From contig CAYXCH010000021.1 of assembly GCA_964463705.1 (NCBI GenBank), forward strand, positions 1,162 through 65,161: 64,000 nt of DNA, given 5' to 3'. Below are positions 1 through 64,000 of this stretch, piece by piece. Source of the DNA: an uncultured Pseudobdellovibrionaceae bacterium. GTDB lineage: Bacteria > Patescibacteriota > Minisyncoccia > Moranbacterales > GCA-2747515. Within the stretch, counting starts at the first letter, position 1, and every line of letters starts with the position of its first letter. The position numbers and the translations under genes are program-made. Below the pieces are notes generated by a model. It had not been told where the DNA came from, did no database searches, and saw only the letters and a list, made by a program, of their open reading frames with translations.

Positions 1-2535
1 ACTTCTTCCTGGCTCCCACTTGCCAAACAACGCCATGCTTACTAGATCGTTTGTGCCTAAATCAATTCCAATTCTTAAATAATTGTTAGATTCGCGCAAC
101 TTGGAATTTATATTCTCGTTAAATTCTTGCAATTGCTGCTTGACCTCGTCTTCATCTGCAAAACGAGGATTAAATTGTTCAGCCGGCTGATTTTTTGTAT
201 ACATGAAATGTATATGCATTCTTGATCTGGCGTGCCTGCTTTTTGCGTGTTGTTTTTCTTCTTTTTTAGCTTCAAAATACAGCGAAACCTCGGGGTTTAA
301 TCGTTTTTTATCAATTAAATCTGATCTAATTTTGAGTAACAAATCTTTGAATTCATTTGTAAATCTTTTTGCGTAAGAGATGTTACGAGAAAAATCATAA
401 CCTCCTACCTTCCCAAAATATGCTAGCTCGTCTTTAATAGAATATGAATTTTGATTTTTTAATCCACTATTATACTCTGAAAGCAATCGCATCAATTCTT
501 GTTTGTTGACATGTATTTTTTGCAAAAAGTAGAAAGTTGACTCAAGATCTCGTCTAAATTCTTTTAATGTTTTGTGTGGTTTGTTTAAGATGTTTTGCAA
601 TGAGTTTTTTAACTCTTGAGGCAGCTTTATTGTTGGTGTTTGTTGTTGTGATCCCCTTTTTTTCTTTTTGTTTTCACGCTCTGACCTTTTTGTTGTGTTT
701 TTTATCTTTTTGTATACTTTTGAGGTTACTCTGATTCTTGGGTTGATTTGTAATTTATACAAAAATTTTAGATAAATTTTGATTGTATTAACAACACTTT
801 CTTCTTTATTGTTGTCTGTATTTAATTCTGATAAAAGCTCTGGTGCATTTTTTGCTATAAATTTATTCTTTAAAGCTGACAGAGTAAGAGAATAAAGTAT
901 CATCAATGTAAAATCTGCATTTTTGTTTCGATGCGCGGTTTCTTCAAGAGTTTTTAACTTTTTGAAAGTGAAATCCTTTATTTTGTTCTTTGGAACAAAT
1001 AACGCATGCACATTTTTACAATCAAACTCTTTACCTTTATCAAACCCTAACAATGCCCAATGGGTTAGAAAAAACCTTGCTTTATCTAAACTCTTTTGCT
1101 GAGTAATAAGCCCGCCATTTATTTGAGCTATTATATTTTTTAGAAAAATGAAATCACTGGGCAATCTACGCAATAAACCTGTATAAGCTTGACCGGCTGC
1201 TTGCTTATATTGATTTGTTCCACAATAGGACTCTTCACTGCTATTTTTTTCTTTTTGTTTTTCTTCAGAAACAAAAGCCTTAAATTTATGATCCAACAAA
1301 TCAGGTATGTACCTCCTAAATTTAGATTTAGAAAAATCTTCATGGAGGTTTATAATTTTATTAAGATTATTTAGCTTGTCTTTGTTTTGATCAAGACATT
1401 TTTGAAAATTATTAAACAACACATTCTTATCAACATTTTCACCATATAATTTATATTCTTGCTTAATAAAATCGTTAAATAAATTATCAATATCTTTTTT
1501 TAATTTATTTTTATAAAATTTTCTTAAACAAACAGCCGTCTCCAACAATGGAGTATCAAATATACCTGCGCAACCATTTTCTTGCGCCCATGTTGTGTAC
1601 CCTACATTTTTTAAAATTAAATTTAGGTTGTCTATATTTGCTAATAATTCTTTTTCTCGTTCGTTTTTAGTGTTCTGTTTACGCTTTTCTAAATAAATAC
1701 GAGTCGCAAGTCCCCTTTTACATTCAATCTCTTTAATTTTATTCTCAAGCTCTTTAGGCGTAAAAGACTTGCTGACAGTATACCTATTAAAACTGGCTCT
1801 TAACAATTCTTTTTTATCTTGAAGCACAGTAAAAAGTTTGGTTGTTTGCGCATCTAACTTTTGCGCAGTTATTGTAAAGTCCGACCACTGCTCTGATTGA
1901 GTTAATTTGATTGATTCAATTAATAGTTGCAGAAAAGATATTAAACTTAACCTTCTTTTGTTGCTAAATTCTATTTTGGGGCGTTGCGTAATGAGTTTAA
2001 CCGCGTCTAAAACTCCAGATACCGCGGGTTGAGATTTTGATAGTTCTTCATCAAGAATCTTTAATACAGTTTTGTCATTTTCTTCATCAGCTCTTGCATC
2101 TTTAATTAAATTAGCGACTTGTTTTAAAATCTCAATAAATTGCTCGCGCTCAAAATCTTTTAATTGAGAGAACAAGACATCTCTTTTTGAAGATTGCGGA
2201 TTGATTTCGCGCAACAGTTTGCGCTTAATATTTGGCGATTCTATATTTAATTTGGCAATTGTATTTTGATTAGAATCTATATCTGTTTCATCTTTTCCAC
2301 TCTTTTTTGCTTGTTCAAGATTGTTTTTGTATTCGTGAATTTTTTGCAAATCGCTTATAAAGCTGATTAAAAAATCATGTATAGATGTAAGTTTGTCTTT
2401 TAACTGCTCTGCCTCTTTTTTCAGGTCATCTTGAACTATTTTGTTTAAATTTAGATTCTCAAATATGCTTATAACGCTCTCATCATATGGCAAATACTCA
2501 AACTTAAGCGCTGATATGTATTCATATTTTTTCAT
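1..2535 (-). CDS. Second Cas12a-family (Cas12a-paralog / Cas12a2-like?) effector, partial (C-terminus beyond window start); not in supplied ORF track
   Basis: Hand translation of the reverse complement. ATG at 2535-2533 lies 1 nt after the cas12a stop (2537-2539); an alternative in-frame ATG at 2574-2572 would overlap cas12a by 38 nt. Scanning the forward-strand triplets in this frame I found no TTA/CTA/TCA (reverse-complement stops) from 1 to 2535, so I believe the frame is open, but this was done by eye. The other forward frame is full of stops. N-terminus MKKYEYISALKFEYLPYDESV (WED-I-like, compare Cas12a KTLRFELVPHE). About 830 aa of helical K/N-rich sequence follow, including a basic low-complexity stretch KKIKNTTKRSERENKKKKRGSQQQ. 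RMHIHFMYTKNQ sits in the position of the Cas12a FFFHCPITINFK pre-crRNA-processing motif. FNENINSKLRESNNYLRIGIDLGTNDLVSMALFGKWEPG matches the Cas12a RuvC-I block [30 protein letters not shown]. The sequence then runs off the window. Confidence 0.6.
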   Translation of the reverse strand, partial: MKKYEYISALKFEYLPYDESVISIFENLNLNKIVQDDLKKEAEQLKDKLTSIHDFLISFISDLQKIHEYKNNLEQAKKSGKDETDIDSNQNTIAKLNIESPNIKRKLLREINPQSSKRDVLFSQLKDFEREQFIEILKQVANLIKDARADEENDKTVLKILDEELSKSQPAVSGVLDAVKLITQRPKIEFSNKRRLSLISFLQLLIESIKLTQSEQWSDFTITAQKLDAQTTKLFTVLQDKKELLRASFNRYTVSKSFTPKELENKIKEIECKRGLATRIYLEKRKQNTKNEREKELLANIDNLNLILKNVGYTTWAQENGCAGIFDTPLLETAVCLRKFYKNKLKKDIDNLFNDFIKQEYKLYGENVDKNVLFNNFQKCLDQNKDKLNNLNKIINLHEDFSKSKFRRYIPDLLDHKFKAFVSEEKQKEKNSSEESYCGTNQYKQAAGQAYTGLLRRLPSDFIFLKNIIAQINGGLITQQKSLDKARFFLTHWALLGFDKGKEFDCKNVHALFVPKNKIKDFTFKKLKTLEETAHRNKNADFTLMILYSLTLSALKNKFIAKNAPELLSELNTDNNKEESVVNTIKIYLKFLYKLQINPRIRVTSKVYKKIKNTTKRSERENKKKKRGSQQQTPTIKLPQELKNSLQNILNKPHKTLKEFRRDLESTFYFLQKIHVNKQELMRLLSEYNSGLKNQNSYSIKDELAYFGKVGGYDFSRNISYAKRFTNEFKDLLLKIRSDLIDKKRLNPEVSLYFEAKKEEKQHAKSRHARSRMHIHFMYTKNQPAEQFNPRFADEDEVKQQLQEFNENINSKLRESNNYLRIGIDLGTNDLVSMALFGKWEPGRS

Positions 2536-2536
2536 A

Positions 2537-5500
2537 CTACTTTTTGTTACTGTTAATTTTATAAAGATATTCATCCCAACGATGTTTGTCTATTTTAAGA
2601 TCCGGCTTTTCAGAGCTTGTGCGCACTTCTTGAAGGGCTATGTATCCTTTGCGTGCTATGTTGTATGCGCCAAGATCATCTCCGTTTTTGATAAATGCAT
2701 CTTCTTTGCGTGTATCAAACCCGCATAATGGACACTGTACAAAGTCTGCTTCTTGCTCTTCGCCTGCGCGGTAGTGATTGCGTATTTGCAATACACGATT
2801 TAGGAAATACACAAATGCCTTCCATGCTGTTGCGTATGTGCGTTCATCTTTTTTAAGCAATTCTGGCAACAAATTATCACCACTGCTAAACTCTAATTCA
2901 AAACCTTCAAAAGCAGAACTAAATCCTATAAGCTGACTTTCTGTCGCACCATTGCCAAAAATTGCCTCAAATGCCTTGGCAAAATCATCAGCAGTGAGAG
3001 ACAGAGTGGAGCGTTTGACACTATCCCACACCAATCTATCTACACGAGATGTAATAGTTACTTCTGAACCATCAAATTCTCGTGTATATGTGAGTACAAA
3101 TGCATTACGATTTGTATCATACACAATGGATTTAAAGTGTTTGTTTAAATCTGATATTACTTGGTCTATGTTTTTATACTTGATGTATACATCTTTGCGC
3201 CATCCACAGGTAGGACATGTCTGTGAAGTGTATGCCGGGTCCAAGAAGAAGGTAATACCATGTTGCCCCTGAAGGTCTTTGAGAGAAAGTGTGCCTCGCT
3301 TCTCTTTAGTACACACGAGTTGTGCCGCATCAAATGCATACTGCTGATCTTTGTCTATGATGAGCTCAAGTTTTTGCAGAAGTGCCTTTTGGAACTGCTG
3401 ATACACGCTCTTCTCAAATTGTCCGCCGCGTTTTTGGATAAAGCGGAATGCTAAATTCTCAAGCACAATAATCGCATCATACTCAAGCGCCTTTGAGACT
3501 ATAAAGTGGATAACATGAGAAAGATATCCTTCTTTGAGCTTGGTAATATTCCCGACAGAGCGCCATGTTTTGCGTGCCTCAAGACGCTCACGCTCACGCT
3601 TTTCCAAAAGAGCGTGATAGTCTGTACCGTGTATAGTATTGAGCGAACCCGAGTCAATATGGTTGCCGTCTTTATCAATGAGTGACCAATACAGAAGATG
3701 CTTCTCACCGCGGTCAATACCGAGTATCGCGCATGGCTCTTGAAGGAGCGCTTCGTTTACATGAGTCGTAAATGTTTTGTCGTCTGTGGCTCCTTTATGT
3801 GCGTTAATTTGCACCGGTATGTGGAAAATGAGCTTCCGCTGTGTGTATCGGTGTGCATCATATACCGGCGCATTATCTCTGCTTACTTCTTGTGCTCCAT
3901 TGCTAAGCATCTTCCTTTTTTGGTTTTCACAAGATATATCACGGAAGAAGATTTTACCATCTGCCAAGAGCATATACGGTTGCGGAGTCTGCTTTATATT
4001 TTCATCTGAAAAGAGTGTTTGCCAGATAATCGTATGTACGTTACGTTTTCCGTGTCCTTTACCACAGAGATCTTTGTTACAAATTTTAAAGAGATACAAA
4101 TTGCCACTTTTAACATGCTTCATCAACGCCTCCTCATTAACATTGGCAAAGTAAAAACCCTTCTCTTGTTGCAATGCTGCAATACATGCTTCACGGAATG
4201 CACGTTTAGTTTCAAAGGCTTTGACAACAACACTACGTAATGATGGATAATCATCAAGATATTGAGGGCGCACATTGGTTAAAAATTCTATGCCCTTCGC
4301 GACCCCTTCAGCATCATTCATGTCACTAAATTTTGCACCGTAGTGGTTGAGAAATCCTTTTCCAACCAATGTTTTAAAATCAAGCGTCTTAAGCACCATC
4401 TTTTGCCAAGCACTTTCACTGTCCGTATACATTTTCTCAAAAGAGAAGTTGTTACGCAGGACGCCGAGATATATATCATCTTCATGACGCAAAATCACCG
4501 ACTTTTTGTTAGCAAGTTGACTCTCACTCCATCCACCAAGAAATTGCGGAGAAAAATACACACGCACCTCCTCCTCTGTAGCCAGCTCTTTTGTCAGATA
4601 GTTGCGTGTCTTGTTAAATATTTTTTGAACGCGAATATCCTCAATGAGATATGCAAATTGCTCCCATCTTGCATAGAAATCCTGATCTTTCTCTTCTGCA
4701 GAGAGCTCCTTGAGCACATCAAAATGTTTACTTCCCTTCTTGTCGCGCACACGAAATGTGCGCGCAAGGCGAGACACATCAACAGCCCATTCCAAATAGG
4801 TACGCAAAGCAGCGCGCGCCTCGTCATCAAGGCTACCTTCACGAACTTTCTGCACCGCATTGTCAAAGCCATCAGCAAGCATGCGCACATCCTCAAGCGG
4901 ACGCAACACCTGCTCAATATTATCGCGCCAGCGAGCAAGAAACTCATTCCATGTTGTCGTGCGCCCATCTGCAAGACGGAAGGCATCACCATACTGCTCT
5001 ATATACTCTTTCACCGCTTGTAAGGTTGTGAACCTCTCTTTTTTCTTAAGAACATCGTTAAGTGCCGCCCACTCACTCAACACTGCTTGCGCAACAGCGC
5101 GCAACGATTGTTTGCTGATATAGATTTTTGAAATGTCATATTGATCAATGGTATCAAAAAATGTACTAAAAAACTCTCGCGCTGTGTCGTATAACTCTGT
5201 TATGCGTGGCTTTACTTCAGAGAGCATTGCATAAAGCTCTTCGTCTGACTCTATAGTCTCATAACGCACATCGCGCTCTGTGCCAATTTGGTTGTAGAGC
5301 GTTTGCACCAACGGCAAGCGTTGAGCATGTGTTTGATTGTATGCATTAATTTTATTATTAATCCCCTCTGCACGCACATCACCAACCTCTGCCGCACCGC
5401 CACCGATGATGGTATTATATGTATCTATTCCTTCTTGTGTTAAGACCTTATTATAGAACTCCGGCTTGAAGATTTCTCGTTCATCATCTGTAAGTTCCAC

Positions 5501-6190
5501 TTTCCCGTCAAGCGTACGCTCATAAAGGAGTGCATTCTTTGCAAATATGCGGAGATTATCATCAATCACCCGCGTGGCAACCTGCCCGTGCTTGCCCTCA
5601 TCGCCAAAGTAGTGACCGCGATTGCCCAAGAGGTCATAAAGTTGCGTAAACATACCGCTAAATGCATTGAGGTGGCGCAACGCCTCTTGGTCATTTTCAT
5701 ATTTTCGCTCAAGAATTTTATAAAAATCTTTACTGAGAAGCTTCTTCTGTGAGACCTCTTCTCCATTATACTCGTATGTAAAAGTTTTAACATCATCGGC
5801 AAGCTCTTTGCGGATACGCGCAAGAAGTTGCCACATTTCAGAGATTGTCCTACTGCGCTGTGTAGCATTTTCCGCATTGAGTATTTTCCGTTCCTGCTCT
5901 ATGACAGAGCTAATATCTTCAACACTCAATTGCACTTCTTGTAATGCGCGTGTAATAAAATCAACAATCGCAATGTCCCAGTACTTTTTAATATGCGGAC
6001 GCGCCTCTTGCCGTGCCTGCTCCTCAGGGAAAATCTCTCTTGCTGAAGCTGCGTCAAAATTGATGTATTTACGTGTTGCTTCATGTGGCACAAGCTCAAA
6101 GCGCAGGGTTTTAGTGACGGAGAATTTATTTGTAAATGCACGAAAACTTTGCGAACGAGTAGACGTCGCGGATGGAGATGTCGTAGACAT
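2537..6190 (-). CDS. cas12a: Cas12a (Cpf1) type V-A CRISPR effector nuclease, 1217 aa
   Basis: N-terminus FTNKFSVTKTLRFELVPHEATRKYI (Cas12a WED-I signature). WED-III-like FHIPVQINAHKG. RuvC-I LGIDRGEKHLLYW (Asp codon at 3713-3715). RuvC-II IVLENLAFRF. LYLFKICNKDL...KGHGKRNVHTIIWQTLF (compare Cas12a LYLFQIYNKDF...KGRPNLHTLYWKALF). FLDPAYTSQTCPTCGW (compare Fn YVPAGFTSKICPVTGF). RuvC-III NGDDLGAYNIARKG (compare DADANGAYHIGLKG). CxxC pairs at nt 3206-3217 (CPTC) and 2723-2734 (CPLC). Confidence 0.9.
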   Translation of the reverse strand: MSTTSPSATSTRSQSFRAFTNKFSVTKTLRFELVPHEATRKYINFDAASAREIFPEEQARQEARPHIKKYWDIAIVDFITRALQEVQLSVEDISSVIEQERKILNAENATQRSRTISEMWQLLARIRKELADDVKTFTYEYNGEEVSQKKLLSKDFYKILERKYENDQEALRHLNAFSGMFTQLYDLLGNRGHYFGDEGKHGQVATRVIDDNLRIFAKNALLYERTLDGKVELTDDEREIFKPEFYNKVLTQEGIDTYNTIIGGGAAEVGDVRAEGINNKINAYNQTHAQRLPLVQTLYNQIGTERDVRYETIESDEELYAMLSEVKPRITELYDTAREFFSTFFDTIDQYDISKIYISKQSLRAVAQAVLSEWAALNDVLKKKERFTTLQAVKEYIEQYGDAFRLADGRTTTWNEFLARWRDNIEQVLRPLEDVRMLADGFDNAVQKVREGSLDDEARAALRTYLEWAVDVSRLARTFRVRDKKGSKHFDVLKELSAEEKDQDFYARWEQFAYLIEDIRVQKIFNKTRNYLTKELATEEEVRVYFSPQFLGGWSESQLANKKSVILRHEDDIYLGVLRNNFSFEKMYTDSESAWQKMVLKTLDFKTLVGKGFLNHYGAKFSDMNDAEGVAKGIEFLTNVRPQYLDDYPSLRSVVVKAFETKRAFREACIAALQQEKGFYFANVNEEALMKHVKSGNLYLFKICNKDLCGKGHGKRNVHTIIWQTLFSDENIKQTPQPYMLLADGKIFFRDISCENQKRKMLSNGAQEVSRDNAPVYDAHRYTQRKLIFHIPVQINAHKGATDDKTFTTHVNEALLQEPCAILGIDRGEKHLLYWSLIDKDGNHIDSGSLNTIHGTDYHALLEKRERERLEARKTWRSVGNITKLKEGYLSHVIHFIVSKALEYDAIIVLENLAFRFIQKRGGQFEKSVYQQFQKALLQKLELIIDKDQQYAFDAAQLVCTKEKRGTLSLKDLQGQHGITFFLDPAYTSQTCPTCGWRKDVYIKYKNIDQVISDLNKHFKSIVYDTNRNAFVLTYTREFDGSEVTITSRVDRLVWDSVKRSTLSLTADDFAKAFEAIFGNGATESQLIGFSSAFEGFELEFSSGDNLLPELLKKDERTYATAWKAFVYFLNRVLQIRNHYRAGEEQEADFVQCPLCGFDTRKEDAFIKNGDDLGAYNIARKGYIALQEVRTSSEKPDLKIDKHRWDEYLYKINSNKK

Positions 6191-6256
6191 AAGAGTGTAT
6201 AATAAAACTTTTACGTCTTTTCTTTGCGTGGTCGCCGAAAAGAAAAGAAATCATCA

Positions 6257-6293
6257 CAGAATTATACTCTATAATTCTGTAGAATATTTCTAC
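6257..6293 (-). promoter_or_regulatory. Putative cas12a promoter/operator: perfect 10-bp inverted repeat CAGAATTATA-ctc-TATAATTCTG containing TATAAT on both strands, followed by GTAGA-atatt-TCTAC hairpin
   Basis: Read directly from the sequence. Located 67-103 nt upstream of the cas12a ATG (6190) in the 357-bp intergenic region. The -10-like TATAAT is embedded in the palindrome. Confidence 0.3.
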
Positions 6294-6314
6294 CCTTTTC
6301 TTTGTATAATGAAC

Positions 6315-6390
6315 AAAAAACCTCCCGCAAGGCGGTGCGACCACGCACATTGTAGTGCCTCACGAGAGGATTTTTATGTGCGTGGTCTCT
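6315..6390. terminator. Compound GC-rich hairpins: 12-bp inverted repeat GACCACGCACAT (6339-6350) / ATGTGCGTGGTC (6376-6387) enclosing CCTCacgaGAGG-ATTTTTAT; CCGCaagGCGG flanked by an A6/T6 run
   Basis: On the minus strand this reads hairpin(s) followed by UUUUUU, so it is a likely intrinsic terminator for the upstream minus-strand gene (6548-7102), insulating cas12a. On the plus strand the inner hairpin is also followed by a T-run. Confidence 0.4.
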
Positions 6391-6547
6391 TACAGTATAC
6401 ACGGGAATAGACTATGCTGTCAAAAAATAATATACCTCGAGACCGTTGTCTCTTAGAGGGCTGTATTTTTTAACGGTTTCTTGCCCGGTAATGGCGAAGC
6501 TCCTCAGATCTGTGTATTGCGTATCAGCGTATATATGTCAATACCTC

Positions 6548-7102
6548 TTATGGTGCAAATGTTAATGCAAACAATGCAATGCTCAGTAACAATAGTGTTC
6601 CAAGAATGTAATCGGCAATGTGTTGCGCCCATATATATTGTGGTGGCGTAACAGCATCTTGTGTGTATAACAAGCGGATTCCGTCTGCGTCAATTTCTCC
6701 TCGCGTGTAGCGCTCCATGGCATCAATGCGCCGACGCATGCGACGTTCCAATGCTCGCGCCGTCCGTGCTGTAGATGGTGGTGTCAAAACCAAAATGTGC
6801 ATAATGCGTACAACGGAGACAAATACTGTTGCTAAGGTTGTCCATAGTGTTGCACGTGCCAATGTAACATTCAGTGCAATCATGTAATCAAAAAACAGCG
6901 CCGAAGCAATGAGCAATATCAGTGCCCCACTCAGTATAATCACCGTGAAGTATTGCGTATTGCGTGTGTACGCTCGTCGGGCGTGCGTGTGTGTTGTATG
7001 GAGGCGCCGGATATGTTCTTTCAGTTGTTTGCGATGTTCGTCCAGTGCGCCGAACGCATCAGATTGTGTCATAGGTTCCCGTGTTATCCGCATAGTATAC
7101 AC
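6548..7102 (-). CDS. Hypothetical membrane protein (two hydrophobic segments)
   Basis: ORF with host-like GC content. Hydrophobic stretches ILSGALILLIASALFF and GTLLLLSIALFALTF. No recognisable family. Confidence 0.45.
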   Translation of the reverse strand: MYTMRITREPMTQSDAFGALDEHRKQLKEHIRRLHTTHTHARRAYTRNTQYFTVIILSGALILLIASALFFDYMIALNVTLARATLWTTLATVFVSVVRIMHILVLTPPSTARTARALERRMRRRIDAMERYTRGEIDADGIRLLYTQDAVTPPQYIWAQHIADYILGTLLLLSIALFALTFAP

Positions 7103-7123
7103 GGTGTCCTTTATCGTGTCCAG

Positions 7124-7822
7124 TTATCGTCCACGTCGTCGCCCCCGTTGTGAGACATCGGTAATCGCCCGACGCAATTCTTCCGCGGAAAAGTCCGGGA
7201 ATAATGTTTCCGTAAAATACAACTGCGCATTTGCCATATGCCACATCATAAATCCGGCGGATAGATGTGGTTCTCCACCGGTGCGAATCATTAGATCTAT
7301 ATCCGGCATATCTCCGGTCCAAAGATAAGAACGTAAGACCTCCGGTGTGATATGTTTCTCGGATGATGTCGCCAAACGAGAAACGGCATCGCAGAGTTCA
7401 TCGGTTCCACTATATGCTAACAGCACCTGCACCGTTCGTTGAGTATACGATGCGGTCTGCGCTTCTATTTGAGTAATCAACTGTTGTAATGATGATGGAA
7501 GAAATTCTTCACAGCGTCCGCGAACATGGATACGCGCCTGTAACGTTTCCGCCTCCCGTGAAACGGCGGTCAACGCTTTTGTGTAGACTTCATATAACGC
7601 GTTTCGCTCCACCTCCGGTCGTTTTTGGAGGTTTTCGCGAGAGGAGCCCCACAGCGTCACATGTGTTACGCCCATATCAAAGGCGGTGGTTAAAAGTTCG
7701 CGCAATCGGCGCGCTCCCATTTCATGCCCGCGCCATACGGCAGCCGCATGGCCGTTAAGACGTGCCCACCGCCGGTTTCCATCGGGAATAATTGCAAGAT
7801 GTTTGATTGTTGTTTGCGACAT
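7124..7822 (-). CDS. uppS: Undecaprenyl-diphosphate synthase (cis-prenyltransferase)
   Basis: HLAIIPDGNRRWA motif (compare HVAIIMDGNGRWA) and overall UppS-like length of 232 aa. Confidence 0.85.
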   Translation of the reverse strand: MSQTTIKHLAIIPDGNRRWARLNGHAAAVWRGHEMGARRLRELLTTAFDMGVTHVTLWGSSRENLQKRPEVERNALYEVYTKALTAVSREAETLQARIHVRGRCEEFLPSSLQQLITQIEAQTASYTQRTVQVLLAYSGTDELCDAVSRLATSSEKHITPEVLRSYLWTGDMPDIDLMIRTGGEPHLSAGFMMWHMANAQLYFTETLFPDFSAEELRRAITDVSQRGRRRGR

Positions 7823-7825
7823 AAT

Positions 7826-8980
7826 TTACACAATACGAGTAACGATATAATCGGATAGCGCTGACAATCGCGCTCGTGTTTCAGAGTTAAACGGCAATCG
7901 AGCAATGGCCTCCAAACTTTCTTGGACACAGGTACGTGCATACGCCTCCGCCGCCGCTCGGGCACCGGTATCGGTAATCACTTGACAAAATGTCGCGATT
8001 TCTTCCGGTGTAAGATGATCTGTTCCGCGTAAGGCGTTTATGGTGGCACGTTGGTGATCGGTTGCCCGTTCCAATGCCGTTGCCAATAAAAATGTCATCT
8101 TCCCTTCCGAAATATCAGAGCCAACCGGTTTACCGATTTGCTCCTGTGTTCCGAACAGTCCGATAATATCATCCCGAATCTGAAACGCCGTTCCCAGCGG
8201 AAGGGCAACATCCATGATGGCGCGGTATACTTCCGGATCATCTCCGCGAGCCAAAACAGATCCCAGAATTAACGGTGTGGCAATCGTATAGTGAGCAGTT
8301 TTCTGACGATACATGCGCAATACGTCTGAAGGAGATACGGTGGGCGCTACCGCAAATCGCATATCCGAAGACTGCCCAACCGCAGTTTGTACGATTGTTT
8401 CTTGCATATATCGAAGGGCGGAAATAATTCGTTCGGGGTCACCCGGAGCCGTGAACAATGCGGCACTACCCAGTGCATTAACCATATCGCCAATAATCAG
8501 CGCAATACTCTCCCCCATATGTTGCGCTATTTCGGGAAGATGTGGCTGCAGGCGATCGCGATAGTATGTATGGATCGTCGGAACACCGTGTCGCTGGTCG
8601 TCGCGATCCATGATATCGTCGTGAATGAGCAAGTAAAGATGTATCAATTCAATATAAATACCGGCGCGTGTAATTAGTTCATCATGTGGTGATTTCCCCC
8701 CGCTTCCCACATAACTCCATGCCGCCAACGCCGGACGCAACCGCTTTCCCCCGCCGCATAAAATATTTTTTGCATGGTGGAGTGCGTGAGCCGTTTCTGT
8801 ATCGCTCTGCTTTACATTTTCAATTTGCTCATCCATGTACTGCGCCAACGGCTTATCAAAACGCTCCTTAAACGCCCGCAACTCAGCACGAATATCCGGT
8901 GTTGTCATATAGGTACGATTAAGATATCTTATCGGTATCGGCGCTGTCCGCATTGCGTTGCGCTTCATCCAGTGCAACAC
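7826..8980 (-). CDS. Polyprenyl (trans-isoprenyl) diphosphate synthase
   Basis: First aspartate-rich motif LIHDDIMDRDDQRHG and second FQIRDDIIGLFG. The true start is probably the internal Met MTTPDIR (about 8908), which removes the overlap with smc. Confidence 0.8.
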   Translation of the reverse strand: MLHWMKRNAMRTAPIPIRYLNRTYMTTPDIRAELRAFKERFDKPLAQYMDEQIENVKQSDTETAHALHHAKNILCGGGKRLRPALAAWSYVGSGGKSPHDELITRAGIYIELIHLYLLIHDDIMDRDDQRHGVPTIHTYYRDRLQPHLPEIAQHMGESIALIIGDMVNALGSAALFTAPGDPERIISALRYMQETIVQTAVGQSSDMRFAVAPTVSPSDVLRMYRQKTAHYTIATPLILGSVLARGDDPEVYRAIMDVALPLGTAFQIRDDIIGLFGTQEQIGKPVGSDISEGKMTFLLATALERATDHQRATINALRGTDHLTPEEIATFCQVITDTGARAAAEAYARTCVQESLEAIARLPFNSETRARLSALSDYIVTRIV

Positions 8981-11231
8981 TCAGTAGCCGAGAAATTCCG
9001 TCGCGGTTCATTGTAACACCGTATAACAGTGATGCATGGCGCATGGTTTCGCGATTGTGTGTAATAACAAGAAACTGCGTTTGCTGTGACAGACGATCTA
9101 AAATTGTACCAAATCGTCGGGCATTTGCTTCATCTAGCGCCGCTTCCACCTCGTCCAGCACTACAAATGGCGGTGGATTATGCGCAATAACGGCAAACAG
9201 TAGCGACAATGATACCAGCGATCGCTCTCCACCGGATAACTGAGAAAGATCGGAAATTTTCTTTCCCGGAGGCGTTGCACTAATTGTAATACCAATCATT
9301 TCTCCATCCGAATGTTCTTTTGATGTGCTGCCATCTCCCTCTGTTTCAGACACATCATCCGTTTTCTCCGTCGGTGGCGTAATCCGTGTACGGTGCAATT
9401 TTGCCACACCACCACCAAACATCATGCGGAAATAGCGTGTAAATTCTTTGCTGATGAATCCGTATGCCTCCGCAAACGCCGCATCAATTTGCGCATCCAG
9501 CTCTGCAATAACGGCGCGTGTATCACGAATTGCCGTGTATAAATCATCATGTTGAGAACGGAGGAATTCATAGCGCTCTTTTGTTTCCTCATATTCTTTA
9601 ATGACCAGCGGATCCACCGCACCGGCGCGCTCATGTTCTCGTCGCAATCGTGCAACACGACGTTCTAACGCTTCCATATCATCCACGGTATCAATTGAGG
9701 TATCCTTCAATAACTCTTCCGGCGTTGTTCCCAATTCCGTTTGTATCGCCGTCCGCAAATCTTCCTCGCGAACATCATTTTTTGCGCATTGAATATTGAT
9801 TTCATTGTATGCGGTGCGCGCGGCATCCAGTACCCGTTCTTTCTCTCGCAATACACGCTCTTTAGCAAAGAATTCCGCGCGTCGCTTCCGCTCCTCACTG
9901 GCGGCGGTGGCGGCGGCCTGTTCGGCATCGGCAATCGTTTTCATGCATCGGGCAATGTCCGCATCCAATGCCTCTCGTTGTTTCCGCAATGGTGAGATTG
10001 CGCGTTCTTGCTCCGCTCGAATACGTTCTTTTTCCGCGCTAACGTCTACATCTACGCTTCCGCGAATTACAGCCTCTCGCAAAGCGGATAATGCCGTTCG
10101 CAATGTAGACAACGCCGCTCGCACTGTGGAAATATCCGCATCATCGGAAACGGTAATGCGTTCCAACAGCTGTGTTAATTCGGCACGAACATATTGGGTA
10201 TCTACGGGAATTCGTTCTTTTAGTGCGGCAATATCACGCTCAGCGCGCTCAATATGCAGAGTAATTGTTGCATCAATCTTCGCTCGTTTTGCTCGGTAAG
10301 TGTCCAGCGTTTCTCGCGCTTCCCGTAGCTGTCGAGCAATTGTGTCATCTCCACTTGCCTCTGTTTCCAGCTCCGCCGCATACGCGCTCAGTTCTTTTGA
10401 TAGTGCGTCTACTTCCGCCTGTGCGGCGTCGCACGCGGCACGACGAGCGCGCTGTTCTTCACGCAATGTTCGCTGTTGCTCAAAAAATGTTGTTGCCGTA
10501 TGAAAAAACAATGTTCGTTGCGCTGTCTGCAACTCTTCCGCAATCTCTCGCGCTCGTTCCGCTCGTCGGGCTTGTCGTTTAAGAGATGCCAGATGTGGTT
10601 CGATTTCTTGCAGCAGTGTTGTCACGCGCTCCATGTTTGTTTCTGCTCGTCGCAGAGAAGATTGCGCCCGCGCCTTTTTAATCTGAAACGGTTTTACTCC
10701 CGCAGCGTCTTCAATAATTGCTCGTCGTTCTAAGGGTGTTGCCGTTAGCATTGCATCCGTCATGCCCTGAGTAATGATACTGTAACTTCCCTTTCCCAAT
10801 CCGGCATGAGCAAGTAAATCGGTAACGTCCATACGACGCACGCGCGCACCGTTGATGGTGTACTCGCTTCGTCCGTCACGGTAAACGGTACGTGTCAGTA
10901 CCACGTCACGGTATTCTGTTCCGAGCGTTCCGTCGCTGTTATCAAAATGAAGAGATACGCGACCGCTTCCGCTGCGACGCTGTGTATCACTTCCGGCAAA
11001 AATCACTCCATCACCGCTTTTGGAGCGAAGGCTTTTCATGGACTGCTCCCCCATCACCCACCGTACCGCATCCGCAATATTGGATTTTCCACTTCCATTC
11101 GGCCCGACGATTGCCGTTATTCCATATCGGACCGAACCGTCATCAGCATGAGTCATCGCTGCAGAAACGTCCAACACCGTCTCTTGTGCAAATGACTTAA
11201 ATCCGTGTAATGTAATCTTTGTGAGAAACAT
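8919..11231 (-). CDS. smc: SMC-family chromosome condensation ATPase, short (770 aa), no recognisable hinge
   Basis: N-terminus ITLHGFKSF...AIVGPNGSGKSNIADAVRWVMGEQS (SMC head/Walker A). Long coiled-coil. C-terminus LSQLSGGERSLVSLSLLFA...VVLDEVEAALD (signature motif/Walker B). Confidence 0.75.
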   Translation of the reverse strand: MFLTKITLHGFKSFAQETVLDVSAAMTHADDGSVRYGITAIVGPNGSGKSNIADAVRWVMGEQSMKSLRSKSGDGVIFAGSDTQRRSGSGRVSLHFDNSDGTLGTEYRDVVLTRTVYRDGRSEYTINGARVRRMDVTDLLAHAGLGKGSYSIITQGMTDAMLTATPLERRAIIEDAAGVKPFQIKKARAQSSLRRAETNMERVTTLLQEIEPHLASLKRQARRAERAREIAEELQTAQRTLFFHTATTFFEQQRTLREEQRARRAACDAAQAEVDALSKELSAYAAELETEASGDDTIARQLREARETLDTYRAKRAKIDATITLHIERAERDIAALKERIPVDTQYVRAELTQLLERITVSDDADISTVRAALSTLRTALSALREAVIRGSVDVDVSAEKERIRAEQERAISPLRKQREALDADIARCMKTIADAEQAAATAASEERKRRAEFFAKERVLREKERVLDAARTAYNEINIQCAKNDVREEDLRTAIQTELGTTPEELLKDTSIDTVDDMEALERRVARLRREHERAGAVDPLVIKEYEETKERYEFLRSQHDDLYTAIRDTRAVIAELDAQIDAAFAEAYGFISKEFTRYFRMMFGGGVAKLHRTRITPPTEKTDDVSETEGDGSTSKEHSDGEMIGITISATPPGKKISDLSQLSGGERSLVSLSLLFAVIAHNPPPFVVLDEVEAALDEANARRFGTILDRLSQQTQFLVITHNRETMRHASLLYGVTMNRDGISRLLSVALDEAQRNADSADTDKIS

Positions 11232-11927
11232 TTATTCCCATCCTAAGTGTTCTCGCGCCGCTTGTGCCGCCGCTCGTTGCGCATCCTGTTTTGAGCGACC
11301 GACGCCATGTGTAATCAATTCATCTCCAATATATACGCCGGCGACAAACTCACGATCGTGATCCGGACCACGCTCTTCCAAGATTTCATAGTGTGGCGTA
11401 ATACCGCGATGACGTTGTGCCAACTCCTGAAAGTAGCTTTTGGGATCGCGATAGAGCTTTTTGTTTAGGATTTCGTCCAAGTGAATTAAAATTGTTCGTG
11501 TAATAAATCGTTTCGCCGCATCATACCCTTGATCCAAATGAATCGCACCGATAATCGCTTCCACGGTATTTGCCAGAATGTGGTGTCGGGCACGCATGTT
11601 TTCACCTCGCGCCTCACCGCGACCCATGCGCAAGTAGCGTGTAATTCCCAAATCTGTCGCCACTCGTGCCAACATATCGGTATTGACAAGCGCTGCTCGC
11701 CATGCCGTTAATTCACCTTCCGGGTTATCATAATTGGCAAATAAATGTTCCGTCACTACCAGTTCCAATACGGCGTCACCCAAAAATTCCAGCCGCTCAT
11801 TGTGTCCTCCGGTATAGTTACGATGTTCATTAATATATGAACGGTGTGTCAGTGCTTGTTCCAAATACTTAGGGTTGGAAAATGTTATTCCCAGAGCGCG
11901 CGCACATGCATTGTGTGTTGTTTCCAT
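11232..11927 (-). CDS. rnc: Ribonuclease III
   Basis: ERLEFLGDAVLELVVTEHLF RNase III signature. C-terminal dsRBD-like region. Confidence 0.9.
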   Translation of the reverse strand: METTHNACARALGITFSNPKYLEQALTHRSYINEHRNYTGGHNERLEFLGDAVLELVVTEHLFANYDNPEGELTAWRAALVNTDMLARVATDLGITRYLRMGRGEARGENMRARHHILANTVEAIIGAIHLDQGYDAAKRFITRTILIHLDEILNKKLYRDPKSYFQELAQRHRGITPHYEILEERGPDHDREFVAGVYIGDELITHGVGRSKQDAQRAAAQAAREHLGWE

Positions 11928-11930
11928 AGT

Positions 11931-12503
11931 CTATCCGTTATCTGAATGTTCAACATCCGGTGTTGTTTCCTGTTGCGCCCACGCCGCTCGTCGTGCCCGC
12001 CCCTTCTGTGTCGTATCATCTTTCATCGGCTCTCCCATTTCGCGATAAATTGTTCCCAATACTCCGTTAACGAATCGGGGTGATGCATCGCTTCCAAACG
12101 TCTTTGCCATCTCAATCGCTTCGTTAATGGCAACTTTCGGCGGAACGGCGGCGTAATCTCCATAGACCAATTCATAAATTCCTATGCGCAGAATATTACG
12201 ATCAACACTGGCGATTTGCGGTAGCGGCCATTCCGGCGCGCACTGTTGAATTAACGCATCAATCGCTTCTTGATGTGTCAGTACTCCTTCCACAAGTTCT
12301 ACGGTAAATGACGCATCGTCCGCACCGGGAGCGAACTCCTCCACATTATGCGCAATATAGTCGCTAATATTGTCATTGTGCTGTCCGTTAAAATCCCATT
12401 CATACAGGGATTGCATCGCAATACTGCGTTGAAGATGTCTGTTTGCCATCGGTGTATTTCTGTTTATGTACTTCGCAAAAACCACCGCCACAGCGGTGGT
12501 CAT
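11931..12503 (-). CDS. nusB: Transcription antitermination factor NusB (with C-terminal extension)
   Basis: [17 protein letters not shown] start typical of NusB. Position upstream of rnc. Confidence 0.7.
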
Positions 12504-12508
12504 CGGAC

Positions 12509-12715
12509 TTACGCATCTGCATCCGTTTTTGCAAACACGTCACTGTAATCACGGCCCTTATAAACGGGGTTATCCGCGCTAATACGATGTCCTTGTGCTC
12601 CGTTACCGGAGAGGTTTTTGAGTGTAATCGCGTACTGTCCGCGACGATTGCGTCGCGCCGTTTTCCCGCGACGTTGCTTTGGTACGGTCATGATAATACG
12701 GTTATAATCTGTCAC
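12509..12715 (-). CDS. Small basic protein, unknown function
   Basis: 68-aa ORF rich in R/K ([16 protein letters not shown]). Coding status uncertain. Confidence 0.3.
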
Positions 12716-12812
12716 AATACAGAAACACGGGACGCGCCCGATCTCCCCTCCACGATAGCATGCAACGATACTTTTGGCAAGAGGAGGAGTGTGTGGTGAG
12801 TAAACGATAAAA

Positions 12813-13973
12813 CTATGTCATCTCCAATAATCCGTGAGCGATGCGCGCCGCCGCATGTGGATGGTAGAACCGCTCAATACGCGCTCCCATTGCAGTACGA
12901 AGCGCAACATCATTAAGCAACTCCTCTATTGTTTCAGAGAGCATATCGGGTCCAATATTTCCTTCTTCCAATACAACGGCTCCACCAACTTCCGCAACGG
13001 CAAAGGCATTCATGTATTGATGATTATTTGCACTGTTACGTAATGGAACAAGAATTGCCGCCGTAGAATGTGCGGCAATTTCAGCAATGGCACTTGCTCC
13101 GGCGCGAGAGATAACAAGTGTTGCCGCCGCCAGCGCATCTCCCATCTCTTCTTCTGAAAGAAAATCCACCGCCGTATATCCATCTCGTCCGGCCTTAATA
13201 CCATGTCGCGCAACGGCATGAGTAACATATTCACGATGAGTCGGGCCGGTCTGATGTAGAATTTGTGTGTGCTTGATGAGTTTTGGAGCGGCATCAATAA
13301 TTGCAATATTTAGTGCCTGCGCTCCTTGAGATCCGCCAATGACTACTACCAGCGGTTTTTCCGGAGACAGATGATGGCGCGCATAGGCTCGCTCCGCATT
13401 ACCATGTGCAACAGCGCGTCGAACCGGAATACCGGTCAATGCCACTTTGCGTTCACGGAAAAATTGCTTTGCTCGTGGATATGTAATCGCAATACGTCGC
13501 GCCAATTTACCCAGAATACGATTCGCCACCCCGGGGATTGCATCCGATTCATGTACCATAATCGGGATACGATATATCCATGCCGCAATCACTACCGGAA
13601 CCGCTCCATATCCTCCTTTGGCAAATACAACATCCGGCATGTAAACCAATACATGGTATAGGGATTGCAGTATTCCCCAAATGGTGCGAAACGGATCTAT
13701 GATGTTTTGCCATGAAGCATATCGGCGAACTTTTCCGGCGCTGACAAAGGTTGTTTTAATATTCTCTGCGGAAAATGCTTCTCGCTCTCGCTCTTCCAAT
13801 GGCCCGTGCGGTCCAATGTATTGAATGATTGTTTCCGCATCTCCGTGTTGTTTTCGTAAAGCGCGAGCAACGGCAATCAGCGGATATGTATGTCCGCCTG
13901 TCCCGCCACCGGTTAAAAGAATGTGTTTTGTTGCCATACAAAATACGTTTGTACTGTTTAGTATAGCACACAC
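12813..13973 (-). CDS. murG: UDP-GlcNAc:undecaprenyl-PP-MurNAc-pentapeptide GlcNAc transferase
   Basis: HILLTGGGTGGHTYPLIAVARAL N-terminal glycine-rich motif. GT28 architecture. Confidence 0.9.
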   Translation of the reverse strand: MCAILNSTNVFCMATKHILLTGGGTGGHTYPLIAVARALRKQHGDAETIIQYIGPHGPLEEREREAFSAENIKTTFVSAGKVRRYASWQNIIDPFRTIWGILQSLYHVLVYMPDVVFAKGGYGAVPVVIAAWIYRIPIMVHESDAIPGVANRILGKLARRIAITYPRAKQFFRERKVALTGIPVRRAVAHGNAERAYARHHLSPEKPLVVVIGGSQGAQALNIAIIDAAPKLIKHTQILHQTGPTHREYVTHAVARHGIKAGRDGYTAVDFLSEEEMGDALAAATLVISRAGASAIAEIAAHSTAAILVPLRNSANNHQYMNAFAVAEVGGAVVLEEGNIGPDMLSETIEELLNDVALRTAMGARIERFYHPHAAARIAHGLLEMT

Positions 13974-15113
13974 TTATCGTGTGCGTCGGGTGGTAGATCC
14001 GATATTCAATAATACCCCGATACCGCATAGTGTCACCACCAATGCCGTGGACCCATAACTGATAAGCGGCAAAGGAATTCCGGTCAACGGCATCAGTGCC
14101 GTAACGGCGGCAATGTTAAAGAATGCCTGTGTCAAAATCCACGTTGTAATACCAACCGCCACCAATCGTCCAAAGGTATCCGCCGCCGTCCGGGCAATGC
14201 GGTATCCGCAGTACGCAAATAACGCAAACAATAGCAGTAATATTGTCGCACCAATAAAGCCCCACTCTTCCGCAATAACCGCAAAAATGGAATCTCCCAC
14301 CGGCTCAGGAAGATAGTTAAATTTTTGCAACCCGTGTCCGAACCCGCGTCCGAACACACCGCCGGCACCGATGGCAATTAATCCTTGTAATACCTGATAC
14401 CCCGTGCCGGTCGGATCACTATATGGATCTAAAAATGTTGTCAACCGTTGCAGACGATAGGGCGCACTGGCAATGAGTGCCGCAACTCCCGCCGCCGCCG
14501 CCACAATACCGCCTATAATATACAGCAATCCCCCACCGGCGGTGAAAAACAGCGTTCCCGCAATAATAACCATCACACCCAGTGTTCCCATGTCCGGTTG
14601 TGCAAGAATAAGAAAGCCGATCCCTCCCATAATAACGATCAATGGCAATAGTGTTTCATAGAGATCATTCATTGTTTTCTGTCGTGATGCGAAAAACGCC
14701 GATAGATAGAAAATCAATGCCAATTTCATTATCTCCGAAGGCTGAATGGTTACCGGCCCCAATGCCAACCATCGCTTTGCGCCATACACCTCTTGACTGA
14801 CCCCGGGAATAAGCAACACAATTAACAACGCCGTTGCCAGTAACAGTATCGGCACAGCAAACCGTTCATATATGTGGTAATCAATCCGACGGACCACCAA
14901 TAGTGCGCCAATTCCGATTACCACACCGATGGATTGTCGCAGGACAAAAAACCACGTGCTACCGAATCGTGTTTCACTATACAATGCTCCGGCACTGGCA
15001 ATCATCAACAGACCGAACAACACCAGAGTGATTGTTAGTACCAATAGAACACGTTGTGGATTGAATGATGTCATCGTGAAGGTGTTTGAGGAGTACTGTG
15101 TTCTTCTCGCCAC
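13974..15113 (-). CDS. ftsW: SEDS-family peptidoglycan polymerase FtsW/RodA
   Basis: Ten-TM profile. GVFGRGFGHGLQKFNYLPEPVGDSIFAVIAEEWGFIG motif. Adjacent to murG. Start probably at internal Met MTSFNPQ (about 15074). Confidence 0.85.
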   Translation of the reverse strand: MARRTQYSSNTFTMTSFNPQRVLLVLTITLVLFGLLMIASAGALYSETRFGSTWFFVLRQSIGVVIGIGALLVVRRIDYHIYERFAVPILLLATALLIVLLIPGVSQEVYGAKRWLALGPVTIQPSEIMKLALIFYLSAFFASRQKTMNDLYETLLPLIVIMGGIGFLILAQPDMGTLGVMVIIAGTLFFTAGGGLLYIIGGIVAAAAGVAALIASAPYRLQRLTTFLDPYSDPTGTGYQVLQGLIAIGAGGVFGRGFGHGLQKFNYLPEPVGDSIFAVIAEEWGFIGATILLLLFALFAYCGYRIARTAADTFGRLVAVGITTWILTQAFFNIAAVTALMPLTGIPLPLISYGSTALVVTLCGIGVLLNIGSTTRRTR

Positions 15114-15736
15114 CGAGCAATCGCCGCATGATCGCCGCTACGCAGAACGTCCGGTACCGTCCATCCGTTATATTCCGCCGGTGCCGTATAGTGCGGATGT
15201 TCCGCAAATGTTGTTTTGCTATGAGATTCTTGTTCCGCGCTTTGCGCATTACCCAGTACACCGGGAAGCAGGCGCACAATACTGTCTACAATCACCAGCG
15301 CGCCCAATTCTCCACCGGTTAAAACATAATCACCAATGCGTAGTTCTTCATCGGCAATATGTTCCGCCACTCGCTCATCAATCCCCTCATACCGCCCGCA
15401 CAACAGAATAATTTGATCATACTGTGCCAAGCGATGAGCATCATTCTGCGTAAATGCACGCCCTTTTGCCGATAGCACAATTGTGCGAACGGATGCGTGA
15501 CGGTTCCGAATGGCGCGAACGGCACGATCAAATGGCTCCACCTTCAACACCATGCCCGCTCCACCGCCATAAGGAGTATCATCTACCGTACGGTGAGTAT
15601 CCGTTGTGTAGTCACGAAGATCGTGAGCTGTGATGCGCACGTGATTGTTTCGCTGCGCTCGTCCCAGAATGGACGCGGTGGTATACGGCGTGATTGCATC
15701 GGGAAAAATTGTGATAATGTCGTAGCGCTTCTTCAT
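15071..15736 (-). CDS. trmD: tRNA (guanine37-N1)-methyltransferase
   Basis: MKKRYDIITIFPD...GGGAGMVLKVEP...LLCGRYEGIDERV. Real start at 15736 (ATGA overlap with the upstream gene's stop). The ORF-track entry 15071-16057 is over-extended at its N-terminus. Confidence 0.85.
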   Translation of the reverse strand: MKKRYDIITIFPDAITPYTTASILGRAQRNNHVRITAHDLRDYTTDTHRTVDDTPYGGGAGMVLKVEPFDRAVRAIRNRHASVRTIVLSAKGRAFTQNDAHRLAQYDQIILLCGRYEGIDERVAEHIADEELRIGDYVLTGGELGALVIVDSIVRLLPGVLGNAQSAEQESHSKTTFAEHPHYTAPAEYNGWTVPDVLRSGDHAAIARWREEHSTPQTPSR

Positions 15737-17331
15737 AGGTGTTGATGAAAACGAGTGGGAACAATTGCCACCGCAACGCCAAGTAATACCCATGGAAAGG
15801 CCAGAAAAATTCCGGCATTGAAGAGGTTGCCGATAAATACTGCGATAAGAGCAGCGTTCATCGGTATAGCATATGAGCGCCGTTTTCGAACATGTCGCAC
15901 AGTGCGCGCAATCGCACTCATTGCCCATCCCCATAATACACCAATCCCCACTGCTCCAAGAATACCACCGCCGATTAACGCTTCGATAAAAAGATTGCTG
16001 CTGTTCAGTGTTGTACCGCGGGCGTCCCGTCCAAGATCTATTCCTCCAAAGCCCCAACCGAGCATACTCCGGATTGGATCACTGCGCAGCGTATCGGCAA
16101 CGGTATGATAAATTTCTTGCCGTGTGCCGATGGAAGGATCGTTGCGGCGAACCGTGTGAATTATCATGCCCTGCGCACGGAGCGAATCACGATCTTGTAA
16201 GCGAATGTGTCGGCATCCGGTAGATGCCAATTCTTCCACAGTGGCGATATGAGATGGAAGCGTTTTCGCCGCGTCCGGCGTATCACAGGCAACGGTAATG
16301 GTTTGCGTTCCATCCGTTAAACTGCGGACACGATCCGATAGAGAGAAGTCACTCAACATCACTCCCGCCGCTACCGCCACAATCAGTGCCGTGACCGGCA
16401 ATTGCCAGAGTTCTCGCCATTGTGTTCTGTCACCATATCGGTAGTGAAGGTATATCCCGACCACCAGTGCCGTTCCGGCTGCCAACCACGCGCTTCGTGT
16501 TACGGAAAGAATCAACGCCGTCATTGAAAGAGTGAGCACTACTGCCATCACTCTGCGAATATTGCGTCGTCGCTTAACCATCAATGCCGCCAGTGCGAGC
16601 GCCACAATTGTCGCCGCGTATAATCCCAGCCAATTAGGCTCCGGAAATGTTCCGTGAGCACGTGCGTCCATGAGTGTTGCACCGCTAACCACTTGACCGA
16701 TGGCAATAATCATAACAACCACAGCGCCGGAGAGTACCGCCTGCAAGGCTTCACGAACATCTCTTGCTTTGTGAACATATATTCGCGCTAACGTATACCA
16801 CAGCGCCGATGATACTACCGCATCCACCGCCTCCGGACGATGACTGACTACTGCGGCAAGGATACTTCCCGTCACCCATAGGATGACGGCCATATCCGGA
16901 AGACGAAGATGTTGCCATCGCAGCCGATGCCCGTGTCGGATAATCGTTGCAAAGAATAGTGCCGCTCCGATAACCTGATACGGACGAACTGATATTTCTA
17001 TTGGCGACAACACCGCAAATACCGTCAATTCCATCGGAAGCAATGCAATAAAAATCCTCCAGAGTGTGCGCGGCCAAGAGAGTGCCGCCGCCATGCTAAG
17101 CACCGATACAAAAATCATTGTGGGGAGCGACACCGGCGCTACTCCCCGCTCCGCACTCAATGCTATCCAAACAGCATACAGTACCGCTACAGAAAATGCG
17201 GCACTGAGCGGAACCAGTGTTTTCGGTGATCGCAGGTATGTACTTCCATGTCGCACCCACCGACGAATACTGTAGCCGATAGAATTCATGATGATGAACG
17301 ATTTCCAATGCGAATAATGCGTACCGGACAT
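15733..17331 (-). CDS. O-antigen ligase (Wzy_C/RfaL)-family polytopic membrane protein
   Basis: Multi-TM. LSVTRSAWLAAGTALVVG motif characteristic of the O-antigen ligase domain. The real start is probably an internal Met, downstream of the ferredoxin gene. Confidence 0.6.
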   Translation of the reverse strand: MSGTHYSHWKSFIIMNSIGYSIRRWVRHGSTYLRSPKTLVPLSAAFSVAVLYAVWIALSAERGVAPVSLPTMIFVSVLSMAAALSWPRTLWRIFIALLPMELTVFAVLSPIEISVRPYQVIGAALFFATIIRHGHRLRWQHLRLPDMAVILWVTGSILAAVVSHRPEAVDAVVSSALWYTLARIYVHKARDVREALQAVLSGAVVVMIIAIGQVVSGATLMDARAHGTFPEPNWLGLYAATIVALALAALMVKRRRNIRRVMAVVLTLSMTALILSVTRSAWLAAGTALVVGIYLHYRYGDRTQWRELWQLPVTALIVAVAAGVMLSDFSLSDRVRSLTDGTQTITVACDTPDAAKTLPSHIATVEELASTGCRHIRLQDRDSLRAQGMIIHTVRRNDPSIGTRQEIYHTVADTLRSDPIRSMLGWGFGGIDLGRDARGTTLNSSNLFIEALIGGGILGAVGIGVLWGWAMSAIARTVRHVRKRRSYAIPMNAALIAVFIGNLFNAGIFLAFPWVLLGVAVAIVPTRFHQHL

Positions 17332-17543
17332 GCTGCCGCCGCCGCGTGGTTATCTTCCGTGCGAGAGGGCTCATCCTCCACTGAGGCTACCATAAACTCT
17401 TTTCCGTGCCACCGCGATCCGATGAGAATCGCCTTCCCGTCTTCACGGCTCATTCGCCACGTATGGGGCGCGATTTGCGCACACGACCCACAGCCGATAC
17501 AGTCGTTACGTTTATGACTAATGGTAAGTTTTCTCGTTCCCAT
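17286..17543 (-). CDS. Small ferredoxin (4Fe-4S)
   Basis: CIGCGSCAQIAP...AAAAACPV cysteine motif. Confidence 0.65.
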   Translation of the reverse strand: MGTRKLTISHKRNDCIGCGSCAQIAPHTWRMSREDGKAILIGSRWHGKEFMVASVEDEPSRTEDNHAAAAACPVRIIRIGNRSSS

Positions 17544-17545
17544 AA

Positions 17546-18085
17546 CTACTTCTCAAATAGTTCCATATCTCGCAGAAACGTTTCATATTGTGCCAGTGTT
17601 CGCTCCGCCTCCTCTCGTGTCAGCGTAAAATCTCGCTGTGAAACAATTGCCGCACAGACCTCATGAGCCTCCCGCAATTGGGCGGCACTATCAATCATTT
17701 GTCTCTCCAATAAGGATATTTTTTCCGCCATGGTCGGTTTTTTGTATCCGATTTTATCAAGAAGACGTTCAATCATCTGATCCGCTTCCAGTATGGCAAC
17801 CTTGTAATATTGGGGATCGGATTTTTTCAATCGTGACATAATGCGGCGCCACTTTCGCTTAACCTCAACATGTGTATGTACCTTTGCTCCCCGCTTACTC
17901 TTTCGCATCTCATCTCGTGCGTTAATGAGGAAAAGCAAAATAATAATTGACACGATAAGCACCGTAACATACACTGCGGCAAAAAATTTCAATACACTGA
18001 AAAACGGTGAGTGGAACAACCACACCCACCCATCACCAATACGATCTATTGCAGAGACAGATTGTTCGGTTTGTGTAAACGTCAT
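17546..18085 (-). CDS. Hypothetical membrane-anchored protein
   Basis: One TM (FFAAVYVTVLIVSIIILLFLI) followed by a charged helical region. 4-nt overlap with gatA. Confidence 0.4.
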   Translation of the reverse strand: MTFTQTEQSVSAIDRIGDGWVWLFHSPFFSVLKFFAAVYVTVLIVSIIILLFLINARDEMRKSKRGAKVHTHVEVKRKWRRIMSRLKKSDPQYYKVAILEADQMIERLLDKIGYKKPTMAEKISLLERQMIDSAAQLREAHEVCAAIVSQRDFTLTREEAERTLAQYETFLRDMELFEK

Positions 18086-19530
18086 ACATCACGCATCACG
18101 CGCTCTACTACGTCGGCAACAGCCAACATACCTTCTTCATCAAACCATTTTCCAACGATTTGCGCTCCAATCGGAAGTGTTGCGCCATCCTCTTCCGTTA
18201 CGGTACCGACGGGAACGGAGATGGCGGGAACACCGGCAAGATTGATGCTTACGGTAAAAATATCCGAAAGGTACATGGTCAACGGATCATCCGTTTTGCT
18301 TCCGATACGGAATGCCGTTTCCGGTGTTGTCGGCATCAGAATACACTGTACGTGTTCAAATGCCGATACAAAGTCTTGGTGAATCAGTCGCCGCACTTTT
18401 TGCGCTTTTGCGTAATATTGATCGTAGTATCCGGCGGAGAGTGCATAGGTTCCCAGCATAATGCGGCGCTTTACTTCTCGTCCCAAAAATTCCGCTCGTG
18501 TCGCTCCGTATTGTGCATGAATATCTCCCGATGCTGAAGCGCTCCGTCCATACCGAATACCGTCAAATCGTGCCATATTGGAGCTGACTTCCGACGGCAT
18601 AATAATATAATACGCGCTCAGTGCATGAGTTAAGTGTGGTAATGATATGGGAACAATGGTAGCTCCGTTTTTTGCAAGCGTATCGGCAACATGTTCAATT
18701 CGCTGAGCAATCCGCTTATCCATCATTGCATAGGTTTCCGGCGGCAACACGCCGATCGTCACTCCGCTAACGTCTCCCGTCAAATATTGCTCGTAACGTT
18801 TTCCGGAGCTTTGCGCACTGGTAGCATCATGCGAATCATGTCCGGCGATTCGCGAGAGTACAATTGCCGCATCCTCTACCGTTTGTGTTATCGGTCCGAT
18901 TTGATCCAAACTGGATGCCATCGCAATCAATCCGTACCGTGAAACTCGTCCGTACGTCGGTTTTAGTCCCACACATCCGCAAAATGCCGCCGGCTGACGA
19001 ATAGATCCTCCCGTATCAGATCCAAGCGCCCACGGCACCAACCCCGCTCCCACTGCGGCGGCGGATCCGCCCGACGATCCTCCGGGAACGCGATCCGATG
19101 CATGAGGGTTCCGAGTAATCCCGTACGCGCTGTTCTCCGTAGACGCTCCCATGGCAAACTCATCCATGTTTGTCTTCCCCAAGGGAATTGCCGCCAGCGC
19201 ATTTAATCGCTCAATAACCGTCGCATTATACGGTGCAATATAATTTTCCAGTATCTTGCTCGCTGCGGTTGTCGGTGTATCTTTTATGCAGATGGCATCT
19301 TTGACGCCATATGGAATTCCGGCAAGGATATCAATTTCGCGACCGGCGGCAAGGTCTTCATCAACCTGACGTGCCGCCGCCAATGCACGCTCTTCCATTA
19401 CATGCAAAAACGCACCCAGCGGTAAATCCCCGCTCTGATCACGACGAGCAATATCTTCTATTGAGGCACGCACCAACTCCTCTGCGCGCTTTGCGCCGGT
19501 GCGCAGTTGTTCATGCAGCGTTCGTATCAT
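18082..19530 (-). CDS. gatA: Glutamyl/aspartyl-tRNA amidotransferase subunit A
   Basis: Amidase signature GGSSGGSAAAVGAG. GatC gene immediately upstream with a 4-nt overlap. Confidence 0.9.
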   Translation of the reverse strand: MIRTLHEQLRTGAKRAEELVRASIEDIARRDQSGDLPLGAFLHVMEERALAAARQVDEDLAAGREIDILAGIPYGVKDAICIKDTPTTAASKILENYIAPYNATVIERLNALAAIPLGKTNMDEFAMGASTENSAYGITRNPHASDRVPGGSSGGSAAAVGAGLVPWALGSDTGGSIRQPAAFCGCVGLKPTYGRVSRYGLIAMASSLDQIGPITQTVEDAAIVLSRIAGHDSHDATSAQSSGKRYEQYLTGDVSGVTIGVLPPETYAMMDKRIAQRIEHVADTLAKNGATIVPISLPHLTHALSAYYIIMPSEVSSNMARFDGIRYGRSASASGDIHAQYGATRAEFLGREVKRRIMLGTYALSAGYYDQYYAKAQKVRRLIHQDFVSAFEHVQCILMPTTPETAFRIGSKTDDPLTMYLSDIFTVSINLAGVPAISVPVGTVTEEDGATLPIGAQIVGKWFDEEGMLAVADVVERVMRDV

Positions 19531-19832
19531 TCCGTTTTTAATACATGAGTTACCACGATGGCGCCATCCTGTGTTCGCGGAACGTTTTCCATTATGCGAC
19601 GCTTTGTATCCTCGTCACACGGCACCGCTACATCATCTCGCAATACATTCGTCCTGCCGGTAATATGCCCAATCGGCTCTATACCATCGGTATCCACCGA
19701 ATCTAATTCGGAAAATGACGTCAGAACGGCGGATAACTCCTTTCGATATTGCTCCACCTCGTTATCGGTCACATCAATATGGGCTAATCGCGCGATATTC
19801 CGCACATCAGCATCAGTCAATGTCTGTGTCAT
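19527..19832 (-). CDS. gatC: Glutamyl/aspartyl-tRNA amidotransferase subunit C
   Basis: About 100 aa. LTDADVRNIARLAHIDVTDNEVEQYRKELSAVL typical of GatC. Confidence 0.8.
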   Translation of the reverse strand: MTQTLTDADVRNIARLAHIDVTDNEVEQYRKELSAVLTSFSELDSVDTDGIEPIGHITGRTNVLRDDVAVPCDEDTKRRIMENVPRTQDGAIVVTHVLKTE

Positions 19833-19875
19833 AGGGATTGCATTGCGTTCATTCTAACATAAAATATGAGATGCG

Positions 19876-20331
19876 TCATTTTGCATGTACCTCATTAACA
19901 ACATCTGCAAAAATCTCTCGCATCTCTCGTAAAAGATCTCCATAGTTAGAAAGAATCTCTTGTCGTTGTGCAGTGAGCGCATGACGCTCCTCCGCTGTTT
20001 GACAATACTCATCACACACAGCATCCCATTTCGAATCATCAAGAATACAGTCCAGTGAAGCAATATCCATGGAAAGATATGGCGCTGAATTCTTCAAATC
20101 ATTCCAAGAACCCAGGAACATACGCATTTCCACAAACACATCTTTGAGTGGAGAGCTTTTGCCGGTAAATCCTTCTCCTCCGAGCGGATTATCATTTGTT
20201 TCGTAGTGCGTAATACAATTTGAAATAAATGATGTTCCTCCCAATGTGTTAATTTTATCCGCTACCGCCTTCATACGATAATAAAGCGAATCTTCATGAT
20301 CCGGTAATGCGGGTAATTCCATTGTACTCAT
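19876..20331 (-). CDS. Hypothetical protein
   Basis: 151-aa ORF with no recognised motifs. Confidence 0.35.
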   Translation of the reverse strand: MSTMELPALPDHEDSLYYRMKAVADKINTLGGTSFISNCITHYETNDNPLGGEGFTGKSSPLKDVFVEMRMFLGSWNDLKNSAPYLSMDIASLDCILDDSKWDAVCDEYCQTAEERHALTAQRQEILSNYGDLLREMREIFADVVNEVHAK

Positions 20332-20386
20332 ACACTATATTAGTGATAATATTATATATGGTAATTATATCGTCTCCCCTTATTCT

Positions 20387-21139
20387 ATGCAATGTTCTTG
20401 TACTGCTGTCGCCACCTATGCAACATGTGAATTAAAATATCGCTTACTATATGTGGATAGAGTTCGTCGTTCGCCAACAATCTATCACATACTTGGCACA
20501 CACATTCATAGTGTATTGCGCTTTATTCATAGCCAACCGTTATTGACACCGTCGGAAGAGGAGGCGATAAAATTTTTTCTGCAACTATCGGACTCCGGTT
20601 TTTATGGAAATACAGCAGAGAAACGTTCCGCCATCATGCAAGGAATTGAAATGATCCGTCGCTATTATGCCGATACCGATGTTGCCGGTGTTCGCGTCAT
20701 TGCCACCGAGTTGCCGGTTCGGTTTTCCGCCGGATCTGCCGCCGCCCATTGTATCACCGGGCGTATTGACCGTATTGATGCTACAAAAGACGGATATGAA
20801 GTCATTGACTACAAAACATCTCGTCACATGATGTCGCCACAAGAACAAAAACGTGATCTGCAACTGACCTTATATGCTCGGGCGGTAATGGAGCGGTATG
20901 CTGATCGAATGCATGCGACAGACTCCGTTAGTGTTTCTCTGTACTATGTACGCACCGGTACGATTATTCGTTCTCAGCGGACACGCTCCGATATCAAAAG
21001 AATTGATACGATTGTTGATCAAATGGCGCAATCTATACAACAATCGGTGTACCATCCTCGTCCGGGGTCAATATGCGCTCACTGTGAGGTGCGACAATAC
21101 TGCCCTGAATATCGTACGCACCGGAAGCATAATTATTGA
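20387..21139 (+). CDS. Stand-alone Cas4-like / RecB-family PD-(D/E)XK nuclease with Fe-S cysteines
   Basis: GRIDRID (motif II), EVIDYKTS (E-x-D-Y-K motif III) and QLTLYA (QxxxY). N-terminal cysteines (QCSC...C) and C-terminal CAHCEVRQYCPEY (Cx2Cx5C), as in Cas4/AddB 4Fe-4S nucleases. Confidence 0.6.
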   Translation: MQCSCTAVATYATCELKYRLLYVDRVRRSPTIYHILGTHIHSVLRFIHSQPLLTPSEEEAIKFFLQLSDSGFYGNTAEKRSAIMQGIEMIRRYYADTDVAGVRVIATELPVRFSAGSAAAHCITGRIDRIDATKDGYEVIDYKTSRHMMSPQEQKRDLQLTLYARAVMERYADRMHATDSVSVSLYYVRTGTIIRSQRTRSDIKRIDTIVDQMAQSIQQSVYHPRPGSICAHCEVRQYCPEYRTHRKHNY

Positions 21140-22089
21140 CCATGATGAGGAGTGGATGATTGCGTTAACTGTGATACAACGGCACGTTCTTGCGTCCAGT
21201 ATGGAATTACTCCCAGCGCAGACACAAGCGCTTGCACCACACGCCCCAACACCACCGCTGCAACCGCATGCTCGGCATGAACACCGAGTGACCCCATAAA
21301 TACAATATATACCCACTCTTTTACACCGATATTTCCAATACTAATCGGTAGTGAAGATACCACCGCTCCGATAAGTGAAAAAAATAGAAACGGGAGTATT
21401 GGTGGTGATTCTTGCAATGCGACAAACAATAAGTAATTTGCCATCCCCACCCCAAACATACCAAAGATCATTCCGACACCAACGGCACGATATATAACAG
21501 ATGTATGCATTGTATCCGCATGGGAGAGAAAAATTTTATAGCGCTTGCGCGGAATAATCCGAACAATTGCCGCCAAAAGCTCATGACGAAACCGCACTAC
21601 AATAGCGGCAGTCGCCGCACCCAGTACCGTAACAGTTGTTAATATAACATCTCGATGTGTTTGTATTGTCCACAGTATCCCGGTAAGTGCGGCAAGAAGG
21701 AGTATTCCATAGAGTCCCGTTGCACGATCCGCCACCACGGTCAATGCCGCGATAAGTCGCCGTTTTGCGCCGCCCAGCCGATATGCCCGATACACATCTC
21801 CCCCGATAAACGACGGAAGAAAGTTATTGATAAATGATGCAGTTAAATAGTATCCGTACAATGTCTTCAATGACACGGGAAACCGGTATGGTGTTGCAAC
21901 GATGCTCCATCGCCATACACTGACAAGGTTTCCCGCAAGTAGAACCAGTGCATAAACAATCACTATACGAATATTTACATCCGTCAATAATACAAATACT
22001 TCACGCCAAGAGATGCTCATTACCAATGCGATAATAAGCCCCATCATGACGATAAATTTGATACCGGTACTCAGTGTCGGATATTTCAC
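21133..22089 (-). CDS. Flippase-like / lysyl-phosphatidylglycerol-synthase TM-domain family membrane protein
   Basis: Polytopic. FINNFLPSFIGGDVYRAYRL motif typical of the LPG_synthase_TM (UPF0104) family. Confidence 0.55.
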   Translation of the reverse strand: MKYPTLSTGIKFIVMMGLIIALVMSISWREVFVLLTDVNIRIVIVYALVLLAGNLVSVWRWSIVATPYRFPVSLKTLYGYYLTASFINNFLPSFIGGDVYRAYRLGGAKRRLIAALTVVADRATGLYGILLLAALTGILWTIQTHRDVILTTVTVLGAATAAIVVRFRHELLAAIVRIIPRKRYKIFLSHADTMHTSVIYRAVGVGMIFGMFGVGMANYLLFVALQESPPILPFLFFSLIGAVVSSLPISIGNIGVKEWVYIVFMGSLGVHAEHAVAAVVLGRVVQALVSALGVIPYWTQERAVVSQLTQSSTPHHGQ

Positions 22090-23351
22090 ACGCGATGATT
22101 TATTACATCGTAGTAAAGTTTTTCATATGCATCCGCTACCGTCTTCCAAGAGTATTCTTCCGCTCGGGCACGTGCCGCCGCTCCCATGCGTTCCCGCCGC
22201 TCTTCATCTTCAAGTAATATCGCCAATGCATCACGAATCGCCGAAGCATCAGCACGATCAACAATAAATCCCTGCTCCCCATTGGTAACAACCTCACTCC
22301 CTCCGGTACGTGTAATGATCACCGGTACTCCGCACGCAAGCGCTTCCAACATATTGTTACTCATGCCTTCATTTAAAGACGGAAAGACAAATACGTCTGC
22401 CTGCTGATAAGCATCAATTAACGCATCCTGATTTAAGTGTCCCGTAAAGGTAATCCGATCGTGACAGGATAATCCCGCTGCCTGTAAGCGAAGTTCATCG
22501 GCGGCATCTCCATCCCCACCGGCAATAATCATTCGCATCGGACGATCCGGAAAATCATCACTCAGTCGAGCAAACGCATCCAGCGCATACCGAATTCCTT
22601 TGCGTCGCATTAATCGCGCCGCCGCCAGCACCGTAAATGGTGCATCGGGATCACGTGGTGTGGTGCGGGGCACAAACCGTGTGGTATCCACCCCATTGGG
22701 AATTAAATGAATACGCTGATCCGGAGCGGTGGCAAGTGCCAATGTTCGCAACTGTTCACTATTTGCCACAACCGCTGCCGCCGACTTCCACACTTGCCGA
22801 ATTATCCCGCGCAACAACGGGTATATACGATTATAACGGTCACTAAACCCCGGAACATCTGAGCCGCGAAGTGACACAATATACGGTAATGATCCGGCAA
22901 TCATCCGTGCCATCCACCCGCACGGTACGCCAAAAAATGCATGAATAATATCATAGCGATGCTTCTGTTGCAGTTGTCGCGCCGTCCGCAATCCATGATA
23001 AGTGTATAAGAGTAAATCTCTCATACTCTGATGTGTCAATCGTTCGGGAGACTTATTAATGGATATATAGTGGATGCGGACGGACGGAGATACTTCCTCC
23101 ACTCGCTCCCGATTGTCTGCCGCCGTTGTTACCAGATCTACTTCCAAATTGTTCCGCTTTGCATACTCAGACAAAAGGTACCGCGTCGCGTTGGCCGCTC
23201 CTCCGCCCAACGGCGGATATTCATAGTTAAGAAACAGTATGCGCATAGGATTATTTTTCCGTGGATAATGGCAATATTCGCTTGCGTCCGACACTCTCAT
23301 ACGTAAATCCATAGGAGCGCATTTCCTCCGGATCATAGAGGTTGCGGGCAT
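22086..23351 (-). CDS. Glycosyltransferase family 4 (GT-B)
   Basis: C-terminal EGMSNNMLEALACGVPVIITRTGG motif. Likely real start MRILFLNYEYPPLGGG (about 23246). Confidence 0.8.
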   Translation of the reverse strand: MPATSMIRRKCAPMDLRMRVSDASEYCHYPRKNNPMRILFLNYEYPPLGGGAANATRYLLSEYAKRNNLEVDLVTTAADNRERVEEVSPSVRIHYISINKSPERLTHQSMRDLLLYTYHGLRTARQLQQKHRYDIIHAFFGVPCGWMARMIAGSLPYIVSLRGSDVPGFSDRYNRIYPLLRGIIRQVWKSAAAVVANSEQLRTLALATAPDQRIHLIPNGVDTTRFVPRTTPRDPDAPFTVLAAARLMRRKGIRYALDAFARLSDDFPDRPMRMIIAGGDGDAADELRLQAAGLSCHDRITFTGHLNQDALIDAYQQADVFVFPSLNEGMSNNMLEALACGVPVIITRTGGSEVVTNGEQGFIVDRADASAIRDALAILLEDEERRERMGAAARARAEEYSWKTVADAYEKLYYDVINHRV

Positions 23352-24609
23352 CTACAATTTTCAGACTATTCATTAAGGAAGCGACACGATCCATATCCGG
23401 CGCGCGAAATTGCGCCCATTCCGTCATTACCACCAACACATCAGCACCATCTACCGCGGCATACAAATCATCTACATAGTGAAGGTTCTCATGGGTGCCG
23501 ACCGAGGTGTGCGCGGCAAAAGTCTTCTGTGCCTCCGGGTCATATGCGCGAACGGTTGCCCCGTCACGCAGAAGCGCATCAATAACGGAAATTGCGGGCG
23601 ACTCTCGCACATCATCCGTATTGGCTTTAAATGCCAATCCCCATATCGCTACGGTACAATTGGAGCAGTCCATTCCGCACAACGCCCGTACTTTCTCCAC
23701 GATATATGCGCGTTGCAGGATATTGACTTCTTCCACCGCATCCAAAATCAATGCCGTTTCTCCATGCTCCTTTGCAAAATGTGCCAACGCCTTCACGTCT
23801 TTGGGAAAGCAAGATCCACCATATCCGGGACCGGCATAGAGAAATGCTCGTCCGATACGATTATCTGCCGCAATTCCATTCCGAATCTCCTCAATATCCG
23901 CGCCGACACGTTCCGCCAAACGAGAGAGTTCATTCATAAATGAAATACGGGTAGCCAACATTGCATTGGCGGCATATTTAATCATCTCCGCACTCACACG
24001 ATCGGTAAAAATCACTTTATATCCACTGCGCATAAACGGTGCATAAAGTTTTTCCATCAATTCTTTCGCTCGCGTATCATTCGCACCAATCACAATACGA
24101 TCCGGTTTAAGAAAATCCTGTACAGCATTTCCCTCTTTAAGAAATTCCGGATTGGAAACAACGGAAAATGGCACTTCTACACCTCGCTCTGCAAATATAC
24201 GACGCATCTCTTCTTCCACCCGCCGTCCTGTCAATGGCGGCACGGTGGATTTTGTTATCAGAACCCGATAGTCATTCGCATGTTTCGCCACCGTTCGCGC
24301 CACATCCAATACATAACGCAAATCCGCACTACCGTCTTCATCCGGTGGTGTTCCCACCGCACTCATAATAATGGTGTGTTCCTTTACCGCCGTTTCCGCA
24401 TCGGTTGTAAAACGCAATCGCCCCGATTCTACCGCCTCATGAATAATCTCTTCCAGTCCCGGCTCATAGATGGGACACTCTCCGGCATTTAGACGAGCAA
24501 TTTTATCCTCATCAACATCAACACACGTAACATTGTTTCCAACACGTGCCAAACATGCACCGGACACCAGTCCGACATACCCGCTTCCAAAAATCGCAAT
24601 AGTTTGCAT
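23251..24609 (-). CDS. ugd: UDP-glucose 6-dehydrogenase (nucleotide-sugar dehydrogenase)
   Basis: N-terminal IAIFGSGYVGLVSGACLA Rossmann motif. Catalytic GGSCFPKD. Confidence 0.85.
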   Translation of the reverse strand: MQTIAIFGSGYVGLVSGACLARVGNNVTCVDVDEDKIARLNAGECPIYEPGLEEIIHEAVESGRLRFTTDAETAVKEHTIIMSAVGTPPDEDGSADLRYVLDVARTVAKHANDYRVLITKSTVPPLTGRRVEEEMRRIFAERGVEVPFSVVSNPEFLKEGNAVQDFLKPDRIVIGANDTRAKELMEKLYAPFMRSGYKVIFTDRVSAEMIKYAANAMLATRISFMNELSRLAERVGADIEEIRNGIAADNRIGRAFLYAGPGYGGSCFPKDVKALAHFAKEHGETALILDAVEEVNILQRAYIVEKVRALCGMDCSNCTVAIWGLAFKANTDDVRESPAISVIDALLRDGATVRAYDPEAQKTFAAHTSVGTHENLHYVDDLYAAVDGADVLVVMTEWAQFRAPDMDRVASLMNSLKIVDARNLYDPEEMRSYGFTYESVGRKRILPLSTEK

Positions 24610-24614
24610 AAGTT

Positions 24615-25577
24615 TTAACGATTGTGTGTTACACGTTTAATAACGTAATTCATTCGGTTCGCCGTACGATAGTAATTACGCATGGCAACATCCATTAACA
24701 AACCGAAGGTAAACAATTGGATACCGGTCAAGATGCCAAACACTCCCAACAGCGGCCAAATACGTTCGGAGATGGACGCACCAAAAACAATTTTTTCCAC
24801 AAGCATCCATACCAATATTGCCATACCAACGGCAATGCTTATCAATCCCACTCCACCAAAAAAATGAAGGGGACGCGAGCGAAACCGCTGCCAGAACCCC
24901 ATTGCCACCATATCGGCAAATCCTTTAATGGATCGCCGCCAGTTGTATTTGGTTGTACCGGCGGTCCGCGGCCGATGCGTTACCTTTACCTCACCGATTC
25001 GCCATCCGTCCAGCTCCAACAACGCCGGAATAAATCGGTGCATCTCTCCAAATAAATCCACACCGTCAAAACACTCACGTTTATAGACGCGCAACTGACA
25101 TCCCGAATCATGAATCGTATCATGCAATAATGCCTTTCGCAGTTTATCCGCAACACGAGACACAAGACGCTTGGCGACACTGTCTTTGCGATTATATCGC
25201 CAACTTGCTACTACATCATACCCCTCCGTATGCATTTTCTCTAACAGTTTGGGAATTTCCGCAGGATCATCTTGTAAATCCCCATCCATTGTGCAAAGAA
25301 TGCTACCGCGCGCCGCCTTGATGCCGGCATCCAATCCGGCTGTTTGTCCAAAACGCCGACGAAACTCAATAACCGTTACCGGTGAGAGTGATCGTGCAAT
25401 TTCCGCCGTCCGATCCGTAGATCCGTCATCCACAAAAATAATTTCATAGGGTTCACCCAACCGTGTCGCCGTCTCCACAATTTGTCGATGTAATTCTTGT
25501 ACATTTCCCTCCTCATTTAATAACGGTGCAATAAATGAATATGTTATCTGCTCCGATGATGACTTGGTATTGTCCAT
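24615..25577 (-). CDS. Glycosyltransferase family 2, polyprenyl-phosphate sugar transferase type (GtrB/ArnC-like)
   Basis: IIFVDDGSTDRT and CTMDGDLQDDP motifs. C-terminal TM helices. Confidence 0.8.
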   Translation of the reverse strand: MDNTKSSSEQITYSFIAPLLNEEGNVQELHRQIVETATRLGEPYEIIFVDDGSTDRTAEIARSLSPVTVIEFRRRFGQTAGLDAGIKAARGSILCTMDGDLQDDPAEIPKLLEKMHTEGYDVVASWRYNRKDSVAKRLVSRVADKLRKALLHDTIHDSGCQLRVYKRECFDGVDLFGEMHRFIPALLELDGWRIGEVKVTHRPRTAGTTKYNWRRSIKGFADMVAMGFWQRFRSRPLHFFGGVGLISIAVGMAILVWMLVEKIVFGASISERIWPLLGVFGILTGIQLFTFGLLMDVAMRNYYRTANRMNYVIKRVTHNR

Positions 25578-25664
25578 ACAATTGCGTTAACATCTGATGC
25601 TGATAGTATACCACACCGCCGCACGATAAACATCGTACGGCGGTGTTTTAGTTGCCGATTTCAC

Positions 25665-28274
25665 TTACGAGATTACCAGTGTGTCATCATCACACCGAAC
25701 ATGGAATGTGCCGGCGCCATTTTTGATAACGGAAAGTGCTAGCGGATCCAAAATTTCCTTCTGAATGACACGCTTCAACGGACGAGCTCCATAGAGTGGA
25801 TCATATCCCTTCTTTGCCAAGCAATCACGGGCATCATCATCCACCGTGATGGTAATATCTCGGCGCGCCAATCGCTCTTGTACCCGTGCCAACTGAATAT
25901 CCACAATCGTGCGCAACATCTCTTCGGTGACTGGGTGGAAGATAATAATATCATCCACTCGGTTGAGAAATTCCGGCTTGAACGTAGATCGTAACTCCTC
26001 CATCACGGAAGCGCGCATTGTTTCCTCAGACGTGTCTTTCGCCTCTCGCAACTTCGCAATGTGTTGTGAACCGATGTTTGACGTCATGATGATGATAGTG
26101 TTGCTGAAATCCACCGTTCGTCCTTTGGAATCAGTCAATCGTCCGTCGTCCAAAATCTGCAAGAAGATATTAAAGACATCCGGGTGCGCTTTTTCAATCT
26201 CGTCAAAAAGCAACACACTGTACGGACGGCGACGCACCGCCTCTGTCAATTGACCGCCATCATCATGTCCAACATATCCCGGGGGCGCACCAATCAATTT
26301 CGCTACGGTATGCTGCTCCATATACTCACTCATGTCAATGCGTACCAGGGCCTTTTCCGTGTCAAACAGTTCTGCGGCAAGCGCTTTTGCCAATTCGGTT
26401 TTTCCCACACCGGTGGGTCCCAGGAAGATAAACGACGCAATTGGTCGCCCCTCTTCACTCAATCCGGCGCGAGACCGTCGAATCGCGTTAGAGACGGCGG
26501 AAATTGCTTCGGATTGTCCCACTACCCGCTGTTGTAATGAGGTCTCCAAGTGTGCCAACCGCTCTTGTTCCGATGCAAGCATCTTTGATACGGGAACACC
26601 GGTCCATTGCGCAATAATCCGAGCGATATCCTCCTCGGTAACTTCTTCTTTCAGAATCGGTGAATCCTTTTGCAACTGCGCCAGTGCCTCCTGTGCGGCG
26701 GCAATTTCCTTTTCCAATGCGGGAATCTTGCTATACCGAATTTCCGCCACTTTTTCCAAATCGCCATCTCGCTCCAATGCTTCCGCTTGTGATCGCAGTT
26801 TCTCCAATTCCGCCTTCTTCTCTCGCACTGAAAGAATTGCATCTTTTTCCGCCTTCCACCGTACCTTCAATGCGGTAATCTTTTCGTTGAGATCCGCAAT
26901 TTCCTTCTCAATCGCTTCCAATGTCTCCTTACTCTTCTTCTTCGTGGCATTCGTTGCACTACCGTCTCCGCCAAAGTCTTTACTTACGGCAGTCTTTTCA
27001 ATTTCCAACTGTCGCTTCCGACGCTCCAATGCGTCCAACTCCGCCGGCATAGAATCAATCGCCATTCGCAATTGACTTGCCGCCTCATCCAATAGATCAA
27101 TCGCTTTATCCGGTAGAAATCGATCGGTAATGTATCGCTGTGACAGTGTTACCGCCGCAACAATTGCGTCATCGGTAATACGGACACCATGATGTAACGC
27201 ATATTTCTCTTTGATACCGCGCAAAATCGCAATTGCATCCTCCGGTGACGGCTCACCGACATATACCGGCTGAAACCGACGCTCCAATGCGGCATCTTTT
27301 TCCACATACTTACGATACTCTTTCAATGTTGTGGCGCCAATCGTGCGCACCTTTCCGCGCGCCAATGCCGGCTTGAGAATATTTGCGGCATCCATCGCTC
27401 CTTCTCCACCGGCACCGGCACCAATCAACATATGCATTTCGTCAATAAACAACACATACCGATCCGGTTGCGCGTCCAATGCCTTTAACACTCCTTTAAG
27501 GCGCTCTTCAAACTCTCCCCGGTACTTTGCGCCGGCGATCAGTGCTCCCATATCCAAGCTCAAAATCTCTTTATTTTTGAGTGTCTCCGGAACATCACCA
27601 CTGACAATGCGTTGCGCAAGACCCTCCACAATCGCCGTTTTTCCCGTTCCCGGCTCTCCAATCAGTACGGGATTGTTTTTTGTTCGACGCGAAAGAATTT
27701 GCATGACCCGACGAATCTCCTCATCCCGTCCAATAATCGGATCAATTGCATCATCTCGCACCATCTGCGTAAGATTTTGCGTGTATCGTTTAAGCGCATC
27801 GTCACTTCCGCCGCTGTCCGGTGTATCTACCGTACCGCTTCGTACGGAAGAAATCGCACTACGCAACGCCGCAGGATTGACACCGGCATCCGTTAAAATC
27901 TCTCGCGCTGTTGATGGCGCCTCAAACAATGCAAAGAGTAAATGCTCCGTGGCAACATAGCGATCATTTAGCGCACGCATTTCCTTTTGCGCCGCCTCCA
28001 AAATCTGCGCCAACTCCCGACTAAACACCATTTGTGACGCATCGGTAATGGATGTACTCGGCCGCTTCGCCAATGCCGCCTCTGCCGCCTCATAAATACG
28101 CTTCGGATCAACATTCTGTGTTTTCAGCAATGCCGTTACCGTCGCATCGCTCTGCTCCATCAAAGCAAATAACATGTGCAGTCCCTCTACGCTCTGATGA
28201 CCGCGAGACAATGCCGCTTCCTGTGCGCGCTGCAACACTCGTTGCGCCGCTGTTGTAAATTTTTCCAAGTCCAT
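25665..28274 (-). CDS. clpB: ATP-dependent chaperone ClpB (Hsp104 family disaggregase)
   Basis: N-domain, two AAA+ modules (GEPGTGKTAIVEGLA; FLGPTGVGKTELAKALA), middle coiled-coil. 869 aa. Confidence 0.95.
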   Translation of the reverse strand: MDLEKFTTAAQRVLQRAQEAALSRGHQSVEGLHMLFALMEQSDATVTALLKTQNVDPKRIYEAAEAALAKRPSTSITDASQMVFSRELAQILEAAQKEMRALNDRYVATEHLLFALFEAPSTAREILTDAGVNPAALRSAISSVRSGTVDTPDSGGSDDALKRYTQNLTQMVRDDAIDPIIGRDEEIRRVMQILSRRTKNNPVLIGEPGTGKTAIVEGLAQRIVSGDVPETLKNKEILSLDMGALIAGAKYRGEFEERLKGVLKALDAQPDRYVLFIDEMHMLIGAGAGGEGAMDAANILKPALARGKVRTIGATTLKEYRKYVEKDAALERRFQPVYVGEPSPEDAIAILRGIKEKYALHHGVRITDDAIVAAVTLSQRYITDRFLPDKAIDLLDEAASQLRMAIDSMPAELDALERRKRQLEIEKTAVSKDFGGDGSATNATKKKSKETLEAIEKEIADLNEKITALKVRWKAEKDAILSVREKKAELEKLRSQAEALERDGDLEKVAEIRYSKIPALEKEIAAAQEALAQLQKDSPILKEEVTEEDIARIIAQWTGVPVSKMLASEQERLAHLETSLQQRVVGQSEAISAVSNAIRRSRAGLSEEGRPIASFIFLGPTGVGKTELAKALAAELFDTEKALVRIDMSEYMEQHTVAKLIGAPPGYVGHDDGGQLTEAVRRRPYSVLLFDEIEKAHPDVFNIFLQILDDGRLTDSKGRTVDFSNTIIIMTSNIGSQHIAKLREAKDTSEETMRASVMEELRSTFKPEFLNRVDDIIIFHPVTEEMLRTIVDIQLARVQERLARRDITITVDDDARDCLAKKGYDPLYGARPLKRVIQKEILDPLALSVIKNGAGTFHVRCDDDTLVIS

Positions 28275-28380
28275 AGGTTTTCTTTTATTCTCTTATTGAC
28301 ATTTACTTATCGGACAATCATCCACTCAACTCCTATTATTCCATCAACCCTTCATCCGTTATGAATTGTATCATAACAAA

Positions 28381-28407
28381 TTAGCACTCGTCAAGTGAGA
28401 GTGCTAA
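28381..28407. promoter_or_regulatory. CIRCE operator (HrcA binding site) TTAGCACTC-N9-GAGTGCTAA, overlapping predicted clpB promoter (-35 TTGACG, 18-nt spacer, -10 TACAAT on minus strand)
   Basis: Exact match to the CIRCE consensus with a 9-nt spacer. The site lies 107-133 nt upstream of the clpB ATG. The promoter hexamers were read from the reverse complement. Confidence 0.8.
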
Positions 28408-28420
28408 TTTATGATTGCTC

Positions 28421-29311
28421 TTAATTTTCTTGTCCGGGTATTGTTCGCATCCTCCATGCAAGAACAACAATAATTCCAATGATTATCACCGGTACCCACC
28501 ACGCATGACAGAATCGTTCCACAATAAACCATAAAATTCCAAACAGGATCATGAGAACGCTGTATGATATGCCGTGTATCCGTCGTGTACTACGACGATA
28601 CGTATGAAGCGCGCCACCCAGTGCCAACACGGACAGTATCAACCATGTAAAAGAGGAAAAGAATGGACGACACTGCTGTACAATAGTGCCCGTATCTTGA
28701 ATGATTATATCTTCCCCCGTATGGGAATCATCGGTTTCCACTCCCAATACCTGAGGTTCCGCATTGCCCTGTGGGTGTTGTGTGGATCGGTACGGTGGTG
28801 ATGATTCTCGCTCCGCTTCACGAATGTATACATCAATATCAAAGCGCGTTCGCGCTCCTTGTGCCGCATTGGGCAAATCATCATCAATCCATGCGATGAT
28901 ATCGTATTGTCGTGTTTCTTGCGCGGAAAGACGAGTGATAAAATAATGCGTCGTTGCTGCTTCTCGCAATGGCACACGATCACCGCGTCCACCGAGTGCA
29001 TACCGACGTGTGGCGGAATCACGCACGCCCAAGTATACAGCCCGTGCCAATGTTTTTCCATGTAAGTTATCAATGCGCAAAAATACATCCACCGGTGTCG
29101 CGGTACGATTACGAATTGTTATCGGGCGTACAAATTTCTCTCCACCCGATAACGATGATTCTGAAAAAATGCGATGATGTTTTCCGCCATGCCACGACAC
29201 ATCAATACGATGCGGTTGTGCCGCCGCAGCAGAGTATGTACTAGCGACGATTGCGATCAACGCGGTGACGAAGGCGTTGCTGCACATGAGTAACAAGCGA
29301 GAGAACTTCAT
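28421..29311 (-). CDS. Hypothetical secreted protein with N-terminal signal peptide and C-terminal TM anchor
   Basis: MKFSRLLLMCSNAFVTALIAIVASTYSAAAA signal-like N-terminus. Hydrophobic C-terminal segments. Immediately downstream of the SipW gene. Confidence 0.4.
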   Translation of the reverse strand: MKFSRLLLMCSNAFVTALIAIVASTYSAAAAQPHRIDVSWHGGKHHRIFSESSLSGGEKFVRPITIRNRTATPVDVFLRIDNLHGKTLARAVYLGVRDSATRRYALGGRGDRVPLREAATTHYFITRLSAQETRQYDIIAWIDDDLPNAAQGARTRFDIDVYIREAERESSPPYRSTQHPQGNAEPQVLGVETDDSHTGEDIIIQDTGTIVQQCRPFFSSFTWLILSVLALGGALHTYRRSTRRIHGISYSVLMILFGILWFIVERFCHAWWVPVIIIGIIVVLAWRMRTIPGQEN

Positions 29312-29792
29312 GATAAATAATCAATGTAGCGGGAATAACAATTAACAACACAAATCCCTGAGGTGTTTGTGCATAAGATATAATCCTCCCAATCCATGGA
29401 AGGTGGAAGCGGACAGCGCCGAAAACCGAAGATGATGATATCCACCCGATATCATCAGTAGCATTGGCATCTCCTCGTGTTCGTAGGCGCTGTGTTCCAT
29501 CCGGCAATGTCTGCACGTCAACAACACGGTGTGTTACCGGATGTTGTGGGTTACCACTACTGCGCGTAACAATATCTCCAACAGTGTAGTGCGGTTGTGG
29601 TAATACAAATACCACGCTCCCGCGAGATAATGTCGGCGCCATAGAGTCCGACACAACCGTATAAATACGAAGTGGAGAAACCAACGGCAGAATAAACAGT
29701 ACGCCCAGTGCCGCAATAGCGACAACAGGGGCGTACCGAACTATCCATCGTACGGTTTTCCACGAAATAAAATTCCGTACATTCTGCATCAT
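29241..29792 (-). CDS. sipW: Signal peptidase I, SipW/archaeal type (S26B)
   Basis: N-terminal TM. Catalytic-serine motif VVSDSMAPTL. C-terminal TM, as in SipW-type peptidases. Confidence 0.75.
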   Translation of the reverse strand: MMQNVRNFISWKTVRWIVRYAPVVAIAALGVLFILPLVSPLRIYTVVSDSMAPTLSRGSVVFVLPQPHYTVGDIVTRSSGNPQHPVTHRVVDVQTLPDGTQRLRTRGDANATDDIGWISSSSVFGAVRFHLPWIGRIISYAQTPQGFVLLIVIPATLIIYHEVLSLVTHVQQRLRHRVDRNRR

Positions 29793-29813
29793 GATAACAC
29801 CAAGAATTGGAAG

Positions 29814-30437
29814 CTATTGTGCACTTGTTTGCGCCAACTCAAACGTTACCGCCAATGTTGCCGTATCTCCTTGTGCAACATTATCCTGTGCGCTTGATGT
29901 CCAAACAAAATCCGCTCCCACACACTGTGTGGATCCACTTGAAAGAGCGCGATTGATATCATAAGAAGCTGCAACATCTTTCATCGCACCGCTGTAAATC
30001 GTTGCTTCTCCACTCTGTTTGGAGCCATCACAGTCATCATCCATATACAGCGTCATCGTAACGCGAGCGGACAATTCCCCTTCTCCGTTTCCGGGTTTAC
30101 CACAACTGGTATCACCGGCAGCCGTCTCCGGCTCATTGCATCCATTTTCTTGAGAGGTTACCGCAATGTTCTCCATGTCAAGAAACCCATCAATGCTCCC
30201 CTCGTTTTTCAAAACATACGTTACGCTCTGCGTATCGCCGGGCGCCAAGTTCGTTATTGTAAACTTCGTGCTTGTCAGCGGATTTTCCGTATCTACGGAA
30301 AGATCCAGTGTTCCCGCCGTGAAATAATTCCCCTGAGATGTTTCCACATCACTAAAATATGCTACCGTTGCACCGGTCACAGCAACCGCTACCACCAGTA
30401 CGATCAGCAGACTTTTGAGCATTGCATTCATACGCAC
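29814..30437 (-). CDS. SipW-cognate class secreted protein (TasA/camelysin-like)
   Basis: Signal peptide followed by AYFSDVETSQGNYFTAGTLDLS, the hallmark N-terminal motif of SipW-cognate (TasA/CalY family) proteins. The gene lies directly upstream of sipW. Confidence 0.7.
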   Translation of the reverse strand: MRMNAMLKSLLIVLVVAVAVTGATVAYFSDVETSQGNYFTAGTLDLSVDTENPLTSTKFTITNLAPGDTQSVTYVLKNEGSIDGFLDMENIAVTSQENGCNEPETAAGDTSCGKPGNGEGELSARVTMTLYMDDDCDGSKQSGEATIYSGAMKDVAASYDINRALSSGSTQCVGADFVWTSSAQDNVAQGDTATLAVTFELAQTSAQ

Positions 30438-30495
30438 TGCATTAACGAATTATCATCGTACTTTATCACTACAAAAATATTTTGTCAAAACATTC

Positions 30496-31872
30496 TCATT
30501 TTTCAATCGCGGATGGCGGTGTTCCCTTTAACAACTCGTTGAGCCGGCGACGTACCGATTCCGGATCTACTGACGGCTCTTCTTGTTGAGATGTATCGGG
30601 AGTCGGCACATGTTCTTTTTCCGATGTTGATGCAGATGATGTTTTCTGCTTGGTATCATCAACAGTCGGCACCGGAAGATTTGATGGGGGTGATCCCGGT
30701 AACGCTGATGATGCACGAGATGGAGAGTCTTTTTTATGACGAGATGAAGTGGATAAACGTGTTGCCGTTTCCCGAACCAATCCATTTGCATCTCGCGCCG
30801 CATTCCGAAATGCTCGCCCCATTGCCGTCATAGCCGTTCGCGCCCGTTTAGTAAGATGTTTCGGTGCTGCGGCTACCGGAGTACGAGATCGTTGAGAAGA
30901 TGTATTATCACTGTTGTTGTCGGATGGCGTATGTTCTAATGCGGAGTCGGTGGAGACGGATGATGCATCATCTGATGCAAAAGTATCTGTTTGTGTAAAC
31001 GACGGGTGTGTTGCCGCAGTATCTACACGTGTTGCCGCAGTGTCTACACGTGTGGATGCTTCATCGTATTGTTGATGTAATGCATCGCTGATTACAGTGT
31101 CCAATTCCGCATATTGCGCAGATTCTCTTGTATTATTTAATGCAACACTCGGTGATGAGGAGTGATAAACGGAATGCATGTAACTATCTACCGTACCGTT
31201 TCCGGACGCAACAGCAGATCGCAAGTCAAGACGTGCGCGAGAAGCATGACGGTGTCCGTAAGGATGAAAGAGAATAAACGCAGCAAATACCGCTGCAAAG
31301 ATGCACGCCGTCAGTATTGCGGCCGATACAATACTTATCGCCGCCGCTAAGAGAAATGATTGTAAAATCGCACGGGAATCCGATGTTGCGGTTTCAACAA
31401 CATGAGCATTCACTACGGCTCCGTAGTGAATCTGAAGAAATTGTTCTATCGTTCGTATAAGAGCGTCCGCCGCCGGGTGTGCCGCTGATCCGTATACCGT
31501 AACGGTAATTACTCCCGCTTTTCGGATTACACGCGTTGATTTCATCCGAAGATCCCGAGTGGGATGGATGGAATCATAGGCCAATGCCGTCGCCCACGGA
31601 GTGCGAATCGCCTCCGTATCTGACAACAGAACAACAGATTCCGCCGCATCTCGTGCAATATCCGCCGCCCCTCCGTGCTTCGGAACGACAAGAACAGAAG
31701 CCCGTGCCGCATCGGTAACCATTACGGAGAATATTGATGTGTACAAAACACCGGCAAGAATTGCCGTACACATCACCGCCGCTCCCCATAATAGACTCTT
31801 CTTCAACATAGACTTAGAGATAAATCGTTGGCACAAACCGCGTTCGAGCTGCGTGCAACAGTCGCGCTCCAT
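30496..31872 (-). CDS. Hypothetical membrane protein with Ser/Thr/Asp-rich disordered C-terminal half
   Basis: Two TM segments. Low-complexity tail containing the tandem TRVDTAAT repeat (from the DNA 21-bp tandem repeat at 31009-31050). Confidence 0.4.
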   Translation of the reverse strand: MERDCCTQLERGLCQRFISKSMLKKSLLWGAAVMCTAILAGVLYTSIFSVMVTDAARASVLVVPKHGGAADIARDAAESVVLLSDTEAIRTPWATALAYDSIHPTRDLRMKSTRVIRKAGVITVTVYGSAAHPAADALIRTIEQFLQIHYGAVVNAHVVETATSDSRAILQSFLLAAAISIVSAAILTACIFAAVFAAFILFHPYGHRHASRARLDLRSAVASGNGTVDSYMHSVYHSSSPSVALNNTRESAQYAELDTVISDALHQQYDEASTRVDTAATRVDTAATHPSFTQTDTFASDDASSVSTDSALEHTPSDNNSDNTSSQRSRTPVAAAPKHLTKRARTAMTAMGRAFRNAARDANGLVRETATRLSTSSRHKKDSPSRASSALPGSPPSNLPVPTVDDTKQKTSSASTSEKEHVPTPDTSQQEEPSVDPESVRRRLNELLKGTPPSAIEK

Positions 31873-32812
31873 AGCGAGCTAACACGTTATTGAAACACGC
31901 TCGCGTTAAAATGTCAAAAGCGTAAAATGAAGTACCGACACTTACTGTCTGTAATGCACGAAATGACGAGCGCCAGAGAGATATGGATGTCTGTGGATGT
32001 AAAATGATCATTTGCGGTGTTAAGGTGGCACGATACAGTGTGACATAAGATGTCCTTTCCTCTCGTATGGGCAAATACAATACGTGGTTCTGCACAAAGG
32101 GTGATCCGGCACAACGCAGTGCGGGAAATGTTTGTTGCATTCGCGTCCATGGCCCGGAGATTTCTTTAGCGATAAATATACATAATTCCCTTGTCCGTGC
32201 GTCTGTTGCCGCAATATAGTAATGATCTCCGGATCGCATTAATGTTGGAGATAGTGCCGGAAAGTCTTCCGCCACCGTCACAATCGGTTCCCATGTATCG
32301 GGAAATCGCATGGCCCGATATATCACCAGCGCTCCGCATGCTTCTTCCTGCGGCGTCATATATGCCGTATCGTCCCGATCCACAAACACAAACGGATAGG
32401 TTCTGGATGTATGAGGTCCGTCAATATATAACGGATCACCGAACATAACTGTCGCATTATCGCCTCGTTGAATTGTCCGGCATGCTAATACAGCGGTATC
32501 TCGCGCATAGGTATACTCTGAGTAAAACACCGCCGTTACACCACCACATGTGGCAATATGAGGGTGTGCACGATATGCTCCACGTTGTCGCGGCATCCAC
32601 GCTACATGTGTTGGAATCCGATGACGCAATATCGCCGATGATGCTGCACGAGAAACAACAATCCCAATATGCCAATCCGGTGCGACGGACTCCATCATGG
32701 TTTTTAGAGACACACAAAGCCGCTCATACTTCCGTGTAAGATTACAACCCCTCCACAATCGTCCCGTAATACTGTACATAACCATATTTCTATGGACACC
32801 GTACAGTACCAC
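31814..32812 (-). CDS. Hypothetical protein
   Basis: Long ORF, no recognised motifs. Confidence 0.35.
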   Translation of the reverse strand: MVLYGVHRNMVMYSITGRLWRGCNLTRKYERLCVSLKTMMESVAPDWHIGIVVSRAASSAILRHRIPTHVAWMPRQRGAYRAHPHIATCGGVTAVFYSEYTYARDTAVLACRTIQRGDNATVMFGDPLYIDGPHTSRTYPFVFVDRDDTAYMTPQEEACGALVIYRAMRFPDTWEPIVTVAEDFPALSPTLMRSGDHYYIAATDARTRELCIFIAKEISGPWTRMQQTFPALRCAGSPFVQNHVLYLPIREERTSYVTLYRATLTPQMIILHPQTSISLWRSSFRALQTVSVGTSFYAFDILTRACFNNVLARYGARLLHAARTRFVPTIYL

Positions 32813-32827
32813 AAAATTTTAAAATGG

Positions 32828-34186
32828 TCAATGCTTTTGTCGTTGTGTTATCGCGCGAACCAACTCCTCACGTACGACATCGCGATCATCCCACTGAATG
32901 GTTCGTCCACCGATAATCATTGTTTGTTCCGCCCCTTTTCCGGTAATCAGGATAACGTCATGATCTCGCGCCAGTGCAATTGCCGCCGCAATCGCCGTTC
33001 GTCGGTCGTCAATCACAAACAAATCCCGTCCCACCACTTTTCCGCCTTGCTCTGCCGCATCAGCGATATCACGTTCAATCTCATAGGGGTTATCATCATA
33101 GGGATCCACCGTTGTTACAATCGCGATATCGGCATCTCGCGCCACAATAGTGCCCATTGCGGCACGCTTTGCCGTATCACGCCCACCTCCTTCGGCGCCC
33201 AACAACACAATAACGCGCCCATTAGCTCCCGCACGCTCTCGCGCCGCCGCAATCGCCACCGTCATACTGCGCTTCTCGTGAGCATAATCAACATAGACGG
33301 TAAACGCGCCGACGGTATGTTCAATTCTTTCCATTCTTCCCGGAATTGTTTGCACTGACTGCAATGACTTCGCAATAGAGGGTATCGTTTGTCCATATAC
33401 GTGCGCCACTGCAATAGCGCCGAGCGCATTGAGCACATTGAACACTCCGGGGGTTTGCAGTGCAATTGTTGTCCCCGCACAAGTAAAGGATACCGTTCCA
33501 TCATCCTTGGTTTGTATTTCTTCGGCACGAACAGAGGCGTTTTCGCTATGTATGCCATACCACACGATATGATCTACATCCCGAACATAATGGTGAGCAT
33601 GTTCATCATCAGCATTGAGAATAATGGCTCGTGGAACGATTTGTCCGTGAATACGCTTCACTCTCCGATGCGCCACCGCATCAAATAACCGCGCTTTTGC
33701 ATCCCGATATCGTTCAAAACTTCCTCCATGTGACGGAAGATGTTCGGGAGAAAGATTGGTAAATATCGCCGCATCATACCAAATTCCCTTGTGGCGATAT
33801 TGTTTCAGTCCCTCGGATGTCGTTTCCACTACACAATACGTACACCCCTCTGCACGCATTTGCGCCATTGTTCGTTGGATTACCCACGGAGACGGCATCG
33901 TCATATGATAAGTATTTAAAATCTGTCGGTGACCAATACGAATCACCGCGGTGGAAATCACTCCCACGGATGTTGTATCGTTGGATAATGCCGCATGCGT
34001 AAAAATCGCCGTTGATGTTTTCCCTTTTGTTCCGGTAATCCCGATAACAATCAAATGCCGTGATGGGAACCGATAGTACGCCGCCGCACACCATGCCATT
34101 ACATAATGGTATGCCAGCAACACCCATTCCGGAAGCCACGATCGCACAATAGCTTTTACACGCCGAATACTCATGCTCCGCAACAC
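32828..34186 (-). CDS. Mur ligase family protein (MurE-like)
   Basis: P-loop [12 protein letters not shown] (Mur ligase ATP-binding motif). 452 aa. Near secA and the cell-wall genes. Confidence 0.6.
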
Positions 34187-36777
34187 TTTTTATACTTTTT
34201 GCCCGATCCGCACGGACACGGGGCATTTCGTCCAACGGTGGCGCTGCGTCGTGCCGGACGGGAAGAATTATCTGCCGACTCCTCCCCGCTCCCGTGAAAT
34301 TCCGCTTGAGCCAATCGTTGTGTCAATGATGTATCCTGTGTGGTTGATGACGGTACAATTTGCAACCGCAAAAGTGTTTCCGTTACATTCTCTTGAATCG
34401 CTTCCCGCATAGAACGGAACATCTCAAACGCCTCTCGCTTATATTCCACCAACGGATCACGTTGTCCGTATCCGCGCAGACCGATTCCCTGACGAAGATA
34501 ATCCAGTCCGTCCAAATGCCGCATCCAACTCCGATCAATTGTATGAAGCAATACCGCGCGAACCGCCTCCGTTGCCGCGTCCTCATCTTGCGCCATCACC
34601 GCATCCACCGCCGAGATTAATCCCGTAGCGATACGAGTGCGCACGTCTTGACGGATATCCTCTTCCGTTTTTGACTCATCCGAAAGTAACGCCCGAATTG
34701 CCTCTCGATCCTCGGCAGACACACCCTTCGTTTCCAATGCCGCCACCAGTCCCTCGCTATCCCATTGAAACTGTTCTCCATGCGTATGCACCGCCACAAG
34801 AGAATCTACATAGGAACGCACCATCTCATGTGCCAATTCCTTTACCGTTTCCGCGTCGGCAAAAAGAATAGCGCGCCGCTTCTGATAAATTGCCTCGCGC
34901 TGCTTATTGACAACATCATCATACTCCAATACATGCTTCCGCAGATCAAAATTGAATCCTTCAATTTTGTTCTGTGCCGTTTCAATTGCACGAGAAATCA
35001 TTCGGTTGGTAATCGGCTCGGTATCGCTCAGTCCCAATGTGTCCATCATCGTCTTCAACTTGTCACCACCAAATCGTCGCATTAATTCATCTTGAAGCGA
35101 TACGTAAAACTGACTTGCGCCGGGATCGCCTTGTCGGCCGGCACGTCCTCGCAACTGATTATCAATACGCCGCGCTTCATGACGCTCCGTTCCGATAATC
35201 ATCAACCCACCGAGATCCGCAACACCCTCGCCAAGTTTAATATCCGTTCCTCGTCCCGCCATGTTTGTCGCAATGGTTACGGCACCTCGCTGGCCGGCAC
35301 GAGCGATAATCGCCGCCTCTCGCTCATGATTTTTCGCATTTAACACTTCATGAGAGATACCGCGCTGTGTCAGCAATGCACTCATCGCTTCAGACTTTTC
35401 AATCGCCACCGTTCCCACCAATACCGGCTGGCCCGTCTTATTCAGTGCCTCCACCGCATCAGCAACAGCGGCAAATTTCGCTTCCTCTGTCTTATAAATC
35501 ACATCGGGACGATCGTCGCGAATCATTGTCCGATGCGTGGGAATCGGTACCACCGACAGAGAGTACACTTTCATAAACTCTTCCGCGCTGGTCATCGCGG
35601 TACCGGTCATACCGGCAATTTTTTCATACAATCGAAAATAATTCTGAAATGTAATCGTTGCCAACGTTTTTGATTCCTTTTGCACGGGCACCCCTTCCTT
35701 TGCTTCAATCGCCTGATGCAATCCGTCACTGTACCGACGCCCCTCCATGATGCGTCCGGTAAAGTCATCCACGATTAACACCTGCTGATCTCGTACAACA
35801 TAATCACGATCTCGTTGGAAAATTACTTGTGCTTTAATCGCCTGTTCCAAGTGATGAACATAATGCACTTTGTCCGGCTCGTAGATGTTTCCCACGCCCA
35901 ACGCCGCTTCCACCGTATCCACGCCCGCATCGGTAAGCGTTACCGCCTTGAGTTTTTCATCAACCGTAAAATGCGTCCCGGGTATCAACTGCCGCGCAAT
36001 CTGCGCAAACCGCTCATATAATTTCGTACTCTCCGTATCCGGCGCACTGATAATCAACGGTGTTCGCGCCTCATCAATCAAAATGGAGTCCACTTCGTCC
36101 ACAATGGCATAATGCAATGGGCGTTGAACCATATCTTCGGTACGCTGCGCCATATTATCACGCAAATAATCAAACCCGAACTCATTGTTTGTTCCGTACG
36201 TAATATCCGCGGCATAGGCCTCCGCTCGCGGCACTTCTTCCAAATTCTTCTCCTCAATACTTACCTCGTCGGTATCCACCACTACGGGAGTGTACCGATA
36301 TGCCGTTGCATGGACAATACATGACGTACTCATTCCCAATGCCGAAAATACCGCGCCCATCCAGTTGGCATCACGACGCGCCAAATAATCATTAACGGTA
36401 ACAACATGCACACCCTTTCCGGTAAGAGCATTCAAATAGATCGGAAGCGTACTGGTTAATGTTTTTCCCTCTCCGGTTTTCATCTCGGCGATCTTACCTT
36501 CATGCAGTACGATGCCACCCATGATTTGCTCATCGTAGTGACGCTGTCCCAACGTTCGGCGCGCCGCCTCTCGTACCGCCGCAAACGCCTCCGGAAGAAG
36601 ATCATCCAATGACTCTCCCGCCGCCAAACGCTCTCGGAACGCTGCCGTTTGTTCCCGCAGCGCATCATCCGATAAGCGTTTCATCGCCGCCTCATGCGTT
36701 CCCACCTGCTCCGCTCTTGTCCGCAGGCGCGCAACTTCCCGTTGTGTTCCATCAAACAATTGTCCAAAAAATCCCAT
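34171..36777 (-). CDS. secA: Preprotein translocase ATPase SecA
   Basis: DEAD-like motor domains ([14 protein letters not shown]; [18 protein letters not shown]). C-terminal zinc-binding tail [14 protein letters not shown]. Confidence 0.95.
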
Positions 36778-36855
36778 AGGTTTGTCTCAAAAGAAATCTC
36801 GCTTCACAGTATACCACAGTTGAAGTGATGTTCGTTTCGCGGTACACTGCAAACT

Positions 36856-38421
36856 ATGGTAGACGGTATCCGAAAACACAGACATGTTACTCCTTCCGCC
36901 CCGCGTCCACCGCGATATTCCGTTTTTGTGCGCACGCTGGCGGCGCTGGCATCCACTCTGGCAGTATTTGTTATCGGGAGTGCATTATTTGTCGGCGTCA
37001 AGGCCTATACCGCTCAACGTGCCATGACCCTTTCCCTGTCAGACACATCACCCGTCACTACACCGGAACCCGTCACAAAGTCACCGGATACTCCACATAC
37101 ACAAACACCGTCGGACACGGTGGAAAATTTTCGTGCACCGGAGAATTCGGAATTGCGAGGTGACCGCGCCCCCATCGCCCACCGTCCCGATACAACCGAT
37201 GACATCTTCTCTCTCCGAGGTGCGCAACGCGGTATTATTACCATATTGTTATTGGGGGCGGATACGCGAAAAGATGGCCGTTCTCAACGCACGGACACCA
37301 TTATGTTGGCGCAAATACACACCGTTCGCGGAAAAATTGCACTCCTGTCCTTACCGCGTGATCTGTACGTCCGATACCGAACAAACGATGGGGTACTGCG
37401 ACAATCCAAGATTAATGCACTCTATGATGCCGGATTGCGTGATGCGGTGGGTGCCACCTATATTGTTCGTACCGTAGAGCATATTACCGGTGCGGAAATT
37501 GATTATGTTCTCGCGGCGGACTTTGACGCCTTTATTTCCGTCGTCGATGCGCTGGGTGGAATTAACGTTACCGTAGAGCGTCCCATTCATGACACTCGCT
37601 ATCCTACACCGGATTATGGCTATGAAACATTCACCCTTCCCGCCGGACTACATCATATGGATGGTGCCACCGCCCTCAAATATGTTCGCAGTCGTCACGG
37701 TGACCCGGAGGGTGATTTTGGGCGAGCAAAGCGCCAGCAAGCGGTACTGCGCGCCATTAAAAACAAGGCATTTTCTTTGGGAACGCTAACCAACGCTCGT
37801 ACACTCGGCGCACTGCTGGATGCTCTCGGCGCTCATGTTAAAACTACGCTCTCTATTCGGGAAATGCTGCTATTGGCACAATTATTGCAACGTAGTGACA
37901 CCCAAAACATCATCACTCATGTTGTGGATGCATGGCGGACGGACAGTCTGTTACGGGCAGTGCATATCGGAAACGCGTTCGCATTGATACCGCGTAGTGG
38001 ACGGGATAATTATACGGAAATTCGCGCATTAACCGCAATGCTGTTTGATCTTCCCTCACGACAACGTGTTCATGAAGCTGTTCGTCGGGAGCAACCACGT
38101 ATTAGCATCTATCATACACGTGGACAACAAGATACGGCAACAAGAGTACGTACAATCATTCAAGAGGCGTTAGGTGTGCCGGAATCGGCAATTTCTCTGC
38201 GTCGCGTTTCACAACAGCCGTCCGTTCATGCGCAAATCACCGTCTATGACGATTCCCGATTTCCGTTTAGTATTACGGCGTTGCGACGAGCATTGGGTGC
38301 GGAACATACTGTCACGTCCACGCCGCGCGATACGGATATTATCGTCCATCTCGGTGAAACGGCGGAAGAGTTTTTCCGCCCCAACACTATTAGTCAAGAT
38401 GTATTTAATAACGCCTTATGA
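36856..38421 (+). CDS. LytR-CpsA-Psr (LCP) family cell-envelope phosphotransferase
   Basis: N-terminal TM, then ILLLGADTRKDGRSQRTDTIMLAQIH...LLSLPRDLYV LCP core motifs. Confidence 0.85.
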   Translation: MVDGIRKHRHVTPSAPRPPRYSVFVRTLAALASTLAVFVIGSALFVGVKAYTAQRAMTLSLSDTSPVTTPEPVTKSPDTPHTQTPSDTVENFRAPENSELRGDRAPIAHRPDTTDDIFSLRGAQRGIITILLLGADTRKDGRSQRTDTIMLAQIHTVRGKIALLSLPRDLYVRYRTNDGVLRQSKINALYDAGLRDAVGATYIVRTVEHITGAEIDYVLAADFDAFISVVDALGGINVTVERPIHDTRYPTPDYGYETFTLPAGLHHMDGATALKYVRSRHGDPEGDFGRAKRQQAVLRAIKNKAFSLGTLTNARTLGALLDALGAHVKTTLSIREMLLLAQLLQRSDTQNIITHVVDAWRTDSLLRAVHIGNAFALIPRSGRDNYTEIRALTAMLFDLPSRQRVHEAVRREQPRISIYHTRGQQDTATRVRTIIQEALGVPESAISLRRVSQQPSVHAQITVYDDSRFPFSITALRRALGAEHTVTSTPRDTDIIVHLGETAEEFFRPNTISQDVFNNAL

Positions 38422-38978
38422 GCACGATCCCCTATCTTATTGTCGGACTGGGAAATCCAACGGCACGATATGCCGATACACGACACAACGCCGGTATTCA
38501 CTATGTCACGACACTGGTCCCCGACACCGAACGCTGGCGTGCTTTACCCCGATGCGGCGCCGAAATCATTATGGGAACATTATGTGGGCACCGAACCGTG
38601 TTCGCTCGCAGCACACGATATATGAATGAAAGCGGACAAACGGTTGCCGCACTGTGCAAATATTATGATATTCCCCTATCCCGTCTTATTGTCGCACACG
38701 ATGAAAGTGATTTATACTGCGGAACATTTGTCATCCAGTATCATCGCGGGCACGGTGGTCATAACGGAGTCCGAGATGTTACCCGTGTACTCGGCAGCAG
38801 TGCTTACCACCGTGTACGAATCGGCGTAAGACCGCAGACACCGCCCGATGCCCCGCGCCCAAAGGCTTCCGCCTTTGTTCTTCGTCCATTTTCCGCGACG
38901 GAACGAGCACAGTGTCAAGAACAGTACCCAATCATTACGAAAACACTCTGTGAACACCTGCAATCACATCCAACGTAA
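38418..38978 (+). CDS. pth: Peptidyl-tRNA hydrolase
   Basis: LIVGLGNPTARYADTRHNAG N-terminal signature. 4-nt overlap with the preceding gene. Confidence 0.9.
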   Translation: MSTIPYLIVGLGNPTARYADTRHNAGIHYVTTLVPDTERWRALPRCGAEIIMGTLCGHRTVFARSTRYMNESGQTVAALCKYYDIPLSRLIVAHDESDLYCGTFVIQYHRGHGGHNGVRDVTRVLGSSAYHRVRIGVRPQTPPDAPRPKASAFVLRPFSATERAQCQEQYPIITKTLCEHLQSHPT

Positions 38979-39087
38979 AAAGCCGCCCTCGTGATCCGGT
39001 ATCACCGTCCGACACATGCAAGGAGGGGAACATGTGCGTTCAGTGGAACCGGAACACAAACGCGGCTTTCATTCGTTGTGACGACAA

Positions 39088-40245
39088 TTGTATCGCACTT
39101 ATCATATTTTGTCAATACCCATGTCTACACTTTCTCCACATGATGCACACCTTATCCGTTTATTGCATGCCGGCATAACACAACGAACGCTAAATCGTCT
39201 GTATGCTCTCGGATATAATCCGAAAACCATGACCATACCGACGGTTAATGAACAGAGCGGGATTACCACTCGTCAGCGTGAACGATTGCACGCCGTTGCC
39301 ACCGTTTCCGCCGATGCGCCGCTCCGAGCGGCGGCAAGAGATCATCTGTCCGTTCTTACACGAGCAGACACTCAAAAGTTTCCGTCACTTCTGCACCATT
39401 GCGCCGATGCACCATTCGCTCTCTGTGTTCGGGGCGCTACAGATGTTTGCAATCGCAACGCGCCCTATGTCGCTATTGTGGGCGCACGGGCGTGTTCCCG
39501 AGATGGAGAACGTGCCGCATTTAGCTTGGCGGCGGATCTTGCGCGCGGCGGTGCAATTATCGTCAGTGGAATGGCACGCGGCATTGACACTGCCGCACAC
39601 CGTGGAGCGCTCTCCGTCGGTGGACAGACAATTGCCGTCTTGGGCGGTGGCGTAGATACCGATACACTATACCCGCGCAGCAACCGCGGACTTGCCGATG
39701 CCATTGCCGGCGGCGGTGGAGCCGTTCTCAGTGCTTACGCCCCACTTCACCGACCCACTCGCTATACATTGGTGGAACGAAACCGCGTAATGGCGGGTAT
39801 GAGTCATAGCGTTATTGTTATTGAAGCGGGAGAGCGCAGCGGAACCCTGCGTACCGCACAAGCGGCGCTGGACTATGATCGTGATTTGGGAGCGGTTCCC
39901 GGTAGTATTTTTGACCATCGCTATGCCGGAAGTTTGGCGCTTATCCGTAATGGCGCGGCGTGTATTCGCAATAGCACCGACATATGGGAGCTATTGGGAT
40001 ACAATTATCAACACCTATCACCGTCCGATAATACCGCCAAAACCGTTTCCGAATCCACGCCGGAACTGAGCGAATCTGAACGCGCCGTTCTGCGTCACAT
40101 TGAGTGTGATACACCGTGTCACATTGACAAGATTATTGCAGCATCTAAACTGGAAGCAACACAGGTGCGCTCCGCGCTCTCGTTGTTGGAAATCGCCGGC
40201 ACCATTCGAAACTGTGGCGGTGATCACTATCTCCGTACATCGTAA
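39088..40245 (+). CDS. dprA: DNA processing protein A (SMF family)
   Basis: Rossmann-like core VAIVGARACSRDGERAAFSLAADLARGGAIIVSGMARGIDTAAHRGAL. C-terminal winged-helix. Confidence 0.85.
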   Translation: MYRTYHILSIPMSTLSPHDAHLIRLLHAGITQRTLNRLYALGYNPKTMTIPTVNEQSGITTRQRERLHAVATVSADAPLRAAARDHLSVLTRADTQKFPSLLHHCADAPFALCVRGATDVCNRNAPYVAIVGARACSRDGERAAFSLAADLARGGAIIVSGMARGIDTAAHRGALSVGGQTIAVLGGGVDTDTLYPRSNRGLADAIAGGGGAVLSAYAPLHRPTRYTLVERNRVMAGMSHSVIVIEAGERSGTLRTAQAALDYDRDLGAVPGSIFDHRYAGSLALIRNGAACIRNSTDIWELLGYNYQHLSPSDNTAKTVSESTPELSESERAVLRHIECDTPCHIDKIIAASKLEATQVRSALSLLEIAGTIRNCGGDHYLRTS

Positions 40246-40256
40246 TCTCTATATCC

Positions 40257-42521
40257 ATGAATCTTCTCATCGTTGAATCCCCCACCAAAGCCCGAACAAT
40301 CGGCAAGTATCTCCCAAAAACGGAGAAGTTTGTCATTATGGCAAGTGTCGGTCATATTCGCGATTTACCGAAAAGCAATAAGAAAGCAATTGATATTGAT
40401 GCGGGATTTGTCCCCCATTATGAAATTACGCCGGAAAAGCGAGATGTTGTTGCAAAACTGAAGAAAGCAGCCGCGAATGCATCAACAATCTATCTCGCCA
40501 CCGATCCCGATCGCGAAGGAGAAGCTATTGCCTGGCATATTGTGGAAGCATTGGGATTACAGGGAGATCCGCGTGTCTACCGTGTTACATTTAATGAAAT
40601 TACCAAAAATGCCGTTACTCATGCACTGAAGCATCCGCGCGCCATTGACGACAATTTACGTCGCGCACAGGAAGCACGTCGCGTACTGGATCGTTTATTC
40701 GGTTATGACCTCTCCGGATTGATTTGGAAAAAAGTTCGCTATGGGCTGAGTGCCGGGCGCGTTCAATCCCCCGCTCTCCGCATTTTAGCGGAACGAGAGC
40801 GATCGATTCGTGCGTTTATACCGGATGTATTTTGGACGATTACCGCCGAGTTGGCGCCAAAAAATCATTCCGCCCTTCCGTTTACCTGTACAAAGGAGCT
40901 TGTGGCAACACTTCAAGAGTGTACCACGGATGCGGAACGCGCCAAGGTTATTGCGCGTGTAAAAGACGAGGTGGACACAATCGTACGAAATGGAACACGG
41001 GGAACGTGGAACATCACGGACATCAAAGAAACACGACAGAAACGAGTACCGTACGCACCGTTTACCACCTCCACACTGCAACAAGCCGCCAGTTCTCGCC
41101 TGGGATTTACCCCCAGCCGTACCATGCGCGCCGCACAGAAACTGTATGAAGCGGGACATATTACATATATGCGTACAGATTCCGTTACACTCAGTACGGA
41201 GGCGCTGGCACAGATTGCCACCGTCATTGCGCGAGACTTCGGCAAGGATATGCACCATCAACGAATGTACAAAACTCGCAGCAAAAACGCACAGGAAGCG
41301 CATGAGGCAATTCGCCCGACAGACTGCACGGTAACCGCTGCCGGCTCAACGGATGATGCGAAAAAGCTCTATCGCCTTATTCGCACACGTACGATTGCGT
41401 CACAGATGGCTGACGCACATATACTGCGTACAAAAATTACCGCTACTACCACAGACGGAACTATTCCGGATTTTGCACTGACAGGATCTCGCGTGGTAGA
41501 TCCGGGGTGGCTGGCACTGGATACGGCGGCGCGAAGTGAAGATGTTGATGTTCCTCAGTGTGCCGTTGGTGACTCATTGTCACTGTCCGCTATCAATGCG
41601 GAGGAAAAAGAAACTCAACCGCCAAAACGCTATACTGAAGCGGGGCTTGTTAAAGAGTTGGAAAAACGTGGTATCGGGCGTCCGTCCACATATGCAACAA
41701 TTATTAAAACCATCCAGGATCGCGGATACGTGGAAAAAGAGGGGCGCACGCTCATTCCCACCGACACCGGTATGGTGGTCAGTGATTTTATAGAGAACTA
41801 TTTTGCACGTTACATCAGTGACGATTTTACGGCGGAAATGGAAAATGAATTGGATGATATTGCCGCCGGAACACGAGATTACGTTACAACATTGAAGGAG
41901 TTTTATACCCCGTTCCATGCGGATGTCGCCGCCAAAGCAGATGTTCCGAAATTAACAAATTTGGGTGACGCCGACGCCAAGCATGTTTGCCCGAAGTGTG
42001 GCGGCCCGATGGTTATCAAGCTTTCCAAAAGCGGCACCTTCCTCTCCTGTAAACGTTTTCCGGAATGTGATGGCGCTCGGACCGCGGAAGGTGAAGAAAT
42101 TCGCGGTCCCAAGGAAACCGGAGAGCGGTGTCCAAAATGCGACAGTGCGTTGGTGGAACGTACCGGACGATATGGAACATTCATCTCCTGTTCCAACTAC
42201 CCGAAATGCAAGTATATCAAAGAAGATCCGGAAGATGCCGCTCGGAAAAATACCGGTGTCTCCTGCCCACAATGTGAAGATGGAACAATGGTGGAACGAC
42301 GGGGGCGATTTGGCATTTTTTACTCCTGCTCCAATTATCCGAAATGCAAGAACGCAATCAAGGCGCGCCCAACGGGGCGACGCTGCACATATGTGCGAGA
42401 GGATCGTGACGGCGCTGTGTGTGGCGCACTGATGATGGAAGGAACAAAAACTATTCCCGAACGATGTAGTGATAAAACGTGTCCAAACCACAATCCGCAC
42501 AAGTTAAATACAACAAAATAA
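40257..42521 (+). CDS. topA: DNA topoisomerase I with C-terminal zinc ribbons
   Basis: TOPRIM N-terminus MNLLIVESPTKARTIGKYL. Catalytic region. Three to four CxxC...CxxC ribbons (CPKCGGPMV...; CPKCDSALV...; CPQCEDGTMV...). Confidence 0.95.
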   Translation: MNLLIVESPTKARTIGKYLPKTEKFVIMASVGHIRDLPKSNKKAIDIDAGFVPHYEITPEKRDVVAKLKKAAANASTIYLATDPDREGEAIAWHIVEALGLQGDPRVYRVTFNEITKNAVTHALKHPRAIDDNLRRAQEARRVLDRLFGYDLSGLIWKKVRYGLSAGRVQSPALRILAERERSIRAFIPDVFWTITAELAPKNHSALPFTCTKELVATLQECTTDAERAKVIARVKDEVDTIVRNGTRGTWNITDIKETRQKRVPYAPFTTSTLQQAASSRLGFTPSRTMRAAQKLYEAGHITYMRTDSVTLSTEALAQIATVIARDFGKDMHHQRMYKTRSKNAQEAHEAIRPTDCTVTAAGSTDDAKKLYRLIRTRTIASQMADAHILRTKITATTTDGTIPDFALTGSRVVDPGWLALDTAARSEDVDVPQCAVGDSLSLSAINAEEKETQPPKRYTEAGLVKELEKRGIGRPSTYATIIKTIQDRGYVEKEGRTLIPTDTGMVVSDFIENYFARYISDDFTAEMENELDDIAAGTRDYVTTLKEFYTPFHADVAAKADVPKLTNLGDADAKHVCPKCGGPMVIKLSKSGTFLSCKRFPECDGARTAEGEEIRGPKETGERCPKCDSALVERTGRYGTFISCSNYPKCKYIKEDPEDAARKNTGVSCPQCEDGTMVERRGRFGIFYSCSNYPKCKNAIKARPTGRRCTYVREDRDGAVCGALMMEGTKTIPERCSDKTCPNHNPHKLNTTK

Positions 42522-42707
42522 TTTGGCTTCCATAAAGAATACCATTGTCGCGTGTTATAAGTATTTGTGTCGCAGTGTGGCACCATACGTTATACCATGC
42601 TCCCTTATCTATTTCTGAAATACAATCCAACAGACTGTCTTCGTCCGTATAGTTATGTTCCCTTCCTTGCCACTTCATATAAATAAACCCATATCGGGAG
42701 AAATAAA

Positions 42708-42730
42708 AAACATCGCCAACCGGCGATGTT
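42708..42730. terminator. Bidirectional intrinsic terminator hairpin AACATCGCC-aacc-GGCGATGTT flanked by A/T runs
   Basis: Perfect 9-bp stem. On the minus strand it is followed by TTTTTATTTC, terminating the 16S transcript. On the plus strand it lies just downstream of topA. Confidence 0.55.
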
Positions 42731-42734
42731 TTAA

Positions 42735-42757
42735 TCATGAACTTTTGAGGTTAGTCT
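42735..42757 (-). other. 3' arm of pre-16S rRNA processing stem (pairs with 44571-44593)
   Basis: tcatgaacttttgaggttagtct matches the reverse complement of agactaacctcaaaaggtcatga (44571-44593) at 22 of 23 positions. The two arms flank the 16S gene as in RNase III processing stems. Confidence 0.7.
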
Positions 42758-42848
42758 GTAACAGTTGTGACACGGATTTGCCGTAAAAACGACAAGCGAC
42801 CATTGGGGTCTGATTAGCGATGCGCCAATCATACCCACCAAACTCCCT

Positions 42849-44372
<1,524 letters not shown>

Positions 44373-44570
44373 AAAGCGATACCGTTTTCAGCAACCGATG
44401 CTCGCTTCCACATCGGGCAAGTTTCCAACGGAAACTTCGGATACGCGATACTGTCGTTGCCATATCGGCGTGTCTCGTGTCGCTTGGCACGAGACGTTTT
44501 CTTATGAAAACCGACAACTGCCGTGTTACTGTGTAACACAATGAAAGTGGTCCGTGCTCACAGTCTGTCA

Positions 44571-44593
44571 AGACTAACCTCAAAAGGTCATGA
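44571..44593 (-). other. 5' arm of pre-16S rRNA processing stem
   Basis: See 42735-42757. Lies about 200 nt upstream of the mature 16S 5' end. Confidence 0.7.
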
Positions 44594-44792
44594 TCTATTA
44601 GATAGACGTGATATTGTCAAGGTTCCGTGTTTCTGCTCATCCGAACAAAAACACATTCTCATGATTCATCGGGATGCATCACAAGAATGCGACTTTGTTC
44701 CATTGCTATAAATTGTAGCAGAGTTCGCCGCGCTGTCAAGCGGTAGGCAACTTCTTAATCTGTCCCTATCATAACCAACTCTTTTATTTATG

Positions 44793-45866
44793 TCAAGTAT
44801 TGGAGAATAATGAATCATCATCAATAATCATCATGGCATCTCCGAAAGAAAAAAACCGATATCGCTCCCGTACCGCGCATGCATAGGCGTGAAGAATATG
44901 CTCTCGTGACGCAAATGCCGACACCATAATAATCAGACTGGATTGCGGAACATGAAAGTTTGTAATCATTGCATCAACAACACGAAACGTATGCGGAGGA
45001 CGGATAAAAATATTTGTGCTTCGAGTCCCGCTACGTATTACTCCATGATCATCTACGGCACTTTCCAACGCCCGCACCACCGTTGTACCTACGGCAATAA
45101 TTCGGCGACCGTGTTGTCGCGCTGTTGTAATCGCCTCGGCAGCGGCAGTGGAAATGTTATAGTGCTCTGTATGCATCTCATGTTGTGAAATATCTTCGGA
45201 ACGGATGGCGGCAAACGTCCCCAATCCGACGGTAAGTGTTATATCCACAATCTCCACCCCGCGATGACGTAACTGTGAACATATATCCGATGTAAAATGT
45301 AATCCCGCCGTTGGAGCCGCCGCTGACGCACCCTCTGTCGCATACACCGTTTGATACCGTTGCGGATCATGTAACCGCCGTGTAATATACGGTGGCAAAG
45401 GCATCTCACCACACTGCGCCAATGCCTCTTCCATTGTCACCGTTGAAAAAAAGTCCACGGTCAATACCTCTTGTGTTCGTGAAACAACTTGCGCCCGTAA
45501 TACGCCATCACCAAAAACAACCCGAGTTCCCACACCAAGACGACGCAGCGGCTGTGCCATCACCTGATACCGCGCCACCGCTCCCGCCGGTGCTTTGGAA
45601 ACTCTATGCAATAACAACATTTCCACCGCCCCACCGGTACCTTCCTTTTGTCCCAATAATCGCGCGGGAATAACACGCGTAGCATTACGCACCAAAAGAT
45701 CTCCGTGTCGCAACAACTGCGGAAGTTGTGAGAACTGCGCATGGCGAACCGTCCCCCGTGTACGATGTAGCACCATTAGACGGGACGCATCACGACGAGA
45801 TTGCGGCGTCTGCGCAATCAACTCCTCGGGTATATCAATAGCATAGTCTGTCAGCCGATCGCTCAT
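44793..45866 (-). CDS. queA: S-adenosylmethionine:tRNA ribosyltransferase-isomerase
   Basis: N-terminal LTDYAIDIPEELIAQTPQSRRDASRLMVL. 357 aa. Typical QueA length and motifs. Confidence 0.9.
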   Translation of the reverse strand: MSDRLTDYAIDIPEELIAQTPQSRRDASRLMVLHRTRGTVRHAQFSQLPQLLRHGDLLVRNATRVIPARLLGQKEGTGGAVEMLLLHRVSKAPAGAVARYQVMAQPLRRLGVGTRVVFGDGVLRAQVVSRTQEVLTVDFFSTVTMEEALAQCGEMPLPPYITRRLHDPQRYQTVYATEGASAAAPTAGLHFTSDICSQLRHRGVEIVDITLTVGLGTFAAIRSEDISQHEMHTEHYNISTAAAEAITTARQHGRRIIAVGTTVVRALESAVDDHGVIRSGTRSTNIFIRPPHTFRVVDAMITNFHVPQSSLIIMVSAFASREHILHAYACAVRERYRFFSFGDAMMIIDDDSLFSNT

Positions 45867-47392
45867 GATGTTTTTTCCGATGGCGGCGTCAAAATTCCGG
45901 CACGACGCAATGCCCGACGAATATCACTGCGCGCTCGTGATGTCCGAACAAAGTCCAACCATTTCTGTGTCGGAACTTTTTCCTCTTTGCTGGTAAGAAT
46001 TTCAATTACATCACCATTGCGAATGGTATAATCCAGCGGAACCATTTTTCCATTGGCTTTTGCACCCGTCGCCCGATGCCCTACCTGCGTGTGTACCGCA
46101 TAGGCAAAATCAATCGGTGTAGACTCCTCGGGCAAATCAATGATATCTCCCTTCGGTGTAAAGGCAAAAATATGATTTTTGAAAAAATCAATCTTTAAAC
46201 TCTGCATAAATTCCGTATTGTCCGTACCGATTTCATTCTGCCACTCTCGCAACTGCTGAACCCATTGAGTTTGACGTTTTACATCTCGTTGCGCCGCCTG
46301 TTTCTTTTTTCGCCCAAAAAGGTAGTCACGCCAATTGTTTCGTGTTCGTTCTTTATATAACCAGTGTGCCGCAATACCGAACTCCGCCTCGGTATGCATC
46401 TGCGGCGTTCGAATTTGCACTTCAATAATTCTCCCCTCGGGACCAAAAATTGTTGTATGAATGGACTGATAGCCATTGGGCTTCGGAAGTGAAATATAAT
46501 CCTTGATGCGCCCAACCATCGGGCGGTAGCGCTTATGTACAATACCCAACGTCTCATAACAATCCGCAACGGTCGGCACGATAATACGAATCGCCGCCAA
46601 ATCATAAACACGACTGATGTCCATGTCATGGCGCTTAAGTTTAACATACAAACTATAAATGCTTTTCGCACGACCGGTAATACTCTCCACTTTAATTCCC
46701 TCCGCTTGCAATGCCTTCATAATATTATCCATCGCCCGCCGAACATAACGATCATACTCTTTCTTCTGTTGCGCATACAAAGCGGAAATTTCTTTATACG
46801 CATCCGGCTCCAAATATCGGAACGCCAGGTCTTCCATTTCCGTCTTGATTTCACTAATTCCGAGACGATTGGCAATTTGCGCATACACTTCCATTGTCTC
46901 TGTGGCAATTCGCCGCTGTTTTTCCGGCTTAACATATTGCAATGTGCGCATATTATGAAGACGATCCGCCAACTTTACAATGACCACACGAATATCTTGC
47001 GCCATTGCCAAAAACATTTTTCGCAAATTTTCAATAAACAATTCCTCTTGAGATCCGCGCAACCGAATGTGTCCAAGTTTTGTAACACCATCCACCATCC
47101 ACGCAATTTCTTCCCCAAATCGCTTGCGTATATCATCCGATGTATAGTGCGTATCTTCCGGAACATCGTGTAACAACCCGGCAGCAATCGTCATGGCGTC
47201 CATACCAATCTGCGCCAAAATTTGCGCCGTGTGTAAACAGTGTTGCACATACGGCTCTCCGCTACGACGCTTCTGCGTCGCATGTGCATCATCCGCCACC
47301 GCAAACGCCTCTCGCACCAACTTACGCCCCGCCGCATCTAACGGTACGGATGCTGCAGTAATCACATCATCAATGGTGAGTTGCTTTTCCAT
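45863..47392 (-). CDS. Bifunctional (p)ppGpp synthetase/hydrolase, RelA/SpoT family (short, 509 aa, no ACT domain)
   Basis: HD hydrolase motif HDVPEDT. Synthetase domain (RAKSIYSLYVKL; GYQSIHT). TGS-like C-terminus ending GDVIEILTS. Confidence 0.85.
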   Translation of the reverse strand: MEKQLTIDDVITAASVPLDAAGRKLVREAFAVADDAHATQKRRSGEPYVQHCLHTAQILAQIGMDAMTIAAGLLHDVPEDTHYTSDDIRKRFGEEIAWMVDGVTKLGHIRLRGSQEELFIENLRKMFLAMAQDIRVVIVKLADRLHNMRTLQYVKPEKQRRIATETMEVYAQIANRLGISEIKTEMEDLAFRYLEPDAYKEISALYAQQKKEYDRYVRRAMDNIMKALQAEGIKVESITGRAKSIYSLYVKLKRHDMDISRVYDLAAIRIIVPTVADCYETLGIVHKRYRPMVGRIKDYISLPKPNGYQSIHTTIFGPEGRIIEVQIRTPQMHTEAEFGIAAHWLYKERTRNNWRDYLFGRKKKQAAQRDVKRQTQWVQQLREWQNEIGTDNTEFMQSLKIDFFKNHIFAFTPKGDIIDLPEESTPIDFAYAVHTQVGHRATGAKANGKMVPLDYTIRNGDVIEILTSKEEKVPTQKWLDFVRTSRARSDIRRALRRAGILTPPSEKTS

Positions 47393-47457
47393 ATCTCTAC
47401 TATATCACAAAAGCCGCGCTCCGGGCACGACTCTTTGTATACAATATAATCTGCCGA

Positions 47458-47784
47458 CTACTTCTTCTTTGACGATGCCGTCTTTTTCGTACGACGCGGC
47501 GCCGATGTCGCCTTCTTCTTTGTCGCCGTTGTTACAAGTGCCGCGGCCACTGCACCCAATGCCGCACCCACACCGGCAGCAATCGCCGCCGCCTTTTGCG
47601 GATTTTTCTTAATGTAACGCTCCGCTCGTGTTTCCACCTGCGCCAGCATCTTCTTCATCTTCTTTACTTCCCGCTCTGCCGCCTTTGCGGCACGCTCCAC
47701 CTCGCGTTGCGCCGCCTTTTGTGCTCGCGTTACTTCGCGCTGCGCTGCGGATGCAACTTTCTTTGCTTGTGCTTTCGTATCCAT
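47458..47784 (-). CDS. DUF883 (ElaB/YqjD-like) C-terminally membrane-anchored protein
   Basis: Helical charged N-terminus. NPQKAAAIAAGVGAALGAV C-terminal anchor resembling ElaB/YqjD. Lys-rich tail. Confidence 0.45.
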   Translation of the reverse strand: MDTKAQAKKVASAAQREVTRAQKAAQREVERAAKAAEREVKKMKKMLAQVETRAERYIKKNPQKAAAIAAGVGAALGAVAAALVTTATKKKATSAPRRTKKTASSKKK

Positions 47785-47831
47785 AATATATATTAGAATT
47801 CTTGGATTACAGTTGTATTATACACAACTTC

Positions 47832-48128
47832 TTATGCGCGGACAATGCGCAACAATACGGCAACCGCCAATAGTGTTGCGCCCATAATCATAAACCCATA
47901 TGCCGCCGCACCCAACAGCATTCCCAAGTACAGTGCGATGCCGATACAAAGTAGCGCCCCTCCCAATAATGCCACCGCGACCGTGACGATACGAGCAATA
48001 ATCGCATGTGTTGTCGCATCCACTTTTTCCTGCACCATTGTTAGCAGGCTTCCACCGCTTTGCGTTACCGCCTCCCGAACAAGGGTTAGCGCATACGCCT
48101 TCCAGTCTGTATGTGTTTCTTGTGTCAT
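47832..48128 (-). CDS. Small hypothetical membrane protein (YqjE/holin-X-like?)
   Basis: Two TM segments. Operon with the flanking small membrane genes. Confidence 0.35.
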   Translation of the reverse strand: MTQETHTDWKAYALTLVREAVTQSGGSLLTMVQEKVDATTHAIIARIVTVAVALLGGALLCIGIALYLGMLLGAAAYGFMIMGATLLAVAVLLRIVRA

Positions 48129-48727
48129 AGGTATTGTGTTACTTCTTTTTCAGTATACGTCGGAATATCATCGGTGTACAGTAACGCAAATACTTGAAGC
48201 GCTGCTTGAACGAACCACTCCGCATGTGCATATCGTTGAGGAATTTCTCGTGGAGCAATACATGCGACAGCACCGCCGCGCGCTATCGGCACTGTGCCAA
48301 TGACAACTCCATGGGAAACAGTGCTCTCCGGTGGAAGATGTACCACAACACATCGCCCCACTCCCGTTCCCCGAGCAATATGAGCATGAAGTTCCGTCCG
48401 TGCCTGTGCCGCATCAGATGCATCGGCCAGTGTGGTAAATACATCCATAAGCACATCATTGTGACGATTCATGGCACCAATTTGCATGTATGCATGAGAT
48501 AAGTCTCGTTGAGTATCTCGTAATTCATCAGAGCACTGACGATGAGCACGTTGAGCGACTCGCCGCGATCGGTCGGTGACAAGGTATATGACCCCCATAA
48601 CACCGGCACACGCTAACGCTCCCATCGCACGATATTGCGTTGGCGTCAATGTCTCCGGCACCGGTGACACTATGATCATACTTACTGCCACCGTCGCCAT
48701 CATTACTAGCAAAGTCACAACATACAT
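48125..48727 (-). CDS. Hypothetical membrane protein
   Basis: Two N-terminal TM segments. No recognised motifs. Confidence 0.35.
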   Translation of the reverse strand: MYVVTLLVMMATVAVSMIIVSPVPETLTPTQYRAMGALACAGVMGVIYLVTDRSRRVAQRAHRQCSDELRDTQRDLSHAYMQIGAMNRHNDVLMDVFTTLADASDAAQARTELHAHIARGTGVGRCVVVHLPPESTVSHGVVIGTVPIARGGAVACIAPREIPQRYAHAEWFVQAALQVFALLYTDDIPTYTEKEVTQYL

Positions 48728-48733
48728 GATGCT

Positions 48734-49621
48734 TTATGACAACGACGTCTGTATTGATTCAATGTATTGCACCAATCGATCTCGCAATGCCGGATGCTTT
48801 AATCCCATGTGAATTGTCGCCCGCAAAAAATTAAACTTATCTCCCGTATCCAGCCAGATACCATCCAAATCATGTGCGTATAATGTCGTCGCTCCCCGTG
48901 AAAGTAGAATATCAAACGCATCTGCCAACCGAATTTCTCCGGATTTCCCTTCACGCATTGTAGCAAGAACCTCTCGCACTTCCGGCGTAATGATATACTT
49001 TCCCACCGCCACCGATCGTGACGGCGCAACATCCGGATTCGGTTTCTCCACCATCTGTGTTACTCGTACTGTTCGCTCATCCACCCGCTCTCCCGCCACA
49101 ACACCAAACTGTGATACATCGTCACGCGGCACTGTTGCCGTTCCGATAATACTACCGCCATATGTTTCATACGCTGCAATCAATTGTTGTGTTGCCGGAA
49201 CATCGCTGTCATACAAACAGTCACCAAACAGCACGACCGCCGCCTCATCATCCGCCAATAAGTGCGATGCTTGCAAAATTGCATGTCCGTCTCCCAATGG
49301 ATATGGCTGACGAACATAACAGAACTTTGCCAGCCGTGCAATGTGCTTAACTTCGGCAAGCAATTCATGCTTATTTTTTTCTACCAGCGTTTTTTCCAAC
49401 TCGTACGCGACGTCAAAATGATCCTCAATCGCGCGCTTGCCGCGACCGGTCACAAAAATAATTTCCTCAATTCCACTGGCAACTGCTTCTTCCACAAGGT
49501 ATTGAATCACCGGTTTATCCACAATCGGCAACATTTCCTTTGGCTGACTTTTTGTCGCCGGAAGAAACCGTGTCCCAAATCCCGCTACCGGAAGAATCGC
49601 TTTTTTAATTTTTCGTGTCAT
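48734..49621 (-). CDS. galU: UTP--glucose-1-phosphate uridylyltransferase
   Basis: KAILPVAGFGTRFLPATKSQPKEMLPIVDKPVIQY signature. Confidence 0.85.
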   Translation of the reverse strand: MTRKIKKAILPVAGFGTRFLPATKSQPKEMLPIVDKPVIQYLVEEAVASGIEEIIFVTGRGKRAIEDHFDVAYELEKTLVEKNKHELLAEVKHIARLAKFCYVRQPYPLGDGHAILQASHLLADDEAAVVLFGDCLYDSDVPATQQLIAAYETYGGSIIGTATVPRDDVSQFGVVAGERVDERTVRVTQMVEKPNPDVAPSRSVAVGKYIITPEVREVLATMREGKSGEIRLADAFDILLSRGATTLYAHDLDGIWLDTGDKFNFLRATIHMGLKHPALRDRLVQYIESIQTSLS

Positions 49622-49625
49622 AGTG

Positions 49626-50351
49626 TTAAATCATCATCCGATCCGCCAACTTCTCCTTGGCAAGTTGTTGCGCCGCTAAAAGAGAGTCAAATGTTCCCGC
49701 ATCAATCCATGCACCATCAAATGTCTTCACATCCAATTCTCCGCGTTGCAAATAGTAGGTGTGCATATCGGTGATTTCCAACTCTCCGCGAGCGCTGGGT
49801 GTGATCGTCTTGGCGATTTCCGATGCGCGACCATCAAAGATGTACAGTCCGGGGATGGCGTAATTACTCTGTGGGTGTGTCGGTTTTTCTTCTATGCTTG
49901 TAGCGGTACCGTGTTCGTCAAATGTAACAACGCCGAATCGCTCCGGATCCGGTACTCGTTTGGCGAAGATGCGTCCGCCGCTGCGGAAACTCTTGATCTC
50001 TTCGGTAAAATCATCTTCAAAGATGTTGTCGCCCAGAATCATGGTAACGTTGTCATTGTCCAGGAAAGATTCCGCAATAATAAACGCTTCCGCCAGTCCG
50101 CGGGGTTCGTCTTGGATTTCATAGGTAAAGCGTGCACCGAACTCTTTTCCCGATCCCAAGAGATTGAGATAGTTACCTGCATGTTCGGGAGCGATGATAA
50201 TGAGAATGTCCGTGATGCCCGCGCGTAACAATGTATTGAGCGGGTAGTAGATCATCGGGCGGTTGTAGACGGGCAGAAGCTGCTTGGAGGTCATTTTTGT
50301 TAGCGGGCGTAACCGAGTGCCGCTGCCACCGGAGAGGATAATGCCTTTCAT
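49626..50351 (-). CDS. rmlA: Glucose-1-phosphate thymidylyltransferase-like nucleotidyltransferase (short RmlA, 241 aa)
   Basis: MKGIILSGGSGTRLRPLTKMTSKQLLPVYNRPMIYYPL aligns with the RmlA N-terminus. The gene lacks the C-terminal roughly 50 aa of canonical RmlA. Confidence 0.75.
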   Translation of the reverse strand: MKGIILSGGSGTRLRPLTKMTSKQLLPVYNRPMIYYPLNTLLRAGITDILIIIAPEHAGNYLNLLGSGKEFGARFTYEIQDEPRGLAEAFIIAESFLDNDNVTMILGDNIFEDDFTEEIKSFRSGGRIFAKRVPDPERFGVVTFDEHGTATSIEEKPTHPQSNYAIPGLYIFDGRASEIAKTITPSARGELEITDMHTYYLQRGELDVKTFDGAWIDAGTFDSLLAAQQLAKEKLADRMMI

Positions 50352-50360
50352 AGGAACGTA

Positions 50361-50603
50361 TTACCGCATGTGATCCGCTGACCCTCCATTATATTCGGTA
50401 TGTTGTGTGCAGGGCTTAAGATCATTCTGCGATGACTTCAAATCTTTTGCCACACCCACCAATACCAAAAATGCTCCCATAATGGCAATCGCCAATCCGG
50501 AAACAAATCCAAACAAAAATCGCTCATCACGATATAACACTCCACGCATTGTTGACGAAATCGTTTCTCCACTTTCGTGACGTGTTTCCGTGTTCTCTGT
50601 CAT
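50361..50603 (-). CDS. Small hypothetical membrane protein
   Basis: 80-aa ORF with one TM. Uncertain. Confidence 0.3.
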   Translation of the reverse strand: MTENTETRHESGETISSTMRGVLYRDERFLFGFVSGLAIAIMGAFLVLVGVAKDLKSSQNDLKPCTQHTEYNGGSADHMR

Positions 50604-50675
50604 ACATTTTCATTTAGTAAATTATACTCTCTCATTATACCACAACATCATGGAATAATAACAACTGCAAACATC

Positions 50676-52274
50676 TTATGAACGTGGCTTCATCAGCGGA
50701 AAGATTTGTGTTTCACGAATCGGACGATTCATAAAGAAACTGAACAATCGCTCCGATACACCAAATCCAAATGTCGGCGGCATGCCATATTCCAGCGCCT
50801 CCACATAATCCATATCCGCCATCTGTGCCTCATCATCCCCGGCATCACGCAACGCCTGCTGGCGCAAAAATCGCTCTCGTTGATCCTGCGGATCGTTAAG
50901 TTCACTAAATCCCTTACCCATCTCACTTCCAGCCAAGATTACTTGAAAGCGTTCTACCGTCTCCGGTGCATCGGCGACGCGCTTTGCCAATGGCTCCAAA
51001 TACACCGGCACACCAATGAGAAATGCCGGACCGGAAACCTCTTTACGAATCGCCTTCCATAGCGCGTCCACACCACGGGAAACATTAAATCCCTCCTCCG
51101 TATATGCAATATCGTGTTCCCGCAACACTTGACGAACAGCCTCTTCGTCTGTAGCAAGCGGATTAATTCCGAACCGTTCGGAAATTACCGTGCAAAAATC
51201 TATCGTCTCCCACTCCGCGGAAAGATCCACAGTATGACCATGGATTGTGAATTGCTCTGTTCCAAACACTTCCCGCGCCACTGTCCGATACATTTCCCGA
51301 ATCATCGCCATACCTTCACGATAATCCGTATATGCCATATAAAACTCCAACTGTGTATAGTCCTGTGCATGTTCGCGAGAAATACCTTCATTGCGAAATA
51401 CCCGCCCAATCTCAAATGTCCGTTCCAATCCCGCCACCATCAAGCGTTTCTGCCATAACTCTCCGGCACTGATTCGCAAATATACATCCATATCCAATGC
51501 ATTGTGGTGAGTGATAAACGGCCGCGCTTCCGCACCACCGGCGGTGTTTTCCAATATGGGAGTCTCCACCTCCACAAATGCCCGTGTCAGCAAATACTGC
51601 CGCAACGTTTGCCAAAACGCTGATCGTTGACGAACCATTGTTGCCACATCATCATGCAGCAAAATATCCAAATATCGACGGCGCAGCCGCTCTTCTTCAT
51701 CTTCAAGCCCAAAATGCTCCGTCGGCACACCGCGCAACGCCTTACACAACAATGTCCACTCCACCGCTTTTACAGACTGAACACCGGTTTTGGTTGTAAA
51801 CAGTGTCCCGCGAAATTGAACAAAATCACTTCGGTCAATAAGCTTTGTAAACAATTTGTACGCCTCTGCGCCAATATCCTTCTTTGAGATTGCCACCTGA
51901 ATTGTTCCGCTTTCATCACGGACATCGGCAAATGTTAAATTCCCATGTTGTCGCAAAGACATCAAGCGACCCGCCACCGTCACGTCGGTCTCTTTTGTGC
52001 TCAACGCCTCAAATTCCGCCAACACGTCCGCCACCCGATGTGTCCGCTGTGATTGAGAGGGATATGGATCAATATCCGCCGCACGCAATCGCTCCACTTT
52101 CTCACACCGATCACGATATTCTTTATGTTGCACCGCTCCATTCACTGTCTCGGCGACTCCATCTGTTGCTGTGTTCATACTACTGTTCATCAGTAACAAA
52201 TACACCTTTAATCCGGCGTACACCGGCACCGGAAGATTGTTCTTTAACAATCTTAAACGTTCCGAATGATGCAA
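50676..52274 (-). CDS. lysS: Lysine--tRNA ligase (class II)
   Basis: OB anticodon-binding domain VAGRLMSLRQHGNLTFADVRDESGTIQV. Class II motifs FEIGRVFRNEGISREHAQDYTQLEFYMAY. Start probably at an internal Met (about 52178-52190). Confidence 0.9.
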   Translation of the reverse strand: MHHSERLRLLKNNLPVPVYAGLKVYLLLMNSSMNTATDGVAETVNGAVQHKEYRDRCEKVERLRAADIDPYPSQSQRTHRVADVLAEFEALSTKETDVTVAGRLMSLRQHGNLTFADVRDESGTIQVAISKKDIGAEAYKLFTKLIDRSDFVQFRGTLFTTKTGVQSVKAVEWTLLCKALRGVPTEHFGLEDEEERLRRRYLDILLHDDVATMVRQRSAFWQTLRQYLLTRAFVEVETPILENTAGGAEARPFITHHNALDMDVYLRISAGELWQKRLMVAGLERTFEIGRVFRNEGISREHAQDYTQLEFYMAYTDYREGMAMIREMYRTVAREVFGTEQFTIHGHTVDLSAEWETIDFCTVISERFGINPLATDEEAVRQVLREHDIAYTEEGFNVSRGVDALWKAIRKEVSGPAFLIGVPVYLEPLAKRVADAPETVERFQVILAGSEMGKGFSELNDPQDQRERFLRQQALRDAGDDEAQMADMDYVEALEYGMPPTFGFGVSERLFSFFMNRPIRETQIFPLMKPRS

Positions 52275-54069
52275 TCTCCCGTGTATTGTTTACGTGCGGT
52301 CCGCCACAAAGCTCCCGCGAATACACCGTACCATCATCTCCGCGAATTGTGTACACCGTTACCCGAGGCGGGTACTTTTCCCAGAAGCTTCCTTCCACAC
52401 CGGCGGTGCGCGCATCCTCCTTATCCATTTCCTCCACCGTTACCGGTACACCATGAGAAACTACCGTTCGCACATATTCTTCTACTTTGTCCAGCACATC
52501 TCGCGGCACCTTTGCATCATGAGTAAAATCAAAACGCATCCGCTGCTGTGTAATATTGGATCCCGCCTGATGCACGTGGTCTCCCACGTATTTACGTAAT
52601 GCCGCAAGAACCAAGTGTGTTACCGTATGGTAGGCCGTTGTTACCGCGCTGTGATCTGCCAATCCACCGGAAAATTTTTGAGCGGCGGCAGATTGAGAGC
52701 GCTTTTGGTGATCGGCAAATGCGACGTCAAATCCCTTTGTGTCTACCGTCATCGATTGTTGCTCCGCCAACTCCCGCGTCAATTCCAACGGAAAGCCATA
52801 CGTTGTAAACAACACAAACGCATCCTCTCCGCTAATTTGCCCGGAGCTGCGTCGTGCAATTTTATCAAACTCTCGCAATCCCGTCCGCAACGCCCGGCGA
52901 AATTTCGCCTCCTCCGCCGCTATTGTCTCCATAATGTATTCTTTTTTCTCTGCCACATCGGAACATGACGGCGCGTACGCATCTACAATCGTAGCACTCA
53001 ATGCAGACAATGTATCCGGCGCGACACCCAACCGATCGGCATACAGTGTTGCACGACGCAATAGACGTCGTAAAACATAGCCCTGCTCCTTATTGGACGG
53101 AACAATGCCATCGGTAATCATAAATACACTCCCGCGCAAATGATCCGCAATCACCCGAAACTCCGTTAACGCATCTTCGTATGGTGTTCCACTTGCCGTC
53201 TGCAACGCGTTTATCAATGGCGTAAATACATCCAACCGAAACACATCCGAATCATTACGAGCCGCTGCCGCAATACGCTCCAATCCGCCACCAAAGTCTA
53301 CATTTTTCTGCGGCAATGGCGCAAATGTTCCCTTCTCCGTCTTTACATAGGCCATGAATACGCTATTACCGATTTCCATGAACCGTCCGCAATCACAGTT
53401 CGGATGACAATGCTTGCCGAATGCGGGATCATGCGGTGTACCAAAATCATAAAAGATCTCACTGTCCGGACCACCAATCTCTCCCGCGGGCATATCTTGA
53501 GGAGCGCCGGCACGGCTCCACCAATTCTTAGATGCATCGTAGTAAAAAATTCGCCCATCACCCATACCGATCCGCGCGCCATTTTCCACCGTTCCAATAT
53601 CTACAATCGTTGTCGATATACCACGCTCGGCAAATAGTGTCTGCCAAATTTCCGCACTGCGAGTATCTCGTTTCACTCCGGACTCCGAATCACCGGCAAA
53701 ACACGTTACGTAAATACGTTCAGGATCCAATCCCACTTCATCTACCAAGAATTCCCAAATCCACGGTAACTGCTCTTCCTTGAAATAATCTCCCAATGAC
53801 CAATTTCCCAACATTTCAAAAAACGTTGTGTGTCGGTTATCACCCACTTCTTCTATATCCTCCGCACGAAAACAGCGTTGACTGTTTGCCAAGCGAGTCC
53901 CCGATGGATGCGATTGCCCCATAAGATATGGAATTAGCGGCTGCATTCCGCTGCCGGTAAACAGTGTAGTAGGATCATTTTCCGGCACCAATGAAGCGGA
54001 AGGAAGGATTGCGTGACCGCGAGCGGCGGTAAATGCCAAAAATTTCTCCCGAATATCCCGTATGGTCAT
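52180..54069 (-). CDS. alaS: Alanine--tRNA ligase, short form (629 aa, lacks C-terminal C-Ala domain)
   Basis: N-terminus FLAFTAARGHAILPSASLVPENDPTTLFTGSGMQPLIPYL...FFEMLGNWSLGDYFK. Editing-domain HxxxH region present. Confidence 0.85.
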   Translation of the reverse strand: MTIRDIREKFLAFTAARGHAILPSASLVPENDPTTLFTGSGMQPLIPYLMGQSHPSGTRLANSQRCFRAEDIEEVGDNRHTTFFEMLGNWSLGDYFKEEQLPWIWEFLVDEVGLDPERIYVTCFAGDSESGVKRDTRSAEIWQTLFAERGISTTIVDIGTVENGARIGMGDGRIFYYDASKNWWSRAGAPQDMPAGEIGGPDSEIFYDFGTPHDPAFGKHCHPNCDCGRFMEIGNSVFMAYVKTEKGTFAPLPQKNVDFGGGLERIAAAARNDSDVFRLDVFTPLINALQTASGTPYEDALTEFRVIADHLRGSVFMITDGIVPSNKEQGYVLRRLLRRATLYADRLGVAPDTLSALSATIVDAYAPSCSDVAEKKEYIMETIAAEEAKFRRALRTGLREFDKIARRSSGQISGEDAFVLFTTYGFPLELTRELAEQQSMTVDTKGFDVAFADHQKRSQSAAAQKFSGGLADHSAVTTAYHTVTHLVLAALRKYVGDHVHQAGSNITQQRMRFDFTHDAKVPRDVLDKVEEYVRTVVSHGVPVTVEEMDKEDARTAGVEGSFWEKYPPRVTVYTIRGDDGTVYSRELCGGPHVNNTREIASFGTFKIVKEQSSGAGVRRIKGVFVTDEQ

Positions 54070-54081
54070 AGGCCTATATTA

Positions 54082-54315
54082 TTACCACGTAATACGCGCC
54101 TTTTTTAATGCATCCGTGACGGTACGCTCAGAGTCATAGTACCCCGCCGCACGCAGCTTCCGTGAGACAAGAGTATATACATCATGAGGAGATGCATCCG
54201 AGCGAAGGCGATATAACGCACTCCGTAAACTACTGCGAGCCGTACCACCAACGTTCGGATATGTTTTTTCAATGAAAGCGATGATTGCATCAGCTGTTGA
54301 AGAAGTAAATGCCAT
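54082..54315 (-). CDS. Hypothetical small protein
   Basis: 77-aa ORF. No recognised motifs. Confidence 0.3.
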   Translation of the reverse strand: MAFTSSTADAIIAFIEKTYPNVGGTARSSLRSALYRLRSDASPHDVYTLVSRKLRAAGYYDSERTVTDALKKARITW

Positions 54316-54319
54316 AGTA

Positions 54320-54580
54320 TTATGATAAACGATTTAGTCGATGTTTTAGTGTCTTTTGTTGTTGCAAGAGTATACGCAACTCATTTTCCACACGTCGTAT
54401 CTGACGATCCAGATCCGCCAACTCCACCGCAATACGCTTCTGCTGCTGTGTCAATCGTCGGCGTTGTGTTTCCAATGCTGAATTCCGTGTCCGCAGTTTG
54501 CGCACATCTGCATCTAAAACCATTAGCTCCCGTCGTAACTCCAACTGCTTCCGGCGGCGTTGTGGTGGAGAAAGTGTCAT
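54320..54580 (-). CDS. Hypothetical coiled-coil protein
   Basis: 86-aa R/Q/L-rich heptad-like sequence. Confidence 0.3.
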   Translation of the reverse strand: MTLSPPQRRRKQLELRRELMVLDADVRKLRTRNSALETQRRRLTQQQKRIAVELADLDRQIRRVENELRILLQQQKTLKHRLNRLS

Positions 54581-54595
54581 ATGTTCAGTATATCA

Positions 54596-55582
54596 CTACC
54601 CACGATGCAAGGCAAAGAGAATATAGGCGATATACATTCCCACAAACACTATACCTTGATAACGCTGTAGCGTATGCCGCTTCCCCACAAACATTAACGC
54701 AAACAGTACAATGGTGGTAGCGGCAAAAACTCCCGTATCCATTGCGTTATCACGGGTAAACGGTAAGGGAGCAACCAATGCCGTCAGGCCCAACGCAAAG
54801 AACGTATTAAATATTATAGTACCCACAATACCCCCCACCACCAAATCTACGGCACCCTGACGCACCGCTGACAGTGAAGTCATAATTTCCGGTAGCGATG
54901 TACCGACCGCTACAATCGTCAGACCGATAAGGTTCTGTGACCATCCCAATAACGTAGCGATACGCACCGCCGCATCCACGGCAATTTTTCCTCCGATAAC
55001 CAGCGCCAATAACCCGCCAACAAGAAGGACCGTACTCCATAGCCATGAGTATGTCCGCACCGCCTCTGATGATTCCCGATCAGATGTTCGGGATAAGGTG
55101 AATGTGTATACGATAAAAATTGTGAAAAAGCTCAGCAATACAAGTCCATCTCCACGCGTGATACTGTTGGCAACACAGTGACGATCAATAACACAATCTC
55201 CTCCCAACACCAGCAACATCATCGCCGCCAATACAATAAACGGAATCTCCTTCCAAACCGTTCGCGCATGAATTGTCAACGGACGAACTAATGCCGCCAA
55301 TCCCAATCCCAACAGTGTATCGACAATGTTACTTCCCACAATGTTACCGATACTCAGCTCTACCGCTCCGCGAGCGGCGGCCAATACATTCACCGCAACT
55401 TCCGGCGCCGATGTTCCGATTGCAACAATTGTTAAACCGATAACAAACGGAGTGACACCCAACTTTGCCGCTACACTGCTTGCACCGCGAACAAAATACT
55501 CCGCGCCGTACATAACAATAACCAACCCCGCTACGAACAGCGCAAACGCAACTACGATACTACTCATCATGATTTTTATCAC
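54596..55582 (-). CDS. Ca2+/Na+ antiporter (CaCA family, YrbG-like)
   Basis: Two alpha-repeats GTSAPEVAVNVLAA and GTSLPEIMTSLSAV. About 10 TM segments. Confidence 0.8.
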   Translation of the reverse strand: MIKIMMSSIVVAFALFVAGLVIVMYGAEYFVRGASSVAAKLGVTPFVIGLTIVAIGTSAPEVAVNVLAAARGAVELSIGNIVGSNIVDTLLGLGLAALVRPLTIHARTVWKEIPFIVLAAMMLLVLGGDCVIDRHCVANSITRGDGLVLLSFFTIFIVYTFTLSRTSDRESSEAVRTYSWLWSTVLLVGGLLALVIGGKIAVDAAVRIATLLGWSQNLIGLTIVAVGTSLPEIMTSLSAVRQGAVDLVVGGIVGTIIFNTFFALGLTALVAPLPFTRDNAMDTGVFAATTIVLFALMFVGKRHTLQRYQGIVFVGMYIAYILFALHRG

Positions 55583-57452
55583 TGTGTGTTACGGAATCCC
55601 GAGGAGATCGCGGAGATGATGAGGAAAATCGCTTTGGTGCTACATGGGTCATTTGTGCCAATGATAACGGCTTCTCTCGCACCGTACGAACGACACGCTC
55701 TACGGAGCGAACAACCGTCTGCTTTGTTGCGCCATCCGTTCGTTGTTGTTGCATGGCATGATGCTGTGCGCGCATCATTGCGCTGCGATAGTCCGCCAAA
55801 CAATCCTTGCAAAACACTCCGCGACGCCCATCCGGTATGAATGGAACCGTAATATCAATCCCGCATGTATCACATGTGGTATCATGCATCACTCGCTCCG
55901 AGGAACGATCATCGCGAGATACCGTACCGGCAGATCTATCCTTGGACGAATTTTTGGACAAATCCTTAGATGAAGCAGATGATGACGTTTCATCTGCATG
56001 TTCCGATGCATCTGATGATAATGACACATCTTTGACAATATCCGATGATGCGGACGATACGGGAGTATCCGGCAAAGATTTTAACGCGTCCGAAGATTTC
56101 TCCGTTAAATCATCTGCCGTGTCCACATCCGATGCCTCCGTCTTTGTCTCCGCCACCGCCGTATTGCGGACCGAGCCGCCATATCCGCTCCACACATTGA
56201 TTCGCTCCTCTACCGTCTCCCGTGGCACCGCATATCGCGCACGGGAATTGGCAATGATGTTCTCCTCTTGAGAGGTGTGTCCGGGTTCCACCGGTGGCAG
56301 CGTCGTCGCACTGAACGCATCTGCCGTCACACCGTCAATCATGAGTTTAAGATAAATATGATATTTCGGCAAGTTCACGAAATCATTAAGTGTAAAGACG
56401 GGGGCAAATTCTTTTTCCAGAAATTCCGCATCGGCGGCACCAATACGAAAACTGATAGTCGTTCCCACATTTCCAAAAATCGCATCCCGAACCGCATCAT
56501 CCAACTGCGCAATATATTGATGTGCAAGCGTAAGATTGAGACGATATTTCCGCGCCTCCGACAGAATTGTAGCAAAAGACTCCGTGGAAAAGTTCTGAAA
56601 CTCATCAACATAAAGATAAAAATCGTTGCGCTTCTCCTCCGGCATATCCACGCGACTCATCGCCGCCATCTGAATTTTTGTTACCATCATCGCCCCCAAT
56701 AACGCGCTGTTATCTTCACCAATTCGCCCTTTGGCGAGGTTAACGATAAGAATTTTCTTCTTATCCATTACATCACGCAAAGAAAATGCACTCTGTGGCT
56801 GCCCGACAATATTGCGGATTAACGCACTGGTGAGAAACTGCCCTACCTTATTTTGAATCGGAGCAATAACTTCCTGCAATACCGGACCTTGCCATTTCGG
56901 AAACTCTTCTGTCCAAAACGCACGAACAACCGGATCACTGACCGCACCGACAATACGCTTCCGGTATCTCTTATCTACAAGAATGCGCATTACTCCCAAT
57001 AGCGTCGTATTGGGTGTCTCCAACAATGCCATGATAGCGTTCCGCAAAATATATTCTAATCGCGGTCCCCACGAATCCGCCCAGAGTTTTTTAAACACAC
57101 CGACGATTCCGCTGGCAACCAGATGTCGATACTCCGGATCCACATGTTCCAATACATTAAACGCCACCGGATAGGACATATCCGCCGGATTAAAGTAAAT
57201 CACATCGTCTTGACGGTGCGGTGGAATAAGAGAAAGCATTTTTTCCGCCGTATCACCGTGCGGATCAATATAGGCCACTCCATGCCCGGCGGCAATATCG
57301 TGAGCAACAAAATGCTCCAACAACGTCGTCTTCCCCATGCCGGTCTTTCCGATTATATACACATGACGTCGACGATCGTCACGCTTAATTCCAAATACTT
57401 GCTCCTGACCGCGAAATGCTGTCTTGGCAAACGGTGTAATTTCCGTACTCAT
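55560..57452 (-). CDS. TraD/VirD4/TraG-like (type IV coupling protein family) soluble ATPase with acidic Ser-rich linker and C-terminal zinc ribbon
   Basis: Walker A HVYIIGKTGMGKTTLLEHF. Walker B LYVDEFQNF. Sensor TLAHQ. C-terminus CDTCGIDITVPFIPDGRRGVFCKDCL. No N-terminal TM helices. Confidence 0.55.
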   Translation of the reverse strand: MSTEITPFAKTAFRGQEQVFGIKRDDRRRHVYIIGKTGMGKTTLLEHFVAHDIAAGHGVAYIDPHGDTAEKMLSLIPPHRQDDVIYFNPADMSYPVAFNVLEHVDPEYRHLVASGIVGVFKKLWADSWGPRLEYILRNAIMALLETPNTTLLGVMRILVDKRYRKRIVGAVSDPVVRAFWTEEFPKWQGPVLQEVIAPIQNKVGQFLTSALIRNIVGQPQSAFSLRDVMDKKKILIVNLAKGRIGEDNSALLGAMMVTKIQMAAMSRVDMPEEKRNDFYLYVDEFQNFSTESFATILSEARKYRLNLTLAHQYIAQLDDAVRDAIFGNVGTTISFRIGAADAEFLEKEFAPVFTLNDFVNLPKYHIYLKLMIDGVTADAFSATTLPPVEPGHTSQEENIIANSRARYAVPRETVEERINVWSGYGGSVRNTAVAETKTEASDVDTADDLTEKSSDALKSLPDTPVSSASSDIVKDVSLSSDASEHADETSSSASSKDLSKNSSKDRSAGTVSRDDRSSERVMHDTTCDTCGIDITVPFIPDGRRGVFCKDCLADYRSAMMRAQHHAMQQQRTDGATKQTVVRSVERVVRTVREKPLSLAQMTHVAPKRFSSSSPRSPRDSVTHSDKNHDE

Positions 57453-57464
57453 GGATGTATATTG

Positions 57465-58838
57465 TTATTTTGTTGGAATAATTGCATTAATCTCCGATGG
57501 AATTGGAAGATTTGTCGGAGCGGTGGCAGTAGCACTCCGTGCACGAGCAATTGCCGGTGCCATTACATTCATATCCGGCATATGATAAATTGTCGCCAGT
57601 TCCCGATCACTCATTACAAACTTTACTCCGCTCATTTTTCGTTTTCGATAAACGTACATAAGCTTTCGCTGTTTAAAACGAAGTCGTGTATGGCGAAATA
57701 GATACAGTGCATATGTGATAGACGGCACGTGCGGCTTGAACGCATTAAGGTTAAAATCCGCAAATTGCTTCATTGCACCAAAATAACCGAATACCATTGC
57801 CTTGTTAAATATATCACGCCGAGCGGCATACATCATGCGCATTTTGACAATAAACATATATCGCCCGATATTTTCTTCAATTGCTTCCAATACCTTTTTC
57901 TCGCCCGGCGATAATCGGAACTCCAACGGCTGCTCTTCCGCCGGTGAAGGTCCTCCTCCACCACCACTGCCCAAAAATCCTGTGAGCGCCAGTGCTATTT
58001 TCCCAAGCATACCAATGCTGGGTGGCGACGATTTTCCTTTCAATTCATTTACGTATTTTTCTCCCTCCGTATCATGCCAACTTTCCGGTAACGGCTCAAT
58101 CATCATCTGCCAGCACAAGTACTCTCCACGCTTTGCACGTCCCATAACCTCAATCATTCCCGAAAGCGGGTCAATCATCTTTCCGGTAACATCTTCCTCA
58201 AAGTGCGGCCATGTCTTAATCGGTACCGGATCAGGTTTCAGCAACTCCATATCCGCACCCCATACATTCCAGTCTTTGTTCGGAATCAACGCGGGAATAT
58301 CATCCACATAGTCCTCCGTGTCCCGAACATATGCTTGCGGATATTGCGCATACAAATGAGACTCAAATACATCACGAACTTCCGTCGGCAACATTAAATA
58401 AAATCGTACACCGCCATTTGTTCCAACCGTCTCAAAAATAAACACCGGCTGCATGGCACCATTACAAACTTCTTCATATGTCGGAATAGTAATGCGAGTT
58501 CCCTGTAATCCCGCAAAAAGAGATTCCATCAATTGTGGTGACTGCTCCACGTTCTTTGGCGGGATAATTTCCACCATGTCATATTCTTGTGAAGATGCAT
58601 ATACATCTTGCACATAATCAAACCACAGTAAACGAAATATTTTATACAATACCGGCGGCAATATCAAAAACCACGTATGACGAATAACTGTCACCACCGT
58701 ATCCAGTGACCCGAAAATCGTTGCATAAATGGATAAAATATCCGACATGAGCAAAAGAAAAAAGAGGACATATCCTCTTTCAGTATACCATACTCTATTT
58801 GGAGTATTATGCCTCTTCCTCCGGCAGTGTATAAACAC
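57465..58838 (-). CDS. Hypothetical polytopic membrane protein (partner of the VirD4-like ATPase)
   Basis: N-terminal TM helices, a GGGGG linker and a large soluble region. Immediately upstream of the ATPase on the same strand. Confidence 0.4.
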   Translation of the reverse strand: MFIHCRRKRHNTPNRVWYTERGYVLFFLLLMSDILSIYATIFGSLDTVVTVIRHTWFLILPPVLYKIFRLLWFDYVQDVYASSQEYDMVEIIPPKNVEQSPQLMESLFAGLQGTRITIPTYEEVCNGAMQPVFIFETVGTNGGVRFYLMLPTEVRDVFESHLYAQYPQAYVRDTEDYVDDIPALIPNKDWNVWGADMELLKPDPVPIKTWPHFEEDVTGKMIDPLSGMIEVMGRAKRGEYLCWQMMIEPLPESWHDTEGEKYVNELKGKSSPPSIGMLGKIALALTGFLGSGGGGGPSPAEEQPLEFRLSPGEKKVLEAIEENIGRYMFIVKMRMMYAARRDIFNKAMVFGYFGAMKQFADFNLNAFKPHVPSITYALYLFRHTRLRFKQRKLMYVYRKRKMSGVKFVMSDRELATIYHMPDMNVMAPAIARARSATATAPTNLPIPSEINAIIPTK

Positions 58839-59853
58839 CGCGACGAACTTTTTTGAAATGTTGATTGAGGTTGACCAGTACCGTCATCTTGCGCACATCA
58901 CGCTTCTTCTCCACTGCCGCCACCACGTCTCGCACCGCCATGGGAGCGCCATGCTCTTTCAACACCTGCGTAATCACGTCTCGTACCGTCCCCGGCACAT
59001 ATCCCCAATCGCGCAAGGCGTACATTCCGCGTCCAACAAGAACAAACCGCTGATCTTTAATCAGCTCATTGTGAACAGTCTGTATATTTGTTCGCGTTGT
59101 TCCGCGAGACAGGCCATGCGCATCAATTGCAGCGGCAATATCACGAAAATGCATTGGTGCACCCTTCTCTTTCAACACAAGATAAATACGATCCCGCATA
59201 CTACGCGGACGTACATCACTCCACTGCGTCAATCCCCATCGACCGAACGGATTTTTTGCAATATCTGTTACCGGCGTTAAATAATGGTGCAAGGTTTCCG
59301 CGTCCACCTGCGTATCCGCCTCCGGATGTTTCGTATATTGCTTGTGCAAGATTTCATGTGCCAACGGCTCCTTTACATCGGAAAGAATCGCGGTAACAAT
59401 TTCTTTAACTCGCGTCCACTGCTCCTCATCAAACTCCACATGAACCACTGCCTTAACAACATCTTTGCGCTTTAATGGACGCAAATTTTCCGATGCATCC
59501 ACAAAAAACCGCGCCGCCCCACGCTCGGCACGATGATCTGAAGAGCTCACGGCATCCAACAACTCCTCCTCCGGTATAATCTTTCCGCGCGCACAAACCG
59601 CCTCTTCCAGCGGAGCGTAAATTTCTTTATTATCTCTCGTTGATTGCCGCACCGCACGCACACCATCCGCAATAATTTGCCGAATTCGTTCTCGTGTCAA
59701 CCCATACCGCTCACCAATTGCTCCCAGCGTCTGTGACGATTGCGGATCAATACCGTATCGCTGCGCCAAAATCTCCCGTGTACGTTGCGGCAAATCTCGT
59801 ACTGCCTGTGCAAAAAAATCTGTAAATCGCTGCGTTTTCGCCGTCATAGGCAA
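58807..59853 (-). CDS. DNA-binding protein with sigma-70 region-4-type HTH plus two HARE-HTH-like repeats
   Basis: LPQRTREILAQRYGIDPQSSQTLGAIGERYGLTRERIRQI resembles sigma70 region 4. The C-terminal half has two copies of an HF(R/K)DIAAAI...RGMYALRDWGY-type winged-helix repeat. No sigma region 2 is present. Confidence 0.5.
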   Translation of the reverse strand: MPMTAKTQRFTDFFAQAVRDLPQRTREILAQRYGIDPQSSQTLGAIGERYGLTRERIRQIIADGVRAVRQSTRDNKEIYAPLEEAVCARGKIIPEEELLDAVSSSDHRAERGAARFFVDASENLRPLKRKDVVKAVVHVEFDEEQWTRVKEIVTAILSDVKEPLAHEILHKQYTKHPEADTQVDAETLHHYLTPVTDIAKNPFGRWGLTQWSDVRPRSMRDRIYLVLKEKGAPMHFRDIAAAIDAHGLSRGTTRTNIQTVHNELIKDQRFVLVGRGMYALRDWGYVPGTVRDVITQVLKEHGAPMAVRDVVAAVEKKRDVRKMTVLVNLNQHFKKVRRGVYTLPEEEA

Positions 59854-59919
59854 TATACATCAAAAACTATTCCAACAGACGTACAGTATCACAGATTTTT
59901 TAATATGTCAAAAAGATAA

Positions 59920-60924
59920 CTATAATCCATTGCGCTTCTTGTTGCGCACATGCTCTTGGAATGTCTCGGAAAATACGGTTTCCTGTGTCTCCGCATTATT
60001 AAGAAAGTAAAAATACTTCGTTTCTTTCGGGAATAATGTGGCGCGCAACGCACTTTGTCCGGGATTGCCAATCGGGCCGGGCGGAAGTCCCGGATACTTG
60101 TATGTATTGTACGGAGAGTCTACACGTGTCTCTTCCAATGTATGCTTAACTTTTGATTCTCCAAAAATATAATCCAGTGTCGCATCCGATCCCAGCGCAA
60201 TCCCATCTCGTAAACGATTATAAAAAATTCCCGCCACAATAGGGCGCTCCTCTTCCTTGTGCACTTCTCGCTCCACAATACTTGCCAATGTCACAATCTG
60301 ATGTACACTCATTCCCCGCGCACGAGCGGCATCATACCACGCCGGTATAAATACACGATCCATTTGCCGCACCATTGTATGGGCAATATCTTGTGCCGAC
60401 GCTTCCGGAACAAATTGATATGTTTCGGGGAACAAATACCCCTCTAATGACGCATCGTTGGGCAATGATCGCAACACGGGAATCGCCGCCCTCCACTCCG
60501 ATGGCGGTGTCTGTGCCACTTTTGTAAATTCATCTCCGTCAAATCCCAGTGTCGTCAATCGATCTGCAATCTGTGCAATGGTCCACCCTTCGGGAATTGT
60601 CACACGAATATCACGTGATACCGTCTCCCCCGCTTGCAATAACGCCACCACTTCCGGCACCGTCAAACGCGGAGGGATTTCATAGGTCCCCGCCTTTAAA
60701 TCCTTTGCCGCATCCACCGCCCGCACATATAATCGAAACATCCACGCTGACGGAATCCGATGATGTTCCGCCAACAATTCCGCAATCCGAACAACAGAGG
60801 CGCCGGATGGAATATCCACTCTTACCATATCTGACGAATCCGCACGCAGAGATTGCACGCCATACCATCCACCGTATCCTGCTATCGCAAGGAGCACGAT
60901 AATAATTCCAAGCGCTCGCCTCAT
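59920..60924 (-). CDS. mltG: Endolytic murein transglycosylase MltG (YceG-like)
   Basis: N-terminal TM. YceG-like domain with GLPPGPIGNPG near the C-terminus. Confidence 0.85.
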   Translation of the reverse strand: MRRALGIIIVLLAIAGYGGWYGVQSLRADSSDMVRVDIPSGASVVRIAELLAEHHRIPSAWMFRLYVRAVDAAKDLKAGTYEIPPRLTVPEVVALLQAGETVSRDIRVTIPEGWTIAQIADRLTTLGFDGDEFTKVAQTPPSEWRAAIPVLRSLPNDASLEGYLFPETYQFVPEASAQDIAHTMVRQMDRVFIPAWYDAARARGMSVHQIVTLASIVEREVHKEEERPIVAGIFYNRLRDGIALGSDATLDYIFGESKVKHTLEETRVDSPYNTYKYPGLPPGPIGNPGQSALRATLFPKETKYFYFLNNAETQETVFSETFQEHVRNKKRNGL

Positions 60925-61361
60925 ACGGACACAATGTGAATAATGATATCCCGCGTGCGCGGCCCGTCCAAGTCTACCGCCAAAATACTTTGCCGCTCTC
61001 CCAATAGTAACTCCCCATCCGCCAGAGGAATGGTCACGTCTCCACCCAGTAACATGGCCTTACAATGCGAGTGCCCGTTACTGCGTCCATCTGACGGTGT
61101 CCGAGTACTGCGTAATTCAAATACGTCATGAGCATACTGCGCATCTACCGGAACAAGGCGCTGTAATACATGTGTCATATCTTGCAACAACATCGGCTCA
61201 TGATGATTGATAACAACACCCATTGTCGTGTGTTGCGAAAAAACCACCACCATGCCGCCCTTCGCTCCGCTCTCACGAACAGTATCACGAACCGCATCGG
61301 TAATATCCGTAAAATCCAATTGTTTTTTGCTTGTAAACTCTATTTTTTGTGTGATGACCAT
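60921..61361 (-). CDS. yjbQ: YjbQ/UPF0047 family protein
   Basis: 146 aa. HTTMGVVINHHEP...AHDVFELRSTR motifs typical of YjbQ. Confidence 0.75.
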   Translation of the reverse strand: MVITQKIEFTSKKQLDFTDITDAVRDTVRESGAKGGMVVVFSQHTTMGVVINHHEPMLLQDMTHVLQRLVPVDAQYAHDVFELRSTRTPSDGRSNGHSHCKAMLLGGDVTIPLADGELLLGERQSILAVDLDGPRTRDIIIHIVSV

Positions 61362-61395
61362 AAGAGGTAAATGTTACTATCGGAATAAGTGATAC

Positions 61396-62649
61396 CTATG
61401 GGAAAATTTTCTCAAACAGCGTTCGCAACTTTGCCGCCGCGCCACCCAACGGTTGTGTAATCATTGAAGCATGAGAGCGAGCACGGCCAAACACGCCCCC
61501 ATCATTACTATCTCGCAATGCGAACAACGCCGTCCCAACAACAGTTGCATACGCCGGATCATCTACACGGTCAAACATTCCTCCCAATGGTTGCGGCTCT
61601 CCACGACGAACAGGAAGACGCAATACTTCCTTTGCCAATGGAACACAATACGGAATCTTTGCTCCCCCACCGGTTAATACAACACCGCCGGGAAGTAGTT
61701 CCGCCTTCTTAATACGTTGTAATTCCGTTTGAACCAAAGAAAAAATCTCCTCCATGCGCGCCTGAATAATTTGCGCAACATGATACCGTGATACGGTATC
61801 ATTCTCTCGCGGATCCAAGGCGCTCAGATCACATTCCTCACGTCGGTCCACCGCCGCCGCAATCGCCGCCCCATAATTAAGCTTCACCGCTTCCGCCGTC
61901 TCTACAGCTGTTCGTAATCCGATTGCCAAATCATTGGTAACATGTGCCGCACCAATCGGCAATACGGCGGCGTGAATCAATTCACTTTCTTCATACACCG
62001 CCACCGTTGTTGTTGTTGCGCCAATATCTACCACTACAACGCCCAGTTCCCGTGCTTGCTGGTCCAACACACTCTGTGCCACCGCCAACGGCGTGGCGAT
62101 AAAATCATCTTCCCCGATGCCGGCATGGTGAAGCGCCGCCTCCATGGCACGCAATGCCTGTGTCGGCGCATCAATTAACAGCGCCTCCACATCCAGTCGC
62201 ACCCCTTTCATTCCAACGGGATCTTTAACATCTGTCTGATCATCAACACTGTATCGTCGTGGCAGCACATGAATAATCTCCTTATTTGCCGGCAAACTAA
62301 CCGCCTGCGCCGCCATTAACACTCTCTCCACATCATCTGTAGAAATATCTCCATCGGAACGGGAAACAACAACAACACCTTTTGATAGTTGTGCCGTTAT
62401 CTGTGGTGAGCCAATGCTACATACGGCATGAGACGGAATATTCGGCACATGCATTGTCAGTTGTCGCACCACCTGTGTAATACTTTCCGCCGCCACATCC
62501 GGTGCCACCACTGCCCCGCGCCGCACTCCGGCAGATGGAACATCCGCCGCCGCCACAACATACGGCAACTCTTCCCCGCGATCTTCCAATACCACACCGC
62601 GAGTAACGGTTGTTCCACAATCCAATGCCAGTACTCTGTGCTCCCTCAT
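61396..62649 (-). CDS. ftsA: Cell division protein FtsA (actin-like ATPase)
   Basis: VLALDCGTT (phosphate-1 motif), HVLPRRYSVDDQ, VVVDIGATTTTVAVY and GGVVLTGGGAKIP align with the FtsA motifs RVLHVIPQEYAID, VVDIGGGTMDIAVY and GIVLTGG. Confidence 0.8.
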   Translation of the reverse strand: MREHRVLALDCGTTVTRGVVLEDRGEELPYVVAAADVPSAGVRRGAVVAPDVAAESITQVVRQLTMHVPNIPSHAVCSIGSPQITAQLSKGVVVVSRSDGDISTDDVERVLMAAQAVSLPANKEIIHVLPRRYSVDDQTDVKDPVGMKGVRLDVEALLIDAPTQALRAMEAALHHAGIGEDDFIATPLAVAQSVLDQQARELGVVVVDIGATTTTVAVYEESELIHAAVLPIGAAHVTNDLAIGLRTAVETAEAVKLNYGAAIAAAVDRREECDLSALDPRENDTVSRYHVAQIIQARMEEIFSLVQTELQRIKKAELLPGGVVLTGGGAKIPYCVPLAKEVLRLPVRRGEPQPLGGMFDRVDDPAYATVVGTALFALRDSNDGGVFGRARSHASMITQPLGGAAAKLRTLFEKIFP

Positions 62650-62651
62650 AG

Positions 62652-63023
62652 CTACGCTCCCATTATACGCTCACTTACACGATAAGCGACAATACCACCG
62701 CAAACAACGGCGCCGATTGTACAAACCAATACCGCAGCGGCGGCGCTATCTTTTGCTCGCTGCGCCGTTGCGGAATGTTCATCTGTCATTGTATCCACGG
62801 TATTTTCAATTGCCGTATTAATCAATTCCACCACGATGACCGCAATAACAGCCAGGAACATTGCGGATCGTTCTCCCATTGTCAGCGGTGCAACTACCGC
62901 ACACACACCAACACCAAACGCCACCGCCAATTCAATCCGAAAATTGCGCTCTTCTTTTACAGTATACCATATCCCGCATAATGCGTGATACAAACTCTTA
63001 CTGATGGGCGGATTTTTCTCCAT
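62652..63023 (-). CDS. dgkA: Diacylglycerol/undecaprenol kinase
   Basis: 123 aa with three TM segments. LINTAIENTVDTMTDEHSATAQRAKDSAAAAVLV motif. Confidence 0.8.
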   Translation of the reverse strand: MEKNPPISKSLYHALCGIWYTVKEERNFRIELAVAFGVGVCAVVAPLTMGERSAMFLAVIAVIVVELINTAIENTVDTMTDEHSATAQRAKDSAAAAVLVCTIGAVVCGGIVAYRVSERIMGA

Positions 63024-63501
63024 TGTGTATTTCCTCTACAACGCGATCCTGAATGGCGAACATCATTGGTGAATGATCGTATCCCAACAGGTGCAATACG
63101 CCATGGGAAAGCGTATCTGTCATTGCACGATGCACATCCTTACCGTCCATTGTAGCATAGCGCTCAATAGTTGAGAAGGAAAGAATGATATCTCCCAAAA
63201 TCGCAGAAGATGGAACAGGTTCCCCGTCATGACGATTATCCACACCGCGAGCGGGCCGATGAGCAAACGCATCGGCAAACGATAATACATCCGTCGGAGA
63301 ATCAAGGCCTCGATGTTCAGCATTAAGTGCGCGGATTGTTTCATCACGAACAAACACTACCGCCACTTCCACAGACGCGCCAAATGTTACCGCACTGTGT
63401 TGCAGCGTTGTTTGGACCACATAATTCACATACTCCCGTGTACACCACACCGGCACCGACCGATCATCATCCCGAATGTCATGACATACTACATTCATCA
63501 T
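62998..63501 (-). CDS. ybeY: rRNA maturation endoribonuclease YbeY
   Basis: HGVLHLLGYDH metal-binding motif. Confidence 0.85.
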   Translation of the reverse strand: MMNVVCHDIRDDDRSVPVWCTREYVNYVVQTTLQHSAVTFGASVEVAVVFVRDETIRALNAEHRGLDSPTDVLSFADAFAHRPARGVDNRHDGEPVPSSAILGDIILSFSTIERYATMDGKDVHRAMTDTLSHGVLHLLGYDHSPMMFAIQDRVVEEIHNGEKSAHQ

Positions 63502-64000
63502 CGTGTCATTGGATCCAACACCTCCCGACGCAGACGCAAAATACTCTCATCATCCAGCAACGATATCGCCAGTACGCGCGGATTTTCTTGAGAAAGCAAC
63601 TCCACCGTCCGCTCCACATCTTCCACGGAACGCTCATCGGAACGAGACACCACTACCCATTCCGGTGTCTTTAACAATGCCGAATTATATCGTCCCAACT
63701 CGGCACGCACCGTTAAATAATCCGCCAACGGATCCGCACTGTCCGCCGCCACAACGTGAAGCAATGTCCGAGTGCGCTCAATATGTTGCAAAAACTTATG
63801 CCCCAACCCTTTTCCATCGGCGGCACCGGCAATCAGTCCGGGTATGTCCGCCAAAATAATTCCATAGTACACCCCCAGATGAGGCTGAAGTGTCGTAAAA
63901 TGATAATTTGCCACCTTACTGTTTGCATTAGTCAATGCATTGAGTAAGCTGGATTTTCCGACATTCGGAAGACCGATAAATCCTATGTCTGCAATCATTT
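63498..64000 (-). CDS. obg: GTPase Obg, partial (N-terminal Obg domain beyond window end)
   Basis: ADIGFIGLPNVGKSSLLNALT (G1), DIPGLIAGAADGKGLG (G3). The ORF runs off the right edge of the window. Confidence 0.8.
   Translation of the reverse strand, partial: MIADIGFIGLPNVGKSSLLNALTNANSKVANYHFTTLQPHLGVYYGIILADIPGLIAGAADGKGLGHKFLQHIERTRTLLHVVAADSADPLADYLTVRAELGRYNSALLKTPEWVVVSRSDERSVEDVERTVELLSQENPRVLAISLLDDESILRLRREVLDPMTR

Follow-up and report, generated by a model that had tools for sequence, protein, structure and literature searches.

Cas12a2 is an abortive-infection nuclease which, when triggered by RNA, degrades dsDNA, ssDNA and RNA; its gene often lies in tandem with cas12a, with one array for both, and a crRNA shared between the two effectors has been shown experimentally for Cas12a2 (PMC9811890). 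The Cas12a3 and Cas12a4 clades were defined in 2026: Cas12a3 proteins (Ba1Cas12a3, PDB 9HLX and related entries; BaCas12a3, PDB 21WE/21WJ) are RNA-triggered type V nucleases that cleave the 3' CCA tails of tRNAs, Cas12a4 (ApCas12a4) is an RNA-triggered RNase, and RNA-triggered collateral cleavage of RNA or tRNA is established for both (PMC12851939, PMC13594972). In the Cas12a2/Cas12a3 group a zinc ribbon and an insertion domain take the place of the Nuc domain and bridge helix of Cas12a (PMC9811890, PMC13594972). Published work also indicates that the aromatic-clamp regions used by Cas12a2 for collateral cleavage of dsDNA are entirely missing from Cas12a3, that an extra tRNA-loading domain is present in only ~35% of Cas12a3 homologs, and that the Ba1 and Sm3 Cas12a3 proteins differ in their substrate rules. 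Operons in which cas12a adjoins a divergent Type V effector with RuvC residues present were described as 'Type V-L' by Goltsman et al. in 2020, and a shared crRNA was proposed for them (PMC7757703).

We confirm that gene 2, which lies directly behind a canonical cas12a, is a real, intact gene for a second CRISPR nuclease, here called P0001. It is a new member of a known family, and its two-nuclease layout is not a new kind of system. Although the initial annotation took Cas12a2 to be the only precedent for such a pair, the 'Type V-L' operons and the Cas12a3 and Cas12a4 clades are also precedents, and its suggestion that gene 2 may be a new lineage gives way to a published member of the same sub-lineage, MG60_8Cas12a3.

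The gene directly behind cas12a

The window (the whole 64-kb stretch of DNA that was analysed) carries on its minus strand, at positions 1-2535, 845 stop-free codons from an ATG at 2535-2533, and our re-translation agrees with the uninterrupted frame that had initially been translated by hand from 1 nt after the cas12a stop. A further 385 codons and the stop, 1158 nt in all, fall outside the window on its left side. Recovered from public assemblies, the full product P0001 is 1230 aa long, ends at a TAA stop and has no internal stop. Gene 2 is present on two public contigs, a 139-kb NCBI contig and an ENA contig that terminates 3 nt past the gene 2 stop codon. Since the same gene is called full-length on both, and since its N-terminus (MKKYEY) agrees with homolog N-termini, the frame is more than chance. 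The absence of gene 2 from the ORF list is technical rather than biological, because the ORF lister leaves out any ORF that continues past the end of its source.

Gene 2 escaped most routine searches. Neither the protein nor the DNA was found in the genome collection, an exact match was absent among JGI metagenome contigs, and single-sequence searches of Pfam, NCBIfam and (by phmmer) the PDB, with the fragment or the full protein, gave nothing usable. The first library to recognise P0001 was PADLOC, whose 'Cas12a' model PDLC01232 matched it end to end (2.4e-49). A word-indexed protein search, with the single sequence or with a four-sequence alignment, returned P0001 alone and was probably swamped by the K/N-rich low-complexity words of the family; the relatives were obtained by exhaustive HMMER search.

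The neighbouring cas12a is canonical: it scores 469.7 bits against TIGR04330 (cutoff 300) and 742 bits against PADLOC Cas12a, matches Pfam REC1, REC2 and RuvC_1, and keeps its RuvC triad intact (D826/E911/D1171). Between its TAG stop and the gene 2 ATG on the same strand lies a single base, T. The non-coding region 5' of cas12a holds, as consensus matches only, the best promoter-like site of the strand (6423->6394), a hairpin of 12 bp, and a stem with a trailing U-run that resembles a terminator (6340->6325). The GC content is 0.31 in gene 2, 0.43 in cas12a and 0.49 in the host, and it falls abruptly at the gene 2 boundary, from 0.40-0.45 to 0.27-0.35; against the host value gene 2 is compositionally foreign in the window.

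Features of the cas12a/gene 2 locus, in window coordinates; residue numbers refer to P0001
Feature	Position	Strand	Basis
RuvC-I motif RIGIDLGTNDL, residues 821-831, with catalytic D825 (61-63)	43..75	(-)	alignment
KSRHARSRMHIHFMYTKNQ, residues 765-783, crRNA-processing site region	187..243	(-)	alignment; roles from PMC13594972
RLNPE, residues 745-749, conserved WED strand	289..303	(-)	invariant in lineage
Polybasic insert KKIKNTTKRSERENKKKKRG, residues 609-628	652..711	(-)	P0001-specific; gapped region opposite P0002 and P0003
SLTLSALKNK, residues 549-558	862..891	(-)	alignment mapping; roles from PMC13594972
ASFNRYT, residues 247-253, with Y252	1777..1797	(-)	alignment mapping; roles from PMC13594972
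N-terminal strand YEYISALKFEYLP, residues 4-16, first WED strand	2488..2526	(-)	aligns with KYEYT.SI.F of relatives and Cas12a3-clade proteins
Gene 2, 5' part, codons 1-845 of 1230	1..2535	(-)	open frame, identical full-length P0001, clade HMM, trees, fold search
cas12a, canonical Type V-A effector, 1217 aa	2537..6190	(-)	TIGR04330, Pfam, PADLOC, RuvC triad
Non-coding region 5' of cas12a	6191..6547	(-)	consensus matches only

Family placement of P0001

Sequence and model comparisons place P0001 in what appears to be a basal, early-branching sub-lineage of Cas12a3, and Cas12a3 comes out on top in the profile, clade-HMM, tree and fold comparisons alike. Among HMMs built from published references, that for Cas12a3 gave 117.9 bits in one collinear domain (residues 34-1225), that for Cas12a2 gave 24 bits, and those for Cas12a and Cas12a4 gave no score; the Cas12a3 value of 118 bits is nearer to what Cas12a2 references score with this HMM (78-93) than to undisputed Cas12a3 (>560). 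A profile of the three closest sequences matched solved Cas12a3 structures at 4e-31 and 3e-22, and found no Cas12a2 (8D49) or Cas12a match in the PDB. In neighbour-joining trees, which included 7 of the ~48 published Cas12a3 references, bootstrap values were 100% for the lineage and 99-100% for Cas12a3 plus the lineage, with the same topology after Dayhoff-6 recoding, and grouping of the lineage with Cas12a2 received 0-1%; the 32 other sampled Cas12a3-clade sequences were monophyletic without the P0001 lineage (92-100%). An AlphaFold model of P0001 (pLDDT 71.9) retrieved Ba1Cas12a3 first (2.4e-26, TM 0.51), then Cas12a2 (2.3e-20, TM 0.37) and, third, Cas12a (about 1e-9, TM ~0.25), and all 50 fold matches listed were Cas12a3, Cas12a2 or Cas12a-type entries. 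P0001 is ~21% identical to other Cas12a3 proteins, which barely exceeds the roughly 20% found between named clades, and ~17% identical to canonical Cas12a. The initial annotation had read gene 2 as encoding a strongly divergent second Cas12 effector of RuvC type, closely linked to cas12a and not assignable to Cas12a2, and these data support that view.

Five sequences of this sub-lineage (P0001, P0002, P0003, P0014 and MG60_8Cas12a3) are known from some 15 billion proteins, and they group together with 100% bootstrap support. MG60_8Cas12a3, which we found in the published Cas12a3 set by motif searches, was first filed in the Cas12l-M60 family of 'Type V-L' with the same operon idea (PMC7757703); it is 74% identical to P0014 but only 25% identical to P0001. 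The Nature paper's main text mentions neither MG60_8 nor the label 'MG60', and we found no sign of its characterisation. P0001 and six relatives had no exact-sequence match in the FASTA of the Cas12a3 paper, and exact and motif searches of that paper's sequences found no published representative of the P0001/P0002/P0003 branch.

We considered several other identities for P0001. It shares with canonical Cas12a (its neighbour, LbCas12a and FnCas12a) the order of WED, REC, RuvC-I, II and III, a distant ancestry and, in the loci of its relatives, the same crRNA repeat type, but it has no match to TIGR04330 or to Pfam REC1, REC2, RuvC_1 or Nuc at E values up to 10. Cas12a4 belongs to the same wider group and also has a RuvC domain, a zinc ribbon and a CRISPR association, but it is separate from P0001 in the tree and carries an N-terminus of the form NLYEV.KT..FELKPS; the NLYE/FTN.Y-type N-terminus occurs in all five Cas12a4 references and in none of four lineage members. 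A TnpB or transposon identity was set aside, as P0001 is large (1230 aa) and its relatives lie among CRISPR-cas genes. Text matches to a named clade 'Cas12a5' proved to be citation-number artefacts, and a 2025 paper on 'Cas12a clades' concerns canonical, DNA-cutting Cas12a.

Catalytic, zinc-binding and RNA-contact residues

The RuvC triad of P0001 is intact (D825/E1108/D1216) and aligns with the catalytic residues of all clades, including D733/E1052/D1156 of BaCas12a3. The assignment of RIGIDLGT to RuvC-I was right: LbCas12a (D833), SuCas12a2 (D848), Ba1Cas12a3 (D712) and Cas12a4 have their catalytic Asp in the same alignment column as D825. RuvC-II, RuvC-III and the zinc ribbon, which had been sought in the then unseen C-terminus, are all found in the full protein. 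The zinc ribbon (CPVC...CENKEC; C1182, C1185, C1196 and C1201) stands in the place of Nuc, as in Cas12a3, and a weak Cas12f1-like TNB match covers residues 1171-1205. The three catalytic residues and the four zinc cysteines are invariant in a 30-sequence family alignment. The lineage differs from Cas12a3 in its RuvC-I motif, RIGID(L/V)GT as against YGIDRG.

Other motifs point to Cas12a3. The resemblance of the N-terminus to a WED strand, which the initial annotation had noticed, is borne out as a family feature by alignment with relatives: the motif Y-x-Y-[TI] occurs in 3/4 lineage members, 13/30 Cas12a3 sequences and 1/5 Cas12a4 references, and in none of three Cas12a2 or three Cas12a references. 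RLNPE is shared with 27/30 Cas12a3 sequences, 1/5 Cas12a4 and 0/3 Cas12a2. Taking NPS[YF]F plus TTAK[VL]I...N[GA]D as the Cas12a3-type core of the insertion domain, between RuvC-I and RuvC-II, we find NPSFF at residues 895-899 and TTAKVI at 934-939 of P0001; NPS[YF]F is present in 20/30 and TTAK[VL]I in 23/30 Cas12a3 sequences, and both are absent from the 11 sequences of other clades.

By alignment, three of the four positions that contact the protospacer-flanking sequence (PFS) are retained in P0001. Y252 is the equivalent of the PFS-contacting Tyr of SuCas12a2 (Y254) and BaCas12a3 (Y218), and is unconserved in the closest relatives of P0001; S549 and T551 correspond to the PFS-contact Ser and Thr. 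The position of the PFS-contact Lys is N557, flanked by K556 and K558, i.e. the Lys is shifted by one position. For crRNA processing, the initial annotation had pointed to the right region, but neither Cas12a2 nor Cas12a3 keeps the Cas12a processing residues H843/K852/K869 (PMC13594972), and the conserved residue is R767, the equivalent of SuCas12a2 R785 and BaCas12a3 R679 and an Arg in all 15 displayed sequences, from every clade. The polybasic stretch described as a linker is indeed present; it is an insert specific to P0001, absent from its two closest relatives, and lies partly in a part of the model with pLDDT <50 (model residues 599-604).

P0001 has no counterpart of the Ba1 tRNA-loading insert, or tRLD (residues 855-960, with R902, Y922 and N924), in a region that is hypervariable even within Cas12a3, and Ba4, Bd and ca1Cas12a3 likewise lack the insert. 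Since this insert has no counterpart and the model has low confidence in the corresponding region (pLDDT ~45-65), tRNA specificity is unsupported for P0001.

Operon context and proposed function

In all four readable loci of the lineage, cas12a lies directly upstream of the second effector with gaps of 1-25 nt, as it lies upstream in three of four canonical Cas12a3 control loci. In two of the four lineage loci (L002 and L004) cas4-cas1-cas2 and an array follow, as in Cas12a3 systems, and the arrays (25 and 19 repeats) end in AATTTCTACT(T/G)TTGTAGAT, which is Cas12a-type by the pattern UCUAC[N3-5]GUAGAU. The locus described here has the 'Type V-L' layout, a second RuvC effector with D/E/D present beside cas12a on the same strand. 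The 64-kb window contained no CRISPR array, Cas12a-type repeat or cas1/2/4 gene, and readable sequence stops 3 nt past the gene 2 stop, so that a complete system is only presumed for the source genome; we note that in relatives the adaptation genes and array sit downstream, which is where the source-genome sequence ends.

The best explanation, to which we give a probability of about 0.65, is that P0001 is a crRNA-guided RuvC nuclease, a basal Cas12a3, that is co-transcribed with cas12a and acts as an RNA-activated second layer of defence. Its likeliest function would be that of a crRNA-sharing, RNA-activated collateral RNase that backs up Cas12a. Gene 2 would be co-transcribed with the canonical cas12a directly upstream, and Cas12a and P0001 would both load crRNAs from one Type V-A array, which we infer for the source genome, with repeats ending in the pattern given above. 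Cas12a would cut matching DNA, while P0001 would recognise transcripts that are complementary to its crRNA and suitably flanked. Such recognition would switch on the single RuvC site of P0001 and make it cut RNA collaterally; the targets may be tRNA 3' tails, as they are for the characterised Cas12a3 enzymes. The resulting growth arrest would provide a second, abortive-infection-type layer.

It is possible, if rather doubtful, that the basal sub-lineage is functionally distinct, a fifth class within the Cas12a2/a3/a4 group that has a collateral substrate or trigger of its own, since in readable loci it always lies behind cas12a, its divergence is at clade level and P0001 lacks the Ba1-type insert. 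In the present locus the gene might also have been swapped horizontally into a V-A operon, for which the ground is its GC content of 0.31 beside 0.43 and 0.49. Also unlikely is a related reading in which P0001 belongs to the same family but does another job, its RuvC site preferring a substrate other than tRNA tails or a DNA trigger, and so represents a further functional class. P0001 has diverged from characterised Cas12a3 to the same depth as separates the named clades, each of which has its own substrate profile within a group that its authors call hyper-evolvable; the missing tRLD, itself restricted to a minority of Cas12a3 homologs, and the differing rules of Ba1 and Sm3 are consistent with such a change. 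However, the insertion-domain motifs NPS[YF]F and TTAK are common only to the sub-lineage and Cas12a3, the retained PFS-contact positions are typical of RNA-targeting enzymes, a member of the sub-lineage (MG60_8) has been published as Cas12a3, and we found no positive pointer to another substrate.

We think it improbable that gene 2 is no working partner of cas12a, whether a low-GC fragment wrongly joined to a mid-GC contig in metagenome assembly or a recently transferred, decaying orphan that has no array. The abrupt GC drop at the gene boundary, the location of gene 2 at the very end of the ENA contig, and 64 kb devoid of an array or cas1/2/4 would be in keeping with this, but the join reproduces the conserved cas12a-effector order of the relatives and most canonical Cas12a3 controls, and the junction itself is an intact stop, 1 nt and an ATG. 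Moreover, two public contigs carry the gene, its 1230 codons are intact with all catalytic and zinc-binding residues kept, and the adaptation genes and array of relatives would be expected just where the data end.

It is very improbable that P0001 is an ortholog of Cas12a2 and, once triggered by RNA, shreds dsDNA, ssDNA and RNA. Operons in which cas12a and cas12a2 stand in tandem and share an array have been published, and P0001 resembles SuCas12a2 (PDB 8D49) in length (1230 versus 1232 aa), in its conserved PFS-contact Tyr/Ser/Thr and processing Arg, in a zinc ribbon that replaces Nuc with cysteines at nearly the same positions (C1170/C1173/C1188/C1191 in SuCas12a2), and in that Cas12a2 is its second-best fold match. 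Nevertheless, the clade HMM, the bootstrap values, a PDB search that missed 8D49 even with a profile, and N-terminal and insertion-domain motifs of Cas12a3 type, where the Cas12a2-type N-terminus and insertion domain are missing, effectively refute this identity and place Cas12a2 in another clade. An actin/Hsp70-like ATPase with IGIDLGT as its phosphate-1 loop, which the initial annotation had raised and to which a weak NCBIfam EutJ match points (residues 795-837, 17.9 bits, E 0.0014), is refuted by the Cas12a3 profile match, clade HMM and fold search, in that the EutJ score is far under its cutoff of 182, no ATPase is among the 50 fold matches listed, and in alignment the Asp matches RuvC-I of every Cas12a-group clade, with RuvC-II, RuvC-III and the zinc ribbon after it.

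P0001 leaves the understanding of type V systems as it was, since earlier papers already describe its gene family and its operon layout. Cas12a2, Cas12a3 and Cas12a4 each have a different collateral activity (shredding of DNA and RNA, clipping of tRNA tails, and cleavage of RNA, respectively), and they were soon turned into diagnostic and cell-killing tools. P0001, an intact and deep-branching protein from a lineage of which about five sequences are known, can reasonably be considered a candidate for another substrate preference, and the cas12a/gene 2 pair offers natural partners in which to study how two effectors share a crRNA pool. Lastly, the sharp change in composition where gene 2 begins is a hint that V-A operons can exchange their second effectors; a horizontal swap, if true, would amount to modular exchange of the second effector.

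The second effector gene and its surroundings

We have found that the open frame claimed in the initial annotation, directly downstream of cas12a on the minus strand, belongs to a real gene (gene 2). Window 1-2535 translates into 845 codons uninterrupted by any stop. The identical protein is annotated at its full length of 1230 aa (P0001) on a public ENA contig and on a public NCBI contig; the full ORF ends in a TAA stop and has no internal stops, its last 385 codons lie outside the window, and the ENA contig carrying it stops 3 nt past the gene 2 stop codon. The frame is missing from the ORF track because the ORF lister omits ORFs that run off the source. For the gene upstream, NCBIfam TIGR04330 gives 469.7 bits, above its curated cutoff of 300, and the score with a PADLOC Cas12a model is 742 bits; Pfam REC1, REC2 and RuvC_1 all match it, and by these profile matches it is an undisputed Cas12a.

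Ahead of the cas12a start lies a sigma-70-like site, the best on its strand, followed by a perfect hairpin and a small GC stem (Table). This folded element has no Rfam family match; it might terminate the upstream 181-aa gene, act as a leader, or represent a small RNA of roughly 70 nt. Elsewhere in the window, an SMC homolog passes the TIGR02168 equivalog cutoff (635 vs 567 bits) in two stretches and, judging by its length, seems to lack a large part of the coiled coil or hinge; the following ORF overlaps it at the 3' end. We also note a complete 16S rRNA gene, with no 23S or 5S rRNA gene and no tRNA gene detected in the 64 kb; this points to an unlinked rRNA gene and a tRNA-gene-free region.

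Table. Positions of features in the window, in P0001 and at the loci of two relatives, P0002 and P0003
Feature	Position	Strand	Detail
Gene 2 ATG	2535-2533	minus	from translation
cas12a ORF	2537-6190	minus	ends TAG; one T between TAG and gene 2 ATG
RuvC triad of P0001	D825, E1108, D1216		RIGIDLGT, IFMENL, DPDILAACNIA; from alignment
Zinc-ribbon cysteines of P0001	C1182, C1185, C1196, C1201		from alignment
Polybasic stretch KKIKNTTKRSERENKKKKRG	652-711 (residues 609-628)	minus	P0001-specific insert, absent from P0002 and P0003
Sigma-70-like site	6423->6394	minus	TTGACA-18-TATACT
Folded element	6312-6423	minus	-32.6 kcal/mol, z = -4.27
Perfect 12-bp hairpin	within 6312-6423	minus	after sigma-70-like site, before cas12a start at 6190
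Small GC stem with U-run	6340->6325	minus	before cas12a start at 6190
SMC homolog	8919-11231	minus	770 aa vs 1181 positions in TIGR02168
SMC overlap with next ORF	8919-8980		62 nt
16S rRNA gene	42851-44374		complete
NTase_sub_bind + NTP_transf_2 pair, P0003 locus (L004)	13450-14137		between P0003 gene and cas4
Last repeat of P0003 array (L004)	17686-17735		furthest from cas2; degenerate 3' end (…TCTACTGGTATTTTT)
Variant repeat of P0002 array (L002)	8173-8236		two stem substitutions (ATTTATACCTTTGTAGAT)

Placement of P0001 within the Cas12a3 group

Single-sequence searches of Pfam, NCBIfam and PDB with P0001 returned nothing significant, the sole hint being the actin-like ATPase EutJ, at 17.9 bits against a cutoff of 182. 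The first real signal came from PADLOC, in which two short models (PDLC01232 and PDLC01230, of 934 and 950 positions, both labelled 'Cas12a') match P0001 end to end with E-values of 2.4e-49 and 2e-44, but match the neighbouring canonical Cas12a over its RuvC end only. Since these are end-to-end matches to a Cas12a3-type protein, annotation pipelines using the two models would label gene 2 'Cas12a'. When 1.84 billion cluster representatives were searched exhaustively with HMMER, 45 relatives emerged. P0002 and P0003 are moderately close (35-36% identity); for the others, mostly 1000-1200 aa long, the E-values are no stronger than 1e-30. Among the distant relatives, P0004 and P0010 hit the solved structures of Cas12a3 with E-values of about 1e-50 to 1e-60. 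In pairwise phmmer comparisons, nearly all of the distant relatives that are full-length reach 140-1000 bits with published Cas12a3 references and no more than 57 bits with Cas12a2. A profile of P0001-P0003 matches Cas12a3 structures nearly end to end (21WE, 4e-31; 9HLX, 3e-22) and, among PDB structures, no Cas12a2 or Cas12a. Each of the four proteins of this lineage that we looked up (P0001-P0003 and P0014) comes from an NCBI assembly and occurs as a singleton in a set of about 15 billion proteins.

As references we used 14, later 17, labelled sequences from the supplementary FASTA of the Cas12a3 paper; the 16 complete ones agree in length with the paper's table, and MG60_8 is a 949-aa C-terminal part. 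With clade HMMs made solely from published references, P0001 scores 117.9 bits for Cas12a3, with residues 34-1225 aligned as a single collinear domain, against 24 bits for Cas12a2 and no score for Cas12a or Cas12a4. Undisputed Cas12a3 proteins (P0004, P0010) reach 562-577, 72-104 and 22-56 bits for Cas12a3, Cas12a2 and Cas12a/Cas12a4, respectively, and Cas12a2 references 78-93, over 2000 and 27-125 bits. A neighbour-joining tree (45 sequences, 982 trimmed columns, 100 bootstraps) unites P0001, P0002 and P0003 at 100%, these three with P0014 at 100%, the remaining 30 Cas12a3-clade sequences without the lineage at 96%, and both sets together at 100%; the lineage joins Cas12a2 in 0% of replicates. 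The topology is unchanged under Dayhoff-6 recoding, which was aimed at removing K/N/I-rich composition bias (support 100, 100 and 99%). Mean identity is 21.3% between the lineage and other Cas12a3, about 20% between the named clades and 33% inside Cas12a3.

An AlphaFold2 model of P0001 built from a 30-sequence alignment (pLDDT 71.9, pTM 0.55) has as its top Foldseek match in PDB Ba1Cas12a3 (2.4e-26, TM 0.51-0.52), then BaCas12a3; Cas12a2 ranks after the Cas12a3 entries (2.3e-20, TM 0.37) and canonical Cas12a last (about 1e-9, TM about 0.25). All 50 matches listed are Cas12a3, Cas12a2 or Cas12a-type entries, and we reject an actin-like ATPase on the EutJ score and on the lack of any ATPase among those 50. 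A Cas12a2 ortholog is likewise rejected, on the profile scores and the bootstrap. The initial annotation was right to propose a second Cas12-type effector coupled to cas12a: the gene is real, its spacing is 1 nt, and comparison with the Cas12 families by HMM, tree and Foldseek places its product nearest Cas12a3. Judged by these comparisons, P0001 is a divergent representative of Cas12a3, a group that has already been described and was formerly called "Type V-L".

The RuvC-II and RuvC-III residues and the zinc ribbon, looked for in the C-terminus beyond the window, are present in full-length P0001. None of the triad residues or the four cysteines varies among the 30 sequences of the family alignment, and in every clade the catalytic residues line up with the triad. 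Two insertion-domain core motifs, NPS[YF]F (three of the four lineage members, 20 of 30 Cas12a3 sequences) and TTAK[VL]I...N[GA]D (4/4 and 23/30), occur in none of 11 Cas12a2, Cas12a4 and Cas12a references. The flanking-sequence (PFS) contacts common to BaCas12a3 and SuCas12a2 are listed, with a processing Arg, in PMC13594972; P0001 keeps the Tyr, Ser and Thr (Y252, S549, T551), has the Lys displaced by one residue, and carries R767 at the Arg column, which is Arg in all 15 sequences examined, across all clades. A "processing motif" had been pointed out at the right position, but the equivalence is positional and not mechanistic, because Cas12a H843/K852/K869 are not kept in Cas12a2 or Cas12a3 (PMC13594972). 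The polybasic stretch noted earlier is also present, and part of it is predicted at low confidence.

The tRNA specificity of Ba1Cas12a3 comes from its tRLD (residues 855-960, with R902/Y922/N924), a domain carried by only about 35% of Cas12a3 homologs (PMC12851939; PMC13594972). The insert holding the Ba1-type tRLD is missing from P0001 and likewise from Ba4, Bd and ca1Cas12a3, and the equivalent part of the P0001 model is of low confidence, so that tRNA specificity cannot be inferred for P0001. The main rival to the reading favoured below is that this deep branch uses a different substrate or trigger, which we think rather improbable; a new substrate specificity within the branch is about as doubtful.

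Loci of relatives and earlier descriptions

We found no CRISPR array, Cas12a-type repeat handle, cas1, cas2 or cas4 in the 64-kb window. P0002 lies downstream of a Cas12a C-terminal fragment (TIGR04330, 202 bits) and is followed by cas4, cas1, cas2 and 25 repeats of CTCAAATAGACCTATCAAATTTCTACTTTTGTAGAT; P0003 lies downstream of a 1483-aa Cas12a and is followed by a nucleotidyltransferase toxin-antitoxin-like pair, cas4, cas1, cas2 and 19 repeats of GTCTAATCCATATAGAAAATTTCTACTGTTGTAGAT. Both arrays have the classic Cas12a 3' handle; each also holds an aberrant repeat (Table). P0014, on a 4.2-kb contig, sits behind a fragment 50% identical to the C-terminus of the 1483-aa Cas12a. In all four lineage members with readable loci, cas12a is thus 1-25 nt upstream. 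Among four canonical Cas12a3-clade relatives taken as controls, cas12a is directly or closely upstream in three (P0009, P0024 and P0004) and not in the fourth, and the tandem is therefore a trend across the Cas12a3 group rather than a peculiarity of the lineage. It is not mentioned in the main text of either Cas12a3 paper.

Motif searches of the published FASTA located MG60_8Cas12a3, credited to Goltsman et al. 2020 (PMC7757703), which shares 74% identity with P0014 across 946 residues and 25% with P0001. Because it groups with the lineage at 100% bootstrap, the lineage is already Cas12a3 by published labels. No representative of the P0001/P0002/P0003 branch was found in the published Cas12a3 sequence set, and the main text of the Nature paper carries neither the 'MG60' label nor any sign of a characterised lineage member. 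According to PMC7757703, some Type V-A fragments also carry, within one operon, a gene for a distant Type V effector that likely shares the crRNA and has the three RuvC residues; the paper proposes the names Type V-L and Cas12l-M60 and cites similar observations in Roizmanbacteria. The layout is the one seen here, a divergent Type V effector with its RuvC residues next to cas12a. Tandem cas12a-cas12a2 loci are published as well (PMC9811890), yet Cas12a2 is not the only precedent for a second effector beside cas12a, as had been supposed, given the Type V-L operons described in 2020. Both the gene family and the operon layout of gene 2 are already described.

Origin and proposed activity of the gene pair

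Gene 2 has a GC content of 0.31, against 0.43 for cas12a and 0.49 for the remaining 58 kb of the window. The step lies exactly at the gene boundary (~2536), and genomes of gene 2 relatives are uniformly AT-rich (GC 0.26-0.35 throughout). The simplest reading of the step and of these low-GC relatives, which together suggest it, is that the second effector was acquired horizontally or swapped in, from an AT-rich donor and perhaps with downstream DNA. A chimeric mis-assembly would also account for the step, but we think it unlikely, as the conserved gene order is kept across the join, where an intact stop is followed by 1 nt and then an ATG. Catalytic triads are intact in both effectors, and it is unlikely that gene 2 is a decaying orphan.

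We favour, with a probability of about 0.65 for the whole, a reading that starts from the observed homology, catalytic residues, fold and synteny of P0001 and, for crRNA sharing, RNA targeting and substrate, is inferred from the biochemistry of Cas12a2, Cas12a3 and Cas12a4. In it, cas12a and gene 2 would make up a single operon that has a promoter-like site ahead of cas12a, and both proteins would bind crRNAs of one V-A array. Cas12a would cut matching DNA, while the second effector would recognise matching RNA beside a purine-rich flanking sequence; this recognition would activate RuvC for collateral cleavage of RNA, possibly of tRNA tails, and growth would stop.

Follow-up and report, generated by a model that had tools for sequence, protein, structure and literature searches.

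Two CxxC pairs flank the Nuc domain of a divergent Cas12a encoded next to a candidate Cas12a3-like gene

The 1217-residue protein encoded on the minus strand of the 64,000-nucleotide stretch of DNA analyzed here (the window) is a true Cas12a, the effector of type V-A systems. It belongs to a deeply branching and little-studied part of this family rather than representing a new kind of system, and it leaves the general view of type V-A systems unaltered. Two CxxC pairs stand at the ends of its Nuc domain, and we consider it highly probable that this protein is a bona fide Cas12a of an early-branching lineage that keeps an ancestral four-cysteine (Cys4) ribbon, with the Nuc domain nested in the ribbon loop. 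To our knowledge, a zinc ribbon occupies the Nuc position in all other Cas12 types and in TnpB. The protein described here would hold both ribbon and Nuc domain in one polypeptide, the latter nested within the former, and would fill a gap in Cas12a evolution.

Membership in the Cas12a family, as proposed in a first-pass annotation of this DNA, is established by several independent comparisons. The TIGR04330 (cas_Cpf1) equivalog profile matches at 469.7 bits (cutoff 300, E = 2.2e-140), PADLOC Cas12a profiles match at up to 742 bits, and the Pfam REC1, REC2 and RuvC_1 profiles match as well. Similarly, HMMER alignments to proteins of solved structure yield only Cas12a enzymes as best matches. 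An AlphaFold2 model of the protein (pLDDT 88.2, pTM 0.81) was used for a Foldseek search, in which LbCas12a (5xuu) ranks first with a TM score of 0.75 and E = 5e-60, and the top 50 PDB matches are Cas12a throughout. Each motif listed in that annotation was located in the minus-strand translation, specifically KTLRFELVP (starting at residue 27), LYLFKICNKD (698), NVHTIIW (717), IDRGE (825), VLENL (909), TSQTCPTCGW (988), FVQCPLCGF (1150) and DLGAYNIARKG (1172), whereas the plus-strand translation of the same interval is riddled with stop codons.

Table 1. Features of the cas12a locus, with positions numbered from the first nucleotide of the window.
Feature	Position	Strand	Remarks
Intergenic region upstream of cas12a	6191..6547	minus	z-score -3.5
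Promoter-like site	6423..6394	minus	upstream intergenic region of cas12a
12-bp stem-loop and terminator-like hairpin	6305-6395		upstream intergenic region of cas12a
Palindrome overlapping TATAAT	6280-6256		upstream intergenic region of cas12a
cas12a ORF	2537..6190	minus	1217 aa plus stop codon
WED-III segment FHIPV	3812..3826	minus	H790 at Cas12a crRNA-processing histidine; invariant in 60 Cas12a
RuvC-I motif LGIDRGE	3704..3724	minus	catalytic D826, invariant in alignments
RuvC-II motif VLENL	3452..3466	minus	catalytic E911, invariant in alignments
First zinc knuckle (putative), TSQTCPTCGW	3200..3229	minus	residues 988-997; directly follows last RuvC beta strand
Nuc domain	2744..3199	minus	residues 998-1149; Pfam PF18510; includes LQIRNH arginine R1137
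Second zinc knuckle (putative), FVQCPLCGF	2717..2743	minus	residues 1150-1158; just ahead of RuvC-III
RuvC-III motif DDLGAYNIARKG	2645..2680	minus	catalytic D1171; D1171 and G1174 invariant
Partner gene, N-terminal 845 codons	1..2535	minus	runs off window

Although only 23-26% identical to canonical LbCas12a, FnCas12a and AsCas12a, the protein shares with them the family profile, the fold, the catalytic D/E/D residues, the Nuc arginine, the crRNA-processing histidine and the order of domains (WED, REC1, REC2, PI, WED, RuvC-I, bridge helix, RuvC-II, Nuc, RuvC-III). The spacings between its three RuvC residues are 85 and 260 amino acids, which is Cas12a-like. The crRNA-processing site of Cas12a comprises a histidine and two lysines. 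We take H790 to be the counterpart of H759 in the Lb enzyme and H843 in the Fn enzyme; a lysine located in the segment INAHKG comes after H790, and the position of the third lysine in the processing-site alignment reads ALLQE. The protein differs from canonical Cas12a in having a shorter PI region, where a Pfam scan gave no match, and a glutamine (Q558, in GGWSESQ) as the counterpart of the PAM-reading residue K548 of AsCas12a. The counterpart of AsCas12a K607 is present within KTLVGKGF. Both of these equivalences are presumed. The glutamine at position 558 and the short PI region therefore hint that PAM recognition may differ from TTTV.

Four of the ten cysteines in the protein are arranged as two CxxC pairs (C992/C995 and C1153/C1156), and 157 residues separate one pair from the other. 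The first pair follows the strand ITFFL and the second precedes the RuvC-III helix, matching the placement of the ribbon knuckles in TnpB and Cas12 proteins. When residues 986-1165 were scanned alone, the PF18510 NUC profile gave a match of 27.2 bits, above its cutoff of 25 (E = 6.6e-6), aligning residues 993-1155 to profile positions 3-150 of 162. In an alignment of 60 Cas12a sequences, every one has the arginine found here as R1137, which corresponds to the conserved arginine of the QxRNS motif. The two pairs had been described as flanking the Nuc region, and indeed they sit exactly at its entry and its exit. Both knuckle blocks are modeled with high local scores (pLDDT 92 for the first and 94 for the second).

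The position of these cysteines recalls other RuvC nucleases. TnpB carries a CXXC...CXXC zinc finger that is inserted in RuvC after strand beta5 and ahead of helix alpha4, and the first knuckle of our protein locally matches the TNB profile of TnpB and Cas12f (PF07282, Cas12f1-like_TNB, formerly OrfB_Zn_ribbon), over residues 982-1001 at 20.5 bits, which is below the 26.3 cutoff. This match covers the first knuckle only; in our protein, the Nuc insertion would split the ribbon. The TnpB knuckles (C331/C334/C351/C354) are approximately 17 residues apart, whereas those of the Cas12a examined here have the entire Nuc domain between them.

Canonical Cas12a enzymes function without these cysteines, and one might therefore view the four residues as products of chance or as relics with no role in metal binding and no functional weight. 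We judge this to be very improbable. When ten cysteines were placed randomly among 1217 positions, at least two CxxC pairs arose in 0.2% of 200,000 trials, for a chance probability of 0.002. Moreover, the first knuckle follows the YTSQxCxxCG pattern that characterizes the TNB domain of TnpB and Cas12f. The cysteines are also distributed in an all-or-none fashion among the 151 nearest Cas12a cluster representatives. All four are present in 32 representatives and the pairs are absent from the other 119, such that no representative has one pair without the other (32/0/0/119, Fisher p = 1.7e-33 with kinship ignored); 13 of the 119 keep the first cysteine alone. The 32 Cys4 sequences have a mean column identity of 30%, yet the four cysteines are invariant among them, as are the catalytic D/E/D residues, R1137 and H790.

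Alignments to solved structures reveal what canonical enzymes have in place of the knuckles. ReChb, AmCas12a, Lb2Cas12a and AsCas12a lack cysteine at all four positions. Their first site reads TSKIDPxTGF, and their second is a serine-proline segment (DYIISPV, DYISSPI, YINSPV) in which C1153/C1156 align to S-P-V. Canonical proteins present D/T where our protein has its first pair; at the second site they have S-P-V and approximately five extra residues. Fn-type proteins retain the first cysteine only (TSKICPVTGF, for example in P0111), and the initial statement that FnCas12a and AsCas12a are without the cysteine pairs is therefore accurate. Other sequences, among them P0014 and P0017, keep the loop length of the Cys4 proteins but have D..T and S-P-x-E-P at the knuckles, and proteins of this type look like an intermediate stage between the Cys4 and canonical forms.

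The first-pass annotation had cautioned that the cysteines would be unremarkable if many canonical Cas12a proteins already carry both pairs. This concern was justified in part. Both pairs are found in 21% of the nearest representatives, in approximately 3% of a genome-derived sample (2 of 76 Cas12a loci) and in the published KaCas12a (TSKTCPECGF ... INCPCCGF), but in none of the structurally characterized Cas12a enzymes. Therefore, the four cysteines characterize a sub-lineage of considerable size and are not peculiar to one protein. KaCas12a and other members of this type (P0008 and P0009 are examples) share the same CxxC...CxxC arrangement around the Nuc domain, with identities to our protein of 47% (P0009) or less. 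In the literature, KaCas12a (PIW96672.1, from Candidatus Kaiserbacteria) was encountered within a sequence set only, and our search found no paper commenting on the cysteines of this or any other Cys4-type Cas12a.

The all-or-none covariation, together with the fact that each knuckle lies at one of the two stems of an inserted domain, leads us to infer a single Zn2+ site at which four sulfurs converge. Specifically, we hypothesize that the Nuc domain of approximately 150 amino acids was inserted within the loop of the ribbon, with C992-x2-C995 as its entry and C1153-x2-C1156 as its exit, and that one Zn2+ held by the four cysteines most likely staples both Nuc stems to the RuvC core. In canonical Cas12a, this zinc staple would have been replaced by D/T/S side chains. 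Otherwise the enzyme would be expected to work as other Cas12a enzymes do, by processing its own crRNA and cutting PAM-flanked double-stranded DNA at a single RuvC site. A zinc-stapled Nuc domain could influence protein stability and the loading of the target strand, which is relevant to engineering.

The possibility that the protein is ancestral-like, raised at the outset, was evaluated with a neighbor-joining tree rooted with Cas12a2, Cas12a3 and Cas12a4, all of which have a zinc ribbon. The nine-member, all-Cys4 clade that includes our protein is sister to all other Cas12a sequences. Because this all-cysteine clade is the first to branch, albeit with 50% bootstrap for its basal position (69% for its monophyly), the ancestral-like reading is plausible. 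The all-or-none behavior of the pairs and the ribbons of the outgroups favor this reading, whereas the 50% bootstrap value weighs against it. In neighbor-joining analysis the 32 Cys4 sequences fall into nine separate pure clades, and therefore the two pairs appear to have been lost jointly and repeatedly.

The first-pass annotation also offered the alternative that this protein is the Cas12a2-type member of a tandem pair, which would make it an RNA-targeting collateral nuclease in which a zinc ribbon replaces Nuc. SuCas12a2, Cas12a3 and Cas12a4 do have a four-cysteine ribbon between RuvC-II and RuvC-III that resembles the CxxC...CxxC motifs, and their WED and RuvC regions are related to those of our protein. 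There is also a weak local match to SuCas12a2 (8d49, E = 0.0028) that extends from RuvC-II to the first knuckle. However, in these relatives the ribbon is a compact unit of approximately 47 amino acids without Nuc, and an insertion domain replaces the bridge helix, whereas our protein has a full Nuc domain between its knuckles. RuvC-I and RuvC-II are 215 residues apart in SuCas12a2 (D848/E1063, with the insertion domain between them), in contrast to the 85 residues noted above, where a single long helix of bridge-helix length is predicted. A profile built from the two published Cas12a2 proteins yields 23 bits scattered over six fragments, versus 470 bits for TIGR04330, and no Cas12a2 structure appears among the top 50 fold matches. 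The Nuc domain, the Cas12a-type RuvC spacing and these 23 fragmentary bits effectively refute a Cas12a2 identity. The role falls instead to the downstream gene, which is Cas12a3-like rather than Cas12a2-like.

The downstream partner had been recognized as the second half of a tandem pair, and its large ORF does begin 1 nucleotide past the cas12a stop codon. Its complete sequence of 1230 amino acids was recovered from ENA contig ERZ27262694 k141_432271. A profile of five published Cas12a3 proteins matches the partner in one domain at 132 bits (E = 9.5e-43, HMM positions 5-1126 of 1137), in comparison to 12 bits for a Cas12a2 profile and no match for a Cas12a4 profile. The PADLOC profile PDLC01232 matches end to end at 166 bits; the same profile gives 1105 bits with Ba1Cas12a3. 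The RuvC residues of the partner are D825, E1108 and D1216, and C1182/C1185/C1196/C1201 form its compact ribbon. Judged by its sequence, the partner is a Cas12a3-like effector that has diverged strongly and has a putative compact zinc ribbon, and by analogy with the RNA-triggered cleavage of tRNA CCA tails by Cas12a3 it may cut tRNA tails. The residues of Ba1Cas12a3 that load tRNA (K881, K885, R902, Y922 and N924) align unreliably even among the published Cas12a3 proteins.

Tandems in which Cas12a2 or one of its relatives is encoded together with cas12a beside a shared array are known. The 1-nucleotide gap gives cas12a and its partner a co-transcribed appearance, which suggests a two-effector locus analogous to these cas12a-cas12a2 tandems. 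We did not find a cas12a-cas12a3 pairing listed in the Cas12a3 literature examined, and the association of Cas12a with a divergent Cas12a3-like nuclease extends the known tandem theme. A more ambitious proposal is that the Cys4 proteins, with the clade of our protein at their base, are the earliest-diverging lineage, formed when Nuc was inserted into the loop of a TnpB- or Cas12a2-like ribbon, and that the present locus is a natural cas12a-cas12a3 tandem with a shared array. We hold this combined proposal only tentatively, as it is somewhat doubtful. If true, then the Cys4 lineage would be a living intermediate, from whose descendants the zinc site was later lost repeatedly.

Typical Cas12a arrays have repeats of approximately 36 nucleotides ending in UCUACU-N-GUAGAU and are usually accompanied by cas4, cas1 and cas2. 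Clade members P0009, P0012 and P0082 have loci arranged as cas12a, an ORF of approximately 180 amino acids, cas1 and cas2, and the P0009 locus includes an 18-repeat array whose canonical Cas12a repeat ends in AATTTCTACTTATGTAGAT. Our locus differs from those of its Cys4 relatives in having the Cas12a3-like gene next to cas12a in place of cas4/cas1/cas2. It also differs from canonical Cas12a loci, since no CRISPR array, Cas12a-type repeat, cas1, cas2 or cas4 was found within the 64-kb window.

This absence raises the question of whether cas12a is an orphan effector, a Cas12a by descent that was horizontally acquired together with its partner and that, without adaptation module or array, is perhaps silent, decaying or non-immune. 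The neighboring genes have housekeeping functions (uppS, polyprenyl synthase, SMC, rnc and nusB), and GC content is lower in cas12a (43%) and lower still in the partner gene (31%) than in the flank (approximately 49%). In addition, the relatives P0008 and P0010 also precede large unknown ORFs instead of cas4/cas1/cas2. Despite these signs, we consider an orphan status unlikely. Both ORFs are intact and retain all of their catalytic residues. Cas12a arrays normally sit downstream of the effector genes, and contigs often break at arrays. At the present locus, the window ends inside the partner gene and the ENA contig stops 3 nucleotides beyond it, short of the region where an array would normally lie.

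On the plus strand, window positions 2537-6190 translate with numerous stop codons; on the minus strand they hold the cas12a gene, which is one long open reading frame (ORF) of 1217 amino acids, and all of the Cas12a motifs quoted in the first-pass annotation are found in it (see the table of features). Its assignment as a Cas12a orthologue holds, because the score for the NCBIfam equivalog model TIGR04330, 469.7 bits, is above its cutoff of 300, and both the fold and the Nuc domain agree. Specifically, Pfam matches REC1, REC2 and the Cas12a RuvC domain, and the significant matches among solved structures are all Cas12a proteins, led by ReChb (9e-104) and followed by the Lb, As, Fn, Mb and Lb2 enzymes, except for one weak, local match to SuCas12a2 (E 0.0028). 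An AlphaFold2 model of residues 18-1217, computed from a 60-sequence alignment, reaches a pLDDT of 88.2 and a pTM of 0.81, and the 50 PDB entries that Foldseek ranks closest to it are Cas12a throughout, with TM values up to 0.75 (LbCas12a ternary complex).

It had also been proposed that this protein is the Cas12a2-type member of a tandem pair. In SuCas12a2 (D848/E1063/D1213), an insertion domain stands where Cas12a has the bridge helix, and Nuc gives way to a compact ribbon, whereas our query has a Nuc domain and RuvC motif spacings of 85 and 260 amino acids, like Cas12a. When the segment between the two cysteine pairs is scanned alone, the Pfam Cas12a NUC profile matches it with 27.2 bits (gathering score 25) over 148 of 162 profile positions, and the LQIRN motif keeps its invariant arginine, R1137. 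A profile made from two published Cas12a2 sequences gives 23 bits in fragmentary matches. The TIGR04330 score, the NUC match and the uniformly Cas12a fold matches thus lead us to reject this proposal: the query is a Cas12a, and Cas12a2 is excluded.

Features of the cas12a ORF, its surroundings and the loci of two relatives
Feature	Position	Strand	Remark
KTLRFELVP	residue 27		cas12a ORF
LYLFKICNKD	residue 698		cas12a ORF
NVHTIIW	residue 717		cas12a ORF
IDRGE	residue 825		cas12a ORF
VLENL	residue 909		cas12a ORF
TSQTCPTCGW	residue 988		cas12a ORF
FVQCPLCGF	residue 1150		cas12a ORF
DLGAYNIARKG	residue 1172		cas12a ORF
Partner gene	window 1-2535, from 2535 downward off the window; L001:13656-17348	-	1230 aa in ENA contig ERZ27262694 k141_432271 (L001)
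Perfect palindrome ACAGAATTATA-GAG-TATAATTCTGT	6256-6280	-	overlaps TATAAT; nearer the cas12a start codon
12-bp stem-loop (GACCACGCACAT...ATGTGCGTGGTC), then terminator-like hairpin with U-run	6305-6395	-	
Promoter-like site	6423..6394	-	upstream of cas12a
ORF, 184 aa	6548-7102	-	between uppS and cas12a
16S rRNA gene	42851-44374	-	complete, bacterial
ORF after cas12a of relative P0008	L005:9274-9687		at least 138 aa, cut by contig end; this cas12a 47% identical to query
ORF after cas12a of relative P0010	L006:4369-6276		at least 636 aa, cut by contig end; this cas12a 39% identical to query

Four of the 10 cysteines in the protein form the CxxC pairs C992/C995 and C1153/C1156, separated by 157 residues; two or more such pairs arise by chance in 0.2% of 200,000 trials in which 10 cysteines are placed randomly. 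The 10-residue blocks that hold the two knuckles are modeled with pLDDT values of 92 and 94, and the chain passes from the last RuvC strand into the first knuckle and from the second into the RuvC-III helix. Therefore, each stem of the Nuc insertion bears one of the pairs, with the NUC match between them, in keeping with the original description of pairs that flank the Nuc insertion. We hypothesize that the four cysteines form a shared site in which a single zinc ion would hold the two Nuc stems to each other on the surface of RuvC, in the manner of the compact TnpB and Cas12a2 ribbons, and that the Nuc domain may be an outgrowth from the loop of the zinc ribbon. The main interest of the protein is as a candidate evolutionary intermediate, with Nuc nested in a putative zinc ribbon.

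As had been stated for known Cas12a proteins, ReChb, AmCas12a, Lb2Cas12a and AsCas12a have none of the four cysteines in residue-level alignments, their first site reading TSKIDPxTGF and their second being a serine-proline segment. Searched exhaustively with HMMER, a set of 1.84 billion cluster representatives yielded 1328 relatives (781 at E <= 1e-30), the closest with at most 47% identity to the query, and the best 150 of these plus four earlier matches gave an aligned set of 151 near-full-length sequences. All four cysteines (Cys4-type) are present in 32 of the 151, including three misaligned by MAFFT and verified by regex; another 13 keep a single cysteine in an Fn-like pattern (C-T-S-x), and the other 106 read D-T/S/R-S-x. 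One pair never occurs alone (32/0/0/119; Fisher p = 1.7e-33, phylogeny ignored), and the 32 Cys4-type sequences, which average 30% column identity, are invariant at the four cysteines just as they are at the catalytic D/E/D.

The same four cysteines are found in two of 76 typed Cas12a loci from GTDB species genomes (sample of 80 loci), one from a Muiribacteriota MAG and one from a gammaproteobacterial MAG, and in KaCas12a (Candidatus Kaiserbacteria; TSKTCPECGF ... INCPCCGF), which belongs to the sequence set of the Cas12a3 paper. The trait is therefore a recurrent minority feature of Cas12a and more than a one-off. The earlier caution that the pairs would be unremarkable if many canonical Cas12a proteins carried both thus falls away for the four solved proteins aligned, but retains force for the 32 relatives and KaCas12a. 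The query belongs to the known Cas12a family, and within it to a Cys4 sub-lineage that is sizeable but apparently undiscussed. We found no account of Cys4-type Cas12a in the literature searched, and a mention in Zetsche 2015, Makarova 2015 or Shmakov 2015 is possible.

In TnpB, a CCCC finger is inserted at the equivalent point of RuvC, and the ribbon is kept in Cas12a2, Cas12a3 and Cas12a4 alike. In a midpoint-rooted neighbor-joining (NJ) tree, the Cys4 sequences form a basal ladder plus singletons within D-type clades, with nine pure clades. When the tree is rerooted on eight published Cas12a2, Cas12a3 and Cas12a4 sequences, the nine-member, all-Cys4 clade of the query is sister to the whole remainder of Cas12a, followed by branches that are Cys4-rich as well. 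In the alignment, relatives such as P0014 and P0017 have lost the cysteines and still have the short Cys4-type loop, and canonical Cas12a proteins have gained ~5 residues after S-P-V besides losing the cysteines. The simplest reading is that an ancestral ribbon was retained and has been lost repeatedly, which the tree is too weak to settle. Phylogenetic support for the proposal of an ancestral-like Cas12a is moderate: the query's clade is basal under outgroup rooting, but this position recurs in only 50% of 68 bootstrap replicates (seven-member core 100%, nine-member clade 69%).

The suspected tandem pair is borne out by a second large ORF that begins 1 nt past the cas12a stop codon. In the protein encoded by this partner gene, D825, E1108 and D1216 lie in RuvC-like motifs, and C1182/C1185/C1196/C1201 make up a compact ribbon. 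Pfam, NCBIfam and PDB sequences gave it no match, nor did phmmer against eight published Cas12a2, Cas12a3 and Cas12a4 sequences, and no relative, whether of the whole protein or of its C-terminal 426 amino acids, emerged from a word-indexed search of 5.8 billion proteins, which for cas12a returned only 5 distant Cas12a relatives. Similarity is detectable by profile methods only, namely hhalign, PADLOC and our own Cas12a3 profile. With hhalign, the partner resembles Cas12a from the bridge helix to the first knuckle at 88% probability. The PADLOC model PDLC01232 gives it an end-to-end match of 166 bits, and scores 1105 bits for Ba1Cas12a3, 547 for BdCas12a3, 291 for Ba3Cas12a2 and 127 for ApCas12a4. 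A profile of five published Cas12a3 sequences scores 132 bits in one domain (HMM 5-1126 of 1137), versus 12 bits for the Cas12a2 profile and no match for the Cas12a4 profile. Partner and Cas12a3 have a LDLTTAKVI..NGD..TY.KLK block in common, with ~20-22% identity overall. Since PDLC01232 and the Cas12a3 profile both match end to end, profile similarity makes the pair a cas12a, our query, and a very divergent Cas12a3-like gene. This tandem, a second point of interest, is absent from the locus table of the Cas12a3 paper.

Large ORFs also come directly after cas12a in P0008 and P0010, two of the closest relatives, in the usual place of cas4, cas1 and cas2. Neither is matched by Pfam or PADLOC, and they cannot be claimed as homologous partners because their BLAST similarity to the partner gene is not significant.

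Within the query's clade, P0009, P0012 and P0082 have the locus order cas12a, ~180-aa ORF, cas1 and cas2, and the P0009 locus includes an 18-repeat array whose 36-nt repeat, GTCTAATCCTTATATAAAATTTCTACTTATGTAGAT, ends in AATTTCTACTTATGTAGAT, the classic Cas12a handle. These loci and this array support ordinary crRNA-guided DNA targeting in the lineage. Q558 of the query (GGWSESQ, window 4517-4537, minus strand) aligns with AsCas12a K548, a PAM-reading residue. The PI region (window about 4160-4600, minus strand) is short, has no Pfam match and is a KTLVGKGF variant that a few other representatives, P0021 and P0014 among them, also have. Together, Q558 and this PI region hint at a non-standard, non-TTTV PAM.

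The 64-kb window contains no CRISPR array, Cas12a-type repeat, cas1, cas2 or cas4. The public contig read beyond the window (ERZ27262694 k141_432271) stops 3 nt after the partner stop codon, and JGI metagenome scans gave no match for sequence beyond the partner gene. Across window positions 1-7000, GC content is ~31% in the partner and ~43% in cas12a, both below the ~49% of the housekeeping flank (uppS, polyprenyl synthase, SMC, rnc, nusB) from about 7000 onward, which suggests that the two genes are a horizontally acquired island beside uppS. No Pfam, NCBIfam or PADLOC model matches the 184-aa ORF. Upstream of cas12a, the intergenic region has no Rfam match, and the stem-loop and hairpin region (fold z-score -3.5) could be a small RNA or an upstream terminator, whereas the palindrome could be an operator at the cas12a promoter. 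The rRNA genes are unlinked, since the complete 16S gene is accompanied by no 23S gene in the 64-kb window. Among GTDB genomes, the nearest Cas12a loci are mostly those of Saccharibacteria and other Patescibacteria.
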